Below are positions 1-64,000 of a DNA stretch of 64,000 nucleotides, piece after piece. The stretch's first letter is position 1, and each line of letters opens with the position of its first letter. The position numbers and the translations under genes were made by a program. The notes beneath the pieces are model-generated. The model saw only the letters and a program-made list of their open reading frames with translations. It searched no databases and was not told the origin of the DNA. Origin of the DNA: Alphaproteobacteria bacterium (lineage in GTDB: Bacteria > Pseudomonadota > Alphaproteobacteria > MPNO01 > UBA830); the NCBI GenBank assembly GCA_964291215.2, contig OZ219791.1, positions 576,001 through 640,000 of the forward strand. Direction: 5' to 3'.

Positions 1-1119
1 GCGGTAGGGGCAGGAGCGCAGAAACGCGTCGACGACCTGATCAAGACCCTCGGCTCGAACCTCGTGATCGTGGTCCCGGGCACCACGACATCCTCCGGCG
101 CCCGGGGCGCCCGGGGATCACGGCCGACGATCACCGAAGACGATGCCATCGCGATCCAGAATGAGATACCGACGGTGGCCGTCACCGCTCCGCAGGTTCG
201 GGGATCCGGCCAGATCATCTTCGGCAACCGCAACTGGTCCACGGTGATCTACGGCGTCACCCCGGAGTACAGCCAGGCCCGCGACTGGGAGGTCAGGGAG
301 GGACGGTGGTTCAATCATGCCGAAGTGCGGGCCGCGGCCAAGGTTGCTCTGGTCGGCGAAACGCTGGTGAAGAACCTGTTCGAGCCCGGCGAAAACCCGG
401 TGGGGCAGATTATCCGCGTCAAGCGCGTGCCGTTCACGGTCATCGGCATCCTGATGCCGAAGGGTGAAACACCCCGCGGCAACGACATGGACGACGCAAT
501 CTTCGTGCCGCTGTCGACGGCAAAGAAGCGCCTGGTGGGAGGCCGGCGACTCTCGGGCCGCCTGGTCAGCATCATGTACGTGAAGTCCCGTTCGGCCGGG
601 GAGGTCGACGACACGATCCGCGAGATGACAAACCTTCTGCGCCAGCGCCATCGCATCCGTCCCGGCGATCCCGACGATTTCTTTGTCCGGAACCTGTCCT
701 CGATACTCGAGGCGCGCGCGGATTCGTCACGCGTGATGACCCTCCTCCTAGCTGCGGTGGCGTCGATCTCGCTCGTGGTGGGGGGAATCGGGATCATGAA
801 CATCATGCTCGTTTCAGTGACCGAACGAACCCGCGAAATAGGTCTGCGCATGGCGGTTGGCGCCCGCCGCAGGGACATCCTGCTGCAGTTCCTGATCGAG
901 GCGGTGACCCTCTCGCTGATCGGCGGCGCCGTCGGCGTGGCTCTGGGTCTGGCCGGCGCCGTCGGCGTCGCGTCGCTGGGCAGCTGGCCTGCAATCATCC
1001 GGCCCGAATCGATCGTTCTCGCGTTCGGATTCGCGGCCGCGGTCGGCATCTTCTTCGGTATCTATCCGGCGCGCAAAGCGGCGCAGTTCGACCCCATCGA
1101 AGCACTCAGATACGAGTGA
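1..1119 (+). CDS. MacB/FtsX-like ABC transporter permease (5' truncated by window edge)
   Basis: Frame open from base 1. It has a periplasmic domain followed by GGIGIMNIMLVSVTERTREIGLRMAVGA and C-terminal TM helices ending PARKAAQFDPIEALRYE. Confidence 0.9.
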   Translation, partial: AVGAGAQKRVDDLIKTLGSNLVIVVPGTTTSSGARGARGSRPTITEDDAIAIQNEIPTVAVTAPQVRGSGQIIFGNRNWSTVIYGVTPEYSQARDWEVREGRWFNHAEVRAAAKVALVGETLVKNLFEPGENPVGQIIRVKRVPFTVIGILMPKGETPRGNDMDDAIFVPLSTAKKRLVGGRRLSGRLVSIMYVKSRSAGEVDDTIREMTNLLRQRHRIRPGDPDDFFVRNLSSILEARADSSRVMTLLLAAVASISLVVGGIGIMNIMLVSVTERTREIGLRMAVGARRRDILLQFLIEAVTLSLIGGAVGVALGLAGAVGVASLGSWPAIIRPESIVLAFGFAAAVGIFFGIYPARKAAQFDPIEALRYE

Positions 1120-1194
1120 CCGGGCATTCGCCCGGCGCCGGGATCCGGCGCGGCAACGGCGTCCCGGGCAGGCAGGCCGCGGGACGGAACAGCA

Positions 1195-2331
1195 TCAGCC
1201 CGTGAGATCTTCCCAGAGCTCCTTGACGCGGGAAAAGAAGCCGTCCGACTGCGGACTGATAGTCGTTTCCCCGCGGGCCGGCTTCTCTTCGGCGAATTCG
1301 GCGAGCAGTTTCTCCTGACGCTTCGACAGGTTGACCGGAGTCTCGACGAAAACGTCGACATACATGTCGCCGCGGCGGTCGCTGCGCAGGATCGACATGC
1401 CCTTCCCGCGCAAGCGGAACTGATGCCCTGACTGAACTCCCTTGGGAATCGTCAGCCTTGCGCGCTTGCCGTCTATGGACGGCACCTCGACGACGCCGCC
1501 GACCGCCGCCGTCGTCATCGGGATGGGCACCCTGACCTGAAGGTCGCTGCCATCCCTCTGGAACAGCCGGTGCGGCCTGACCGAGATGAAGATGTAGAGA
1601 TCGCCGACCCCGCCGCCGCGCTCGCCGGCCTCGCCTTCGCCCGCCAGCCGGATCCGGGTGCCGTCCTCGACGCCAGCGGGTATGGCCACCTTGAGACTCT
1701 TCTCCTGACGGCGGCGCCCGTCTCCGCCGCAATGCTGACACGGATTCCGTATGATCCTGCCGGTTCCACGGCATGTGGGACAGGCCCGCTCGATGGTGAA
1801 GAAACCCTGCTGCGCCCTGACCTTGCCGTGCCCGTGGCAGGTGTCGCAGGTCTCCGGGCTGGAGCCGCTCTCGCCGCCGGAACCGTTGCAGGAATCACAG
1901 GCGACCGCTCTCGCCACCCGGATCTGGTTCTCGCATCCCGCGAAGGCCTCTTCGAGGCCGATCTCCATGTTGTAGCGGAGGTCGGCGCCACGACTCGAGC
2001 GCTGACGCCCGCTGCGGCCGCTGCCCATGAAGTCGCCGAACATCTCGTCGAAGATGTCGGCGAAACCCGAACCGAAGTCGAAACCCGAACCGCCAGCGGC
2101 CCCGCCCTCGAACGCCGCATGTCCGAACTGGTCGTAGGCGGCGCGTTTTTCCGGGTCCTTCAGGACGTCATAGGCTTCGTTGATCTCCTTGAAGCGCGTC
2201 TCCGCCTCGCGGTCATCCGGATTGCGATCCGGGTGGAACCGCATCGCGAGCTTGCGGTAGGCCGACTTCAGGGCCGATGCATCGGCATCCCGGTTCACGC
2301 CGAGCGCTTCGTAATAGTCCTGCTTCGCCAT
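1195..2331 (-). CDS. dnaJ: Chaperone DnaJ
   Basis: J-domain with HPD, G/F-rich linker and four CxxCxGxG zinc-finger repeats; lies downstream of dnaK. Confidence 0.98.
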
Positions 2332-2421
2332 CACTCACCGTCCCCGGTCAGTCGCGACGCGGCGGGCCGCCGCCGCCGTGGGCCATCCGGCAAGGTGCTG
2401 GCGAAACACGCAGGCGCACAC

Positions 2422-4350
2422 TCAGCCGTTGCTGTCCTTCGGAGGATCGCTGTCGACTTCCTCAAAATCGGCATCGACGACAGACGGGTCGCCCGCTTCC
2501 GGACCCGCGGTCCCCGCCGCTTCGGCATCGCCGTCGGCCTGTTCCCGCTGGGCCTTGTACATCGCCTCTCCCAGTTTCTGGGAGACTTGCGCAAGCGCAT
2601 CGGCCTTGGACTCGATCGCATCCGCATCATCGCCGTCCATCGCCAGTTTGAGATCCGCGATAGCGGCTTCGATCGCCGACTTGTCATCCCCCGACACGAT
2701 CTCGCCATGATCGGCGAGCGCCTTCTCGGTGGTATATATCAGGCTGTCCGCATGGTTGCGGACATCGACAAGGCGCCGCCGCTTCTGGTCCTCCGCGGCA
2801 TGCTGTTCGGCCTCCGTCACCATCTTCTCGATGTCTTCGTCCGACAGCCCGCCCGAGGCCTGGATGCGGATTGTCTGCTCCTTGTTGGTCGCCTTGTCCT
2901 TGGCCGAGACATTGACGATGCCGTTGGCATCGATGTCGAAGGCTACCTCGACCTGCGGCCCCCCGCGCGGCGCCGGCGGAATGCCGACGAGATCGAACTG
3001 GCCGAGCAGCTTGTTGTCCGCCGCCATCTCGCGCTCGCCCTGGAACACCCGGATGGTGACGGCGCTCTGGTTGTCCTCGGCAGTCGAGAACACCTGGCTC
3101 TTCTTGGTCGGAATCGTCGTGTTGCGGTCGATCAGGCGAGTGAACACGCCGCCGAGGGTCTCAATGCCAAGCGACAGCGGCGTGACGTCGAGCAGCAGCA
3201 CATCCTTGACGTCTCCCTTGAGCACACCGGCCTGAATGGCTGCGCCGATGGCCACCACCTCGTCGGGATTGACGCCACGATGCGGCTCGCGTCCGAAGAA
3301 ATTCTTCACCGTCTCGACGACCTTGGGTATGCGGGTCATGCCGCCGACGAGGATCACCTCGTCGACCTCGCCGGCCGACAGCGATGCGTCCTTGAGGGCG
3401 GCCCGGCAGGGTCCGACGGTGCGCTCGATGAGATCGTCGACAAGGGCTTCGAACTTGGCCCGCGTCAGCTTGATGTTCAGGTGCTTGGGACCGGTCTGGT
3501 CGGCGGTGATGAACGGCAGGTTGGCTTCCGTCTGCCCCGAGGACGACAGCTCGATCTTGGCTTTTTCAGCCGCTTCCTTCAGGCGCTGAAGCGCCAGCTT
3601 GTCCTCGCGCAGGTCGATGCCGTGTTCCTTCCGGAACTCATCGGCGAGATATTCGATGATCCGGGCATCAAAATCCTCGCCGCCCAGGAACGTGTCGCCG
3701 TTGGTCGACTTGACCTCGAACACGCCGTCGCCGATCTCGAGGATGGACACGTCGAAGGTGCCGCCGCCGAGATCGTACACGGCAATCGTGCCGCTCTCCT
3801 TCTTCTCGAGCCCGTAGGCCAGGGCTGCCGCCGTCGGCTCGTTGATGATGCGGAGGACGTCAAGCCCGGCAATCCGCCCGGCATCTTTCGTTGCCTGGCG
3901 CTGCGAGTCATTGAAATAGGCGGGCACGGTCACGACCGCTTCCGTGACGTCTTCGCCAAGAAAAGCTTCGGCCGTTTCCTTCATCTTTTGAAGTATGAAG
4001 GCGGAAATCTGGCTCGGGGAATAGCTCTCCCCGCCCGCCTCGACCCAGGCATCCCCGTTGTCGGCCTTGACGATCTTGTAGGGCACCAGGTCCTGGTCCT
4101 TCCTCGTCGTCGGATCGTCGAACGGACGGCCTATGAGCCGCTTGATCGCAAACAGGGTCTTCGCGGGATTGGTCACCGCCTGCCGCTTCGCAGCCTGACC
4201 GACGAGCCGTTCGTCGCCGTCGGTGAAGGCCACCATCGACGGCGTGGTCCGTGCGCCTTCCGAATTCTCTATGACCCTGGCGTCGGTGCCGTCCATGACG
4301 GAGACGCAGGAGTTCGTCGTGCCCAGATCAATGCCTATCGCCTTGCCCAT
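2422..4350 (-). CDS. dnaK: Chaperone DnaK (Hsp70)
   Basis: Begins [14 protein letters not shown]; contains TVPAYFND and DLGGGTFD and ends in a VVDADFEEV-type C-terminus. ATG at 4350 chosen. Confidence 0.99.
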
Positions 4351-4447
4351 TTCCCACCTCGCAACCCCCCGGGCCGCCACAGGCGCGGCCGATCGGGACG
4401 TGAGCCCGCTAAGAGTTCATGATACCGTGATTTCGGTGATGCAACCT

Positions 4448-4476
4448 ATATAGGGAGCCTCCGCTGGCCTTACAAG
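4448..4476 (-). promoter_or_regulatory. Putative sigma32 (RpoH) promoter of dnaK-dnaJ
   Basis: Minus strand reads CTTG-N18-CCTATAT, matching the alphaproteobacterial RpoH consensus, about 100 nt upstream of the dnaK ATG. Confidence 0.7.
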
Positions 4477-4527
4477 TGGTGCAGGGCCGCTTCCGGAGAC
4501 CAGGAACGAAGCGCTCGGATCGTCGAC

Positions 4528-5436
4528 ATGATCGTCTCCGCCAGCTATCGCACCGATATCCCGGCCTTCCACGCCGACTGGTTCAGCAGATGCCTCGCGG
4601 CCGGCTCCTGCGAGGTCGCGAACCCGTATGGCGGTCCACCCTACCGCGTCGACCTCCGACCGCAAAGTGTCGACGGCTTCGTGTTCTGGACGCGGAACGC
4701 GGCGCCCTTCGCCAGCGCGCTGGAACGCTTGTCGTCGCTTCGCGTTCCGTTCGTCGTCCAGTTCACGGCAACCGGGTATCCGCGCGCCCTCGATGCCCAT
4801 ACCATACGGCCGGAAGAGGCGGCGGCGCAGATGGCCGAGCTCGCCGCGCGTTACGGCCGGCGCTCGGTCGTGTGGCGCTACGATCCGGTCGTGGTCACGT
4901 CGCTGACCCCTGCCGACTGGCACGAACGGAATTTCTCGCGCCTCGCGGCAGCGCTGCGCGGCACCGTCGATGAGTGCGTGATCTCGTTTGCCCACATCTA
5001 CCGCAAGACCCGTCGGCGGCTCGACGATGCCGGGCGCCGGGCCGACTTCTCGTGGCGTGATCCGGAAACCGACGAAAAACGCCGCCTCTGCGCCCGCCTG
5101 GCGGAATGCGCGGCGGAGTTCGGCATGCAGCTCACGGTCTGCAGCCAGCCCGGGGTCACGGCGTCTCCCGCGCTCCCGGCCCGTTGCATTGATGCCGCGC
5201 GCATTGCCGATATCGCGGGCCGCGTCATCCCGGCGCGACGCAAGGGGAACCGTCCCGGCTGCCTGTGCGCCGAAAGCCGGGATATCGGCGCCTACGACAG
5301 CTGCGCCCACGGATGCGTCTACTGCTACGCGGTCTCCGACCACACCCGCGCAGTCAGTGCGCTGAAAGGGCTGAAAGCGGGCGATGCGGCGCCGCCCGGG
5401 ATCACTCCTGAGGCTCGTCTTCGGACGCCGCCCTAG
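4528..5436 (+). CDS. DUF1848 family protein (radical-SAM-like, C-terminal CxxxCxYC)
   Basis: N-terminus MIVSASYRTDIPAF, then FVFWTRN, VWRYDP and C-terminal CLCAESRDIGAYDSCAHGCVYCYA. Confidence 0.85.
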   Translation: MIVSASYRTDIPAFHADWFSRCLAAGSCEVANPYGGPPYRVDLRPQSVDGFVFWTRNAAPFASALERLSSLRVPFVVQFTATGYPRALDAHTIRPEEAAAQMAELAARYGRRSVVWRYDPVVVTSLTPADWHERNFSRLAAALRGTVDECVISFAHIYRKTRRRLDDAGRRADFSWRDPETDEKRRLCARLAECAAEFGMQLTVCSQPGVTASPALPARCIDAARIADIAGRVIPARRKGNRPGCLCAESRDIGAYDSCAHGCVYCYAVSDHTRAVSALKGLKAGDAAPPGITPEARLRTPP

Positions 5437-6067
5437 CGACGGACACCTTGGCCGGGCGCAACAGCCGGTCATAGATCACGTAGCCGGTTTCGAGAACCTG
5501 CACCACCGTGCCCGGCACCGCGTCGGCAACGGGAACTTCGAGCATTGCCTCGTGGAATTGCGGGTCGAATTTCTCGCCCTCCGGCTCCAGCTTTCGCACC
5601 CCCTGCCGTTCGAGCGCGGCATGCAGGCTCTTCTCGGTCAGCTCGACGCCCTCGACGAATCCGGCCAAGCTGCCGTCTTCTGGATCGTCGTCCGCCGGCG
5701 CCGACTCAATCGCGCGGCGCAGATTGTCCGCCACCGTCAGGATTTCGAGCGCAAAGCCGGACGCGCCGTAACGGAGCGCATCCTGGCGCTCCTTCTGGGA
5801 ACGGCGGCGCAGGTTCTCCGTTTCCGCAAGCGCGCGGAGGAGCTTGTCCTTGAGGTCCGCGACCTCGTCTTCGGGAGCCGGGTCTTCCGGCGCCTCGTCC
5901 GCCGGCGGGGCGGTTTCGCCGGCGTCGCCCCGGTCATCATCAGCATTCGCCGACACGTCTCCGCCGGTCTCGGACGGCGAAGCGGCAGCCGAATCCTCGA
6001 CATCGGAGGCTGCCGCCTCCGGCGCCTTGCCCTCGGGGTTTCCGGTCCCGTTCTCGGAAGTGATCAC
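5402..6067 (-). CDS. grpE: Nucleotide exchange factor GrpE
   Basis: LRALAETENLRRR, FDPQFHEAM and GYVIYDRLLRPAKVSV motifs; AGGAGA RBS before the GTG. Confidence 0.97.
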   Translation of the reverse strand: MITSENGTGNPEGKAPEAAASDVEDSAAASPSETGGDVSANADDDRGDAGETAPPADEAPEDPAPEDEVADLKDKLLRALAETENLRRRSQKERQDALRYGASGFALEILTVADNLRRAIESAPADDDPEDGSLAGFVEGVELTEKSLHAALERQGVRKLEPEGEKFDPQFHEAMLEVPVADAVPGTVVQVLETGYVIYDRLLRPAKVSVARAASEDEPQE

Positions 6068-6092
6068 GATTCTCCTTCTCTCCTTCCCTGTC

Positions 6093-7151
6093 TCAGCCTA
6101 TGAGGCGGTCGATGACTTTGGCCGTGTAGTCGACCATGGGGATTATGCGGGCGTAGTTCAGGCGCGTCGGCCCGATGACGCCGATCGCGCCGACAAGGGT
6201 CTGCTGGTCGCCCTTGAGCGGCGCCACGACAAGGGAACATCCGCTCTGGTCGAACAGCGTGTTTTCTGCGCCGATGAAGATCTGGACGCCGTCCGCGTTG
6301 TCGGTGATTTCCAGAAGCCCGGCGATGAGTTCGTCGTTCTCGAGCGATTCGAACAGGTTTCGCACGCGATCGAGGTCCTGAACGGCCGCCACCTCGTCGA
6401 GAAGCCGTGCCTGGCCCTTGACGATCAGCGCTCCGCCGGACCTCTGATCCCCCGCCCACGCGGCGAGGCCGGCCTCGACCAGCCGGGCGGTGATTTCGTC
6501 GAGTTCCGCCCGTTGCCGCTCGATATCGCGGGCAATCACCGCGCGCACCTCCTCGAAGGTGCGCCCGGCGAAGCGCGCATTGAGATAGTTTCCGGCCCGG
6601 GTCAGCGACGATAACGGCGTCCCGGGAGGTATGTCGACGATGCGATTTTCGACGAAGCCGTCATCGGTCACCAGAACTGCCAGCGCGCGGCCGTCATGGA
6701 GATTGACAAACTCCATGTGCCGGAGCGGCCGTTCCGTCTTGGGCACGGCAACCAGCCCGGCGCAGTGCGCAAGGCCCGAAAGCACCGAGGTCGCTTCGGC
6801 AAGCGCCTCCTGGAGGCTCGTGCCGTGGCTGCTGCACTGCGCCTCGATGTTCATCTGTTCCTGGGCGCTGAGGTCGCCGATTTCGAGGAGGCCGTCCACG
6901 AACAGACGCAGGCCTTTCTCGGTCGGAAGCCGTCCGGCCGAGGTATGGGGTGCGTAGAGCAGGCCCATGTCTTCCAAGTCCGCCATGACATTGCGGATGG
7001 TCGCGGCCGAAAGCGGGCTGTGAATGCGGCGCGACAAGGTGCGCGACCCTACCGGAGATCCCGAAGCCAGAAAGCTCTCCACGAGCTCCCGGAAGACTTC
7101 GCGGGATCTGTTGTCCAGGGACTCGATCAGGTCGGAATTTGTGCCGTTCAT
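6093..7151 (-). CDS. hrcA: Heat-inducible transcription repressor HrcA
   Basis: PVGSRTLSR, SAATIRNVMADLE, PHTSAGRLPT and GVIGPTRLNYARIIPMVDYTA motifs. Confidence 0.97.
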   Translation of the reverse strand: MNGTNSDLIESLDNRSREVFRELVESFLASGSPVGSRTLSRRIHSPLSAATIRNVMADLEDMGLLYAPHTSAGRLPTEKGLRLFVDGLLEIGDLSAQEQMNIEAQCSSHGTSLQEALAEATSVLSGLAHCAGLVAVPKTERPLRHMEFVNLHDGRALAVLVTDDGFVENRIVDIPPGTPLSSLTRAGNYLNARFAGRTFEEVRAVIARDIERQRAELDEITARLVEAGLAAWAGDQRSGGALIVKGQARLLDEVAAVQDLDRVRNLFESLENDELIAGLLEITDNADGVQIFIGAENTLFDQSGCSLVVAPLKGDQQTLVGAIGVIGPTRLNYARIIPMVDYTAKVIDRLIG

Positions 7152-7173
7152 CTTGATCACCAACCGGTCGCGG

Positions 7174-7201
7174 AATATAGTCGCCGATCATTTGTTGTCA
7201 A
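7174..7201 (-). promoter_or_regulatory. Putative promoter of hrcA-grpE
   Basis: Minus strand TTGACA-N16-TATATT just upstream of hrcA. The -10 region CTATAT also fits RpoH. Confidence 0.55.
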
Positions 7202-7384
7202 CGATGTTGCGCCTCTCCCGGGGTGTACGCCACAGGATCAAGGTGCTTTCGGCCGTGTCGCGGCCCTGCCCGATTTCAGAAAACGGACAGCCCACTGCAC
7301 CAGCCCGCGATCCGATGGGCGTGTTGCGGCTGTGTTCACAGCGGCCCCATGCGGCAACGCCGCGATCAAGCGAAGGAGGAAAAC

Positions 7385-8110
7385 ATGCGCCCATCCGGCC
7401 GCGCTTCGGACGAAATGCGACAGGTAACGCTAGAGACCGGGTTCACGCCGTACGCCGAGGGGTCCTGTCTGGCGCGTTTCGGGGGGACCATCGTGCTGTG
7501 CAATGCCAGCGTCGAGAATCGTGTCCCGCCCTTTCTCCGCAATACCGGGTCGGGCTGGGTCACCGCGGAGTACGGCATGCTTCCGCGCTCAACGCATGAG
7601 CGGACGGACCGCGAGGCGGCGCGGGGGCGGCAGTCGGGCCGCACCCTCGAGATTCAGCGCCTCATCGGCCGGGCCCTCCGGGCGGTGACCGATCTCCGGG
7701 CGCTCGGCGAACGCCAGATCCGGATCGACTGCGACGTTATCCAGGCGGATGGCGGAACCCGGACGGCGGCGGTGACCGGCGCCTGGGTCGCCCTCAGGAT
7801 CGCCGTCGACGGCCTGTCGAAGTCGGGCGCCGTCGCCCGCGACCCGCTCGCGATCTCCGTTGCGGCCGTCTCCTGCGGCATCTATCGCGGCACCCCGGTG
7901 CTCGATCTCGACTACGCCGAGGATTCGACTGCCGACGCCGACGCCAATTTCGTGCTGACCGGCGACGGCAACATCGTCGAAATCCAGGGCACCGCCGAAA
8001 AGGCCGCCTTCGGCGAAGCGGCGTTCCTGCAACTCCTGGAACTCGCGAAGGGGGGCGCGAACGAACTGACGACAATCCAGCGTAAGGCCCTTGCCGGCGA
8101 CGGCGCGTGA
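7385..8110 (+). CDS. rph: Ribonuclease PH
   Basis: Starts MRPSGRA after a GGAGGA RBS; [14 protein letters not shown] and [14 protein letters not shown] motifs. Confidence 0.97.
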
Positions 8111-8114
8111 CGAA

Positions 8115-8723
8115 ATGCCCAGGCGCCTAGCCAGCGGTTGTCTCGTGGTTGCGAGCCACAACGCGGGGAAGGTTCGCGAAATATCCGAGCTTCTTGCGCC
8201 GTGGCCGATCAAGATCGCAAGCGCCGGGGATCTCGGGCTCCCCGAGCCCGAGGAAACCGGCGACAGCTTTGCCGCCAACGCGCTCCTGAAGGCCGCGGCC
8301 GCGGCGGCCGCGGCCGGGCAGCCGGCGCTGGCAGACGATTCCGGCCTCGCTGTCGAGGTCCTCGACGGCGCGCCGGGAATCCATTCAGCGCGATGGGCCG
8401 GTCCGGAAAGGGACTTCGCGGCCGCAATGGTACGGGTTCACGAGGCGATGGGATCGTCGCCCGACCGGCAAGCGCAGTTCGTCTGCGCCCTGGCGCTGGC
8501 CTGGCCGGAGGGACATGCCGAGATCTTCGAGGGCACCGTGTCGGGCAGCATCGTATGGCCACCCCGCGGCACGCGGGGTTTCGGATACGATCCGATATTC
8601 GTCGCGGCCGGCGACACCGCGACCTTCGGCGAGATCGCGCCGGCAGACAAGCATTCGAAAAGCCATCGCGCAGACGCCTTTCGCCAGCTTGTCGCCGCCT
8701 GCCTGCCCCCCGCTCCACGATGA
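8115..8723 (+). CDS. rdgB: dITP/XTP pyrophosphatase (RdgB/HAM1)
   Basis: [24 protein letters not shown] and SHRADAF motifs; sits between rph and hemW. Confidence 0.95.
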
Positions 8724-9949
8724 CCCTGCCGCCCGCGCCCCGCCACAGCGCCGTGCCGGAGGAACGGAGCATCTCGCTCTATGTCCATTGGCCTTTCTGC
8801 GTGGCGAAATGCCCGTACTGCGATTTCAACAGCCATGTCGAGAACTTCGTCGACGAGTCCGCGTGGCAGGCTGCGCTGCTCGATGAATTCGATCACTACG
8901 CCGCGGTCGCCGGCGCCCGTACACTCAGGACCGTCTTCTTCGGCGGCGGCACGCCGTCCCTCATGCCGCCGCGCATCGTCGGCAGCCTTCTCGAGCGGGC
9001 CGCCCGCCACTGGACTGTCGCAGACGATCTCGAAACGACCCTGGAGGCCAACCCCTCTTCGGCAGAAACCTCGAAGCTCGCAGACTTCAGGGCGGCCGGC
9101 ATCAATCGCCTGTCGATCGGCGTGCAGTCCTTCAGCGGCGCCGAACTTGCCTTCCTCGGACGGGCTCATGATGCCGCCGAGGGCCGGTGCGCCATCGAGG
9201 CGGCAGCGCGCCTTTTCGATCGCTATTCGTTCGACATGATCTACGCTCTTCCCGGCCAGCGGCCGGAACAGTGGCGGGAACAGCTGCGGACAGCCCTGAA
9301 CCTGGCCGGTGACCACCTGTCGCTCTACCAGCTTGCTGTCGAGAAGGGGACCGCGTTCTTCGCCGCGCATCGCGAGGGCGCCTTCGAGCTTCCCGATGAC
9401 GACACAGCGCTCGAGCTGATGGACGCCACCCACGCCGCCACCGACGCCGCCGGTTATCCGTTCTACGAGGTCGCCAACCATGCCGTCCCCGGCGGAGAGT
9501 GCCGGCACAACATGCTCTGCTGGCAGGGCGAGGACTATGCCGGCATCGGCCCCGGCGCCCACGGCCGGATTGAAGTGGCGGGAGCGCGCCACGCCACGGA
9601 ACAGATTCCGGGGCCGGCGGCGTGGCTGGCGGCCGTCCGCGCCAACGGTCACGGCACCCGGATGCGCGCACCGGTCGATCGGGCGCGCCGGCTAGACGAA
9701 CTCCTGATCACGGGCCTTCGCCTTGTCTCGGGCGTGAGTCGGGACGCGTTTTTTAGGGCGGCCGGAGAAGCGCTCGAGGCGCGGCTCGACATGGAGACCG
9801 TGGCCGCCCTCGAACAGGAGGGGCTGGTCCGTCTCGACGACGACGCGCTCAGGGCCACCCGGGCCGGCATGCGGTGCCTGGATTCCCTGATCGCCGCTCT
9901 TGCGGCGTGCGCGGCCCCCGAAGCCGACGCGGTGCAAACAGCGGGCTGA
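8720..9949 (+). CDS. hemW: Radical SAM heme chaperone HemW
   Basis: [19 protein letters not shown] and FFGGGTPS; ATGA overlap with rdgB. Confidence 0.93.
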
Positions 9950-9975
9950 AATCCGCGCCGGCCGTCGGCCCGGAC

Positions 9976-11208
9976 TCATTTGCCGCCGGAACCGAAGGTG
10001 CGGCGGGCGGGTTCCAGGACACGGCTGGCGCGGGAGTCCACCTCGCGAACTTCGAGGAGATATTGCGACATTCCGTTCGCGAGGAACCGAAACACGCCGC
10101 CTGCACCCGCAAATCCGGAGGCACCGGTCAGCATGGCCCGATCGAACGGCGCCTGTCCCGCCGCCGGCGCTCCGATCGCGGCCAGCGCTGCCATGTCGTA
10201 GGCCGCTGCCGCCAGCGGGGGCGGCAGCGTACCGAACGCCTGTTCGAAGGATTTCCGGAATTCGGCGCCGCGCGCATCCGGCACGGAAGCAAACCAGCTG
10301 CCGACCAGGGCCGGCTCCTGCCCGGTCCGTGGCGACGACCAGCTGGCCAGACCGAGAAACCGGACCCTGTCCGCGTCCAGATCGAAATATCCGAGTTGCG
10401 CGGCCAACTCCGAAAGCCGGTCGCCGCTGGCGGCAACGACAAGCGCGTCGAAGCGCAGGTTGCCGTCGCGCGCAACCTTCAGGGCCCGAACCGCCTCGCG
10501 CGCGTCGCCGGCGCCGAAACCGCGCGTGACGACGAGCCGCCCGCCCGTGCCCGCCAGAGCGGCGCGGAGCGCCTCGCCGACCCGCTGGCCGAAGGGCTCG
10601 ACCGGCAGCAACGCCGCGAATCTCCGCAGCCCCTGGCGCAAGGAGTAGTTGACGACCCGCGCGACCTGCATTTCCGGCAGCAGCCCGGCGAGATAGACTC
10701 CCGGCCGGGCGGCCGCGCTGTCGTTCGAGAAGGCGAGCATGTTGACGCTGGCGGCGAGGGCGGCCGGGGCGGCCGCTGTCACGACTTCGGAAAAAACCGG
10801 CCCAATAATCAGACCGGCTCCCGCCGCAATGGCATCCCGGGCGGCAAGGGCGCCGCCGGCCGCCGATCCCGCGGTGTCGAACGGCATCAGCACGAGGTTG
10901 TCATCGGCGAAGCTGAACTGAGCGAGCAACGCCGCGTCGAGGAGGCTCCTGCCGATTTCCGCGTGCCGGCCGCTCAGCGGCAGCAGAAGTGCGACGCGAA
11001 CGCGGCCGTCGACACCCACCCGCGCCTGCCGCTTCGACGCCCTGACAACCGCCGCGACCGGACGATCGACGGCCGCAGCCGTTGCGGCCCGCTCCTTGCC
11101 TGACGCGGCGGCTCCCCTATTGTGGCAAACAGCCGCCGCGAGCGCGATCATGGCCGCCAGGGCGATCATCCGCGCCACGTTGAGCCGGCTGTCGAGCGAG
11201 GCCCTCAT
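9976..11208 (-). CDS. Penicillin-binding-protein activator (LpoA/LppC-like periplasmic binding fold)
   Basis: VALLLPLSG, IIGPVFS and FAGAGGVFRF motifs; divergent from rsmI as is usual in proteobacteria. Start uncertain. Confidence 0.8.
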   Translation of the reverse strand: MRASLDSRLNVARMIALAAMIALAAAVCHNRGAAASGKERAATAAAVDRPVAAVVRASKRQARVGVDGRVRVALLLPLSGRHAEIGRSLLDAALLAQFSFADDNLVLMPFDTAGSAAGGALAARDAIAAGAGLIIGPVFSEVVTAAAPAALAASVNMLAFSNDSAAARPGVYLAGLLPEMQVARVVNYSLRQGLRRFAALLPVEPFGQRVGEALRAALAGTGGRLVVTRGFGAGDAREAVRALKVARDGNLRFDALVVAASGDRLSELAAQLGYFDLDADRVRFLGLASWSSPRTGQEPALVGSWFASVPDARGAEFRKSFEQAFGTLPPPLAAAAYDMAALAAIGAPAAGQAPFDRAMLTGASGFAGAGGVFRFLANGMSQYLLEVREVDSRASRVLEPARRTFGSGGK

Positions 11209-12158
11209 TGTCAGTTCCCGATCCCCAAGATCCCGGCACTGCGCACCCTACAGGCGCCCTCCCGAGCGGTAAACCGGAGACCTTCGCGCCCGGCCTCTGG
11301 ATCGTCGCCACGCCGATAGGAAATCTCGGCGATCTCAGCGCCCGGGCGGCAGGCGTCCTTGAGGCCGCCGATCTCGTCGCGTGCGAGGACACGCGCCGCA
11401 CCGGCCGTATGCTGAAGGCGTTCGGCCTGGAGGCGAAGCTGACGTCCTATCACGACCACAGCCCCGTCGGTGTCCGCGCCGGCCTCGTCCGGCGTCTCAG
11501 GGAGGGCGCGCTGGTGGCTCTGGTATCGGACGCGGGAACGCCGCTGGTGTCGGATCCCGGATACAAGCTGGTCCGCGAGGCCGTCGAGGCCGGGATCATG
11601 GTGACCTGCGCGCCGGGGCCGTCGTCGCCGCTGGCGGCGCTCGTCGTCTCCGGCCTTCCCAGCGATCGCTTCCTGGTCGCCGGTTATCCGCCGGCGCGGC
11701 CGGGAGCGCGCCGGGATTTCCTGACGGAATTCGCCGATCTCCGCGCCACCCTGATATTTCTCGAATCTCCGCGCCGCCTGGCGTCCGCACTCGGGGACAT
11801 GCGCGAGGTGTTCGGCGAGCGCCGCGCCGCAATCGTACGGGAGCTGACAAAGCTGCATGAGGAGATCCGCCGCGGTGACCTCTCGGCGCTCGCGGAACAG
11901 TACGGCGGAGAACCGCCAAGGGGAGAAATCGTCATTGTCGTGGAGGGGCGGGCGCCGAGGACGGTTGCCGACGCCGAAGTCGACGCCCTGCTCGACAAAG
12001 CGCTCTCGACCCAGTCAGTGCGCGACGCCGCTGCGGACATTGCCGCGGCAACCGGGCGTCCGCGGACGGACATCTACGCCCGCGCTTTGCGCCTGAAGCG
12101 GGGCGCCGAGGCAGTGACCGGCCGGCCCGAATCACCCGGCGCCGGCGGAATGCTATAA
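11208..12158 (+). CDS. rsmI: 16S rRNA C1402 2'-O-methyltransferase
   Basis: VATPIGNLGDLS, ACEDTR, LVSDAGTPLVSDPG and RELTKLHEE motifs. Start uncertain. Confidence 0.95.
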   Translation: MSVPDPQDPGTAHPTGALPSGKPETFAPGLWIVATPIGNLGDLSARAAGVLEAADLVACEDTRRTGRMLKAFGLEAKLTSYHDHSPVGVRAGLVRRLREGALVALVSDAGTPLVSDPGYKLVREAVEAGIMVTCAPGPSSPLAALVVSGLPSDRFLVAGYPPARPGARRDFLTEFADLRATLIFLESPRRLASALGDMREVFGERRAAIVRELTKLHEEIRRGDLSALAEQYGGEPPRGEIVIVVEGRAPRTVADAEVDALLDKALSTQSVRDAAADIAAATGRPRTDIYARALRLKRGAEAVTGRPESPGAGGML

Positions 12159-12276
12159 GTCGGCCCATTCCGCTGTCCGGTCGGCGAACCGGACAGGTCA
12201 ATGCTCCGGGACGGGCCCGGCCATTCGACCGAAATCTCGAATCCGGTGCCTGCCCGTCGAGACGGGGTACGCGAAA

Positions 12277-12888
12277 ATGAAACATGCCAGTTTCCGGATG
12301 GCCGCAATTGCGGTTGCAGCGGCGAGCCTTCTGGGACCGCTGCTCCAGGGCTGCGCGGTCGCGACGATCAGCACCGCCACGACTGCCGGCGCCACAGCCA
12401 CCGAGGAGCGCGGGCTCGGAGGCGCGATATCCGATACCGAGATCAGGGCCAGAATCAATTCGCTCTGGTTCGACAAGGATGAGCGCATGTGGCGCAAGCT
12501 CGAACTGCAGGTTCACAAGGGCCGGGCGCTTCTGACGGGCGTTCTCGACAGCCAGGAGATGAGCGACGAAGCAGCACGGCTGGCCTGGCGAGCGAAAGAG
12601 GTGCGCGAAGTCATCAACGAGATACAGATAGGCGAAAGCGGCGGCGTGACCGGCTATGCAAAGGACACCAAGATTTCGGCTGAACTCAAATCAAGGCTTT
12701 TGCTGGACACCAAGGTGGCGTCCCTGAACTATTCGGTCACGACGACGAAGGGGGTCGTCTACATCATCGGCAGCGCCCGGACCCAGAAGGAACTCGACAC
12801 CGTCAACTGGTACGCGCGCAACATAGGCGGTGTCCAAAAGGTTGTCTCCTACGTTCAGGTCGCTGGCGACGGGGCCGGGAATCGGTGA
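12277..12888 (+). CDS. Double BON-domain lipoprotein (DolP/YraP-like)
   Basis: Lipobox LQGC and two BON-like repeats (DTEIRARI...; DTKISAELK...VVSYV). Confidence 0.85.
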   Translation: MKHASFRMAAIAVAAASLLGPLLQGCAVATISTATTAGATATEERGLGGAISDTEIRARINSLWFDKDERMWRKLELQVHKGRALLTGVLDSQEMSDEAARLAWRAKEVREVINEIQIGESGGVTGYAKDTKISAELKSRLLLDTKVASLNYSVTTTKGVVYIIGSARTQKELDTVNWYARNIGGVQKVVSYVQVAGDGAGNR

Positions 12889-13691
12889 AGGCGCGCACCG
12901 ACGCGAAAACCCTGCTGCGAGCAGCCGCGCGGCACAGCCCGACCGCGAAATCGATCTCGCAGGCACTGCCCTCGCGCTGGCCGTGCTCGAGGTGCCGTCC
13001 GTGGCGATCGAAGACTGCAGCGAACATGTCGAGCGCCTTGCAGAGGAAAGCGCAGCGCTGGCCGAGCCTGGGCAGGATCCGCTCGCCGCCCCGCAGTCGG
13101 TGCTGCACGACACCTACGGATACCGCGGCGACACCGCGACTTACGACGATCTGGAAAACGCCAATCTGGCGCTGGTCATCGAGCGGCGGAAGGGCCTGCC
13201 CGTGGCGCTGGGGATTCTCTACCTCCATGCGCTGCGCGCCTGCGGGTGCGCGGCCGAAGGGCTGAATTTCCCGGAACATTTCCTCATACGCCTCGACCAT
13301 GAGGGAGACCGCCGGATCGTTGATCCCTTCGACGGCGGCAGCGTCCGTTCGGCACCGGAACTCCGCGCCCTTCTCAAGGCCTCCGCCGGCGCCGAGCTCA
13401 AGCCGCATCACCTCTCGGCCGTCGGCAATCGTTATATTCTCATACGCCTCCACAACAACATCAGGATCCGGCATCTGCAGGCGGGAAGGATTGCCGAGGC
13501 GCTTGAGTGCACCAGCCGCATGCTGCTGTTCGCGCCGAAAGCGGCATTCCTGTGGCGCGATGTCGGCGTCCTTCATATGCAGCTCGGCAATCTTGCTGCC
13601 GCCATCTCGGCCTTCGAGGATTTCGCGATCCGGACCGGCGGTCGAGGAGGCCGCCGCAATCCTGAAGAAGCTCAAGGCGAAGCTGAACTGA
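12885..13691 (+). pseudogene. SirB1/transglutaminase-like + TPR protein carrying two apparent frameshifts
   Basis: A GTG at 12885 overlaps the BON stop (VKARTDAKTLLRAA). The core (YRGDTATYDDLENANL, RRKGLPVALGILY, FPEHFL) is in another frame from about 12927. The family-type C-terminus EEAAAILKKLKAKLN* is in a different frame again after about 13635. Confidence 0.7.
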
Positions 13692-13898
13692 CAGCCGCTG
13701 ACGGGTTGCAGGCGCCTGCTTGAAAGCGGTTGCGGCAGATGGATAATGGTCGGCGCCGGAGCCGCTCCCGGTGCGTCTGCAGTCGCCGCAGCAAGGATCG
13801 ACGCGGTCTCCCGCCGCGATGCCCGGAACCTTCCCGTGCGCGACCGGGCAGGCAACCCCGGAATACACGCCCCAAGAGACCGGAGCCGATCATTCGCC

Positions 13899-14849
13899 AT
13901 GAGCCTGGACGTCGCCATACAGATGGACCACATCTCGTCGATCGATATCGACGCCGATTCCACCTTCATGCTGGCACTCGAAGCCCAGGCCCGCGGCCAC
14001 GCGCTGTTCCACTACGAGCCCTCCGATCTGGCCTTCCGCGACGGAACCCTTCACGCCCGGATCCAGCCTCTCGAGGTGCGGCGGCAGACCGGCGATCACT
14101 TCTCCCTCGGCCCGGCCCGGGACATCGATCTCGCCGATGTCGACATCGTGCTGATGCGCCAGGACCCGCCTTTCGATCTGGCCTATGTCACTGCGACCCA
14201 TCTCCTGGAACACATCCACCCCGCCACCCTGGTCGTGAACGACCCGGCAGAAGTCCGCAACGCCCCCGAGAAACTGTTCGTCACCAGGTTTCCGGGCGTC
14301 CTGCCGGAAACGCTGATTACCGCTGATCGCACGCGGATCGCCGCGTTTCGCCGTGAATTCGGGGACATCATCCTCAAGCCGCTGTTCGGCAACGGCGGCG
14401 CAGACGTGTTCCACATCAGGCCCGACGACGACAACTTCAATGCGCTCCTGGACATGTTTACCGACAAGTACCGGGAGCCCGTGATCGCCCAGCGCTACCT
14501 TCCGGAAATTCGCTCGGGCGACAAGCGCATCATCCTCGTCGACGGCGAGCCCGCCGGAGCCGTCGCGCGCATACCCGCCGACGGCGATGCCCGTGCCAAT
14601 TTCCATGCCGGCGGGCAAGCAAGAAAGACGAAACTGACCGAACGCGAGCGCGAGATCTGCACCACCATCGGCCCGGAACTGCGCGAACGGGGGCTGATCT
14701 TCGTCGGCATCGACGTGATCGGCGACTATCTGACCGAAATCAACGTCACGTCTCCGACGGGGATCCAGGAGATCAACCGCTTCGACGGTATCGCGATAGA
14801 GGGCCGTATCTGGGACACGATAGAGGAACGGTTCGCGAACCGGGCCTGA
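13899..14849 (+). CDS. gshB: Glutathione synthetase
   Basis: Starts [10 protein letters not shown]; [15 protein letters not shown] and [10 protein letters not shown] motifs. Confidence 0.97.
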
Positions 14850-14911
14850 ACGGCCGCAGCAAGCCCGCGCGACCCGCGGCTCTCACGGCGCGGGCGGCGG
14901 ATCCGGCCGGG

Positions 14912-15805
14912 TCAATGCGCACCCGGCAAACCGCCACGGCGCGCCTCCTCGCGGACGGCGTACCAGTTGGCGCCGAAGATCGCCACACCGCCGAGAAGCG
15001 TCCACAGACTCAGGGTTTCGGAATAGATCAGGAAGCCGAACAGCGCCATCAGCGGCAGGCGCAGGAAATCCAGGGGAAAGATGATCGTGATGTCTGCCAG
15101 CTTGAGGGCGCGCGCCATCGTGTAGTGCGCCGCAAACCCCGACAGGCCCCAAATCGCTATCCACGGAATGTCGGAAAGCGCGGGCGTCACCCAGCCGAAG
15201 ATGAACACGGCCGGGATCAGGCCAAGCGGCAGCTGGAGCATGTTCATGTAGAAGATGATCGCAGCCGGCGAGTCGGTCCGGGTCAGGTATTTCACCAGAA
15301 CCCCCGAGCCGGCGTAGAAGGCGGAGCCCGCGAGCATGACGCCGCCGGCGATGTTGAAGGCCGATCCCTCGGGCTGCAGGATGATCAGGACCCCGGCAAA
15401 TCCGAGGATCGTAGCTATCCATTTGTGCCGCCACATGCGCTCGCCGAGAAACGCCGCGGCGAGCAGTGCCGTGAACACCGGAACCGAGAATTCGATCGCG
15501 GTAAGGTCTGAAAGCGTCAGGTAGGCGATACCGTACATCCAGCAGAGCTGGCCCGAGAACTGCACGAGAGCGCGAATTCCGTGGAACCGGAAACGCCCCG
15601 TGCGCAGGTCCGCGAAACGGTTGCAGACGATGAAGGGAGAGACGATCAGGACCCCGATCAGGCTGCGGAAGAAGAGAATCTCGAAGGTCGACATCGTCGT
15701 CTGCAGCTCGCGGGCGGAGATCGCCATCCCCGCGAAACCGGCCATGGTGCCGCAGAACCACAGCACTGCCGCCAGCAGCGCCGGCGCAGCGACCCGCGAT
15801 GTCAC
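14912..15805 (-). CDS. DMT/EamA family transporter (4th of 4 tandem)
   Basis: About 10 hydrophobic segments, FEILFFRS, LGER and FPLDFLRLP; GTGA overlap with the upstream DMT. Confidence 0.88.
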   Translation of the reverse strand: MTSRVAAPALLAAVLWFCGTMAGFAGMAISARELQTTMSTFEILFFRSLIGVLIVSPFIVCNRFADLRTGRFRFHGIRALVQFSGQLCWMYGIAYLTLSDLTAIEFSVPVFTALLAAAFLGERMWRHKWIATILGFAGVLIILQPEGSAFNIAGGVMLAGSAFYAGSGVLVKYLTRTDSPAAIIFYMNMLQLPLGLIPAVFIFGWVTPALSDIPWIAIWGLSGFAAHYTMARALKLADITIIFPLDFLRLPLMALFGFLIYSETLSLWTLLGGVAIFGANWYAVREEARRGGLPGAH

Positions 15806-16716
15806 GGTCTCGAACCAGCGGGGCGCGCCTCGCGCCACACGGAGTAGTAGTTCCCGCCAAAGATCAGAAGTGCGCCGAGGATGATCCACGCACCGACGGT
15901 TTCCGAGTAGGCCAGCCACCCCATGAATGCCGCCAGCGGCAGGCGAACGAAGTCTATGGGAATGCATACCGTGGCATCGGCGAGGCGGAACGCCCGTGCC
16001 ATGCAGAAATGGGCGGACATGGCCGTGAATCCGATGACCAGGAGCCAGGGAAGGTCGATCCAGCCCGGCCACACCCAGTCGAACACGAATATCGCCGGAA
16101 CCAGCGCCAGCGGCAGCTGGATGAACTGCATCCAGAACACGATCACCCAGGGCGGATCGGTGGCGGTCAGGGACTTTACCATCACGTTCGAGACGCTGTA
16201 GAGCAGCGAGCCCAGCAACACGATGAGCGCCGCGTCGGTCACGATCTCGAGCCCCGGCCGCAGAATAACCAGCGTGCCCGCGAGGCCGGCGCCGACCGCC
16301 AGCACCCGGTGGCGCCGGACCGGTTCGCCGAGGGCCAGGATGGCGATGATCGCCGTCCACATAGGCATCGTGAATTCGAGCGCGATAACATGGGCAAGCG
16401 GCAGGAGGGTGACGCCGATGACCCAGCACCACTGGCCGCCAAAATGGAAGCCGTTGCGGATGACATGAAACCCGATTCGGCGCGTCAGCACGTTCGCGAA
16501 TCCAAGGCGCCAGGCAATCAGGCACATGACGGGAATGCCGACGATCGACCGGAAGGAGAGAAGCTCGAAACTCGACATGGTCGCCGACAACTCGCGCACT
16601 GCCGCCATCATGAGCAGGAAAGACGCGGCGACGCCAAGCATCCACAATGCCGCCGGTGCGGCCCTGTTGGCGGACGGCGGGCCGGTGTCTGGACCCGCCG
16701 GATCAGCCCGCGTCAC
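15802..16716 (-). CDS. DMT/EamA family transporter (3rd of 4)
   Basis: FELLSFRS, LGEPV and IPIDFVRLP motifs; EamA pattern. Confidence 0.88.
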   Translation of the reverse strand: MTRADPAGPDTGPPSANRAAPAALWMLGVAASFLLMMAAVRELSATMSSFELLSFRSIVGIPVMCLIAWRLGFANVLTRRIGFHVIRNGFHFGGQWCWVIGVTLLPLAHVIALEFTMPMWTAIIAILALGEPVRRHRVLAVGAGLAGTLVILRPGLEIVTDAALIVLLGSLLYSVSNVMVKSLTATDPPWVIVFWMQFIQLPLALVPAIFVFDWVWPGWIDLPWLLVIGFTAMSAHFCMARAFRLADATVCIPIDFVRLPLAAFMGWLAYSETVGAWIILGALLIFGGNYYSVWREARPAGSRP

Positions 16717-17623
16717 CGCGGCCTCCCGGCGGCTCCGCTCGCGCGAGGCGGCTCTCGCGCGCCGTGATATAGGATGTGCTGACCACGATGACCGCGGCGC
16801 CGATCCACACCCAGATCTCGGGAATCTCGCCGAATAGCGCAAAGGCAAGCGCGGCGGTGAAGGGAAGGCGGAGAAAATCCAGGGCCGCCATCACGCTTGC
16901 GTCCGCCGACCTCAGTGCGGTGGTGTAGAAAAACGGCGCCAGCGTGCCCATGACGCCGATGATCAAGATGGGCAGCAAATCGGGCCATGCCGGCACAACC
17001 CAGAAGACGATGGCCGGCGGCACGCAGAAGATGCCGATCAGGATGTTGGTATAGAAGGTCAGCGCCAGCGGTTTTTCGGTTGCTACCATGGCCTTGAGAT
17101 AGATCACTGTCGCCGCGTAGAGGACGGCGGATACTAGGATCATGATCTCGGGCCATCCGATGTCGGCTGAGCCCGGGCGAAGAATGACCAGCATGCCGAC
17201 GAAGCCGACGACGACGGCCGCAATGCGCCGGGGCCCAACCCGCTCGCCCAGGATGAGCACGGCAAGGAGGATGACGAAAAGCGGCAGCGTGAAGTGGATC
17301 GCGACGGCCTTGCCCAGCGGCACGACGGCAATGGCGCTGAACCACAACACCATGCCGGCGAAGTTGATTGCGGCGCGCTGGGCGTGAAGGCCGAAACGGC
17401 GCGTCCGCAGCTGGTGAAACCCCTTCCACGCGTACCAGGGCATCAGCAGGAGGATGCTGATGGCCATGCGCCAGAACACGATCTGGAACGCGGACATCGT
17501 ATCCGAGAGCTCGCGCACTGCGGAGTGCAGTACCGCGAACAGGGCCATCGACACGATGCCGATGCCGATCCCCCTGAGCACTGCCGGCGCCGGGGAAGAC
17601 ATCAACGGTTTGCCGGCGGTCAT
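16703..17623 (-). CDS. DMT/EamA family transporter (2nd of 4)
   Basis: FQIVFWR, LGERVG and ALDFLRLP motifs; ATGA overlap with the upstream DMT. Confidence 0.88.
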   Translation of the reverse strand: MTAGKPLMSSPAPAVLRGIGIGIVSMALFAVLHSAVRELSDTMSAFQIVFWRMAISILLLMPWYAWKGFHQLRTRRFGLHAQRAAINFAGMVLWFSAIAVVPLGKAVAIHFTLPLFVILLAVLILGERVGPRRIAAVVVGFVGMLVILRPGSADIGWPEIMILVSAVLYAATVIYLKAMVATEKPLALTFYTNILIGIFCVPPAIVFWVVPAWPDLLPILIIGVMGTLAPFFYTTALRSADASVMAALDFLRLPFTAALAFALFGEIPEIWVWIGAAVIVVSTSYITARESRLARAEPPGGRGDAG

Positions 17624-18549
17624 GCGGCACCGTTTTCCGGACCCGCGGAAAGTCTGCGGCCCTCTTTTGCCTCGTGCGCGGTAATGTACCAGGCGCTGGC
17701 GAAGATGATCGCCGCACCGGCCCAGACGAATATGTCGGGCACTTCGCCAAAGAGGAGAAATGCAAACAGCGCGGTGAACGGCAGACGCAGGAAGTCGAAG
17801 GCACTGACGACACTGGCGTCGACGGTCCGGAGCGCCGTCGCCACCAGCACCGGCGCAATCAAGCCGCACACTCCGAGTCCGAGGATCGGTAGGATGTCGG
17901 CGGCAACGAGCGGCGCCCAGTCCAGCGCCGTCGGACCAACGCACCACAGCGCCATGAAAAGCGACGTATAGAACGTGATCGCCAGCGGCGTTTCCTCGCG
18001 CACCATGACCTTGATGAAGATGAACGCGACACCGTAGAGCGCCGCCGAGGCGACGATAGCGGCCTCGGGCCACCCGAACGAGATCACCCCCGGCCGGAGA
18101 ATGACCAGCGCGCCGACAAAGCCCGCGAGGACGGCAGCGCAGCGTCGCAGGCCGAGACGTTCGCCAAGAAAAATGACCGCGAAGAGCACGATGAACAGCG
18201 GCATGGTGAAGTGAATCGCGACGCTCTTGGCCAGAACGACATGCTTCAGGGCCCAGAACCATATGACCATGCCGATGAGGTTCACCGTCGCGCGCGCGAA
18301 ATGCAGCCCGGGGCGCCGCGTCCTGAGGCGGTGAACACCGGCCCAGACGAAATACCCGCCGATCAGGACGATGCCGAACAGGCCGCGGATGAACACGATC
18401 TGGAACGGCGACATCGTATCCGAGAGGAGCCGGACCGACGGCGGTACGACACCGAACAGGAGCATTCCCGCCATGATCAGCAGGGCGCTCTGCACGACGC
18501 GACCCGGAGCAGGATCGCCAGCGACCGGCGGCATTGCCCGGATGTTCAC
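17620..18549 (-). CDS. DMT/EamA family transporter (1st of 4)
   Basis: FQIVFIRG, LGERLG and AFDFLRLP motifs; GGGAGG RBS before the GTG at 18549. Confidence 0.88.
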   Translation of the reverse strand: MNIRAMPPVAGDPAPGRVVQSALLIMAGMLLFGVVPPSVRLLSDTMSPFQIVFIRGLFGIVLIGGYFVWAGVHRLRTRRPGLHFARATVNLIGMVIWFWALKHVVLAKSVAIHFTMPLFIVLFAVIFLGERLGLRRCAAVLAGFVGALVILRPGVISFGWPEAAIVASAALYGVAFIFIKVMVREETPLAITFYTSLFMALWCVGPTALDWAPLVAADILPILGLGVCGLIAPVLVATALRTVDASVVSAFDFLRLPFTALFAFLLFGEVPDIFVWAGAAIIFASAWYITAHEAKEGRRLSAGPENGAA

Positions 18550-18595
18550 AGCGCGCCTCCCGCCGGGGTCCGGGACACGGTTGCTGCATGCAATG

Positions 18596-20167
18596 TCACC
18601 GCCGGCTTTCCCAGAGCCGGGAAAGCGCGGTTCGATCGACCTTGCCGCGATCGTTCTTGGGGATCTCGTCGAGGACAACGATGTGTCCGGGCACCTTGAA
18701 CTCGGGGAGGCGCGCCGCGCATCGCGCCCGTATCTCCCCGGGCACGAGCCGGGTTCCCGGCGCCGCCGCGACGAAGCTCGCGATTTCCTCGCCGTAGACG
18801 GCGTCGGGCACCCCGATGGTGGCCGCCTCGCGCAGTTCGGAAAACGAGACCAGCACGTTGTCGATCTCCGAAGGCGAGATATTGACGCCGCCGCGGATGA
18901 TCACGTCGCGGGTGCGCCCGGAGATGATCAGGAATCCGTCCTCGTCGAGATATCCGAGATCACCGGTCTTGAGCCGCGTGCCGCGGATCTTCTCGGTGGC
19001 AGCGCCCTCATGCAGGAAACCCCACCCGATCTGGGCGCCGCCGATCTCGATCTCGCCGATATCGCCCGCCGGCAAGGGCGCGCCGTCCGCATTCACGATG
19101 CGCAGATTCTGGTACAGGCCGGGCCTGCCGACGCTTCCGATACGCCGCGCGCCGACGTGATTGCCGGCAACCACCCCGCCCTCGCTCATGCCGTAAATCT
19201 GGACGAGTTCGACACCATAGGTTTCCTCGAAACGCCGGTGCTGTTCGACCATCAGCGGCGCCGTCGAGGATGACATGAAACGCAAACTGCCCATGGCTTC
19301 GCAGTCGACCGGCCGCGTGTCGCGGCCGAGAAGCATGTTGATGACCGTTGGAATACCGATGGCCATGGTCGGCCGCCAGCGCCGGATCCAGTCGAAGAAG
19401 CGCGACTGCGAGAATCGCCGCGCGAATATCAGGGTCGCGCCGACCACCAGCGCCGGCTGCAGGCACAGCATGTGGGACGAAGCCCAGCCGAAGGACCGGT
19501 ATTCCAGCATGCGGTCGGCATCGGTGAGCTTCCACATATCGATGGTCTGGTCGGCGATCCAGAAATAGTTTCCGAACGTATGCAGCACGCCCTTGGGCGC
19601 CGCCGCCGTCCCCGACGTGAAGCTCATGACGCAGAGGTCGTCCGGGCCGGCGCCGGCAACCGGCGGGTCGTCGCCATCGCTGTAGCCGTCGAGCAGTTCG
19701 AACAGCCCGCCTTCGCCGGCATTCCCGGCCGGCAACCAACGGCCGAAACGAAGCCAGTCCGCGTCCGGTTCCAGTCCGGAGGTGTCGAGATCCCGGTGCC
19801 ACAGAACGAGCTCCGGGTCCATCCGCTGCAGCATTTCACGGATATGCCGCGCGTTGACCTCAACATCGATGGTGCAGAACGCTGCCCCGTATCGCTGGAT
19901 GGCGAAATACAGCGCCAGCATTTCCAGCCGGTTGCCGGTGAGCACGGCAACCCGCCCGCCGGCGCCGACGCCGCGGTCGTGAAGCAGGCGGGCGAACCGG
20001 TTCGAGAAACGCCACAATGCGCCGAAGCTCATCGAGCGGCCGTCCTCGTCGATCGAGATCAGGAACGGCTTGTCCGGACGAAGCGCGGCCTGCTCGCGGA
20101 GGATGTCGCCCACCGCGCGGTAGCGCGACCAGTCCGGTTCGCTCGCGATATCCGAAGCCAATGCCAC
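18596..20167 (-). CDS. Class I adenylate-forming acyl-CoA ligase
   Basis: FTSGTAAAPKG P-loop, YGMSE, KTGDLG, GRTRDVIIRGG and PKNDRGK motifs. Confidence 0.92.
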   Translation of the reverse strand: MALASDIASEPDWSRYRAVGDILREQAALRPDKPFLISIDEDGRSMSFGALWRFSNRFARLLHDRGVGAGGRVAVLTGNRLEMLALYFAIQRYGAAFCTIDVEVNARHIREMLQRMDPELVLWHRDLDTSGLEPDADWLRFGRWLPAGNAGEGGLFELLDGYSDGDDPPVAGAGPDDLCVMSFTSGTAAAPKGVLHTFGNYFWIADQTIDMWKLTDADRMLEYRSFGWASSHMLCLQPALVVGATLIFARRFSQSRFFDWIRRWRPTMAIGIPTVINMLLGRDTRPVDCEAMGSLRFMSSSTAPLMVEQHRRFEETYGVELVQIYGMSEGGVVAGNHVGARRIGSVGRPGLYQNLRIVNADGAPLPAGDIGEIEIGGAQIGWGFLHEGAATEKIRGTRLKTGDLGYLDEDGFLIISGRTRDVIIRGGVNISPSEIDNVLVSFSELREAATIGVPDAVYGEEIASFVAAAPGTRLVPGEIRARCAARLPEFKVPGHIVVLDEIPKNDRGKVDRTALSRLWESRR

Positions 20168-20178
20168 CGGCGCGCTTC

Positions 20179-21707
20179 CTATGCCAGCCCGCTGTTGCCC
20201 ATGAAGCGCAGATATTCGGACTGGCCCGCCTTCATCTCCCGGATCTCCGGTTCGCTGAACCAGCGCGTGAAGTCGAACTTCTCGACCGGATAGCGCGCCC
20301 GCCGGAAATGCTCCCGCGCCGCAAGCGGCACCGTGGCGTCAATTCCGAGTCCGCCCTCGAACATCGAGACCTGTTCGTTCACGCCCATGCGTTCGGCCGG
20401 CATGTAGGCATGCCCCTTCGACTGCGCAGCGCCGGTGAACAGGTCGGTATGCGGATTGACGCGGGTGGCGATGGCCCACATGATGTCTTCCGGCTGGTTG
20501 ATGTCTATGTCATCATCAACGACGACGACAAGGCGCATGCCGCAGGCGATCCCCATGACCGCTTCGAGGATGTTGCGCTGGAGCCCTTCATCCGAACGGC
20601 GGCGCTTCCTGACCTGGATCACGATGCCGCCCCACATCATCAACGCCGTGCTGGCGGTGACATCGACGACCAGACCCGGGGCGATGCGTTCCGCAAGTTC
20701 GTAGTAGTTGGCCGCCGCGAACGGAATCCATTGCCAGACCGAGCCGAGATGGGGGACATAGTATATCGGCTTGTCCGCCCGATGGGTGATGGCGCTGACC
20801 TCGAAACGCCGCGCCCGGTAGGCGCGGCCCATGTAGCGCGCCGATTCCGGATGGAACATCGCGACGCCCTGTTCACCGAGCGCCTCCGCCTCCTCGGTCT
20901 CCCAGACCCGCTGATTGGGAACGATATGCCCCTCGATGACGTACTCGGCATCGCCCACGCATCGACAGTTCTCGCGCGCACGATGCGGACCGGCGACCCC
21001 TGCAGAGTTCCGGCGGCGCCGATTTCGTCCTGAGGGATCGGGTAGATCGCCGAGTTGAGGAAACCGAGGCCCATGAACTCGACCATCGGCGGCGGCGAGA
21101 CATTGACGGTTACCGGTATGCGGTACTCGTGATGGCCGGCGGCGATCTGATCGCCATGTCCGCCCGGAACCATGTTGATCGACGCAACCGTCCGCTCCCT
21201 GAAGCTCATGCGGTAGAAGGAGAGCTGGCTCTTGCCGCCAGCCCACTCGCCGAAGATGCAGTGCACCCCGGATCCGAAGAAGCGCCCGCCATCCTCTTCG
21301 GTGTGGCGCACCATTGGCAGGAGCCGGAACGGATCGACCTCGGCGGCCGGCAGAACCACTTCCTGGACCGGAGCGTCTTCGGTCTCGACCGGCGGAAGCG
21401 GGTTGGCCACGGCGTGGCGGATCCGGTTCTTGATCTCGCCGAGCTCGTCAACGCCGAGGAGCCGGCATATGCGCTCGCGCCGCCCCCACAGGCTCGCAAT
21501 CAGGCGCGCATTGGGATAGCCGGCCACGTTTTCCACCAGAAAGGCGGGGCCGTCATCGAAGGCCTTGTTGATCGCCGTCGCCTCGAGGTCGGGATCCACC
21601 GGCGCCGCGATGCGCCTGACGTCGTCGCCGAGCCATTCGAGGGTGCCGCGGAGCGTAGGAAGCGCCTGCTCCCTGGCGTCCGGCGTGTGGTCGGGTGCCG
21701 CCATCAC
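20179..21707 (-). pseudogene. UbiD-family decarboxylase, phthaloyl-CoA decarboxylase-like clade, frameshifted near 20952
   Basis: The N-half (LRGTLEW, VDPDLE, DAPVQE, DEIGAAGTLQGSPVRIV...TVDAW) and the C-half (DAEYVIEG, FHPE..YMGRAY, DIMWAIATRVNP, GGLGIDATVP) are in different frames. Confidence 0.85.
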
Positions 21708-21822
21708 AGTGTCCTTCCGGTCGTTTCGACAGTATTAGCCCGCTGCCGAGACATATCAAAATGCGCGTCGGGAACATGCTATTGTTCCGCAACCTTCCAT
21801 GAACCCTGCAGGGAGAATTGCC

Positions 21823-23178
21823 GTGACCTACGACGGACCACCTGTCGACCTGTCGGCGAGGATCGACGACCGTGCCGATACGGATGGCGAGTTCCGGGTG
21901 CACCGTTCCGTGTTCGAGGATCCGGCGCTGTTCGAGGCCGAGATGGAGTTCTGCTTCGAGCGCGTGTGGAATTTCCTGTGCCACGAGAGCCAGGTGCCGG
22001 AACCCGGCGATTACCGGGCCGCCCATATCGGCACGCAACCGGTTTTCGTGCACCGCCAGGAAGACGGATCGCTCAAGGCCTTTATCAATGCCTGCTCGCA
22101 CCGGGGTGCTCTGCTCACGCCCTTGCAGGAGGGCAACGCGGCCACTCTGACATGCCGTTTTCATGGCTGGAGCTACCGCTGCGACGGCAGCTGCATCGGG
22201 ATCAAGAACGAGGAAGGCGGGTACGGCCCCGGCTTTGACCGCTCGCGCTACAACCTGACCGAACTGCCCCGGCTGGCGTCCTACAGGGGTTTCGTCTTTG
22301 GCGCGCTCACCGCCGACGTCCCGCCGCTCGACCAACATCTTGGAGACGCCCGTTTCTTCATCGACCTGTTCGCCGACCAGTCGCCCGACGGCCTCGAGAT
22401 CGTCCCGGGCTCGCAGACCTACGTCTGCGACCACGACTGGAAGTTGCAGGCCGACAACGTTACCGACGGCTACCACGTCTCGACCGTGCATCGGAACTTC
22501 ATGAACACCATTCTTGTCCGTGAGGATCGGGAGCAAACCTCGGGCCTCCTGAAAACCGAGGTCGGGCGGATCAAGGGCGGCGTCCGGAACGGGCAGTACT
22601 ACCTGGGCAACGGCCACATGTGCATCTGGGCCGAGCGGACGAGCCCCGAAGGCGCACCGCTGGCTCCGGCGACGGAGCGCATCGATAGCGAGTTCGGGCC
22701 CGTCAAGGCGGAATGGATGCTGCGGCGGGGACGCAATATCCTGATCTTCCCCAATCTTGTCCTCAACGACCTCGCCTCGACTCACCTGCGCACCCACCGG
22801 CCGCTGGGCCCGGGACGGTGCGAGATCACGATCTGGTGCATCGCGCCAAGAAACGAGCCCCGCGAAGCGCGTTTCGCGCGCCTCCGAAAGTTCGAGGACT
22901 TCTTTCTCGTATCCGGCCTGTCGACGTCAGACGACATCGTCTCCCTCGACACCGCGCAGAAGGGCCTGCGCGGCCCGGATTCCGGCTGGAACGTCTATGA
23001 CCGCGGTCTCGGCGCCATGGTCGCGGGACCCGACGAGACGGCCGGTGAAGCCGGGCTGTCTCCTGTCTCGAGCGGCGAAAGCTGGGACCACGAAGCCTGC
23101 TATGTCGGCTGGTACCGCTACTGGCGCGATCTCCTCGAGAACGGCGCGCGCGCGGATGTGTCGATGGCGGCCGAGTAA
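21823..23178 (+). CDS. Rieske aromatic ring-hydroxylating oxygenase alpha subunit (BenA/XylX-like)
   Basis: Rieske CSH...CRFH and mononuclear-iron DGYHVSTVH motifs; GGGAGA RBS before GTG 21823 (ATG 21799 is an alternative start). Confidence 0.92.
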   Translation: MTYDGPPVDLSARIDDRADTDGEFRVHRSVFEDPALFEAEMEFCFERVWNFLCHESQVPEPGDYRAAHIGTQPVFVHRQEDGSLKAFINACSHRGALLTPLQEGNAATLTCRFHGWSYRCDGSCIGIKNEEGGYGPGFDRSRYNLTELPRLASYRGFVFGALTADVPPLDQHLGDARFFIDLFADQSPDGLEIVPGSQTYVCDHDWKLQADNVTDGYHVSTVHRNFMNTILVREDREQTSGLLKTEVGRIKGGVRNGQYYLGNGHMCIWAERTSPEGAPLAPATERIDSEFGPVKAEWMLRRGRNILIFPNLVLNDLASTHLRTHRPLGPGRCEITIWCIAPRNEPREARFARLRKFEDFFLVSGLSTSDDIVSLDTAQKGLRGPDSGWNVYDRGLGAMVAGPDETAGEAGLSPVSSGESWDHEACYVGWYRYWRDLLENGARADVSMAAE

Positions 23179-23274
23179 CGATCTCCGGGAATGACGGGGC
23201 CGGGACAGTTTCGCGAAGTCGCGAACGCAGCGCAGGGCGGCCTGACCCGCCTTGGCCGGGCGCCGCAGTCCGGT

Positions 23275-24117
23275 TCAGCCCGTACAGCCGGTCTCGCGTA
23301 GCGGCGCCAGGCGTTCGAGAAACCGCTCCAGCGCAGCATTGAACCGGGGCGGATCCTCCATGCAGCCATAGTGACCTGCGCCTTCGATCATCTCGATCGA
23401 GTTCCCCGGGAGCGCAGCCCGCGCTGCCGTTCCGACCTCCGGCGGCGATACCGGGTCATCGCTGCCGGCAACGACCAGCGTGGGCGCAACGACCGCCAGC
23501 GCCAGTTCCGCAATGTCCGACCGCGCCATCATCTCGACCGCCTGGCAGTAACCGCGCTGCGGAATCAGCTTCATCACACCGATCACGAGATCGGCAACCG
23601 CGTCCGAGGCGTCCGGCCCGAGCATGCGCCGGCCGCGCTCCTCTGCGAGAGCTTCGGCGCCGCCGGAAAGATACGCGTCGAGCCTGGCCTTGCGCTGTCG
23701 CTCGCGTTCCGCGGGCGGAAGTCCTGCAAGTCCGGGAAGTCCCTGGCAAAACGTGTAGGAAAGCGTACGTCCGGGATGTCTTCCGGCAAACGCCGCTCCG
23801 ATCAGTGCGGCGACGGACTGCCCGACGACATGCGCCCTGTCCACGTCCAGGCCGTCGAGGACCCCGGCCAGCACATCCGCGTAATCGAACGCGGACGGAG
23901 TCCGCCGGGCGAGATCTTGCGAGAATCCGTAACCGGGCATGTCCCAGGCAATAACGCGATACCTCGTCTGCAGCGCGCGAAACTGGAAGGCCCAGCTTTC
24001 CGAGGCCCCTCCGAGGCCGTGGAGCAGCACCAGGGCCGGCCCGACATCGCCCGAATCCCGGACCGCAACGCCGACGCCGTTTCCGCGAACGGTCCGCGGT
24101 TCCGGCAAGGGCGTCAC
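23275..24117 (-). CDS. Alpha/beta hydrolase (enol-lactonase-like)
   Basis: LLHGLGG, DMPGYG, GQSVA nucleophile elbow and GAGH. Confidence 0.85.
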   Translation of the reverse strand: MTPLPEPRTVRGNGVGVAVRDSGDVGPALVLLHGLGGASESWAFQFRALQTRYRVIAWDMPGYGFSQDLARRTPSAFDYADVLAGVLDGLDVDRAHVVGQSVAALIGAAFAGRHPGRTLSYTFCQGLPGLAGLPPAERERQRKARLDAYLSGGAEALAEERGRRMLGPDASDAVADLVIGVMKLIPQRGYCQAVEMMARSDIAELALAVVAPTLVVAGSDDPVSPPEVGTAARAALPGNSIEMIEGAGHYGCMEDPPRFNAALERFLERLAPLRETGCTG

Positions 24118-24212
24118 GGCGCGTCCCCCGCCCGTACAGGACGGAACATCTTGATCCTTCCCGCGATTGCGCTACGGTTGACTACCCCGCACGGGACAAG
24201 GGAGCAGGCACC

Positions 24213-24794
24213 ATGTCGGCTGTCAGGATAAGGAAAGTCGTCACCGTCATCAGCGAGATCCGAACCGAGGCTAACCAACCCGTCGACCCCGCAACGCGGC
24301 AATGCGCCGCGATCGCCGTCATCGCCAATCCCTATGCCGGGCGCTATTCGGCGGACCTTTCCGAACTCGAGGCCGCGGGCGCCGAGCTCGGAGATCTTCT
24401 CGGCCGCCGCGCGATGGCGGCGCTCGGCGTCGGACCCGAGGACATAGAGAGCTTCGGCAAGGCTGCAATCATCGGCGAGAACGGAGAGCGGGAACATGGC
24501 GCTGCTGTCATGCATCCTACTCTTGGCAAGCCCTTGCGCGCCGTTGTCGGACCGGCTCCCTCGGTCATCCCGTCGACCAAGAAGATCGGCGGGCCAGGCA
24601 CCACGATCGACTGCCCGTTGCATCACAAGGAGGAACTTTGGACCTTCTCGCATTTCGACGCGATGGAGGTCTCGCTGCCTGACGCGCCGGGAGCCGATGA
24701 AATCGTGGTCATTGTCGCACTCGCCGATTCCGGCCGGCCGCTTCATCGCGTCGGAGAAGGCCCCGACGCCCCTGAAGTCATGCCAGACGACTGA
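24213..24794 (+). CDS. Amino acid synthesis family protein (DUF1185)
   Basis: AVIANPYAGRY, IESFGKAAIIGENGEREH, SHFDAME and GRPLHRVG motifs. Confidence 0.85.
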   Translation: MSAVRIRKVVTVISEIRTEANQPVDPATRQCAAIAVIANPYAGRYSADLSELEAAGAELGDLLGRRAMAALGVGPEDIESFGKAAIIGENGEREHGAAVMHPTLGKPLRAVVGPAPSVIPSTKKIGGPGTTIDCPLHHKEELWTFSHFDAMEVSLPDAPGADEIVVIVALADSGRPLHRVGEGPDAPEVMPDD

Positions 24795-25159
24795 TCCCCG
24801 CCGTCACGGATCTCGACGATCCGGCCGGGAGAGACGTGAACGCCGTAGGTAATCAGCGGCGCATCGCCCGTCACCCGGAAACCGTGGGCTTGGCCGGCAC
24901 GAAAAACCAGCGTGATGCCGGGCGTGAGATCGATGGGACCAGGACGGTCCTCGGCCCAGGCCTCGCCGGTTCCCGACAGCACTGTCAGCACTTCCATGTA
25001 GGGATGAGCATGCTCGGGCGTCGCGTAACCCGGCGGCGAGGTCTGGATGCCGCAGCGCACGGGCGTCGAGCCCTCGTCGTCGCCGACCAGGGTCTGATAT
25101 GTCGCGCCTCCCGGAAAGATGTCCTTCCGGCAGGCGTCGTGGCGAACTATTTCCGTCAT
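24743..25159 (-). CDS. Cupin domain protein
   Basis: HAHPYME...HGF cupin motifs; GGGGAA RBS upstream; 3' end overlaps the convergent DUF1185 gene. Confidence 0.8.
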   Translation of the reverse strand: MTEIVRHDACRKDIFPGGATYQTLVGDDEGSTPVRCGIQTSPPGYATPEHAHPYMEVLTVLSGTGEAWAEDRPGPIDLTPGITLVFRAGQAHGFRVTGDAPLITYGVHVSPGRIVEIRDGGDQSSGMTSGASGPSPTR

Positions 25160-25250
25160 GTCCCGTTCCCCCACATCAAGGCCGCACGCCCGGCCTCCGT
25201 CAGGATTTCTGGCCAGCCATTGGGCGCGACGGCAACGGCGGCCGCCCGTC

Positions 25251-27128
25251 TCATGCCTCCGCGGCGGACGTGAAGCGCAGGATGGCATGGACAATCGCAC
25301 AGCCCGCAGCAGCCACGACAAGGGTCAGCGGAGAATCGGGGCCGAGCCATATGGTCGATGACCCGACGACCAGGCAGGCGGCGTACATGGCGGCGCCGAA
25401 TAGCCAGCCGAATCTGCCGCCGCGCGCGAACACGGTTACCGAATGCGCCAGCAGGAGGCCCGCCCCCCCGGCGCTGACGACGGCGTAGACCACCTGGACC
25501 AGGCTACCCTCGAGAAGCAGGGCCGGGTTGAAGACCCACAGGTATGGCAGCAGATACGCTGTCGCAGCGAGCTGGACACCGATCAGGCCGGTCTTCCACA
25601 TGTCCCCGCCGGCCATTTCGGCAGCCACCATGGAAGCGATCGCGACCGGCGGCGTGAGCATGCTGATCAGCCCGAAATAGAACAGGAAGAGGTGCGCGCC
25701 GATCGGGACCAGCCCCATGTTGACGAGCGCCGGGCCGATGACCGAGACAAGGACGATATAGACCGTGGCCGTCGGCATCCCCATACCAAGCACGATGCAT
25801 ATCAGCGAGGTCAGGAACAGCATGACGAGTATGCCGTTGCTCTTTCCGATCGCGGTCAGGATGAGGCTGAGCTGGAATGCGAGACCGGTCGAGTTCAGGA
25901 CGCCAAGAATGATGCCGGCAGCGCCGGCGATCAGCAGCAGCGGCACCAGTATCTCGCCGCTGCCGAAGATGAAATTGCGCCAGTGCTCCAATGTCGGCGG
26001 CCGGCGATCACGCACGATCATCAGAACGACCAGGCTCGCGCCGGAATAGAGCGCCGAAAGGCCCGGGTTGTAGCCAAGCCAGAACAGGAAATAGAGAAGG
26101 ATGACGATGGGCAGGATGAAGACCCAGCCGCTTCGAAGAACGGTCCGGACCACCGGCAGCTCCTCGCGCGGCAAACCCATGATCCGGAACCGCCTGGCAA
26201 CCGCGTCGACCTGAAGAAAGAGCACGAAGAAATAGATGGCCGCGGGAGCCGCGGCGGCAATGACAACATCCTGGTACGGGATCTCGAGGAATTCGGCGAT
26301 GATGAACGCGGTTGCACCCATGACCGGCGGCGCGATCTGGCCGCCGTTCGAGGCGACTGCCTCGATCGCGCCCGCATATTCGTTTCGGAAACCGGTGCGT
26401 TTCATCAGCGGGATGGTGACGATGCCCGTCGACATGATGTTCGCCACCGTCGATCCCGAAATCGTCCCGAAGGCGCTCGAGGCAATGACGGCGACCTTCG
26501 CCGGCCCGCCGCGGCGATGCCCCATGAAGCCCATCGCCAGATCGTTGAGAAAAGCGGTGCCGCCGCTTACTTCCATGAGCTTGCCGAAGATGATGAAGGC
26601 AAGCACCAGATTGACCACGACCTGAAGAACCAGGCCGGGCACGCCGTTGTTGTCGGCGTAGTAGTAGGTCAGGGTCTTGGTCGGCGGGAAAACTTCGGCT
26701 TCGAAAACGCCCGGCAGGTGATTACCGAAAAAGGCGTAGAGGATCAGGACCCAGACCAGCCCGGCGATGATCTTTCCCGCCGCCTTGCGCAGCCCCTCCA
26801 TGAGAAGGAACAGCGCGATCGCGCCGGGGACCCACTTATCGGGCGTGCGTTCGTGCGCAGTGACGATCCAGTCCTCGAAATTGTAGGACATCCAGAACCA
26901 TACGAGGAAACCGGCGACAGCAAGCACGGCCTCGAAAATGCCCGGCCTGGAGAAATAGGGATATCTGAGGAGGGCGGCGGCGCAGGCAAGCCCCAAAATG
27001 ACCCCGAGAATCTGCTGGAACGTCAGCGCGACCCCGAAATAGTCGGTGACGGCCAGGATCCAGCCTATGCCGACGATCGGAATGGCGCCGAGGCAGGCGC
27101 GCAGGAGAGCCCTGTTGAAAGTCTCCAT
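25251..27128 (-). CDS. TRAP transporter fused 4TM/12TM permease (TAXI type)
   Basis: GGPAKVAV, AGAIEAVASNGGQIAPPVMGA and LGMGMPT motifs. Confidence 0.93.
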   Translation of the reverse strand: METFNRALLRACLGAIPIVGIGWILAVTDYFGVALTFQQILGVILGLACAAALLRYPYFSRPGIFEAVLAVAGFLVWFWMSYNFEDWIVTAHERTPDKWVPGAIALFLLMEGLRKAAGKIIAGLVWVLILYAFFGNHLPGVFEAEVFPPTKTLTYYYADNNGVPGLVLQVVVNLVLAFIIFGKLMEVSGGTAFLNDLAMGFMGHRRGGPAKVAVIASSAFGTISGSTVANIMSTGIVTIPLMKRTGFRNEYAGAIEAVASNGGQIAPPVMGATAFIIAEFLEIPYQDVVIAAAAPAAIYFFVLFLQVDAVARRFRIMGLPREELPVVRTVLRSGWVFILPIVILLYFLFWLGYNPGLSALYSGASLVVLMIVRDRRPPTLEHWRNFIFGSGEILVPLLLIAGAAGIILGVLNSTGLAFQLSLILTAIGKSNGILVMLFLTSLICIVLGMGMPTATVYIVLVSVIGPALVNMGLVPIGAHLFLFYFGLISMLTPPVAIASMVAAEMAGGDMWKTGLIGVQLAATAYLLPYLWVFNPALLLEGSLVQVVYAVVSAGGAGLLLAHSVTVFARGGRFGWLFGAAMYAACLVVGSSTIWLGPDSPLTLVVAAAGCAIVHAILRFTSAAEA

Positions 27129-27168
27129 CGGGCCGTCTCCTGCGCGCGCGCTCGACTGGCGCGATACT

Positions 27169-28182
27169 CTACTTCAACAGCATCGCGTCGTTCTTGGCGT
27201 TCGCATCCGTGTAGATGCCGACCTCCTTGTAGTACTTGGCAGCACCAGGATGGAAGGGGATCGGATTGCTCGACGGAGATAACCCGTTCTGCTTGGTGCC
27301 CCGGAGCGGCGGATAATCCTTCTGCATCTGCTTCCAGTTCTCGTAGATCGCCTTCGCCATCTTGTAGGCATCCTCATCGCCGACCTTGCTTCCGGCATTG
27401 AGGTAGGAATCGAACGCGGCGATCTTGGTTTCGCCCCGTACGAACGCCTTGGTCTTGCTCGGCTTCTCGACATGCGAATAGAGCCCGGCCATGCCCTTGC
27501 CGAGGAACTCGTCAGTCCCCTTGGGCCCCACGGGGAGCAGCCGCAAACCGCCGGGGACCGTGGCATGCGCCTTGCGCAGCGCCGGCATCCCCGTCGCGAC
27601 AGGCGCAGCGTCAACTCGCCCCTGAACGACCATGCCGATGCTCGCGACGACCCCTCCCGAATCAACCGCCGTTATATCGTCAGTCGTGAGACCGGCGGTC
27701 GCAAGGATGGTGCGATTGGTCTGGGCCAGCGACACGTTGGTCTTGTACTTGACGACGACGCGCTTGCCCTTGAGGTCGGTCAGCGACTTGATGCCAGAGC
27801 TTTCCTTGACCATATAGGCGTAGGGAAGGATCCACACCCGCGCGAGCGCCCGCACGTTTTTCGTCGCCTGCTTGTAGGGTTGGCGACCGTTCCACGCAAG
27901 ACCGCCGTCAAGCGAGGAGTTCATGCCGAGCGTGATCTCGCCCGCGTTCTGAAGCGGAAGGTAGACGGACGAACCGGCATGGGGCTGGGCCGTGGCGCGG
28001 ATGCCGATCTTCTCCTGGAAGAGCTTGGCAAACCCGCTTCCGAGCAGGAAATAGGTCGAGCCCTGCGGATTGGTTCCGATGGTGATGCGTTTCAACTGTG
28101 CGTCGGCAGCCGACGGCAGGCAGGCCGAGAGCAGTGCCGCGCACAGCGCCGGCGCGAGGTATCGTGACACGCGAATCGTCAT
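27169..28182 (-). CDS. TAXI family TRAP solute-binding protein
   Basis: Signal peptide, ITIGTNPQGSTY, DLKGKRV and IPFHPGAAKYYKE. Confidence 0.92.
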   Translation of the reverse strand: MTIRVSRYLAPALCAALLSACLPSAADAQLKRITIGTNPQGSTYFLLGSGFAKLFQEKIGIRATAQPHAGSSVYLPLQNAGEITLGMNSSLDGGLAWNGRQPYKQATKNVRALARVWILPYAYMVKESSGIKSLTDLKGKRVVVKYKTNVSLAQTNRTILATAGLTTDDITAVDSGGVVASIGMVVQGRVDAAPVATGMPALRKAHATVPGGLRLLPVGPKGTDEFLGKGMAGLYSHVEKPSKTKAFVRGETKIAAFDSYLNAGSKVGDEDAYKMAKAIYENWKQMQKDYPPLRGTKQNGLSPSSNPIPFHPGAAKYYKEVGIYTDANAKNDAMLLK

Positions 28183-28353
28183 GGGTTTCCTCCTCGGTTC
28201 CCTTGTCTCGACGAGCGCGTCCCGGCGAGGGGCGCGTCGCCCGCGGCCATAGTATAGAAAATATCGCCGGGATCAGAAACCGGCGCGCGCAGGGAAGCGC
28301 CGTTGTCGCGGCGGGGGTTCCCATGCGGGCGACGCCACGCTAAAAGGGAACGC

Positions 28354-29001
28354 ATGAGCGCAACCATGCCCGTCGGCGACGTGGACCGGTTCTTTCAGCT
28401 CCTGTCGTCCCTCAACCCCACGCCGAGAGGCGAGCTCGACTATGTCAACGAGTTCACCCTGCTTGTCGCGGTCGTCCTCTCCGCGCAAGCCACCGACACC
28501 GGCGTCAACAGGGCAACCAGCCCGCTGTTCGCAATCGCCGACACGCCTGAGAAAATGGTGGAGCTCGGCGAGGAGGCGCTGCGCGGCCATATCCGCACGA
28601 TCGGCCTCTACCGCAACAAGGCGAAGAATGTCATTGCCCTTTCCGAGACGCTGCTGTCGGATTTCGGTGGCAAGGTCCCCGACAACCGGAACGATCTGAT
28701 GAAGCTTCCCGGGGTCGGCCGCAAGACGGCCAACGTCGTGCTCAACATCGCCTTCGGACAGCCGACGATGGCCGTCGACACACATATATTCCGTATTGGC
28801 AACCGCACCGGCATGGCCCCCGGAAAGACGCCGGAAGATGTCGAAAAGAAACTCGTCCGGCGCATTCCGGGGAAGTGGCTGCAGCATGCCCATCACTGGC
28901 TGATCCTTCACGGACGTTATGTCTGCAAGGCGCGCAAACCGGATTGCCCGGACTGCGCCGTGCGCGACCTTTGCCGCTTCGGCGAGAAGACTGTAGCCTG
29001 A
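28354..29001 (+). CDS. nth: Endonuclease III
   Basis: LSAQATD, HhH motif LPGVGRKTANVV, VDTH and the CxxxxxxCxxCxxxxxC Fe-S motif. Confidence 0.97.
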   Translation: MSATMPVGDVDRFFQLLSSLNPTPRGELDYVNEFTLLVAVVLSAQATDTGVNRATSPLFAIADTPEKMVELGEEALRGHIRTIGLYRNKAKNVIALSETLLSDFGGKVPDNRNDLMKLPGVGRKTANVVLNIAFGQPTMAVDTHIFRIGNRTGMAPGKTPEDVEKKLVRRIPGKWLQHAHHWLILHGRYVCKARKPDCPDCAVRDLCRFGEKTVA

Positions 29002-29097
29002 CGGCCGATTTCCGATCACGATATCCGCACCGGCACCACCGACTCTGCTGGAAGGCGAATCCGGCGCGGACGGTCATGAAACCGCAGGGAGCATGTC

Positions 29098-29589
29098 ATG
29101 AACGATCAGCCGGGCGCCAGCACGGGCAACGGCGCCGATACCGGGGAGCAGGCGGAAAGCCCGCAGCTTGTCGTGGGGCCGCAATATATCTGCGACCTCT
29201 CCTTCGAGAACCCGCTCGGGCTCGAGGGCATGATCAACCTGCAGGAGGGGCCGGAAATCGGCTTCGACGTCAACACCGCGGCGCGGGCCGTGAGTGAGGA
29301 TACCTACGAGATCACGCTTTCCATTCGCGCCGAGGCGCGGGTGGAGGACAAGACCGCATTCATCGTCGAACTGACATATGCCGGCGCTTTCCAGCTTGCC
29401 GGCGTGGCGCCGGAAGATGCCCGTCCGGTGATGCTCATCGAGGGGCCGCGCCATCTGTTTCCGTTCGCGCGGGCGATCATTGCCGATGTAGTGCGCGACG
29501 GCGGGTTTCCGCCGCTCCTCATCAATCCGATAGACTTTGCCTCCATGTATGCCAGCCAGATCGGCAACGAAGATCCAGACGAAACCTGA
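29098..29589 (+). CDS. secB: Protein-export chaperone SecB
   Basis: QYICDLSFENP, LFPFARAII and GGFPPLLINPIDFASMY motifs. Confidence 0.95.
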   Translation: MNDQPGASTGNGADTGEQAESPQLVVGPQYICDLSFENPLGLEGMINLQEGPEIGFDVNTAARAVSEDTYEITLSIRAEARVEDKTAFIVELTYAGAFQLAGVAPEDARPVMLIEGPRHLFPFARAIIADVVRDGGFPPLLINPIDFASMYASQIGNEDPDET

Positions 29590-29604
29590 CGGCGCGACGG
29601 CGGA

Positions 29605-30342
29605 TCAGGTTTCGGAACGCACGGCGTCGCCTCCGGTGGCAGTGTTGTGAAGCCACAGCGGATCCTTCAACTGCGCGACGAAGGCCTCGTGCGCAGCGAT
29701 CTCGGCAGCTGTCGGAGCGTGCTGCCTGGGCGGGCGAAACGGCGCCGCGTTCTTTTCCCGGGCTGGTCGCAGCCCGTCATCCTGCGCCCGCGCGGCCGGC
29801 CGCGCGGCGGGTCCGAGCCCGAGATCCGGCTGTCTGCCGCCGCGAAACTCCAGATAGACTTCCGCCAGAAGCTCCGCATCGAGGAGCGCTCCGTGCCTGA
29901 CGCGGGCCGAATTGTCGACACCGAAACGCCGGCACAGCGCGTCAAGGGAATTCGGCATTCCCGGAAACTTCTTGCGCGCCATCGCGAGAGTGTCGATGGA
30001 TCGCTGCATGGGAATGGCTGGAAACCCGGTTTTTCTCAGCTCCTCGTTGATAAATCCCATGTCGAACGGCGCATTGTGAATGACCAGCTTCGCGTCGCCG
30101 AGAAACTCCATCAGTTCGGACGCGATGTCCTCGAACCCCGGATGTCCGGCGAGAAAGTCAGCGCTCAGCCCGTGTATGCGATAGGCGGCTTCGGGCACAT
30201 CGCGCCGCGGATTGACGTAGCGGTGGAGATCGCGGCCAGTCGGAACATGATGCGTCAGCTCGATGCAGGCGATCTCGACAATGCGGTCGCCCTCGAGAGG
30301 ATTCAGCCCGGTGGTTTCCGTGTCAACGACGATCTCGCGCAT
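29605..30342 (-). CDS. dnaQ: DNA polymerase III epsilon subunit
   Basis: MREIVVDTETTG, IHNAPFD and HGALLDAELLAEVY motifs. Confidence 0.97.
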   Translation of the reverse strand: MREIVVDTETTGLNPLEGDRIVEIACIELTHHVPTGRDLHRYVNPRRDVPEAAYRIHGLSADFLAGHPGFEDIASELMEFLGDAKLVIHNAPFDMGFINEELRKTGFPAIPMQRSIDTLAMARKKFPGMPNSLDALCRRFGVDNSARVRHGALLDAELLAEVYLEFRGGRQPDLGLGPAARPAARAQDDGLRPAREKNAAPFRPPRQHAPTAAEIAAHEAFVAQLKDPLWLHNTATGGDAVRSET

Positions 30343-30991
30343 CGCTGCTCCGTTTCCGGATCCTGCGTTCGACATATGGAACGGGCGGCCAGCAACTGCT
30401 TCCGCAATCCCGCATCGCACGCATGACTTTTCCGAGTTCGCGCCATGTTCTGCGCTTGCCGGCTCCGCTCGGCACCACGAAATCGGCGCGCCGCCTCTTT
30501 TCGCTGTCCGGCATCTGGTTGGCTAGAATACCATCGAACTTCTCGCGGGTCATGCCCGGACGGGACAACACCCGCTGGGCCTGGACGAACCGGGGCGCCG
30601 AGACAACGATCGTCGCGTCGCAGCGGCTATTCAGCCCGAGCTCGAACAGCAACGGTATGTCGAGCAGGGCCAGCGTTGCCCGCCGCCTCGCGCAGGCCCT
30701 CAGGAATTCGTCCTGGACGCGGCGCACCAGCGGATGGATTATCCGCTCCAGCCGCGCCAGCGCGTCGTCGTCGCCGAAAACCCGGTCGCCGAGCCGGCGG
30801 CGATCGACGGCACCGTTGACCACGACCTCGGGAAAGGCGGATTGGATCGCAGTAATCGCCGCGCCGCCGCGGCTTATGATCACGTGCACCGCCGCATCGG
30901 AATCGTAGACCGGTATGTTCATGCACCGCACCATTGCCGCCGCCGTGGACTTTCCCATCCCGATCGAACCCGTGAGGCCAAGAATGATCAC
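30323..30991 (-). CDS. coaE: Dephospho-CoA kinase
   Basis: GLTGSIGMGKST and DIPLLFE motifs. Confidence 0.95.
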   Translation of the reverse strand: MIILGLTGSIGMGKSTAAAMVRCMNIPVYDSDAAVHVIISRGGAAITAIQSAFPEVVVNGAVDRRRLGDRVFGDDDALARLERIIHPLVRRVQDEFLRACARRRATLALLDIPLLFELGLNSRCDATIVVSAPRFVQAQRVLSRPGMTREKFDGILANQMPDSEKRRRADFVVPSGAGKRRTWRELGKVMRAMRDCGSSCWPPVPYVERRIRKRSSDARDRR

Positions 30992-31845
30992 GACGGTTCC
31001 GACTCGAGACCGGCTGCGAGAAGATCCCTCAAGGCCCGGTCCGGCAGGGGATCGCGTCCAAACCACGCGTCAAAGCCCGGCCTCGCCTGATGCAACAGCA
31101 TGCCCAGCCCGTCCACCGTCCGGTTTCCGCGGCTTTCGGCATTACGCAGCAGGTCGGTCCTGAACGGCGTGTACACGATATCACAGACGACAGCCGCCGT
31201 GGGAAGCGCGTCGAGGCGAACTTCGAGATCGTCCTTTCCCGCCATTCCGAGTGACGTGGCATTGACCAGCAGTGCGCTGCCGGCAAGAGCATCTTCCCTT
31301 TCCGTCCACCGCACTGCCCGCATCGGAGGACCAAACTCCCTGGCCAACGCCTCCGCCCGGGCAGATGTCCGGTTGGCGATGCGGATATCGGGAACACCAG
31401 CGTCCTGGAGTCCGACGGCGAGGGCGCGGGCGGCGCCTCCGGCACCGAGGATCACAGCCGGCCCGGCATCGCCGCGCCAGTCGGGACAGCCTTCTTTCAG
31501 GGCTTCCAGAAAGCCGAACGCATCCGTGTTCTGGCCATAGAGTAAACCATCCTCACGCACAGTCACCGTATTCACCGCCTTCATCCGCGCCGCCACGCTG
31601 TTGGCCTCGTCTACTGCATCGAATGCAGCTTCCTTGTGCGGAAGGGTCACGTTGGTTCCCCGAATGCCGAGCGAGGGCAGGGCGCGAAGCGCCTCGCATA
31701 TACGTTCAGGCCGGACCGCAAACGGAATGTAGACGCCATCGATGTCGAACTTGCGAAGCCAGTAATTGTGAATCGCCGGCGACCGAGAATGGCCGACCGG
31801 CCATCCCATGACTCCCGCAACTGCTGCCGCGCCGGTAAAGTTCAT
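30988..31845 (-). CDS. aroE: Shikimate dehydrogenase
   Basis: GWPVGHSRSP, NVTLPHKE, NTD, GAGGAA and DGLGMLLHQ motifs. Confidence 0.96.
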   Translation of the reverse strand: MNFTGAAAVAGVMGWPVGHSRSPAIHNYWLRKFDIDGVYIPFAVRPERICEALRALPSLGIRGTNVTLPHKEAAFDAVDEANSVAARMKAVNTVTVREDGLLYGQNTDAFGFLEALKEGCPDWRGDAGPAVILGAGGAARALAVGLQDAGVPDIRIANRTSARAEALAREFGPPMRAVRWTEREDALAGSALLVNATSLGMAGKDDLEVRLDALPTAAVVCDIVYTPFRTDLLRNAESRGNRTVDGLGMLLHQARPGFDAWFGRDPLPDRALRDLLAAGLESEPS

Positions 31846-32483
31846 GTCATCAGTATCCGGTTTTCGCGCAGGAAATCGAGCAACGGCAGAAGCGACAGCC
31901 CCAGGATCGTGAAATGATCGCCCCTGATGCGCCGAAAAAGCTGTACGCCGAACTCTTCCACGCGGTAGGCACCCGGGCCGTTCAGGATCTCGCCGCCTGC
32001 CGCATCGAGATAACTCTCGATGAACGCATCGCTGACGTTCCGCATCTCCATGAGCGCGGTATCGGATGCCTGCCAAAGACGTCGACCGTCGCGCCACATC
32101 ACCGCATAGCTGACAAGGCTATGCTGCCTGCCGCGCAGCGCCTTCAACTGTGCAGACGCCTCCATGCGCGTTGCCGGCTTGTCGTACTGGGTTTCCTCGC
32201 ATTCCAGCACCTGGTCCGCACCCAGCACCATCCGTCCCGGATGCCTGCCCGAAACTCGTGAAGCCTTTGCATCCGCAAGGACTTCGGCGATGGTAGCGGC
32301 CACAGCGTTCTCGGCACGCAAGCTTCGCTTAACTTTTTCCTCGTCGACAAGGGCCGGATCGACATCGAAAGGCACGCCGCACGCCTCAAGGAGAGCCTGT
32401 CTGCTTCGGCTTGACGATGCAAGAACGATACGTTCCCCTGACGCACCGGCAAGCACCGGCAAGCTTTGTTCCGGTCTTTCCAT
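31842..32483 (-). CDS. maf: Maf-like nucleotide pyrophosphatase
   Basis: IVLASSSRSR, LGADQV and DHFTILGLSL motifs; first gene of maf-aroE-coaE-dnaQ. Confidence 0.92.
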   Translation of the reverse strand: MERPEQSLPVLAGASGERIVLASSSRSRQALLEACGVPFDVDPALVDEEKVKRSLRAENAVAATIAEVLADAKASRVSGRHPGRMVLGADQVLECEETQYDKPATRMEASAQLKALRGRQHSLVSYAVMWRDGRRLWQASDTALMEMRNVSDAFIESYLDAAGGEILNGPGAYRVEEFGVQLFRRIRGDHFTILGLSLLPLLDFLRENRILMT

Positions 32484-32599
32484 CGATTTACACCTGCCGC
32501 GCACCAGCCCGACGGAACTCTTACCCAGGCAAACGGTGCATATCGCCAGAATAGCCTGTTGAGAGACGAGGAAAAACGCACGCCACCAACGGAAAACGA

Positions 32600-32895
32600 A
32601 AATTTGTTCCCGATCGCCCGATTTGTTCCATATGTTTTCCAGAACTGAACCGATTTTGCCACAAGTCGGGAAAACCGGCTTGTCCACCACCCCATCAGCG
32701 TGGCATTCACGGAGGTTCATCGCATGCAAAGGCTAACGTTGACGGCAGCCACCGAATTTTCAACATCTTATCCAACACATAATTCACCGAATGTTTCACT
32801 TATGGATATCGTGTGCATAATCTTGTCATCCCCGGAATTCACATTCTCATACTACTACTGCTATATAGATTAATTCTTTTAAAAATTAATCTTTG
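32600..32895. other. Putative chromosomal replication origin oriC
   Basis: Locally AT-rich region between maf and hemE. Consensus DnaA box TGTGCATAA at 32812-32820, degenerate boxes (TTTGCCACA, TTGTCCACC, TTATCCAAC, TCATCCCCG, GAATTCACA), ATACTACTACTGCTA trio-like run at 32849-32863, then an AT-rich tract to about 32894. Confidence 0.85.
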
Positions 32896-33019
32896 CAGCT
32901 ACCCTGGTACCCGACTGGGGCTGAATATGTAGTGACGTTGGTCGCGTGGGTGCCGTTTTGGGTGTCATCGAGTTGTTGATTCCGGGAGGCTTGCCTCTAT
33001 AGGCCGGGACAACGACGAT

Positions 33020-33521
33020 CAGGGTCCCGGTCTTCAGCGTGCGGAACCAGGTCTCGATAACAGGACCCGGGAGGCCAGCCCGCAAACCTGGACGCCGGGA
33101 AGAAACCGATGATGGCAGATCACGCGCCTGATGTTGGCGGCGCGGGCGTCGGCAGACCATCCACTTGTCCCGCGCCCGCAGCTGCCAGGTCGCGAAGCCG
33201 ATCCCGCGTGCCGTGGTGCTGCGAGCGGACCCGATAGCGCATCTGGCCGCGCCTCCCGGAGCTGGCGATCGTCGGTGCCACCCACCGGCGAGACCGGACC
33301 GAGATCCTGCAGCAGGCGGGCGAGCCCGGTACGTCATCGGACGGGACGGCGGGCACGACGGTCGGGGACGCGCCGTGGCGGCGGAAGCTCGAGACCCACG
33401 CGCTTGGCGAGCGCCGGCAGCGCCTGCCGCCGACAGGCACGGACGACCAGGCGCGTTGCGCCAGCCGGTGCGCTCGCGTGACCAATGGACGGCAACCCGC
33501 CGCCGGAACCACAAGCTGCAT
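33020..33521 (-). pseudogene. Degraded DUF4338 (DruA-like)/IS4-family transposase fragment B
   Basis: Scattered across frames: MQLVVPAA, GWRNAPGRPCLSA, LPALAKRVGLELPP, GQMRYRVRS, GIGFATWQLRARDKW, GWSADARAANIRRVICHHRFLPGV, then IETWFRTLKTGT (IS4-type DDE helix). Recognised from memory of such fusions. Confidence 0.6.
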
Positions 33522-33629
33522 CTCGTCTCGCTCGCACGATATCGACAAGGCGGAACCCCGGACCGTCTGTAGACAACCACGGAAAACACCATCGCGGACA
33601 CCCGCAAAAACCTTGCCAGGAAACATGGA

Positions 33630-33976
33630 TGCTCGGGATTCCAGGTCGCCATCATCACCAGGTGCTTGTCCTCGCCGTCGCCGACCGGATCCACGGTGAC
33701 CTCGCCAGGCTCCTCCGGAGAACATGCGAGTGGCTTGTCGGTACAGTCCCGCTCAAGGGTGTCGAGGCCATGAGGCCTTGGTGGAGGAAGGACGATGCCG
33801 AGCGCCGAGGCAAGATCAGGTAGGGCCGCACGCGGCAAGGCACAGTTCACCCTTCGCGTTGCGTCAGTCCTCGCGCTCGCACAATCCCTGCGCCAAGGCG
33901 TGCTGCTCTCGGCAACCGATGTCGCCTTCAGCCAATCAACCGTCGTCGTGGACAGATGTCGAAAGTCAATTCTCAT
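33630..33976 (-). pseudogene. Second N-terminal fragment (A) of a related DUF4338/IS4-type element
   Basis: MRIDFRHLSTTTVDWLK...RAALPDLASALGIVLPPPR...LACS..GEVTVDPV..MMAT. It parallels the LPALAKRVGLELPPPR segment of fragment B. Confidence 0.5.
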
Positions 33977-34093
33977 GCGCCACTATATAGGGCCTCATGA
34001 ACGTTGAAAGAGGCGCGGCTTTAACACTGGCTGACGCCAGCCGGACCGAAAAAAGCTCTCGCTTTTGATGCCACGCCGTGTCATATTGCCGGC

Positions 34094-34483
34094 ATGGATC
34101 AGACACCGCAGTTCGCCGCCCAGATTTCTCCTTGGCTGACACCGGTCGTCCTGCTGACCGTTCTCGGTCTCATGTGGCGCAGCATGCTGCGGCTCGAAGA
34201 CCGGCTCAGCAAGCGCATCGACGACACGAACAAGCGTATCGACGACACCAACAGGCGCATCGACGAAACCGCCGCCGCGCTCGTCAAACGCATCGACGAC
34301 ACCACCGCTGCGCTCGTCAAACGCATCGACGACACCACCGCCGCGCTTGGCGCACGCATCGACGGAATCGACAACCGGCTGCGGGCGCTTGAGACCGGCC
34401 AGGCGGAGATCAAGGGAAAGCTCGACTTCGTCGAAGCATACATCCTTGGACGCAACGCCCCCGGAACCGCGCCTGCGGAGTGA
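34094..34483 (+). CDS. Small membrane-anchored coiled-coil protein with internal KRIDDT repeats
   Basis: Intact 129-aa ORF: N-terminal hydrophobic helix (WLTPVVLLTVLGLMW), then 7-aa and 11-aa repeats. Confidence 0.75.
   Translation: MDQTPQFAAQISPWLTPVVLLTVLGLMWRSMLRLEDRLSKRIDDTNKRIDDTNRRIDETAAALVKRIDDTTAALVKRIDDTTAALGARIDGIDNRLRALETGQAEIKGKLDFVEAYILGRNAPGTAPAE
34211..34366 (+). repeat. Intragenic tandem repeat: 2x21 bp + 3x33 bp + partial unit, core CGCATCGACGACAC
   Basis: Units begin at 34211, 34232, 34253, 34286, 34319 and 34352. Confidence 0.9.
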
Positions 34484-34533
34484 TCCGGCGGCTCGGGGCG
34501 GCACGCATCCCGCATTGAGCCGCCTGTCCGCAT

Positions 34534-34905
34534 TCACCGAGCGAATGTGGACAGGACCGGATGAAGGGTTCGGCGCGGCCAGTCCCGCAGCAGGTCGTCG
34601 TACAACGCCGAGGGGCGGCCCGAGACCATCACCTGAAACGGCAGCCCCTTGAGCAGTTCAAGGAGTTCGACATGGTCGGTGTAGTCGTGACGGTACCGCC
34701 GGCCCGACCGGCGCGTCGCCTGCAGGGATCGCTGCAGACCAGTTCCGTGCCCCGGAACGCAAGGCCGGCCAGGAACGCGTGGGCGCCGGCGCTTCATCAG
34801 CACGCCGCCTCCGAGATGCGTTTCCACATACAGATCATGCGGGGGCCGGAGCCCCGGAAGCAGCTGGCACAGCCCGCTCGTCGCCTTCGATCCAAAGTAG
34901 CCCAC
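34534..34905 (-). pseudogene. Internally deleted D12-class DNA adenine methyltransferase remnant
   Basis: GYFGSKATSGLCQ...PPHDLYVETHLGGG (motif I-like), then RYRHDYTDHVELLELLKGLPFQVMVSG..SALYD. The catalytic DPPY region is absent. Confidence 0.7.
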
Positions 34906-35091
34906 TGGCGGTCCCCATCGTTCTCGATGACCGTCACTGAACGAATCGGGCTGCAATGTCAAATCTCCACGAGAACCCGTTCGTTGCTCTACCCCGACAT
35001 CAAGCCGGAACCAGGGGGTGAGCAGTTACTTTTATTCTCTGACAGATCCCGCTATGGCGGATGGCATGTCCGTTGTGATATTGCATCGTTC

Positions 35092-36126
35092 ATGAACCTC
35101 ACGCAAAAGCCCCTTCTTGCGGCCCTTGGTAACCGGAGAATGGATCCGCCTCCAATCTGGCTCATGCGCCAGGCTGGGCGGTACCTTCCCGAATACAGGT
35201 CTATGCGGGCCGGGGCCGGAAGTTTTCTGGATCTCTGCCTCGATCCGGCGAAGGCTGCCATCGTCACCCTCCAGCCGATCTCGCGCTTCGGATTTGACGC
35301 TGCGATCCTGTTCTCTGATATTCTCGTCGTTCCCCACGCTCTTGGCCAGAAAGTGGATTTCGAGACCGGGATAGGCCCGACGACCGTTCCCGTGAGGAAC
35401 GGTGGCGACCTGGCGAAGCTGTCGACGGAGCGGGTGCATGATCTCCTGTCTCCGGTATACGAGACCGTGGAACGGGCAGCGCACGGAATGCCCGACGATG
35501 TTGCGTTGATAGGCTTTGCCGGAGCGCCATGGACGGTTGCTACCTACATGGTCGAGGGTGGCGCCAGCCGCGACCATGCCGCGACAAGGGCCTGGGCGCT
35601 GGGCGCGCCCGAGGACTTCGAACGCCTGATCGACATGCTCGTGGAGGTTATCGCGGAGTTTCTCATCCGTCAGGTAGCTGCGGGTGCCGAAGCGCTCCAG
35701 ATCTTCGACAGCTGGGCAGGGGCTCTTTCGGCTCATGCCTTCGCGAGATACTCGCTGGAGCCGATCCGCAGGATTGCCGCCCGCATAAAGCGCACCTGTC
35801 CGCAGGTTCCGGTGATCGCCTTTCCTCGGGGCGTTCCGCTGCAGTTGCCGAGATTCGCGTCGGCCAGTGAAATCGACGCGGTCTCGATCGATCATACAAC
35901 CGATCCGCAATGGGTCGCCGAGCGTATACAGCCTGCAGTTCCGGTTCAGGGCAATCTGGATCCGGCGCTGCTGCTCACCGGAGGCGCCGAGATGGTCAGG
36001 GCGGCGCGGGAAATCGTCGAAACCTTCTCGGGCGGCGCCCATGTCTTCAACTTGGGCCACGGAGTTCTGCCCGCGACGCCGGTCGAACATGTCCGGGATC
36101 TCGTGCGGACGATCCGCGGAGAGTGA
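35092..36126 (+). CDS. hemE: Uroporphyrinogen decarboxylase
   Basis: PPIWLMRQAGRYLPEY, AAILFSDIL, QGNLDP and FNLGHG motifs. Confidence 0.97.
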   Translation: MNLTQKPLLAALGNRRMDPPPIWLMRQAGRYLPEYRSMRAGAGSFLDLCLDPAKAAIVTLQPISRFGFDAAILFSDILVVPHALGQKVDFETGIGPTTVPVRNGGDLAKLSTERVHDLLSPVYETVERAAHGMPDDVALIGFAGAPWTVATYMVEGGASRDHAATRAWALGAPEDFERLIDMLVEVIAEFLIRQVAAGAEALQIFDSWAGALSAHAFARYSLEPIRRIAARIKRTCPQVPVIAFPRGVPLQLPRFASASEIDAVSIDHTTDPQWVAERIQPAVPVQGNLDPALLLTGGAEMVRAAREIVETFSGGAHVFNLGHGVLPATPVEHVRDLVRTIRGE

Positions 36127-36132
36127 CGAGAC

Positions 36133-37158
36133 ATGCGTCGTATCGCCGTCATTGCCTTCAATCTTGGGGGCCCCGACCGTCCGGAAGCCGTGGAACCGTT
36201 TCTGAGGAACCTGTTTTCGGATCCATTCATCCTTCGCGTTCCGTGGCCGGTCCGCATCTGCCTTGCCTGGTTCATCGCCCGCCGGAGGTCGCGGATCGCG
36301 ACTGGAATCTATGACCGGATCGGGGGCGGCTCCCCGATCCTGGAGGAGACCCGGAAACAGGCGGAAGCGCTTGAACGGGAGCTGTCCGACAGCCAGGAAT
36401 CGTATCGCGTTTTCGTGGCCATGCGGTACTGGCACCCGATGGCGGAGGAAGTGGCCTTCGATGTCGCCGACTGGCAACCCGACGCCACGGTTCTTCTGCC
36501 GCTCTATCCCCAGTTCTCGACAACGACGACACAATCGTTCCTGAGCGCTTGGAAACAGGCCGTGGGCGTGGCCGGCCTCGCGGTTCCGGAGTCGGTGATC
36601 TGCTGCTGGCCGGAACTTGCAGGGTTCGTGGATGCCATGGCGCGACGGATATCGGACGCGCTCCAACGGTTGCCGGAAGGAACGCGGTCGCGAATCCTCT
36701 TTTCGGCTCACGGCCTGCCGCGAAAGTTCGTCGAGGACGGGGATCCCTACGCGGACCGGATCGCGCGGAGCGTGGCCGCCATCGTTGCCCGGTTACCGGC
36801 GCCCGATCACGTCATCTGCTATCAGAGCAGGGTTGGCCGCCTGGAATGGCTTCGGCCCTATGCGGAGGAGGAGATCAGGCGCGCCGGCGCCGAAGGCCTC
36901 TCGCTCGTGGTCGTTCCCGTCTCCTTCGTCAGCGAACACTCCGAGACCCTGGTCGAGCTTGACATCGACTATGCCGAGCTCGCGGCTTCGTGCGGGGTCC
37001 CGCACTATCTTCGCGTGCCCGCAGTCGGCGACGATCCGCTGTTCATTGCCGGTCTCGCCGGAATGGTGCGGCAGATCGCCGGGCCGGGTGTGGCCGCCGA
37101 GGGTGCTGCTTGCGGTTCGGGCTTCGGCTGCTGTCCGGCTGGAGCGGCCGGGACATGA
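36133..37158 (+). CDS. hemH: Ferrochelatase
   Basis: NLGGP, LPLYPQFS, FSAHGLP and SEHSETLVELD motifs. Confidence 0.97.
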   Translation: MRRIAVIAFNLGGPDRPEAVEPFLRNLFSDPFILRVPWPVRICLAWFIARRRSRIATGIYDRIGGGSPILEETRKQAEALERELSDSQESYRVFVAMRYWHPMAEEVAFDVADWQPDATVLLPLYPQFSTTTTQSFLSAWKQAVGVAGLAVPESVICCWPELAGFVDAMARRISDALQRLPEGTRSRILFSAHGLPRKFVEDGDPYADRIARSVAAIVARLPAPDHVICYQSRVGRLEWLRPYAEEEIRRAGAEGLSLVVVPVSFVSEHSETLVELDIDYAELAASCGVPHYLRVPAVGDDPLFIAGLAGMVRQIAGPGVAAEGAACGSGFGCCPAGAAGT

Positions 37159-37598
37159 CGGTCGCCGGCCTTTATCCTTGGCTCAAGGCGCTTCACATCA
37201 TCAGCGTCATCGCGTGGATGGCGGCAATGCTCTATCTGCCGAGGCTCTTCGTGTATCATGCCGACGCCGAGTCGGGGTCGGACAAGTCGGAAACCTTCAA
37301 GATCATGGAACGGCGACTGCTGCGCGCGATCATGACGCCGGCAATGGTCGCAAGCCTCCTGTTCGGGGGAGCGCTGCTGCTGATGCCCGGAATCGTCGAC
37401 TGGCATGCGGGCTGGATGTGGATCAAGATCGTCATGGTCGCCGGCCTCCTGATCATCCATGAGCGGCTGGCCAGATGGCAGCGGGACTTCGCCCGCGACC
37501 GCAACAGGAAGACGGCACGGTTCTACAGGATGGTCAACGAGGTCCCTGCGGTCCTGGTCATCGCGACGGTCGTGCTTGCGGTCGTGAAGCCGTTCTAG
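37155..37598 (+). CDS. hemJ: Protoporphyrinogen IX oxidase HemJ
   Basis: WLKALHIISVIAWMAAMLYLPRLFVYH, MERRL and NEVP...VVKPF motifs. Confidence 0.95.
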   Translation: MTVAGLYPWLKALHIISVIAWMAAMLYLPRLFVYHADAESGSDKSETFKIMERRLLRAIMTPAMVASLLFGGALLLMPGIVDWHAGWMWIKIVMVAGLLIIHERLARWQRDFARDRNRKTARFYRMVNEVPAVLVIATVVLAVVKPF

Positions 37599-37620
37599 CC
37601 GGGGAAAGGGGAGACATGCG

Positions 37621-38805
37621 GTGGCAGCGCAGAAGATACTGATCGTTGGCGCAGGTCTTGGCGGGCTGGCCGCCGCCGGGTGCCTGTTGCGGGCCGGCTA
37701 CGAGGTTGAGGTCTACGAGCAGGCTCCGGCGCTCGGGGAGATCGGCGCCGGCATCCAGGTCAGCGCGAACGCGATGCATGTCCTCGATCACCTCGGGATC
37801 GGCGGCGAGGTGTCGGCGCGGTCGGTCCGCCCGGCCGCTTACGTATTTCGCCTCCACGACACCGGGGAGGTCATCGACCGGTTCGCGCTGGCGGTCGATC
37901 ACGAGCGGATGCACAAGGCGCCCTACAACCAGATTCACCGCGCCGACCTGCACCAGCTGCTTGCCGGCGCGGTGATGAAGGCGGACCCGGACACGATCCG
38001 GCTCAACCGGCGGGTTATCGGGTTCGACGAGGACGGCAGCGGGGTCACACTCCATTTCGAGGGGCATCCGAGCATCAGGGGTGATCTTCTGGTCGGCGCC
38101 GACGGCGTCAAGTCGGTGATACGGGACAACATTTCCGGGCACGTGGAGGCGGAGTATACCGGCGATTCCGCATGGCGGCTCACGATTCCGCGTGAGAAGC
38201 TCCCGCCCGACTTCATGCCCGAGGTCATGTCGGTGTGGATGGGGCCGGGCAAGCATGCCGTCTCGTACTGGATCCGGAATGGAGATCTGCTCAACTTCGT
38301 CGGGGCGGTCGAGACGCCGGTCGCTACCGAGGAATCCTGGACGCTGAAATTTCCTTGGGAGGAATTGCGGGCCGATTTCGAGGAGTGGCACCGTGACATC
38401 GCGACGGTCATCGATCTTGCCGACCGCGAACAATGCTATCGCTGGGCGCTCTACCGGCGTCCGACGATAGACAACTGGAGCACGGCCCGCGCCACCATTC
38501 TCGGCGATGCGGCCCACGCAACGCTGCCCTACCTGGCCCAGGGCGCGGCGATGGCCATCGAGGATGGCGCCGTGCTTGCGCGTGCGCTGAAGCAGTGCGC
38601 CGAACCGGGCGAAGCGTTTCGCCTCTACGAGAGAAACCGCGCCAGCCGCACCGCGCGGGTCGTCAGCGCATCGGACTCCAACCGGCGGCTGTTCCATCTG
38701 GAAAGCGTGGAAGAGATCAAGCGGATCTTTGCCGAGCGTGACGAAGGGGACGACCGCAACAGCTGGCTTTATTCGTACAACCCGCTGACGGTCGAGCTGT
38801 CATGA
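37621..38805 (+). CDS. FAD-dependent monooxygenase (salicylate/3-hydroxybenzoate hydroxylase-like)
   Basis: GAGLGG, GADG and GDAAHATLPYLAQGAAMAIEDG motifs. Confidence 0.92.
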   Translation: MAAQKILIVGAGLGGLAAAGCLLRAGYEVEVYEQAPALGEIGAGIQVSANAMHVLDHLGIGGEVSARSVRPAAYVFRLHDTGEVIDRFALAVDHERMHKAPYNQIHRADLHQLLAGAVMKADPDTIRLNRRVIGFDEDGSGVTLHFEGHPSIRGDLLVGADGVKSVIRDNISGHVEAEYTGDSAWRLTIPREKLPPDFMPEVMSVWMGPGKHAVSYWIRNGDLLNFVGAVETPVATEESWTLKFPWEELRADFEEWHRDIATVIDLADREQCYRWALYRRPTIDNWSTARATILGDAAHATLPYLAQGAAMAIEDGAVLARALKQCAEPGEAFRLYERNRASRTARVVSASDSNRRLFHLESVEEIKRIFAERDEGDDRNSWLYSYNPLTVELS

Positions 38806-39960
38806 TCCGGACGGCAGGCCAAGAATTCTCCTGGCGATGATATTCCGCTGGATCTCGCTCGATCCGCCATAGATCGTTGCGCGCCGCGTCTGCAGCAGGA
38901 GCGACGCGGCGTCCGCGTGCTCTGTCCCGACGCCGCCTATCATCGCGCCATGAATGCCGGCCGCCTCGACCAGCAGGTCGGCGATCTTCTGCAGCAGCTC
39001 GGTGCCCGTGATCTTCAGGAGTGACGCCTCGACGCCGAGAGATCCGCCGGCATTGGCGATTTCGGCGGCGTGGGCGAACATGGCCGAAAACGCAACCACC
39101 TCGACATCGATGGCGGCCAGCCTGTCGCGGAATCCGGGATCGTCCATCGCTCCGCTCGACACCGCCGCCTCACGGGTGCGCCACAGGGCGTCATGCAGCA
39201 GCTGCGGGTTTGCGGTCACGAGCCGCTCGTGCGCGAGCAGGGCGTTAGCTATGCGCCAGCCGTCATGGAGGCTTCCGACGAGGTTCTCCATCGGCACGCG
39301 CACGCCGTCGAGGAACACCTCTGCGAACTCGTCATCCCCGGCAATGGTGCGGATCGGCCGCACCGTGACGCCGGGAGCGCGCATGTCAACCAGAACGAAA
39401 CTCAAGCCCGCTTGCTTGCGCGGCGCCTCAGGATCGGAATGCACGAGCGCGAACATCCAGTCCGCATGGTGGGCCCATGTCGTCCAGATCTTGGATCCGG
39501 TCACGATCAGATGTTCGCCGTCGATGTGCGCTGCGGTCGAGAGGCTTGCCAGGTCCGATCCGGCGCCCGGTTCGGAATAGCCCTGGCACCAGAGCTCGTC
39601 GCCAGAGAGGATTGGCGGGAGAAAGCGGCGCTTCTGGGCGCCGGTGCCGTGGGACATGAGGATCGGGCCTATATGGTAGAGGCCCTGCGCTGATATCTCC
39701 GGGGCTCCGGCCCGCGCGAGTTCCTCGCGGACTATGATCTGCCGGTCGAGTGTGTCCTCGCCGCCGCCATGCTCGCGCGGCCAGTGAAGCGCGATCCATC
39801 CCCGGTCATGGAGCCGGCGATGCCACCACATCGCGCGCTCGACGGATGGTCGCGTCGGAAGCCCCCGCAGATCGCCAGGCAGGTTGGCGTCGATCCAGGC
39901 CCGCACCTCGTCCCTGAAACGCGCGTCTTCGGGGCTGTCGTTCCGGAAACTGAAGGCCAT
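38800..39960 (-). CDS. Acyl-CoA dehydrogenase family protein
   Basis: WCQGYSEPGAGSDLASL, GSKIWT and IYGGSSEIQRNII motifs. Confidence 0.93.
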   Translation of the reverse strand: MAFSFRNDSPEDARFRDEVRAWIDANLPGDLRGLPTRPSVERAMWWHRRLHDRGWIALHWPREHGGGEDTLDRQIIVREELARAGAPEISAQGLYHIGPILMSHGTGAQKRRFLPPILSGDELWCQGYSEPGAGSDLASLSTAAHIDGEHLIVTGSKIWTTWAHHADWMFALVHSDPEAPRKQAGLSFVLVDMRAPGVTVRPIRTIAGDDEFAEVFLDGVRVPMENLVGSLHDGWRIANALLAHERLVTANPQLLHDALWRTREAAVSSGAMDDPGFRDRLAAIDVEVVAFSAMFAHAAEIANAGGSLGVEASLLKITGTELLQKIADLLVEAAGIHGAMIGGVGTEHADAASLLLQTRRATIYGGSSEIQRNIIARRILGLPSGS

Positions 39961-40003
39961 GGTCCGGCGCCGCGTTCACCGGCTTGTGGCCGGACGCGTC
40001 CGC

Positions 40004-40870
40004 TCATGCACGGCCGTGGACGCGGCCGAGAAAGGCAAGAACATCCGCGTTGAAGCGTTCGGCGTGCTCGATGTTCGGGCAGTGGCCGCATTGTTCGTAG
40101 ACATGGTGTTCGTTTTCGGGAATGCGCCGGGCGAGGTCTGCGGAATAGCCGGGCTCGCGCAGCGGATCGTTGGCGCCGGCGATGATGAGAACCGGCACCT
40201 TGATGCGTTCATAGGCCGTGTTGTCCGGCACCCCGAAACCCTGTTCGGCCCGCCCGTCGCCTTCCGGCTTCTTCTCCGGACGCTTGAGGCGCGGCGCCGA
40301 GGCGCATTCGAACGCGCCCGGCAGCAACGCGAGCTCCTGGCGCTTCGCGACATAAGCGTCGTCGTCGCCCCACCGTGGATCATGCAGCATCGCATGGAGC
40401 AAGTCGCGCATTGCTTCCGCCGAGCAGTCATAGGCGAGGAGAGTCTTTCTCTCCTCGGTCAACGGCGTGAAGCCGCCGCCCGAACACAGCACGGCGGACC
40501 GCACCGGGAGGATCGGCGGCGGGTCGGAGATTATTCGCGCAAGATTGGAGCCTCCCATCGAATTGCCGATGAAGTCGGCCTCGCGGATGCCGAGCACCTC
40601 GAAGAACCGCTTCATGTGGCCGTAGACCCGCCCGCGGGCATCGGCAAAGTCGTAGACCTTGTCGGTGCGGCCGAAGCCGAGCCAGTCGGGGGCGACCACG
40701 TGATAATGCGGCGCCAGCGACGGAATCGTGAATTCCCAGCTGATTTCCGCGGCGCCGCCGAACTCGCCGGAATGCAGGAGCGCTACGGTCGGCGCGTCGG
40801 GATCTCCGGCTTCGAGATAGTGTGTCGCGATGCCGTCCACCGCGACATGTCTGGAATGGATGTCAGCCAT
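40004..40870 (-). CDS. Alpha/beta hydrolase (meta-cleavage C-C hydrolase-like)
   Basis: LLHSGEFGG, PDWLGFG, GNSMGG and CGHCP motifs. Confidence 0.88.
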   Translation of the reverse strand: MADIHSRHVAVDGIATHYLEAGDPDAPTVALLHSGEFGGAAEISWEFTIPSLAPHYHVVAPDWLGFGRTDKVYDFADARGRVYGHMKRFFEVLGIREADFIGNSMGGSNLARIISDPPPILPVRSAVLCSGGGFTPLTEERKTLLAYDCSAEAMRDLLHAMLHDPRWGDDDAYVAKRQELALLPGAFECASAPRLKRPEKKPEGDGRAEQGFGVPDNTAYERIKVPVLIIAGANDPLREPGYSADLARRIPENEHHVYEQCGHCPNIEHAERFNADVLAFLGRVHGRA

Positions 40871-40904
40871 TGTGCTCTCGTGACAAGGGCGCCCGGACGG
40901 ATGG

Positions 40905-42146
40905 TCAGCGGGCAAAGTCCACGGCTAGATTGTCTGCTTCCACGCGCTCGATGTCGGGCAGGCGGTTGCGCCTTTCCGCCATTTCGTCGGGGTCCCACCC
41001 GGCGGCGAGTTCGCGCAGCCGCGGATAGACCTCGTTGTTGAAGAGCGTCATGGAGCGCAAGGTCCGCTCGGCGGAAAGATGGCCGGCCTGGCCCATCATC
41101 AGGAGATGACCGAAGCCGCCCGAATACTCCCAGAAGGCCCTGATCTGCTCGAACACCTGGTCCGGGGTTCCCGCGAACACGTTGCCGCGGCGCATATGCT
41201 CCCCGAGCTCGGTGCTGTAGGCGGCGCCGGTGCCCGAGACGCGGGCGCCGCGCATGAGGCTGGCGCTGAGCTGCGGCGGATGATAGCCGGGCGGGTTTCT
41301 CCACTGTTCGGCGACCTTGTTGGCCTGCATGTACCACATCAGGTGGTTGGCGCCGTCCGTCGCTTCGCGCTCGTTGCCGCCGACATGGATCAGCGCGCAG
41401 TAGGCGAGGCGGTCAAGCGGCGCGTGGTTGCCGTGGAAGGCGCGGTAGTTTTCACGGTAGGCGTCGAAGATCGGCCGGACGCGGCCGTAACCGGCCAGGA
41501 ACACGGCGGCGACATGGCGGTGCCGCGCCACCGGTTTGGTGCTTCCGGCGCTTCCGGTCGTGATCCAGACCGGCGGGTGGGGCTGCTGCCACGGGCGCGG
41601 CCAGATGTTGACCTGGCGATGATGGTACCAGCGGCCCTCGAAGTTGAACGGGCCGTCATGGGTCGTCCACGCCTTGAGGATCAGGTCGTGGGCCTCCCAC
41701 AGGCGCTCGGTGCCCTTGTAGGGCAGGATGTTCGCCGCCGCCGCCTCGTAGGGCACGCTGCGGACGAAGCCGCATTCGAGGCGTCCCCTGGAGATGACGT
41801 CGACCATCGCCATTTCCTCGGCGACGCGAACCGGCTGGTTGCGGTTGGGGAGCGGGTTTCCGAGGATCAGCAGCCGCGCGCGCTCGGTCTGGCGGGCGAG
41901 GATGCCGAGCATGATGGGGGCGGCCGGGACCATGCAGGTCGCGGTCTGGTGGTGCTCGTTGAGCATGATCTCGAGTCCCAGCTCGTCCGCTGCGCACCAT
42001 AGGTCAAGATACTGGTGATAGAGGCGGCTGGCGTTTTCGGGATCGCAGAGCCGGTTTGGCAACTCGACGCGGATCGACTCGTAGCTGTCGGAGTCCGGAA
42101 GATCGGGATAGCAATCTTCCGTGAAGAACCAGGTCTTCAGGGCCAT
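40905..42146 (-). CDS. LLM-class (luciferase-like) flavin-dependent oxidoreductase, copy 2
   Basis: NEHH, RVAEEMAMVDVISRGRL, PRPWQQPHPPVW and AGTPDQV motifs. Confidence 0.92.
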   Translation of the reverse strand: MALKTWFFTEDCYPDLPDSDSYESIRVELPNRLCDPENASRLYHQYLDLWCAADELGLEIMLNEHHQTATCMVPAAPIMLGILARQTERARLLILGNPLPNRNQPVRVAEEMAMVDVISRGRLECGFVRSVPYEAAAANILPYKGTERLWEAHDLILKAWTTHDGPFNFEGRWYHHRQVNIWPRPWQQPHPPVWITTGSAGSTKPVARHRHVAAVFLAGYGRVRPIFDAYRENYRAFHGNHAPLDRLAYCALIHVGGNEREATDGANHLMWYMQANKVAEQWRNPPGYHPPQLSASLMRGARVSGTGAAYSTELGEHMRRGNVFAGTPDQVFEQIRAFWEYSGGFGHLLMMGQAGHLSAERTLRSMTLFNNEVYPRLRELAAGWDPDEMAERRNRLPDIERVEADNLAVDFAR

Positions 42147-43241
42147 CGCGGCGGCGCTCCGAAACTGTGCCGACGGTCAGCGAACGAACTCGACTCCGAA
42201 ATTGCCAAGGTCGGCACCCTCCTTGTCGGCGATCGCCCGGCTGCGCTCGGCGACCTCCGCCGGGTCCGATGTCTCGGTGAGCTCGCGCAGCCGCGGGTAG
42301 ACCTCGTCAGCATAGAGCCGCATTGAATTTAGCGCGTCGTCGTCGGACAGGAAACCGGCCTGGCCCATGATCATCATGTGGCCGAAGCCGCCCGAATACT
42401 CCCAGAACGCCTTGATCTGTTCGTAGACCTGGTCCGGGGTTCCCGCGAATACGTTGCCGCGCGCCATCTGCTGGTCGAGGGTCGGATTGATCGGAACGCC
42501 GGAGCCGGTCACGCCGCGCATCACGGCCGCGGCGACGGCGGGCGGATGGTAGCCCGGCGGATTGCTCCATTCCGGCGGCACCTTGTTGGCTTCCATGTAC
42601 CACAGGAGCTGGCGGGCACCCTGTTCGGCCGTGCGCTCGTCCTCGCCGACATAGCACAAAGCGAGATAGGCCAGGCGGTCGAACGGCGCATGCGTGCCGT
42701 GGGTGGCAAGATAGGCGTTGCGGTAGCCGTCGAAGATGCTTCGGATCTTCGGATAGCCGGCGAGGAAGACGGCGCCGACATAGTCGTGTTCGGCGACCGG
42801 CACCGCTGTGCCGGCGCTCCCCATGGTGATCCAGACCGGCGGGTGGGGCTGCTGCCACGGGCGCGGCCAGATGTTGACCTGGCGATGATGGTACCAGCGG
42901 CCCTCGAAATTGAACGGGCCGTCATGGGTCGTCCACGCCTTGAGGATCAGGTCGTGGGCCTCCCACAGGCGCTCGGTGCCCTTGTAGGGCAGGATGTTCG
43001 CCGCCGCCGCCTCGTAGGGCACGCTGCGGACGAAGCCGCATTCGAGGCGTCCCCTGGAGATGACGTCGACCATCGCCATTTCCTCGGCGACGCGAACCGG
43101 CTGGTTGCGGTTGGGAAGCGGGTTTCCGAGGATCAGCAGCCGCGCGCGCTCGGTCTGGCGGGCGAGGATGCCGAGCATGATGGGGGCGGCCGGGACCATG
43201 CAGGTCGCGGTCTGGTGGTGCTCGTTGAGCATGATCTCGAG
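41560..43241 (+). repeat. 416-bp near-identical direct repeat (41560-41975 and 42826-43241)
   Basis: Manual comparison shows an offset of 1266 bp and only 2 mismatches (41643/42909 and 41850/43116), both synonymous. Confidence 0.9.
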
Positions 43242-43406
43242 GCCGATCTCGTCGCATGCGCACCACAGGTCGAGATAGCGGTTGTAGAGCTCGCTCGCCT
43301 TTTGCGGATCACAGTGGGCGTTGGGCAGATCGACGCGGATCGACCGGTAGCTGTCCTGGTCCGGCAGGTGGGGATAGCAGTCCTCGGTAAACCACCAGGT
43401 CTTCAT
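42177..43406 (-). CDS. LLM-class (luciferase-like) flavin-dependent oxidoreductase, copy 1
   Basis: Same motifs as copy 2; tandem paralog. Confidence 0.92.
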   Translation of the reverse strand: MKTWWFTEDCYPHLPDQDSYRSIRVDLPNAHCDPQKASELYNRYLDLWCACDEIGLEIMLNEHHQTATCMVPAAPIMLGILARQTERARLLILGNPLPNRNQPVRVAEEMAMVDVISRGRLECGFVRSVPYEAAAANILPYKGTERLWEAHDLILKAWTTHDGPFNFEGRWYHHRQVNIWPRPWQQPHPPVWITMGSAGTAVPVAEHDYVGAVFLAGYPKIRSIFDGYRNAYLATHGTHAPFDRLAYLALCYVGEDERTAEQGARQLLWYMEANKVPPEWSNPPGYHPPAVAAAVMRGVTGSGVPINPTLDQQMARGNVFAGTPDQVYEQIKAFWEYSGGFGHMMIMGQAGFLSDDDALNSMRLYADEVYPRLRELTETSDPAEVAERSRAIADKEGADLGNFGVEFVR

Positions 43407-43421
43407 CGTTCGGTTCTCCCG

Positions 43422-44174
43422 TCAGCCGGCGAACGACAGCAGGTCGTCCACAAACCGGTCCGGCTGTTCCATGTAGGGGGCGTGGCCGGCTTCCTCAATG
43501 ACGGTCATCGTCGCGCCCGGGATCATCCTGCAGAAACCGCGGCCGTAATCCACCGACACCACGCCGTCGCTGGCGCCCCATATGAAGTGGGTGGGAATGG
43601 TGATCCGGTGAAGCCGTCCCCGCAGCTTGGGGTTGTGCATGTAGGGATCCCACGTATAGACGCCGAGGGCCATGCGGTTGGCGGCGACGGTCTCAAGCTG
43701 CGCTTCGGACATGTCTGCGAACCCGGGCATCTTCGACGGGGCGTGGAACATGAGCTCGGCCAGCCCTTCGCCTGGCACGGCGAACACGTCGGCAATGTCG
43801 CGGTCGTCGCGGCCGCCGACCTTGACGCCTACTGGGTCGACGAGGATCAGCCGCGACAGGCGCTCGGTCGTCATGGTCGCCAGTTCGGCAGCCACCCAAC
43901 CGCCCATCGAGCAACCGACAAGCAGCACATCCCTGAGGTCGAGTTCGTCGAGAAGGTCGAGATAAAGATAGACGAGATCGTCGACGCGATCGAAATGGTC
44001 GGGAATCCTGGTTCCCGCGAATCCCGGATGCACCGGCGCGATGATCTCGAATTTCTCGGCGAGGCGGGCGGCGAAGGGCATTCCGGCAACCGGTCCGCCG
44101 CCGCCATGCAGCATCAGCAACGGCGGGCCGGAACCCATCCGCGTCACGTCCAGGTCGATTCCCTGCAGCTTCAT
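43422..44174 (-). CDS. Alpha/beta hydrolase
   Basis: LHGGGG, HPGF, GCSMGG and AGHAP motifs; first gene of the LLM operon. Confidence 0.88.
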   Translation of the reverse strand: MKLQGIDLDVTRMGSGPPLLMLHGGGGPVAGMPFAARLAEKFEIIAPVHPGFAGTRIPDHFDRVDDLVYLYLDLLDELDLRDVLLVGCSMGGWVAAELATMTTERLSRLILVDPVGVKVGGRDDRDIADVFAVPGEGLAELMFHAPSKMPGFADMSEAQLETVAANRMALGVYTWDPYMHNPKLRGRLHRITIPTHFIWGASDGVVSVDYGRGFCRMIPGATMTVIEEAGHAPYMEQPDRFVDDLLSFAG

Positions 44175-44290
44175 GCCGACATCCCGTACTGTTCGTATCT
44201 TTGTGGTCGGTGCCCGAAACGCTTCGAAAGCCGACATGCCTTGCAGCTGTATATCGCCCGCCGGATATCGAAGCAAGCTTTGCAACGGTG

Positions 44291-44319
44291 TTGCAGAGTC
44301 GTCGTCAAGCGGCTATACA
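44291..44319 (+). promoter_or_regulatory. Putative sigma70 promoter of rpmI-rplT
   Basis: TTGCAG-N17-TATACA about 130 nt upstream of rpmI. Confidence 0.5.
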
Positions 44320-44451
44320 CGGCGCTCCCGGCTGCGGCGGCAATCGCCTTGCGCCGTCGGCGGGAGGAACGGCCCGGCTGAAGACCATGGGCATGCCGGG
44401 GCCGTTCGCGAGAGGTTCCGGAGAACGCTGGGTCCGGCAAAGGAGACGTAA

Positions 44452-44649
44452 ATGCCCAAGCTCAAGTCGAAAAGCGGCGCCAAGAAGCGCTTCGGCGTCA
44501 CTGCGCGCGGCAAGTTCAGGTCGAACTTCGCGAAGAAGCGGCACAACCTCCGCAAGCGCTCGCAGAAGATGAAGCGCAACGCGCGCGGCAAGCAGGTCAT
44601 CGCTGTGGCAGATGCCCGCGCCGTCAAGTCCTATCTTCCTTACGCCTGA
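44452..44649 (+). CDS. rpmI: 50S ribosomal protein L35
   Basis: [14 protein letters not shown]...YLPYA; AGGAG RBS. Confidence 0.97.
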
Positions 44650-44663
44650 CGGAGGGACCAGCC

Positions 44664-45029
44664 ATGGCGCGGGTAAAGCGGGGCGTGACATCGCACGCCC
44701 GACACAAGAAGGTTCTCAGGAAGGCCAAGGGATATCGCGGCAGGAATTCGACCGCTTTCCGGGTCGCGATCGAGAAGGTCGAGAAGGCCGGTCAGTACGC
44801 CTATCGCGACCGGCGCAACCGCAAGCGCAGTTTCCGGGCGCTGTGGATCCAGAGGATCAACGCGGGCGTGCGCGAGCACGGGCTTACCTATTCCACTTTC
44901 ATGCACGGCATCAAGCGCGCCGGCATCGAACTCGACCGCAAGGTGCTGGCCGATCTGGCGGTGCGCGAGCCGGACGCGTTCGGGACCGTCGTCGAACAGG
45001 CGAAGGCGGCACTCGGCGACAGCGGCTGA
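44664..45029 (+). CDS. rplT: 50S ribosomal protein L20
   Basis: [29 protein letters not shown] and [10 protein letters not shown] motifs. Confidence 0.98.
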
Positions 45030-45104
45030 GCCGGAACCCGCCACAGCGCTCTTTCCGCCGGACAGCCCGCGGCCGTTCCACCGCCCGCCAGGCAGAACAG
45101 CATC

Positions 45105-46202
45105 ATGGAGAATACCGACCGGCTGAGAGACGAGCTGCTCGCGCGGATCGCGGTTGCCGATCTCGGAGAGCTTGAGGACATCCGCGTCCGTGCGCTCGGA
45201 CGTTCGGGCCGCATCACCGAGCTGATGAAAGGCATCGGCGCACTCCCTGCCGACCGCCGCCGGACTGCCGGCCAGGAGCTCAACCAGGTGAAGGACGCGG
45301 TCGCGGGCGCCATCGAACAGAGAAAGGCCGGTCTCGAGGTCGAGGCGCTCGACCGCCGCCTTGCTCAGGATCGCGTCGACGTCACGTTGCCGGTGCGCCC
45401 CGAGGCGATCGGCCCCGTCCACCCCGTCGCCCAGACAATAGACGAGATGGTCGCGATCTTTTGCGAGATGGGTTTCACGGTCGCCGACGGGCCCCATATC
45501 GAGACCGACTTCAACAATTTCACGGCGCTCAATATCCCGCCGGAACATCCCGCGCGCCAGGATCACGACACCTTCTACCTCGCGCCCGGCGCGGACGGCA
45601 CACGGCGCGTGCTGCGCACCCATACGTCGCCGGTGCAGATCCGCACCATGATGGCGCAAGAGCCGCCGATCCGGATCGTCGTGCCCGGGCGCACCTTCCG
45701 CGCCGATCACGACGCGACGCATTCGCCGATGTTTCACCAGATCGAGGGGCTTGCTATCGGCCGCGACATCCACATGGGGCACCTCAAGGGATGCCTGATC
45801 GAGTTCTGCCGCGCCTTCTTCGCCGTCGACGATCTGCCGGTCCGCTTCCGCCCCTCCTACTTTCCGTTCACCGAACCCTCGGCCGAGGTCGACATAGGGT
45901 GCACGCGTGAAGGCGGCGGCCTCGCTATCGGACGTTCCGAGGATTCGACCGCCGCCGACTGGCTCGAGATCCTCGGCTGCGGAATGGTCAATCCCCGCGT
46001 CCTCGAGAACTGCGGAATCGATCCCTCGGTCTGGCAGGGCTTCGCCTTCGGGCTCGGGATCGAGCGGGCGGCAATGCTCAAGTACGGGATTCCCGACCTC
46101 CGCACCTTCTACGAGTCCGACATCCGTTGGCTCCGGCATTACGGCTTCACCGCACTGGAGAGCCCGAGTGTCGCGGCCGGATTCGCCGGGGGTGGGGCGT
46201 GA
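45105..46202 (+). CDS. pheS: Phenylalanine-tRNA ligase alpha subunit
   Basis: HPAR, LRTHTSPVQ, RFRPSYFPFTEPS and FAFGLGIER motifs. Confidence 0.98.
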   Translation: MENTDRLRDELLARIAVADLGELEDIRVRALGRSGRITELMKGIGALPADRRRTAGQELNQVKDAVAGAIEQRKAGLEVEALDRRLAQDRVDVTLPVRPEAIGPVHPVAQTIDEMVAIFCEMGFTVADGPHIETDFNNFTALNIPPEHPARQDHDTFYLAPGADGTRRVLRTHTSPVQIRTMMAQEPPIRIVVPGRTFRADHDATHSPMFHQIEGLAIGRDIHMGHLKGCLIEFCRAFFAVDDLPVRFRPSYFPFTEPSAEVDIGCTREGGGLAIGRSEDSTAADWLEILGCGMVNPRVLENCGIDPSVWQGFAFGLGIERAAMLKYGIPDLRTFYESDIRWLRHYGFTALESPSVAAGFAGGGA

Positions 46203-48610
46203 AGTTCACCTTCGGCTGGCTCCGCGACCATCTCGACACCGACCGGTCGCTCGATGACATCGTCGACGCGCTCTCGATGATCGGGCTCGAGGTCGAGGGC
46301 GTGGAAGATCGCGCGAACGATCTCGGGGATTTCATGGTCGCCGAGGTGGTTTCGGCCCAGCAGCATCCCGACGCCGACCGCCTCCAGGTGTGCATGGTCG
46401 ATTACGGCGGCAGCGATCCGGTCCAGGTCGTTTGCGGTGCACCCAACGCGCGCGTCGGCATGAAGGGCGTGTTCGCGGCCGCGGGATCCTACATTCCTGG
46501 CCCCGGCATGACCCTGAAGAAATCGCGGATTCGCGGCCAGGAATCGAACGGCATGCTCTTGTCCGAGCGCGAGATGGGCCTGTCGGACGAACATGAGGGA
46601 ATTGTCGAGCTTCCCGCGGATGCCGTCGTCGGCACGGTGGCAGCGGACGCCATGGCGCTGTCCGATCCGACGATCGAGATCGGGCTGACGCCGAACCGTC
46701 CCGACTGCGCGGGCGTACGCGGCATAGCCCGGGACCTCGCTGCCGCGGGTCTCGGGCAGCTCAGGCCGCTCTCTGCGCCGGAAGCCGCCGGCGACTTTGC
46801 GCCCCCGGTCAGGTGGCGGCGGGATCTCCCGGCGAACACCGGTGACGCCTGTCCGCTGGTTGTCGGGCGTTACTTCCGCGATGTCTCGAACCGGCCCAGT
46901 CCGCAATGGCTGCAGCAACGGCTGCGCGCCGTGGGGCTGCGCCCCATATCGGCGCTCGTCGACATCACGAACTATGTCTCGCTCGACCTCGCCCGGCCGC
47001 TGCATGTCTTCGACGCCGACAGGCTGTCCGGCGATCTGGTGATGCGCCTGGCGCGCGATGGCGAAAGACTCGAAGCGCTCGACGGCGACGCCTATGCGCT
47101 CGATGACAGCATGACGGTGATCGCCGACGATAAAGGCGTGGCGGCGCTCGGCGGCATCATGGGCGGCGCTCCGTCCGGGGTCGCGGACGGGACGCGGAAC
47201 GTGTTTCTCGAGGTTGCCCTGTTCGACCCCGTGCGCACCGCCCGCACCGGGCGGGCGCTCGATATCCTGTCCGATGCCCGCTACCGTTTCGAACGCGGGG
47301 TCGACCCGGAGTCGGCGTACTGGGGCGTCCACGTCGCGACACGCCTGATCCTGGAACATTGCGGCGGCACGGTGTCCCACCTGACCGAGGCCGGCAAGAT
47401 GCCGCAATGGCAGCGCGAGGTGCGGCTGCGCAAGGCCCGGGTGCAGAGTCTCGGCGGGCTCGACGTTCCGGGCGAGGAGCAGGTCGCGATCCTCTCGACG
47501 CTCGGCTTCTCGCCAGTTGATGACGGCGAGGTCATCTGCGCGCAGCCGCCATCGTGGCGGCCGGATATCGACGGCGAGGCGGACCTCGTCGAGGAAGTGC
47601 TGCGTATCCGCGGCTACGACAACATTCCGGCCGCGCCCTTCGCTGCGCCGCAGACCGTGCCGCAGCCGGCATGGCCGGCTGCGCGGCGCCGGGAATCCAT
47701 GGTGCGGCGCACCCTGGCAGCGCGCGGCATGGCCGAGGCGGTCACTTTCTCTTTCATGAAGCGCGAGGTCGCGGAGCTTTTCGGGTTCGCCGACGAAACC
47801 TTGCGAATCGACAACCCGATCTCGGCCGATCTCGATGTCATGCGCCCGTCGATCCTGCCCAACCTGCTGGCGGCCGCCGCGCGCAATGCCAACCACGGGT
47901 ACCGGGACCTGGCGCTCTTCGAGGTCGGCCCGGAATATGTCGATGACAGTGAAACCGGCCAGGCGGCGGTGGCCGCCGGAATTCGCACCGGGTTGCAGGC
48001 GCCGCGCCACTGGTCCGAACCGGCGAGGGAGGCCGACCTGTGGGACGCCAAGGCGGACGCGCTGGCGGCGCTTGGCGCCGCGGGCGCCCCGGTCGGCAAC
48101 CTGCAGACCAGGCGCGACGCGCCGGGCTGGTTCCATCCCGGGCGCTCCGGCGTCCTGTGCCTCGGCCGCGATGTGCTCGCCGTGTTCGGCGACCTGCATC
48201 CGCGGGCGCTGGATGCGCTCGACCTGGAAGGCGCGGCGGTCGGCTTCGCGGTCTATCTCGACAGGGTTCCGGGGGCCAGGGGGCGCAAGAAGGCGACGAC
48301 CGCCCGCCCCCGCCCGACGCTGTCCGCGTTCCAGCCTATCCGCCGCGATTTCGCGTTCGTCGTCGAGGCGTCGATCGCGGCCGACGACATCGTGCGCGCG
48401 GCCACCGGCGCCGACCGGGCCATGATTGCCGATGTCGGCGTGTTCGATGTGTACGAGCACGAGCGGCTCGGCGACGGCCTGAAGTCGGTCGCCATCGCGG
48501 TCACGCTTCAGCCGGTGGAAAAGACGCCTACCGATGCCGAGATCGAGGCCGTGGCGGGACGGATCGCCGACGCCGTTGCGAAGCGGACGGGCGGCGTTCT
48601 CAGAACCTGA
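46199..48610 (+). CDS. pheT: Phenylalanine-tRNA ligase beta subunit
   Basis: GTG overlaps the pheS stop; VVCGAPN, TPNRPD, RFERGVD and RRDFAF motifs. Confidence 0.98.
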
Positions 48611-48641
48611 CATCCGGGGCAGGTCCTGCGGGACGGGAGTC

Positions 48642-50444
48642 ATGACCGATACCAGACATATCCGCAATTTCGCGATCATCGCGCATATCGACCATGGGAA
48701 GTCGACGCTGGCCGACCGCCTGATCCAGGAGTGCGGGAATGTCGACAGCCGCGAACTTCGCGAACAGATGCTGGATTCGATGGACCTCGAACGCGAGCGC
48801 GGCATCACCATCAAGGCCCAGACCGTGCGCCTCACCCATGCGGCGGCTGACGGCAGGACCTATCAGCTCAACCTCATGGACACGCCGGGACACGTGGATT
48901 TCACCTACGAGGTCTCGCGCTCGCTGGCGGCCTGCGAGGGGTCGGTCCTGATCGTGGATGCCAGCCAGGGGGTCGAGGCCCAGACGCTGGCCAACGCCTA
49001 CCTGGCGCTCGACGCCGAGCACGAGATCATTCCCGTGCTCAACAAGATCGACCTGCCGTCGGCCGAACCCGACCGCATATGCCAGCAGGTCGAGGATGTG
49101 GTTGGCCTCGACCGGGCAGATGTCCTCGCCGTGTCAGCCAAGACAGGCGACGGCATTGCCGAACTTCTCGAAGCGCTCGTGGAACGGCTGCCGCCACCGT
49201 CGGGCGACGCCGACGGGCCGCTCAAGGCCTATCTGGTGGATTCCTGGTACGACGCCTATGTCGGCGTGATCGTGTTGGTGCGGATGCGCGACGGCGTCAT
49301 CCGCAAGGGCATGCGGATCCGCATGATGGGCACTGGCGCCGCTCACCAGATCGACATGGTCGGCGTGTTCACACCGAAGCGGGAACCCGTGGAAGCGCTG
49401 GGGCCGGGCGAGGTCGGGTTCATCACCGCCTCGATCAAGACCGTTGCCGACGCCCGGGTCGGCGATACGATCACCGACGACCGCGTCCCGGCCGCGGAGC
49501 CGCTTCCCGGTTTCCGGCCGAGCGTCCCGGTGGTGTTCTGCGGGCTCTTCCCGCTGGATGCGGCGGACTACGAAGATCTGCGCGAGGGCCTGGCCAAGCT
49601 GCGCCTCAACGACGCGTCGTTCCATTTCGAGCTTGAGGGCTCGGCGGCGCTCGGACAGGGTTTCCGGTGCGGGTTTCTCGGCCTGCTGCATCTCGAGATC
49701 GTTCAGGAACGGCTGACCCGCGAGTTCGCCATCGACCTTGTGACGACGGCGCCGTCGGTAATCTACCGCGTGCACCTGACTGACGGCGCGTTCGAGGAAC
49801 TGCACAATCCCGCGGACATGCCCGACCCCGTGCGCATAGCCGGGGTCGAAGAGCCGTGGCTCCGTGCGACGATCATTGCGCCGGACGAACATCTCGGCGC
49901 GATCCTGAAGCTTTGCGAGGAGCGCCGCGGCGTCCAGCAGGAGCTGACCTATGTCGGCGGACGGGCGATGGTCGTCTACAAGCTGCCGCTGAACGAAGTC
50001 GTGTTCGACTTCTACGACCGGCTCAAATCGGTCAGCCGCGGTTACGCCAGCTTCGACTACCAGGTTACGGGCTACGAGAAGGGCGACCTCGTGAAGCTGT
50101 CGATTCTCGTCAACGGGGAGCCGGTCGACGCACTGTCGATGATCGTCCACCGCAGCCAGGCCGAACATCGCGGCCGCGCCGTCTGCGTCCGCCTCAAGGA
50201 ACTGATCCCGCGCCAGCTCTTCAGGATCCCGCTCCAGGCCGCGATCGGCGGCAAGGTAGTTGCCCGCGAGACGATCTCCGCCATGCGCAAGGACGTGACG
50301 TCCAAGTGCTACGGCGGCGACGTAAGCCGCAAGCGCAAGCTTCTCGAGCGCCAGAAGGAAGGCAAGAAGCGGATGCGCCAGTTCGGAACTGTCGAGATCC
50401 CGCAGTCCGCCTTCATCCAGGCACTGCGCATCAGCGACCAGTAG
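48642..50444 (+). CDS. lepA: Translation elongation factor 4 (LepA)
   Basis: [28 protein letters not shown] and [14 protein letters not shown] motifs. Confidence 0.98.
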
Positions 50445-50452
50445 GGGCGGCC

Positions 50453-51571
50453 CTACCCCCAGACATCCTCGGCGACCTCGACAAGCCGCTCGAGCTTGGC
50501 GATCTCGTCGTCGATGGTCAGTTCGTTGCCCTCGACGGTTGACGAGAATCCGCACTGGGCGCTGACGGCCAGTTGCTCGAGCGGCGCGTGGCGGACGGCC
50601 TCGTCGATGCGTCGCTTGAGGCTGTCGGCGGATTCGAGTTCGGGATGTTTCGAGGTCATGATCCCGAGAACCACGGTCTTGCCGGGCGGCAGGAATCTCA
50701 GCGGCGCGAAGTCGCCAGATCTTTCGTCGTCATACTCCATGAAAAATCCGTCAACTTCGAGTTCGTTGAATAGGATGTCGGCGACCGGTTCGTAGCCGCC
50801 GCTTGCGACCCAGGCGCTCTTGAAATTGCCCCGGCACATGTGGACGGTAACTGCCATGTCGTCGGGCCGGCCGGTGATCGATGCGTTCAGGAGGCGGCAG
50901 TAGGTCCGCGGCAGCTCGTCCGGGTCCTCGCCCCTGGCGCGGGTCGCTTCCCGGATCGACTCGTCGCACAGATAGGCGAAGTTGGTGTCGTCGAGTTGCA
51001 GGTAGCGAAGACCGAGCTCGGCCAGCGCCATCATTTCCTCGTTGTAGACCTTCGCCAGATCGTCGTAGAAGGAGTCCAGATCCGGATAGGCGTTCCTGTT
51101 GATGGCCTCGCGCCCGCCGCGGAAATGCAGCATCGAGGGCGACGGAATGCAGACCTTGGGCGTGCGGCTGACCATGGATTTCAGGTAGTTGAAGTCTGTG
51201 GCCTGGATGTCGCGCACATGCCCGAGGCGCCCGGTCACGCCGATGGTTGGCGGACGGAACCCGACTTCGGTACCGTCGTCCTTGCGGAAATGGGCGACGA
51301 AGTTCCCTTCCCTGACTTCGACGCCGCTGATCTGCTCGAGAAAATCGAGGTGCCAGAACGTCCGCCGGAACTCGCCGTCCGTTATGCCCTGAAGACCGAC
51401 ATCTTCCTGCAGCTTGACGACATCGCGGATGCAGTTGTCCTCAACCGTGTGGAGCTGGCCGTCATCGATTTCGCCTCTGGCGTGCGCGTCGCGCGCATCC
51501 AGGAGTTCTGTCGGCCGCAGCAGGCTGCCGACATGGTCGGCGCGGAAAGGGGGAGCCTGGCCAAGTGTCAT
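50453..51571 (-). CDS. Cobalamin-independent methionine synthase II family protein (catalytic domain only)
   Basis: RADHVGSLLRP, ITDGEFRR, HMCRGN, EYD and QCGFSS zinc-ligand motifs; 372 aa, no folate-binding half. Confidence 0.9.
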   Translation of the reverse strand: MTLGQAPPFRADHVGSLLRPTELLDARDAHARGEIDDGQLHTVEDNCIRDVVKLQEDVGLQGITDGEFRRTFWHLDFLEQISGVEVREGNFVAHFRKDDGTEVGFRPPTIGVTGRLGHVRDIQATDFNYLKSMVSRTPKVCIPSPSMLHFRGGREAINRNAYPDLDSFYDDLAKVYNEEMMALAELGLRYLQLDDTNFAYLCDESIREATRARGEDPDELPRTYCRLLNASITGRPDDMAVTVHMCRGNFKSAWVASGGYEPVADILFNELEVDGFFMEYDDERSGDFAPLRFLPPGKTVVLGIMTSKHPELESADSLKRRIDEAVRHAPLEQLAVSAQCGFSSTVEGNELTIDDEIAKLERLVEVAEDVWG

Positions 51572-51731
51572 GTTCCGGTCTCCGGGTTGGCGGTCTTTGA
51601 CCGCAAGAGTATAGGGCCGGAATGATTGAGCGCAAAGCCGAATGCGGCAAATTTCCGGGATGCCCGGCGCTCCGGCGTCTCTGTCGCGCATCGATCTTGG
51701 CTGGTGTGCCCGGACAACGACGCCGCAATGA

Positions 51732-53060
51732 TCAGTCGGCGAACAGAAGACCGTTTATCGCTGCGAGCAGGGCGATCGCGACCAACCCGAATATTGCGCT
51801 AAAGAGAAGGTTGGGACCGAAGATCAGCTGTGTGCGCGAAACCCTGAACATCGCGCTTGCCGTGGCCACCGACACGGCGGTCACGCCCACCATCGAAGCG
51901 AACGCCCAGCCGACAAGCGCCGCCTCCATCATCACGAGATCGGCGACACCGGTGTCGACCGGCGAAAACGCGACCAGGACGACGATGATCGAGACCAGCT
52001 GGTGTATGCCGGCGAGCGCCGTCAGTGAAACGAAGCAGATGACGCAGGCGATCACGGCCCAGGGCGGCAGCGCAAGGGCGTCGATCATGGCGCTCAACCC
52101 TAGATCCCGGATCACGGCTTCGAGGATGCGTCCGAGCACCAGGGCTGTGGTGACGACGACGACCTCGTCGCGAACCAGACCGCAACCGGTCCAGGTGTCG
52201 GCGGCAAGCGCCCGCGCCCGCGTCTTGCCCCCGGCCAGCACGAGCGCTGCGAGGACCGGCGTTGCCGCGATCAGCGCGCCGAGCGTGCTCAGGCCGGCCA
52301 CGCCCGATAGAGCCGCGATCAGCAGCGCGCACAGCGCCACCGCAGGGATGATCGGTGCGTAGCCCCGCACGGCCCGCCACAGCGCGCCGGGCGCGATGCC
52401 GCGCCCCTGCATGGCGAGACCGATGACAAGTCCGACGGCCGCCATGCAGAGGCCGAGAGACATGATTTCCCAGGCCGGGACACCGGGAATCTGCTGGGCG
52501 GTGAATGCGGCCGCGACCCAGAAGGGCGACCACAGCGGAGCAAGACACAGGCCCCGCTGCGCGGCCTCGGCGGTGCGGCGTCTCGTCTCGTCGTCACGCT
52601 CCTGCTTGAGAATGGATCCCTGTATGGCGAGCACGCCGACGACGAGCACCGAGCCGACGACATGGGCGCCGACAAGGTAGGCTCCGAGGGCTTCCTTCTT
52701 CCCCAGGCCGGCAAAGACCGTCCGGGTGCGGCTGATCTCGGGGCGGCGGTCGGCGAGCGCGCGCAGCAGCACGATGGAGCCGAAGAATGCCATGAAGATG
52801 GCGCTGTTCTCGAAACCCCGGATGACGCTGTCCCCGAGATCCAGGAGGGCCGCGAGCGCTGCAGCTGCGATGGCGAGCGGTGCGCAGAGGAAGAAGGTTC
52901 CCCTGCGGATGCGGATCACCGTCAGGACGATGTAGGCGATCATCAGCATCCCGGCGACCCGGCGGAGTTCGGGTGCCGACCAGACCAGTTGCACGATTTC
53001 CATGAGCCAGAGGGCGACAAGAACCGGTTCGGGCCGGGAGAATCTCGCGAGTGATCGCAT
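51732..53060 (-). CDS. Multi-pass membrane protein, putative transporter
   Basis: More than 10 hydrophobic segments and a RGLCLAPLWSPFWVA motif. Confidence 0.7.
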   Translation of the reverse strand: MRSLARFSRPEPVLVALWLMEIVQLVWSAPELRRVAGMLMIAYIVLTVIRIRRGTFFLCAPLAIAAAALAALLDLGDSVIRGFENSAIFMAFFGSIVLLRALADRRPEISRTRTVFAGLGKKEALGAYLVGAHVVGSVLVVGVLAIQGSILKQERDDETRRRTAEAAQRGLCLAPLWSPFWVAAAFTAQQIPGVPAWEIMSLGLCMAAVGLVIGLAMQGRGIAPGALWRAVRGYAPIIPAVALCALLIAALSGVAGLSTLGALIAATPVLAALVLAGGKTRARALAADTWTGCGLVRDEVVVVTTALVLGRILEAVIRDLGLSAMIDALALPPWAVIACVICFVSLTALAGIHQLVSIIVVLVAFSPVDTGVADLVMMEAALVGWAFASMVGVTAVSVATASAMFRVSRTQLIFGPNLLFSAIFGLVAIALLAAINGLLFAD

Positions 53061-53155
53061 GCAGTCGTCGCGTCAGGTCGGTCCGGCGCGAAGCCTTTCG
53101 GGCGCAAGCGGGCCGTGGCGGCGGGTTCCGTGGTTCGGCGGAATGGCCGCCGGCG

Positions 53156-54364
53156 TCATATCACGCCGCGCGACGTCAGCTCCGCGATCTTCTCCGGCGA
53201 GAGTTCGGCGAGTTCGCCCCACACATAGCCGTTGTCCTCACCGAGCCGGGGTCCGGAATGGCGGATCGCGCCGGGCGTGCGCGACAGCCGTGGTGCGACA
53301 TTCTGCATGGCGACTTCGCCGAGTTCGGGATGGTGCACGCGGGTGATGCTTTCCCGGGCGCGGAAATGCGGATCCTCCAGCATTTCGGGGGCGCGGTAGA
53401 TCTTGCCGTTGGGGATGCCGAAGCGGTTCAGCCGTTCCTCGAGATCCGCAGCGGGAAAGCGTGCCGTCCACTCGGAGATCAGGTCGTCGAGGGCGGCTTG
53501 ATTGGAGCCCCGGGCCTGGTGAGTCGCGTAGCGCTCGTCCGTCGCCAGTTCTGGCCGGTCCATCGCTTTGGCCATTCGCGCCCAGACCGAGTCCTGATTG
53601 GCGCCGATGACGAGCCACACGCCGTCACGCGCCGGATAGACGTTGGACGGCGCGATCTTGGGCAGAAACGACCCCGTGCGTTCGCGTATGTAGCCGCCGA
53701 TGTCGTAATCGATGACCGTGCTTTCCATCATGTTCAGAACCGACTCGTAGATCGAGGCGTCGACGACCTGGCCGCGCCCGGTGAGCCGCGCCTGATGAAG
53801 CGCCATCACCGCGCCCAGGCACGCATGCATCGCAGCCAGCGAATCGCCGATCGAGATCCCGGCCCGGCTCGGCGGAAGCGACGGGTCGCCGGTGGTGTAG
53901 CGCAGCCCGCCCATCGCTTCGCCGATCGCGCCGTAACCGGTGCGCTCGGAATAGGGGCCCGTCTGGCCGAAACCGGACACGCGGACCATGATCAGGCGGG
54001 GATTGACGGCCGCGAGATCCTCGTATCCCAGCCCCCAGCGCTCCATCGTGCCCGGGCGAAAGTTTTCGAGCACGATGTCGGCGCCCTCCACCAGTTTCCT
54101 GACCAGATCCTGGCCGTCGGCCTCGCGCGCGTTGAGCGTTGCGGAAAGCTTGTTCCGGGCGAGCACCGACCAGAACAGGGCCTTTCCGTGGGGCTTCTCC
54201 TTGCCCCATTGGCGCATCGGGTCGCCGTTTCCCGGCTGTTCGAGCTTGATGACCTCGGCGCCGTGGTCCGCTAGCAACTGGCCACAGAACGGTCCCGCGA
54301 TCATGGTTCCCATTTCAATGACCCGGATGTCGGAAAGGGGTCCGGAACGGTTTTCTCCGACCAT
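53156..54364 (-). CDS. Family III CoA-transferase (CaiB/BaiF)
   Basis: GPLSDIRVIE, AGPFCG, GAEVIKLE, ENFRPG and SGFGQTGPY motifs. Confidence 0.94.
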   Translation of the reverse strand: MVGENRSGPLSDIRVIEMGTMIAGPFCGQLLADHGAEVIKLEQPGNGDPMRQWGKEKPHGKALFWSVLARNKLSATLNAREADGQDLVRKLVEGADIVLENFRPGTMERWGLGYEDLAAVNPRLIMVRVSGFGQTGPYSERTGYGAIGEAMGGLRYTTGDPSLPPSRAGISIGDSLAAMHACLGAVMALHQARLTGRGQVVDASIYESVLNMMESTVIDYDIGGYIRERTGSFLPKIAPSNVYPARDGVWLVIGANQDSVWARMAKAMDRPELATDERYATHQARGSNQAALDDLISEWTARFPAADLEERLNRFGIPNGKIYRAPEMLEDPHFRARESITRVHHPELGEVAMQNVAPRLSRTPGAIRHSGPRLGEDNGYVWGELAELSPEKIAELTSRGVI

Positions 54365-54540
54365 CGTGCCGTCCTTGTCAGGGAGAGGGGGGCGTCGTGG
54401 AGGTGCCCGCCCATGTTTCCTGACTGGCCGTCGCGGGTCAAGTCGGCCCCACCGTGCCAATGCGATCCGCAGCCGCCGCATCCGTTTGCAAGCCTGCCAT
54501 CCGCGGCATATATCAGGATCGGGCAACCTCGAGAGGAAGA

Positions 54541-55470
54541 ATGATGGCGTCATCCGCAAACCGGATCGAGATCGTCGATGTCGGGCCGCGCGACGGGCTG
54601 CAGAACGAGCCCGTGACGCTCGATGTCGGGACGCGGGTGGCCTTCATCCGCAGGCTTGCCGGGGCGGGGGTGAGACGGCTCGAGGCGGCAAGTTTCGTGA
54701 ACCCCAAGCGAGTTCCCCAGATGGCCGGGGCCGAGGAGGTGTTCGAGGCGCTTGGCGACCGCGACGGGGTGACCTGCATCGGCCTCGTGCTGAACCGCCG
54801 CGGCCTCGACCGGGCGATCGCCGCCGGTTGCCGCGAGGTCAACTACGCGCTGGTCGCGTCTGACGCGTTCAGCCAGAGGAACCAGGGAACAACGATCGAA
54901 CAGGCCGTGGAAGTCTACAGGGACATAGCCGGCGCCGCGCGCGCCGCCGGCGTCCGATGTTCGCTGACGATCTCGACCGCGTTCGGCTGCCCTTTCCAGG
55001 GCGAGGTGCCGCCGAACCGGGTCATCGGGCTGGTCGCGGAGTGTGCCGACGAAGAACCTTTCGAGATTGCGCTTGCCGACACCATAGGCTGCGCGGTGCC
55101 GAGCCAGGTCGCCGACCTGTTCGGGGCAGTGATGGAACAGGTGCCCGCGGTGGCATTCCGGGCACATTTCCACAACACGCGGAACACCGGGCTTGCCAAC
55201 TGCTATGCGGCCGTCGAGTCTGGCATCCGCGTCCTCGACGCGTCCGCGGGCGGCATCGGCGGCTGCCCGTTCGCGCCGCGCGCCACCGGAAACGTGCCGT
55301 CCGAAGACCTTGTCTACATGCTTCACAGGATGGGATTCGAGACCGGCATCGATCTCGACAGGCTGATCGAAGCCGGGCTGTGGATCGGCGGGCAACTCGA
55401 CCATCCGGTACCTGCGATGCTCGGCCGGGCCGGCGTGTTCCCGCCGTCCGAGCCTCGGATGCAGGCTTGA
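54541..55470 (+). CDS. Hydroxymethylglutaryl-CoA lyase family protein
   Basis: VGPRDGLQNE, LADTIG, HFHNT and GGCPFAPRATGN motifs. Confidence 0.93.
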   Translation: MMASSANRIEIVDVGPRDGLQNEPVTLDVGTRVAFIRRLAGAGVRRLEAASFVNPKRVPQMAGAEEVFEALGDRDGVTCIGLVLNRRGLDRAIAAGCREVNYALVASDAFSQRNQGTTIEQAVEVYRDIAGAARAAGVRCSLTISTAFGCPFQGEVPPNRVIGLVAECADEEPFEIALADTIGCAVPSQVADLFGAVMEQVPAVAFRAHFHNTRNTGLANCYAAVESGIRVLDASAGGIGGCPFAPRATGNVPSEDLVYMLHRMGFETGIDLDRLIEAGLWIGGQLDHPVPAMLGRAGVFPPSEPRMQA

Positions 55471-55494
55471 TCGGTGCCCGGCCTCGCTGCGCGC

Positions 55495-56034
55495 CTACAG
55501 GTTTCCGTCGTCGCCGTCGGGGTTGGTGAACGGCGCGCGCAGCCGGGCGCCGGCGCTCTCCCGCCAGTGCCCGAGCGCCCAGCGCACCGACGGGAACGCG
55601 AGGTCGTTCCAGGGTATGTCCGCCCACTCGAACAGCTCGAGTTCGAGCGTCTCCTCGCCGGCGGCGAACTCCCCGTCCTCCAGCCGCGCCCGATAGATCA
55701 GCTGAACTTGGCTAATGCGCGGGATGGTGTAGACCGCGAGCAGCCCGTCGATCGCGATGCGTGCGCAAGCCTCTTCGGCAGCCTCCCTTATCGCGCCGGC
55801 CTCCGTCGTCTCGTTGAGTTCGAGATAGCCGGCTGGAATGGTCCAGAAGCCGCGCCGAGGCTCGATGGCGCGGCGGCACAGCAATATCCGGCCGTCATGG
55901 GCGCAGACCGAGCCCACGATGACCTTGGGGTTCTCGTAATGGATGAACCCGCAATCCGAGCACACCAGCCGCGGACGGTTGTCCCCGTCCGGAGTCCGGC
56001 GCTCGAACGGGGAGGAAGATGATGATCGTGGCAT
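55495..56034 (-). CDS. NUDIX hydrolase with N-terminal zinc ribbon
   Basis: CSDCGFIHYENP and Nudix box GYLELNETTEAGAIREAAEE. Confidence 0.9.
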   Translation of the reverse strand: MPRSSSSSPFERRTPDGDNRPRLVCSDCGFIHYENPKVIVGSVCAHDGRILLCRRAIEPRRGFWTIPAGYLELNETTEAGAIREAAEEACARIAIDGLLAVYTIPRISQVQLIYRARLEDGEFAAGEETLELELFEWADIPWNDLAFPSVRWALGHWRESAGARLRAPFTNPDGDDGNL

Positions 56035-56222
56035 GGCCGGAGGATGTCGCGCCCGGGCGGCCAGTGCAAGCGAACGCTCCTGCGGGTTCCAGACGCGCGG
56101 CGCCGAGTTCGGCCCGGCAAGCGCTGTTGCTGCCGGACGGCATGCTATAACGGGAGCGGGCAAGGTGCCGGATGTCCGCCGCTCCGGACGCGGCGGCGGC
56201 AGGTAGCCAGGAGAGGCCTTTC

Positions 56223-57263
56223 GTGAAAGCTCTCGTTCTTCATGAGGCAGGAGCGCCATTCTCGCTTGTGGAGGTCCCGGATCCGGCGCCCGGACCCGAT
56301 GACGCGTTGGCGAAGGTGATTGCCTGCGGTGCCGGGCTTACGATCCAGCACGTCAAGGCGGGACGCACCGAAGTCGGGTTCCCGCGGATCATCGGCCACG
56401 AGATCACCGGAGTTATCGAGGCCGTCGGGCGCAACGTTACCGGCCTTGCTCTCGGGGATCCGGTCACCGCGTACTTCTATCTGACGTGTGGACAATGCCG
56501 GTGGTGTCGGATCGGCCGCGAGACGCTGTGCACGAACTTCGGCGGGTATGTGGGCCGGGCCTGCGACGGCGGCTATGCAGAGCTGATCCGGTTGCCGGCG
56601 CGGAATTTCATCCCGCTGCCACCGGGACTGGACTGGCAGGGATCGCCAGCGGAAATCGGAGTTATTACCGATGCCATCGCGACGCCGGTCAAGGTGGTTC
56701 GCCATGCCGGGATTGCCGCCGGCGAGACGGTGGCGGTGTTCGGCGCCGGCGGCGGACTCGGCATCCACATGATCATGCTCGCGCGCTGGGCGCATGCCCG
56801 CGTCATTGCCGTCGAGATCGACGGCGGCAAACATGACGACTGCCGCCGGGCGGGCGCGGAACATTGCGTGAATCCGCACGAGGTCGATACCGTGGAGGCG
56901 CTGTGGGACCTCGGTGGCGGCAGCATTGACGTTGCCGTGGATTTCGTGTCGTCGAGGGGAACGCTGGAGGCAGGCGTGCGTGCGCTCGGACGTGGTGGAC
57001 GGCTGATAACCCTCGGCGGCGCCAGCCAGGCGTTCGAGGCGCAAGCGTCCGACATGCTCGAAAAGGAACTCGTGCTCATGGGCAGCCGTTACGCGACGCG
57101 GCAGGAGGTGATCGACTCGCTCGATCTCTGCGCCCGCGGCGAAATCCGGCCGCTCGTCACCGAGACCGTCGCCATGGACGGCGCCGAGGCTCTGCACGCC
57201 CGTATAGAGAAGGGGAAGGTCACCGGCCGCGCGGCCGTGATGATCGGCGACGCCGTTCCATGA
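56223..57263 (+). CDS. Zinc-binding MDR alcohol dehydrogenase family protein
   Basis: GHE, CGQCRWC...C structural zinc motif and GAGGGLG. Confidence 0.88.
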   Translation: MKALVLHEAGAPFSLVEVPDPAPGPDDALAKVIACGAGLTIQHVKAGRTEVGFPRIIGHEITGVIEAVGRNVTGLALGDPVTAYFYLTCGQCRWCRIGRETLCTNFGGYVGRACDGGYAELIRLPARNFIPLPPGLDWQGSPAEIGVITDAIATPVKVVRHAGIAAGETVAVFGAGGGLGIHMIMLARWAHARVIAVEIDGGKHDDCRRAGAEHCVNPHEVDTVEALWDLGGGSIDVAVDFVSSRGTLEAGVRALGRGGRLITLGGASQAFEAQASDMLEKELVLMGSRYATRQEVIDSLDLCARGEIRPLVTETVAMDGAEALHARIEKGKVTGRAAVMIGDAVP

Positions 57264-57296
57264 TCTCCGGCGCGCGGCCGCGCTGGACGGGGTGAC

Positions 57297-59624
57297 GTGT
57301 TCGGGCAACGGATACCGCGGCGCGAGGACCCTGCCCTGCTGCGGGGCCGCGCCCGCTTCGTCGATGACATCCGGCTTCCCGGGATGCTGCATGCGGTTTT
57401 TCTCCGGAGCCCTCACGCCCATGCTCGCATCCGGCGCATCGATGCCTCGGCAGCCTTGGCCCGCCCCGGTGTCGTCGCGGTCTACACGGTCGACGACTTC
57501 CGCCCCTTCCTGACCGATCCGGTCATGCCGCTGGAACAGCCCTCGGGTGCGCTCCGGCAGTCGGTGAGCCCCTCCGTGCTCGCCGAGCGCGAGGTGCGCT
57601 ATGTCGGCGAACCGGTTGCCTGCGTCGCTGCCGAATCCCCCTACCTTGCCGAGGACGCGGCGGCGGCGATCGAGGTGGACTACGAAGCGCTGCCCGTCTC
57701 GGCGGATTACAGGCGCGCACTTGATGACGGCGCTCCGCCCGCGCATGCCGGCAGCCCGCATAATCTGGTGGCCGCGTTCACGCTTGCCTATGGCGACCTC
57801 GATGCGGCGTTTTCGGGGACCGCGCATGTCTTTCGCGAAGAGCTGCAACAGCACAAGGGCCTCGGCCACGCCATCGAGTGCCGCGGCGTGGCCGCCTTCA
57901 TGGACCGCCGCGACGGCGTGCTGACGGTGTGGTCAGGAACCCAGATGGCGCACCGCGCGCGGTCGGTGCTCGTGCAGATGCTCGGCATGCCGGAAGACCG
58001 GATCAGGGTCACGGCGCCGCATGTCGGCGGCGGCTTCGGACCCAAGTTCGTCTTCTACCCGGAAGAGGCGGCGGTTCCGCTGGCGGCGAAGCTTCTCGAC
58101 AGGCCGGTCAAGTGGACGGAGGACAGGCGCGAGCATTTTACGGCGGCAACCATGGAGCGCGACCAGCTGTGGGACCTTGAAGCCGCGGTCGATGCCGACG
58201 GGCGCCTGCGCGGCGTCCGTGGCGCCATGATTCACGATCATGGTGCCTACACGCCCTACGGCGTCAACCTTCCCTACAATTCGGCGACCAATTTCCTCGG
58301 GCCCTACGAGCTTCCGGCGCTGTCCCTCGACGTGCGGCTGGCGCTGACGAACATGACGCCGGTCACGCCGGTGCGCGGCGCCGGTCGTCCGCAGGGAACC
58401 TTCGCCATGGAACGCCTGATGGACCGCATCGCCCGCGAGCTCGGGCTCGACCGGGCAGAAGCGCGGCGGCGCAACATGATCCCGCCCGCGCGGATGCCCC
58501 ACGAAACTCCGGTCAGAACCCGCGACGGGTCCGCGATGACCTATGATTCCGGGGACTTCCCGGGCGCCATGGATGCGGCGCTTGCGCGCGCTGGCTACCG
58601 GGATTTCGGGAACCGGCAACGCGCTGCGCGCGCCGGGGGGCGGCATATCGGAATCGGCGTCGCGAACTATGTCGAGGGCACCGGGCGGGGGCCGTTCGAA
58701 TCCGCCATCGTCCGCGTCGCGCCCTCGGGCCATATCGCCGTCATGACGGGAGCGACCGATCAGGGTCAGGGCCTGTCGACATCGCTGGCGCAGGTCTGTG
58801 CCGCGCAACTCGGCGTGGATATCGAGCGGATCGACGTTGTTGCCGGGGACACGGCGCCGGTGGCGCTGGGGCTCGGTGCATTTGCGAGCCGCCAGGCGGT
58901 AACCGCCGGTTCTTCGGTCCACGTTGCCGCGGGCGCCGTGCGGGACAAGGCGCTGAAGGTGGCGTCGCATCTCCTCGAGGCGGCCGAGGAGGATCTCGAG
59001 CTGGACGGCGGCCGGGTCTCGGTCCGCGGCGCCCCGGCTCTCTCCGTCGGCCTCGGCGACATCGCCCGCGCCGTGCAGGGCATGCCGGGCTTCTCGCTTC
59101 CAGGCGGGGTCGAGCCCGGGATGGAGGCTGCGGCGCATTTCTCGCCGGAGACCCTGACCTACTGCCACGGCACCCATGTCGCCGAGGTCGAGGTCGACAC
59201 CGGCACCGGCCGGGTCGCGATCCTGAACTATGTCATCGTTCACGACAGCGGCCGCCTCATCAACCCGATGATCGTCGACGGGCAGGTGACGGGCGGCGCG
59301 GTGCACGGGCTCGGCTGCGCCCTCTTCGAACGCATGATCTACGACGATCACGGTCAGCCGCTGACCACAAATTTCGGGGAGTATCTCCTCCCTTCCGCCC
59401 CCGAGGCGCCGCGTTTCGACATCATCCACCAGGAAAGCCCCACGCCGCTCAACCCGCTCGGCGTCAAGGGTGCGGGCGAGGGCGGCGTCATCCCGGTTGC
59501 TGCCGCGATGTCGTCGGCCGTCGAGGACGCGTTGACGCCTTGGGGCGTGGTCATCTCCGAGCTGCCGATCAGGCCCGAACACCTCGTGGAGATGATTCGC
59601 AACGCGCCCGGTACCGGGGGATGA
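57297..59624 (+). CDS. Xanthine dehydrogenase/CoxL-like molybdopterin-binding subunit
   Basis: RREDPALLRG, VGGGFG, VRGAGRP, GAFASR, INPMIVDGQ and GVKGAGE motifs. Confidence 0.93.
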   Translation: MFGQRIPRREDPALLRGRARFVDDIRLPGMLHAVFLRSPHAHARIRRIDASAALARPGVVAVYTVDDFRPFLTDPVMPLEQPSGALRQSVSPSVLAEREVRYVGEPVACVAAESPYLAEDAAAAIEVDYEALPVSADYRRALDDGAPPAHAGSPHNLVAAFTLAYGDLDAAFSGTAHVFREELQQHKGLGHAIECRGVAAFMDRRDGVLTVWSGTQMAHRARSVLVQMLGMPEDRIRVTAPHVGGGFGPKFVFYPEEAAVPLAAKLLDRPVKWTEDRREHFTAATMERDQLWDLEAAVDADGRLRGVRGAMIHDHGAYTPYGVNLPYNSATNFLGPYELPALSLDVRLALTNMTPVTPVRGAGRPQGTFAMERLMDRIARELGLDRAEARRRNMIPPARMPHETPVRTRDGSAMTYDSGDFPGAMDAALARAGYRDFGNRQRAARAGGRHIGIGVANYVEGTGRGPFESAIVRVAPSGHIAVMTGATDQGQGLSTSLAQVCAAQLGVDIERIDVVAGDTAPVALGLGAFASRQAVTAGSSVHVAAGAVRDKALKVASHLLEAAEEDLELDGGRVSVRGAPALSVGLGDIARAVQGMPGFSLPGGVEPGMEAAAHFSPETLTYCHGTHVAEVEVDTGTGRVAILNYVIVHDSGRLINPMIVDGQVTGGAVHGLGCALFERMIYDDHGQPLTTNFGEYLLPSAPEAPRFDIIHQESPTPLNPLGVKGAGEGGVIPVAAAMSSAVEDALTPWGVVISELPIRPEHLVEMIRNAPGTGG

Positions 59625-59647
59625 GACCCGGAAGGTGCGGCGGCGGT

Positions 59648-61141
59648 TCAGGCGGCGCTGAACTGGCCGTGGAAAGCCAGCGGCAGCGGATAAGGCAGCC
59701 AGCCATAGGCCAGCGGTCCGTCCGCTATTCGGCGTGCGTCGAAGACGGTGATGCCGCTCACCCCGCGCTCATATGCGAGGACGGTGCCTACGAGCCAGCC
59801 GTCATCCTCCGCGCGGGCGTCCGGAGACGGCACGAAGACGTGTTCCTCGGGAAGGATTCCGGCAGCGAAGGTGAAGCTCTCCTCGGTTCCGCGTTCGAGG
59901 TCGCGCTTTGCAACCGACGGCAGGAGCCAATTCGGGTTGCCGGTGCCCGCCAGCATGTAGACGTAGCGGTTGCGCAGCCCCGTCAGGTGATCCGCGATGC
60001 GCGGAAACTCCGCGGGCCCGCTTTCCTCCTCGATTCGGGCCCGGCCGTCCGGGAACAGCGCGAACCTGGTGTAATGTTCGGGCGTGGCGGGGCTCAACCG
60101 GCCACGCATAACGTCGCGCAGCGAATCGGTGACGATGCGGGAGTCAGCGGCCACGCAGTGGTCGAAACGGATGACCCCGCGGGCGTCTTCCCAGCCGTTG
60201 CCGTGGTGGAAACCGAAGCCCGCCGGCAACTGCGCCCATCGCCGGTCACCAAAATCGTCCTTCGACACGACGAGCGCGCGGGAACCCAGCTCCGGGCGCC
60301 AGGCGTGGCTGTCGAGGAAGGTGCCCGCGCGTCCGTGCTCGTGAACGAGGGGCGGGATGACAATGACCAGGTGCCTGCGGGTCACGACGAAATCGTGGAC
60401 CATGCCGAGAGGCGCCACATGCACCGGTCTCGCCTTCACCAGCCGCCCGTCCGGTCCGATGTGATAGAGCAGCAGGACCGGCTTCTCTCCAAGCACGTAG
60501 CCGAAGGCCCAGACGGTGCCGTCGGCCTCGACCTTGGGATGCGCCGTGAAGGGCAGGCCTTCGAGGCCGTGGCCCCACGACTTGAACCCCGTCCATTCGA
60601 GGCTGTCGCGCGCGACGATGCTGGCCGAGCCGCCCTCCCAGAGCGCGAGGAGTTCGCCGTGGTGGTCGAGCACGGAGATGTTGGCGACGTTGACGTCGTC
60701 CGGCCGCCGGACCGGTGCGGCGTCCTCGACCGGCGTTGCGAAAGCCGTGTAGAGCCGCCGGCCCGCGGCGTCTTCGCGCCGGAGCTTGGGGGTCATCAGC
60801 ACCCGGCCGCGGTGCGAGACGCCGCTGCCGGTGAAGCGGAACTCCTGGAGCATCCCGTCGCCCTCGAACCAGTGGCCGTAGCGGAAGCCGTGGCGGTCAT
60901 GGACGGCGGGTCCGTTGCGGCGCAGCACGCCCTGGAGGTCCGGCGGCAGCCGGCCCTCGATGGTCAGGGCTGGGTGGTCGAGGCGGTCCGCGAGCGGTCC
61001 GGCCCAGCCCAGGAGCCGCGGGTCACTCCGGGGGGCAGCGGCGCCGTTTCTGCCGCCGGGCGCGGCGATTGCCGACAGCAGGGGAGCCGCGGCGACCGGG
61101 CAGCCCGCGGCGGCGAAGAGGAACTGTCTGCGATCCAGCAT
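59648..61141 (-). CDS. Carotenoid oxygenase/lignostilbene dioxygenase family protein with Tat signal
   Basis: N-terminal DRRQFL, RNGP and HWFEGDGM; four iron-ligand His contexts TAHPK, VHDF, FHHGN and AFHG; EDDGW. Confidence 0.9.
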   Translation of the reverse strand: MLDRRQFLFAAAGCPVAAAPLLSAIAAPGGRNGAAAPRSDPRLLGWAGPLADRLDHPALTIEGRLPPDLQGVLRRNGPAVHDRHGFRYGHWFEGDGMLQEFRFTGSGVSHRGRVLMTPKLRREDAAGRRLYTAFATPVEDAAPVRRPDDVNVANISVLDHHGELLALWEGGSASIVARDSLEWTGFKSWGHGLEGLPFTAHPKVEADGTVWAFGYVLGEKPVLLLYHIGPDGRLVKARPVHVAPLGMVHDFVVTRRHLVIVIPPLVHEHGRAGTFLDSHAWRPELGSRALVVSKDDFGDRRWAQLPAGFGFHHGNGWEDARGVIRFDHCVAADSRIVTDSLRDVMRGRLSPATPEHYTRFALFPDGRARIEEESGPAEFPRIADHLTGLRNRYVYMLAGTGNPNWLLPSVAKRDLERGTEESFTFAAGILPEEHVFVPSPDARAEDDGWLVGTVLAYERGVSGITVFDARRIADGPLAYGWLPYPLPLAFHGQFSAA

Positions 61142-61152
61142 GGTGGGTGCCC

Positions 61153-61590
61153 CTAGTAGGAAAGCGCGAGTCTTGCCGGCACGGTGCCGGTCTCGCCGAC
61201 CACGACCGAGGCATCGGCGAAGCTGGGCGGTCCCATCACCCCGGCCGCGTCGTTGGCGAAACCGTACCCCTCCCGGGGGATGCCGAGGATGTTGGTGTCG
61301 AGCTCCTCGTTGGCGTTTTCGTCATGGAACGCGTTGACGGCGTAGCGTCCGGGCGCGAGGTCGCGGAAGGCCATGCGGACCGGTCCGCCGTCGGCAAGGC
61401 GCCAGCCGCCGGCGACCATGCCCGCGGCGTCAGGAAAGCTGACGTTGTCCACAGGCCTGTGGACGGCGACGTAGACCCGGCCCTGGTCTGAACGGATGCC
61501 CTCGACCTCTATGGCGAGGTCGCCGGCGGCAGCCGGCAGGGCGAGGAATGCGGCGGCAAGCAGCGCCGGTGCGGATCGGAGAAGCGGCAT
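61153..61590 (-). CDS. DUF2141 family secreted protein
   Basis: Signal peptide, then PGRYAVNAFHDENANEELDTNILGIPREGYGFAN...PPSF; GAGGAGG RBS. Confidence 0.88.
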   Translation of the reverse strand: MPLLRSAPALLAAAFLALPAAAGDLAIEVEGIRSDQGRVYVAVHRPVDNVSFPDAAGMVAGGWRLADGGPVRMAFRDLAPGRYAVNAFHDENANEELDTNILGIPREGYGFANDAAGVMGPPSFADASVVVGETGTVPARLALSY

Positions 61591-61665
61591 CGGGTGTATC
61601 CTCCTCGGATGGTTGATAGTATGGCGCACTGCGGGCGGCGCGCCCTGTTCGGAACAGGATGTGGG

Positions 61666-62505
61666 ATGGAAACAAACGATTGCAATCGCGATTCCGCGAA
61701 CCGCGCCGGTTTTTCGCGGGATGCGCTCCATGTGCTGTTCACGATGCGCGAACTGCACCGGAGCCGGCGTTTCCGGAGCCATCTCGTGGCGCTGGTTGCC
61801 GCCGTCGCGGTCATTGCCTATCTCGCGCCGTTCGGCACCGGCGCGTTTCTCGGCCCCTTCGGGCTTGTCGGCTACTGGGGTGCGGCGATAGGCGTCAACT
61901 GGCTGATTGCCGTTGTCGTGATCTCCTTCAGCGTGCGCGTCATGGCGAAGGCGGAGAAACCGTCCTGGACCGGGACCGTCATCGGCGCGCTGGCCGCGGC
62001 GGTGCCCGGCACCGGCGTCGTCTTCGTGCTCGAGAGCGGGTTCGGACGAGCGATCGAATCTGCCGGCACTCTGCTCTATGTCTATTCCTGCGTGGCGCTG
62101 GTCATGCTCGTGGTCGGTTTTTTGGTGTCGCGGCTGATTGAGGAGCCCCTGCGCCGGACGGCCGAGCCCCAAGCCGCGCCGCGGAAGCCGGGAGGGGCGC
62201 TATTCCTCGAACGGCTCGCGCCGTCCCTAGGGCGCGAATTGCTTCATCTCCACATGCGCGACCACTACGTGGAAGCGCACACCGCCAAGGGGTCGGAACT
62301 GATCCTGCTGCGCTTCAGCGACGCGCTGCGCGAAGTCGACAGACTCGACGGCATGCAGGTACACCGTTCGCACTGGGTTGCGGCCCGGGCGGTGGCCGGC
62401 GCGTCCCGCCGGGGCGGACGCACGCTGCTCAGGCTGGTCAACGGCGCGGAGGTGCCGGTGAGCCGGACCTTCGCTCCGGCGCTGAGAGCGCGCGGCTGGA
62501 TTTGA
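61666..62505 (+). CDS. Membrane-anchored LytTR-family regulator
   Basis: About 4 N-terminal TM helices; C-terminal DHYVE, QVHRSHWVA and VPVSR LytTR motifs. Start could be 61666 or 61744. Confidence 0.88.
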   Translation: METNDCNRDSANRAGFSRDALHVLFTMRELHRSRRFRSHLVALVAAVAVIAYLAPFGTGAFLGPFGLVGYWGAAIGVNWLIAVVVISFSVRVMAKAEKPSWTGTVIGALAAAVPGTGVVFVLESGFGRAIESAGTLLYVYSCVALVMLVVGFLVSRLIEEPLRRTAEPQAAPRKPGGALFLERLAPSLGRELLHLHMRDHYVEAHTAKGSELILLRFSDALREVDRLDGMQVHRSHWVAARAVAGASRRGGRTLLRLVNGAEVPVSRTFAPALRARGWI

Positions 62506-62527
62506 AGCACCGCCGCCGGCGCGGCGC

Positions 62528-62890
62528 TCAGGAAGCCCGGGACCGTTCCCCGAGGATCGCCTGCAGGCTCTCCTTTGGCGGCACGATGTCGGTGACGAGA
62601 TCGCGGACGAGCGTCTTGTTGGCAAGCGGCCCGACGGTCGTCCCCGTCGGGGACAGGCGCGCGGTGCAGGCATAGCGGGTGTGGCCGTCGACGGCCACCA
62701 TGCATTCCTTGCAGGCGTTGGCGTTGATGCAGCTGTAGCGGAACGCGATGGTCGAATCGACGTGGGTGCGCAGCCACACGATTGCGTCGAGCACCGACAT
62801 GTCCTCGTGATAGGGGACCTGGTGGGTTTCGAAGCGCGGCTCCTCGCCCGGAGCGCCGCGCTGGATGACGACGGATACAGCCCGGGTCAC
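62528..62890 (-). CDS. Small 2Fe-2S protein (SdhB/FrdB N-terminal domain only)
   Basis: SVLDA..LR, FRYSCINANACKEC...C and VRDLVTD motifs; 120 aa. Confidence 0.85.
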   Translation of the reverse strand: MTRAVSVVIQRGAPGEEPRFETHQVPYHEDMSVLDAIVWLRTHVDSTIAFRYSCINANACKECMVAVDGHTRYACTARLSPTGTTVGPLANKTLVRDLVTDIVPPKESLQAILGERSRAS

Positions 62891-64000
62891 GGCGCGGCCT
62901 CCGCCGCAAGCGATTCCCCGGCGCTGCGGGCCACGGGGGGAAACCCGGCCTCCAGCTCGCCGTTGCCGTCGAGATGGAGGAGTTGGTTGCGTTCCTGGCC
63001 CGGATCGGTTTCCGGGAAATCCTCGCGCTGATGCGCGCCCCGGCTCTCGGTGCGGTTGAGCGCTGCAAAGGCGACGGACTCGGCGACGAGGAGCGCCGAG
63101 CGGAGATCGTGCCAGTCCTGGAGCGCGAGGTTGAAGGCGATGCCTTCCGGCGGCAGGAGATACCGCAGATCGTGGCGCATGGTGTGGATCCTAGCGAGCG
63201 CCGCCTCGATCCGTGCGCCGGTCCGGAGCACGCCGACATTTTCCCACATCAGCCGCTGCAACTCCGCCCACATCTCGCCGAGCGCGGCCCCGGCGCTTTC
63301 GGCCTGCTGCCCGCTGCTCTCTGCCCGGATCCGGTCAAGGCAGCGCGCCGCGTCGTCGTCGGACCATGTGCGCTGGCGTTGCCCGGCGCGGGCGGCTGCG
63401 AACCTGCCGGCCCGCTCGCCGAACACGAAGGCCTCGGGGATGGCGTTGCCGGACAACCGGTTGGCGCCATTTGCTCCCCCGACGGCCTCGCCAGCGGCGT
63501 AGAGGCCGGGCACCGACGTTTCCATGCGTTCGTTCACCTCGACGCCGCCCATGTGGTAATGCGCGATCGGAGAGACTTCGATCGGGCGCCTGGTGAGATC
63601 GATTCCGTTGTCTGCGAGCCGGTCGATGACAGGGCCGAACGCCGCGCGCAGCTCGTCTTCCGGAATGTGCTCGAAGCTCAGGTAGACGCCACCGTTCTCG
63701 GTCGCGCGGCCGGCTTCGGCTTCCTTGGTGATGCCGTAGGAGATGATGTCGCGCGTCGTCACGTAGCGGCCCTCGTCGGCGCCGCCATAGGCGTGGACGA
63801 ACTCCTCGCCCTTGGCGTTCAGGAGCCGGCCTCCGAGCTTGTAGCGGAACGGGTCCCACATGATCGGATCCATGCCGACGAGGCGCGGGGCGAGGTGGCC
63901 GATCGGAAAGAACTGTGGAAACTCCATGTCGAGAAGACGCGCCCCGGCGCGAAGCGCCAGGGCGTAACCGTCCCCGTTCATGTTTGCCGAGGCGCTGTTG
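62887..64000 (-). CDS. SdhA/FrdA/NadB-like FAD-binding flavoprotein (5' part beyond window)
   Basis: GDG..LA.RAGA, DMEF.QF, HYHMGG, AAGE, GANRLSGN and ESRGAH motifs. Confidence 0.88.
   Translation of the reverse strand, partial: NSASANMNGDGYALALRAGARLLDMEFPQFFPIGHLAPRLVGMDPIMWDPFRYKLGGRLLNAKGEEFVHAYGGADEGRYVTTRDIISYGITKEAEAGRATENGGVYLSFEHIPEDELRAAFGPVIDRLADNGIDLTRRPIEVSPIAHYHMGGVEVNERMETSVPGLYAAGEAVGGANGANRLSGNAIPEAFVFGERAGRFAAARAGQRQRTWSDDDAARCLDRIRAESSGQQAESAGAALGEMWAELQRLMWENVGVLRTGARIEAALARIHTMRHDLRYLLPPEGIAFNLALQDWHDLRSALLVAESVAFAALNRTESRGAHQREDFPETDPGQERNQLLHLDGNGELEAGFPPVARSAGESLAAEAAP

Follow-up and report, generated by a model that had tools for sequence, protein, structure and literature searches.

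A frameshifted ubiD gene, probably a pseudogene, from a sister clade of phthaloyl-CoA decarboxylase in an alphaproteobacterium

The window analysed here, a stretch of 64,000 nucleotides from an alphaproteobacterial contig, carries on its minus strand a ubiD gene (21704..20179) which is split over two reading frames and is probably a pseudogene, that is, a dead copy. The break itself is directly demonstrated; from it we infer that the activity has been lost in this strain. The intact relatives of this gene make up a clade that is sister to phthaloyl-CoA decarboxylase (Pcd), and on balance we favour the view that they decarboxylate the CoA thioester, made by a neighbouring ligase, of some aromatic or heteroaromatic dicarboxylic acid.

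The layout of the locus agrees with that given in a preliminary description of this DNA. Separated from ubiD by 11 nucleotides is an intact gene for an ATP-dependent, AMP-binding acyl-CoA ligase (18596..20167, minus strand), whose GTG start opens a 523-aa frame, and ubiD is divergent from a plus-strand gene for the alpha subunit of a Rieske ring-hydroxylating oxygenase (21799/21823..23178, the GTG at 21823 being the likelier start). The alpha subunit is BenA-like, but its score of 424 bits against the BenA model TIGR03229 lies below the cut-off of 781 bits and leaves it outside that family. Neither a beta subunit gene nor a reductase gene adjoins it, and beta genes were found only elsewhere in the genome, a beta subunit and a reductase being encoded at C1:2.014-2.016 Mb. 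Beyond the Rieske gene are an alpha/beta hydrolase which is PcaD-like, below cut-off (23275..24117, minus), a DUF1185 protein (PF06684; 24213..24794, plus) and a cupin (24743..25159, minus), followed by a fused TRAP permease (25251..27128, minus) and a TAXI solute-binding protein (27169..28182, minus), which scored over the cut-offs of TIGR02123 and TIGR02122, respectively. Directly downstream of the ligase lie four tandem EamA (DMT) transporter genes (14912..18495, minus), which the preliminary description did not mention. A promoter scan gave three sites against 2.1 expected, and the one situated ca. 25 nt upstream of the ubiD start is not above chance.

The split in ubiD, previously only implied by the word "repaired", results from the loss of 7 nucleotides at 20948..20949, as comparison with relatives' contigs revealed. 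The 5' half (20949..21704, minus; 252 codons) specifies UbiD_N with the beginning of the Rift domain, and the 3' half (20179..20949, minus, in another frame; 256 codons) the remainder of that domain together with UbiD_C, the domains PF20695, PF01977 and PF20696 (UbiD_N, Rift and UbiD_C) thus being spread over both. The break at about 20948 falls within the cofactor-binding (Rift) domain; past it, the frame of the 5' half stays open over ca. 100 residues of unrelated sequence before it stops at 20640, and no single frame of the window copy encodes a whole UbiD enzyme. An assembly error is ruled out, since contigs of three runs (X1, which may be the source, X2, and X3, ca. 98.7% alike) span the site ungapped and thus have the same loss; run X4 (ca. 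94% alike) carries the 7 extra letters and is in frame. The comparison draws on these four runs, those of small share (X5 to X20) being left aside. Programmed frameshifting was also rejected, as no slippery heptamer lies near the break. The two halves are in one frame at 34 of the 35 genome loci having both, including every one of the near orthologues L001 to L005, and within this genome 1 of 29 ubiD loci is frameshifted.

Since its split from X3 the window branch has undergone six non-synonymous and three synonymous changes in ubiD, whereas 75% of the differences between the window and L001 genes are synonymous (P 0.010 for the contrast). Among these changes, both in the 3' half and numbered after the intact L001 protein, are W292S, next to a catalytic Glu at a site 97% conserved among 34 clade rows, and R392C, at a site which is 100% conserved among the same rows. 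On the X3 branch, which also lacks the 7 nucleotides, seven changes are synonymous and three non-synonymous (P 0.009 to 0.063 under neutrality), a poor fit with one old inactivation.

The top PDB match of both halves was Pcd (8oz5/8pmk; 1e-52 and 2e-37), the next family following at 1e-14 and 6e-17. R167, E273 and E291 align with R180, E285 and D290 of Escherichia coli UbiD, that is, with the Arg-Glu-Glu/Asp network; the Arg-Glu-Glu catalytic network of UbiD is described in PMC5818171. In the tree the intact orthologues constitute a clade of their own (support 100/100) which joins Pcd and P0120 (100/94) as a sister to Pcd, outside the Pcd clade; union with the AroY-like, free-acid group was rejected (p-AU 5e-10). 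As the preliminary description anticipated, the protein therefore groups beside Pcd and away from the free-acid UbiDs, and the six Pcd motifs which it listed are all present in alignment with 8oz5/8pmk. The window clade has in common with Pcd an insert between two catalytic Glu residues and ca. 25 diagnostic columns. That the protein is "substantially diverged" is equally apt: it is 37% identical to PhtDa, the Pcd of A. aromaticum EbN1, and belongs to a separate clade in which about 30 conserved columns differ from Pcd, including a G to R change three residues past the catalytic Glu; R294 and residues 176-187 and 322-325 are among the clade-specific columns; because of these fixed differences the tree alone does not settle the class of substrate.

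A gene for a CoA ligase or CoA-transferase lies within two genes of the clade ubiD in 26 of 30 rows (25 of 29 distinct lineages). Among the other UbiDs of this genome, which served as a control, this holds for 1 of 27, or for 2 of 28 when a ubiD at C1:560.8 kb with a ligase two genes away is included; this gene was missed by the gene caller used, as were some others such as a Rieske gene in L145. The Chloroflexota members of the clade (L009, L013, L014 and L068) adjoin family III CoA-transferases, without a ligase, as in the EbN1 operon. CoA-dependent decarboxylation, as originally suggested, thus gains support for the family, from its position as sister to Pcd and its linkage to CoA genes, and loses it for this locus as a working pathway.

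The window ligase is a member of a family marked by invariant R224 and W228 (R-x3-W). This family is uncharacterised and by sequence appears nearest to the oxalyl- and malonyl-CoA synthetases, profile matches being 1e-101 for the former, 1e-91 for the latter and 1e-67 to 1e-61 for aryl-CoA ligases; the PaaK family was not among the best 25 of 109 NCBIfam families. Its nearest solved relatives are the dicarboxylate activators AAE3 (5ie0, 6qjz) and MatB (4fuq), the V-L-P-L-F-H stretch of AAE3 being replaced by Y-R-S-F-S-W, and the window ligase is ca. 30% identical to the AAE3-like protein of its own genome. Members of the R-x3-W family also adjoin true Pcd genes (L112, L120, L124 and L126), and a benzoate-CoA-ligase-like gene occupies the other flank of Pcd in L109, L120 and L121. 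In a sample of 401 genomes (the phylum of G041) Pcd-like genes occur in 7. Of the Desulfobacterota Pcd-like genes, the five most similar to Pcd (identity of 48 to 81%) are each located beside CoA-transferases.

The combination that is stable in the order as a whole is that of the ligase with the orphan Rieske alpha gene. The slot between the two varies among the 28 genomes in which they are linked: five have this ubiD there, 14 have a PhdA-like ubiD, and in the other nine it is empty; the ligase, therefore, does not need this UbiD. The slot UbiD of the 14 relatives has as its top PDB match the phenazine-1-carboxylate decarboxylase PhdA (7pda, 1.5e-117), a member of a distant UbiD subfamily, distinct from the window gene. 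Twelve of the 14 are from one genus, and the exchange may accordingly have been a single event. In G025 and G450 a PhdA-like gene is next to the Rieske gene and the ligase is elsewhere. No remnants of this ubiD were detected in the empty slots of 16 loci. Orthologues of the alpha/beta hydrolase recur next to the Rieske gene, and EamA genes next to ligase orthologues; the TAXI-TRAP, cupin and DUF1185 genes were observed next to this ubiD within the genus only. A working new pathway at this locus, as first proposed, is thus not borne out: its ubiD was frameshifted and then lost two near-invariant residues, the ligase keeps more steadily to the Rieske gene, and the occupant of the ubiD slot can be exchanged. 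The locus seems to be in transition to the ligase-plus-Rieske state of the nine relatives.

As the preliminary description stated, ubiX is absent from the window genes scanned; the only one of the genome (TIGR00421 over cut-off, C1:1737742) is unlinked to the locus. The suggested search for ubiX, box and bcr genes thus yielded ubiX and boxBC (boxB over its cut-off), while neither boxA over its cut-off nor bcrB was found in the genome, which is rich in Rieske oxygenases. The genome also holds a second gene, an intact true Pcd, 72% identical to EbN1 PhtDa. There are no PhtSa/PhtSb genes in the window, and the best matches to these EbN1 CoA-transferase subunits in the genome are only ca. 30 to 35% identical. 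The fused TRAP permease and the phthalate TRAP of EbN1 share 33% identity, the former ranking fifth among the paralogues of the genome, and a search of the genome's gene calls with the EbN1 phthalate TAXI protein (E 1e-10) gave no match. Orthology of the TAXI-TRAP and DMT genes to the EbN1 phthalate cluster hence found no support in homology searches. A phthalate-type TAXI-TRAP feeder is likewise unsupported for this locus, the transporter also having been observed beside this ubiD within the genus only, and the substrate is not to be read off the transporter of this locus.

In the intact relatives the ligase would, with ATP and CoA, thioesterify one carboxyl, as its family and linkage suggest. 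UbiD, using prFMN from the single unlinked UbiX, would then remove the other, by analogy with Pcd and given that the catalytic residues are conserved. The resulting aryl-CoA might pass into an aerobic CoA pathway, for instance BoxBC, and the divergent Rieske alpha subunit, with beta subunit and reductase from elsewhere, might open an oxygen-dependent path for the same acid or one related to it. The step that would have been lost in this strain is the decarboxylation.

The order of the two reactions might be the reverse, although we think this rather improbable: the slot UbiD would take CO2 from a (hetero)aromatic diacid in its free form, and activation of the monoacid product by the ligase would follow, with ligase and Rieske oxygenase as the core and UbiD as an exchangeable entry step. 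The distribution of PhdA-like and empty slots fits such an arrangement, PhdA acting on a free acid (PMC10850782), as does the ligase, which is still intact with nine synonymous and five non-synonymous changes after the ubiD break. Pcd, however, the closest characterised relative, uses the CoA thioester only, the Chloroflexota members resemble the EbN1 operon in their CoA-transferases, and the PhdA-like cases, concentrated in one genus, possibly reflect one exchange. It is less probable still that the substrate of the pair is an unsaturated dicarboxylate without an aromatic ring (alicyclic, or resembling maleate, citraconate or glutaconate), from which an enoyl-CoA for beta-oxidation would arise. 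The ligase profile, nearer to oxalyl- and malonyl-CoA synthetases than to aryl-CoA ligases, would suit this, and L007 and L008 have consecutive genes for a crotonase, UbiD, the ligase, TctC and a 3-hydroxyacyl-CoA dehydrogenase; against it, members of the ligase family, along with a benzoate-CoA-ligase-like gene, are found at the sides of true Pcd orthologues, and neighbours in the order include ring oxygenases (Rieske, HpaB-like and gentisate-dioxygenase-like).

We give very little credence to the idea that the split ubiD still functions in these strains, by recoding or as two pieces. The break is common to three runs, the X3 branch looks constrained (7:3) and a GTG lies just ahead of the 3' half, but the cofactor-binding barrel is cut, the first piece would carry its foreign residues, recoding lacks a slippery heptamer, W292S and R392C arose on the window branch, and L001 to L005 are all single-frame.

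The favoured reading, a dead copy from a clade of thioester decarboxylases, can be set beside known systems. Modules of this kind are already known; a sister clade of Pcd with its own ligase family is a variant not studied before. Pcd/PhtDa (8oz5, 8p02, 8pmk; EbN1 WP_011255033) is like the window protein in being its top PDB match, in its sister position and in having a CoA-activating neighbour. The EbN1 system comprises a succinyl-CoA:phthalate CoA-transferase, UbiX and TAXI-TRAP, whereas the window lacks adjacent ubiX and PhtS genes, its transporter is non-orthologous and its ubiD is frameshifted. The ATP-dependent phthalate-CoA ligase of Desulfosarcina cetonica (JCM12296_RS19390), named together with Pcd in PMC9516798, is by its description of the same design as the window pair, a Pcd-type UbiD being coupled with a ligase and not with a transferase; in the window host, in contrast, boxBC and numerous Rieske oxygenases are present and no bcrB was found. 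In Syntrophorhabdus aromaticivorans a ligase and then a UbiD also act on a benzene dicarboxylate, but there the isophthalate-CoA ligase is PaaK-like and of ca. 49 kDa (PMC9516798), unlike the 523-aa window ligase with its affinity to MatB and AAE3, and the close relatives of the isophthalyl-CoA decarboxylase (WP_028893368) are described as phenolic acid decarboxylase subunit C (PMC8269228). Iso- or terephthalate, offered as possible substrates in the preliminary description, therefore receive no specific support.

Phthalates are the substrates of those CoA-dependent UbiD enzymes that have been characterised, and the enzymes are assumed to have been adapted from some other, natural function (PMC9516798). 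The sister clade, which is widespread, has a ligase family of its own and occurs in genomes where true Pcd is near-core, supplies concrete candidates for assays of that natural substrate, and as the window copy is broken, its intact orthologues are the ones to work with. True Pcd is present in 68 of 78 genomes of the order (42 of the 43 good ones) and the R-x3-W ligase family in 76 of 78, while a PhtSb-type gene was found in 0 of 78 (control 3/3). On these grounds we tentatively raise a possibility that we hold with less confidence than the favoured reading, namely that the R-x3-W ligases are unrecognised activators serving all of the Pcd superclade among aerobic Alphaproteobacteria, and that the sister decarboxylases with their ligases represent a route of ancient origin, predating plasticisers, for naturally occurring benzene- or heteroarene-polycarboxylates, from which phthalate degradation was drawn. 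Were this so, the window would display one branch of that route in the course of being lost. The anoxic activation of terephthalate is still unsolved (PMC13040137), and the sister clade could yield catalysts for further aromatic diacids.

The arrangement of genes around ubiD given in the preliminary description was borne out on the window sequence: ubiD (minus strand, 21704..20179) is separated by 11 nt from the GTG of the ligase (20167..18596, minus strand, 523 aa) and is divergent from the Rieske alpha gene (21799/21823..23178, plus strand). The best PDB match of either ubiD half is phthaloyl-CoA decarboxylase (Pcd; E 1.3e-52 and 2e-37, next family 1.5e-14 and 6e-17), and all six Pcd motifs named in the preliminary description were found in these alignments. 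The gene comprises two overlapping frames, and alignment to its nearest intact relative (L001) placed a loss of 7 nt after 20948. Gap-free contigs over this site exist in sequencing runs X1, X2 and X3, which belong to one study and of which X1 is possibly the source of the assembly; run X4 (labelled sponge metagenome, ~94% alike) has 7 extra letters there. Since X3 differs from the window at 22 letters over the stretch, it represents a distinct strain. The 7-nt break is real. Among 37 genome loci with ubiD homologues, 35 have both halves, in a single frame in 34 of these. Breaks at other positions occur in the ubiD of L036, whose neighbouring genes are broken as well. Of the 44 loci from metagenomes, two (L056, L086) were called in two pieces, 28 of the 29 ubiD loci of the window's own genome (G000, coordinates C1 and C2) are whole, and each of the 15 further L001 genes with a match in the window gave a single-frame alignment.

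In X3 a 36-nt sequence stands on either side of a 30-nt ubiD piece (window 20729-20758), an arrangement resembling a CRISPR repeat-spacer-repeat, at chromosome-like depth. This 36-mer occurs once in G000 (C2:2605795-2605830, L184), intergenic and with no cas gene nearby; its G001 counterpart has diverged. Neither of the two G000 CRISPR arrays has it as repeat (CRISPR-cas loci at C1:574322-587303 and C2:2064272-2069547, one with ~96 repeats, the other with ~17 beside a 949-aa Cas9-like frame). Elsewhere in the window, the stretch 33131-34962 between housekeeping genes contains transposase-like fragments and encodes a coiled repeat protein of 129 aa that matched no Pfam family.

For phylogeny the window ubiD was entered with X at the break. 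FastTree (113 rows, from 168 reduced at 90% identity, UbiDs below 440 aa left out) and IQ-TREE (47 selected rows, LG+G4 without a mixture model) agree on its placement. The window ubiD and its intact orthologues form a clade (100/100), as do the Pcds including PhtDa of A. aromaticum EbN1 (100/100), and both join with row P0120 at 100/94. All are nested in a wider uncharacterised group, with AroY-like proteins and E. coli UbiD outside. Forced grouping of the clade with the AroY-like rows, a label given by similarity and not by a characterised sequence, was rejected (p-AU 5e-10). The phylogeny proposed in the preliminary description thus sets the protein beside Pcd, at 37% identity to EbN1 PhtDa. 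The Arg-Glu-Glu network described for UbiD enzymes (PMC5818171) is retained in the clade. Records label its members as Alphaproteobacteria, Betaproteobacteria and Chloroflexota, and the names shown for the best 120 database matches are generic annotations.

In 26/30 clade rows, or 25/29 distinct lineages since two rows are the same gene, a gene for a ligase or CoA-transferase is no more than two called genes away; a lineage was scored positive if any one locus qualified, and the count leaves out database proteins lacking context and includes kin, which are not independent of each other. Corresponding values are 5/8 for Pcd, 8/19 for the wider group and 1/27 for other UbiDs of G000 (2/28 with the uncalled ubiD at C1:560.8 kb). 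The R-x3-W ligase family of the window is represented in 19 of the 29 lineages. These ligases form a single clade (46 rows, support 99) with R224 and W228 invariant; W228 presumably sits where acetyl-CoA synthetase has the aromatic gate of its pantetheine tunnel. Family members also adjoin true Pcd genes (L112, L120, L124, L126), and in L109, L120 and L121 a gene labelled benzoate-CoA-ligase-like by a sequence motif lies on the opposite side of Pcd. The G000 ligase at C1:630.9 kb clusters with Pcd-adjacent ligases; the window's ligase is therefore of a different subfamily.

A search of G000 (99% complete) for ubiX and box/bcr genes, as previously suggested, yielded a single ubiX, and boxB over cut-off adjoining a boxC-like gene (C2:2494494-2497974, with a short frame and transposase-like pieces upstream), but neither boxA over cut-off nor bcrB. 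Twenty-nine ubiD loci on one ubiX is an unusually large expansion. G000 also has an intact true Pcd orthologue (C1:388635-390212, L038), which shares 72% identity with that of EbN1. It has a P450 and an MFS transporter for neighbours, and neither ubiX nor a CoA-transferase or ligase gene lies within two genes of it. True Pcd occurs in 68 of the 78 genomes of the order, and a gene of the PhtSb type (EbN1 CoA-transferase subunit) in none (control 3/3). In the phylum of G041, Pcd-like genes of 48 to 81% identity each adjoin PhtS-like CoA-transferases (L131, L133, L134, L138, L161), and those near 50% may constitute a further subclade. At another G000 locus (C1:2013648-2020638, L043), two Rieske alphas in tandem, each with 54% identity to that of the window, are accompanied by one beta, a reductase, a Zn dehydrogenase, DUF1185 and an unknown protein of 400 aa; the orphan Rieske alpha of the window might draw its partners from there.

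Rieske orthologues (at least 63% identity) are present in 40/78 genomes, in 28 of them divergent from the ligase orthologue and at most 10 kb away from it. The slot between the two holds the window-type ubiD in five (G000, G001, G004, G026, G030), is empty in nine, spanning five genera, and is filled by another UbiD in 14, twelve from one genus. This alternative UbiD best matches phenazine-1-carboxylate decarboxylase, PhdA (7pda, 1.5e-117), and in G025 and G450 it remains with the Rieske gene, the ligase being elsewhere. Throughout family f2, PhdA-like UbiDs are divergent from Rieske alpha, frequently accompanied by an HpaB-like gene (L156, L157, L164-L175, L178, L179); the nearest G000 paralogue is at C2:2296726 (69%). 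The neighbour set was present in the window as described. Hydrolase and EamA genes recur at these loci; among the loci compared, only L001 and L002 had TAXI, TRAP, cupin and DUF1185 genes of the window type. Downstream of the ligase are four tandem EamA genes (14912-18495), which recur alongside it; the EbN1 phthalate cluster has a DMT gene as well, which gave no match at E 1e-10. In L154 and L155 a gentisate-dioxygenase-like cupin takes the place of the Rieske gene divergent from the ligase, and in G004 (L002:3956-7600) the Rieske gene and ubiD are separated by an inserted autotransporter with Ig-like repeats.

We lean towards a scheme in which, in the intact relatives, the ligase would convert an aromatic or heteroaromatic diacid to its mono-CoA ester and the Pcd-sister UbiD would then decarboxylate this ester, a step probably lost in the window strain. 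The break, the clade, its conserved catalytic residues and its linkage to CoA-activating genes are observed facts; which reaction comes first, what class of substrate is used and which route follows are our inference. The candidate new pathway put forward earlier retains a clade next to Pcd and tied to CoA-activating genes, but its ubiD is frameshifted in this genome. Decarboxylation of the free acid with ligation afterwards appears rather unlikely. In its favour, the best match of the alternative slot UbiD, identified in PMC10850782 as PhdA, acts on a free acid according to that paper; against it, the clade itself stands beside a CoA-ester decarboxylase. An aliphatic unsaturated diacid as substrate is less probable still: in its favour, the nearest relatives of the ligase family are oxalyl- and malonyl-CoA synthetases; against it, this family also adjoins true Pcd genes.

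That the split ubiD still works we regard as very improbable. Of the 20 listed among the 22 differences between X3 and the window, 19 lie in ubiD. When X4 and L001 were used to assign substitutions to branches, 6 non-synonymous and 3 synonymous changes fell on that of the window, compatible with neutrality, under which a synonymous share of 0.29 to 0.41 is expected, and deviating from the 75% synonymous between window and L001 (P 0.010); they include W292, 97% conserved in 34 clade rows and adjoining the catalytic Glu, and R392, 100% conserved. The X3 branch (7 synonymous, 3 non-synonymous; P 0.009 to 0.063) counts against a single old inactivation; the smallness of the counts, recombination or repeated deletion could be the cause. 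The ligase has 9 synonymous to 5 non-synonymous changes and no indel (X3).

Modules of ligase plus UbiD are already known from D. cetonica and S. aromaticivorans. Within our literature search, which the main Pcd papers lay outside, no publication on this UbiD clade or ligase family was found; related work consulted was (PMC13040137, PMC9516798, bioRxiv 10.1101/2022.07.29.502009, PMC8269228, PMC12391406, PMC7976604, and the two papers cited above). The ligase family is present in 76/78 genomes of the order, and might, though we hold this tentatively, be an ancient activating partner of Pcd-type enzymes. Because two families share the window-type ubiD, with 76% identity and at the same place, this gene would be old in the slot, and may have been lost or replaced there repeatedly.
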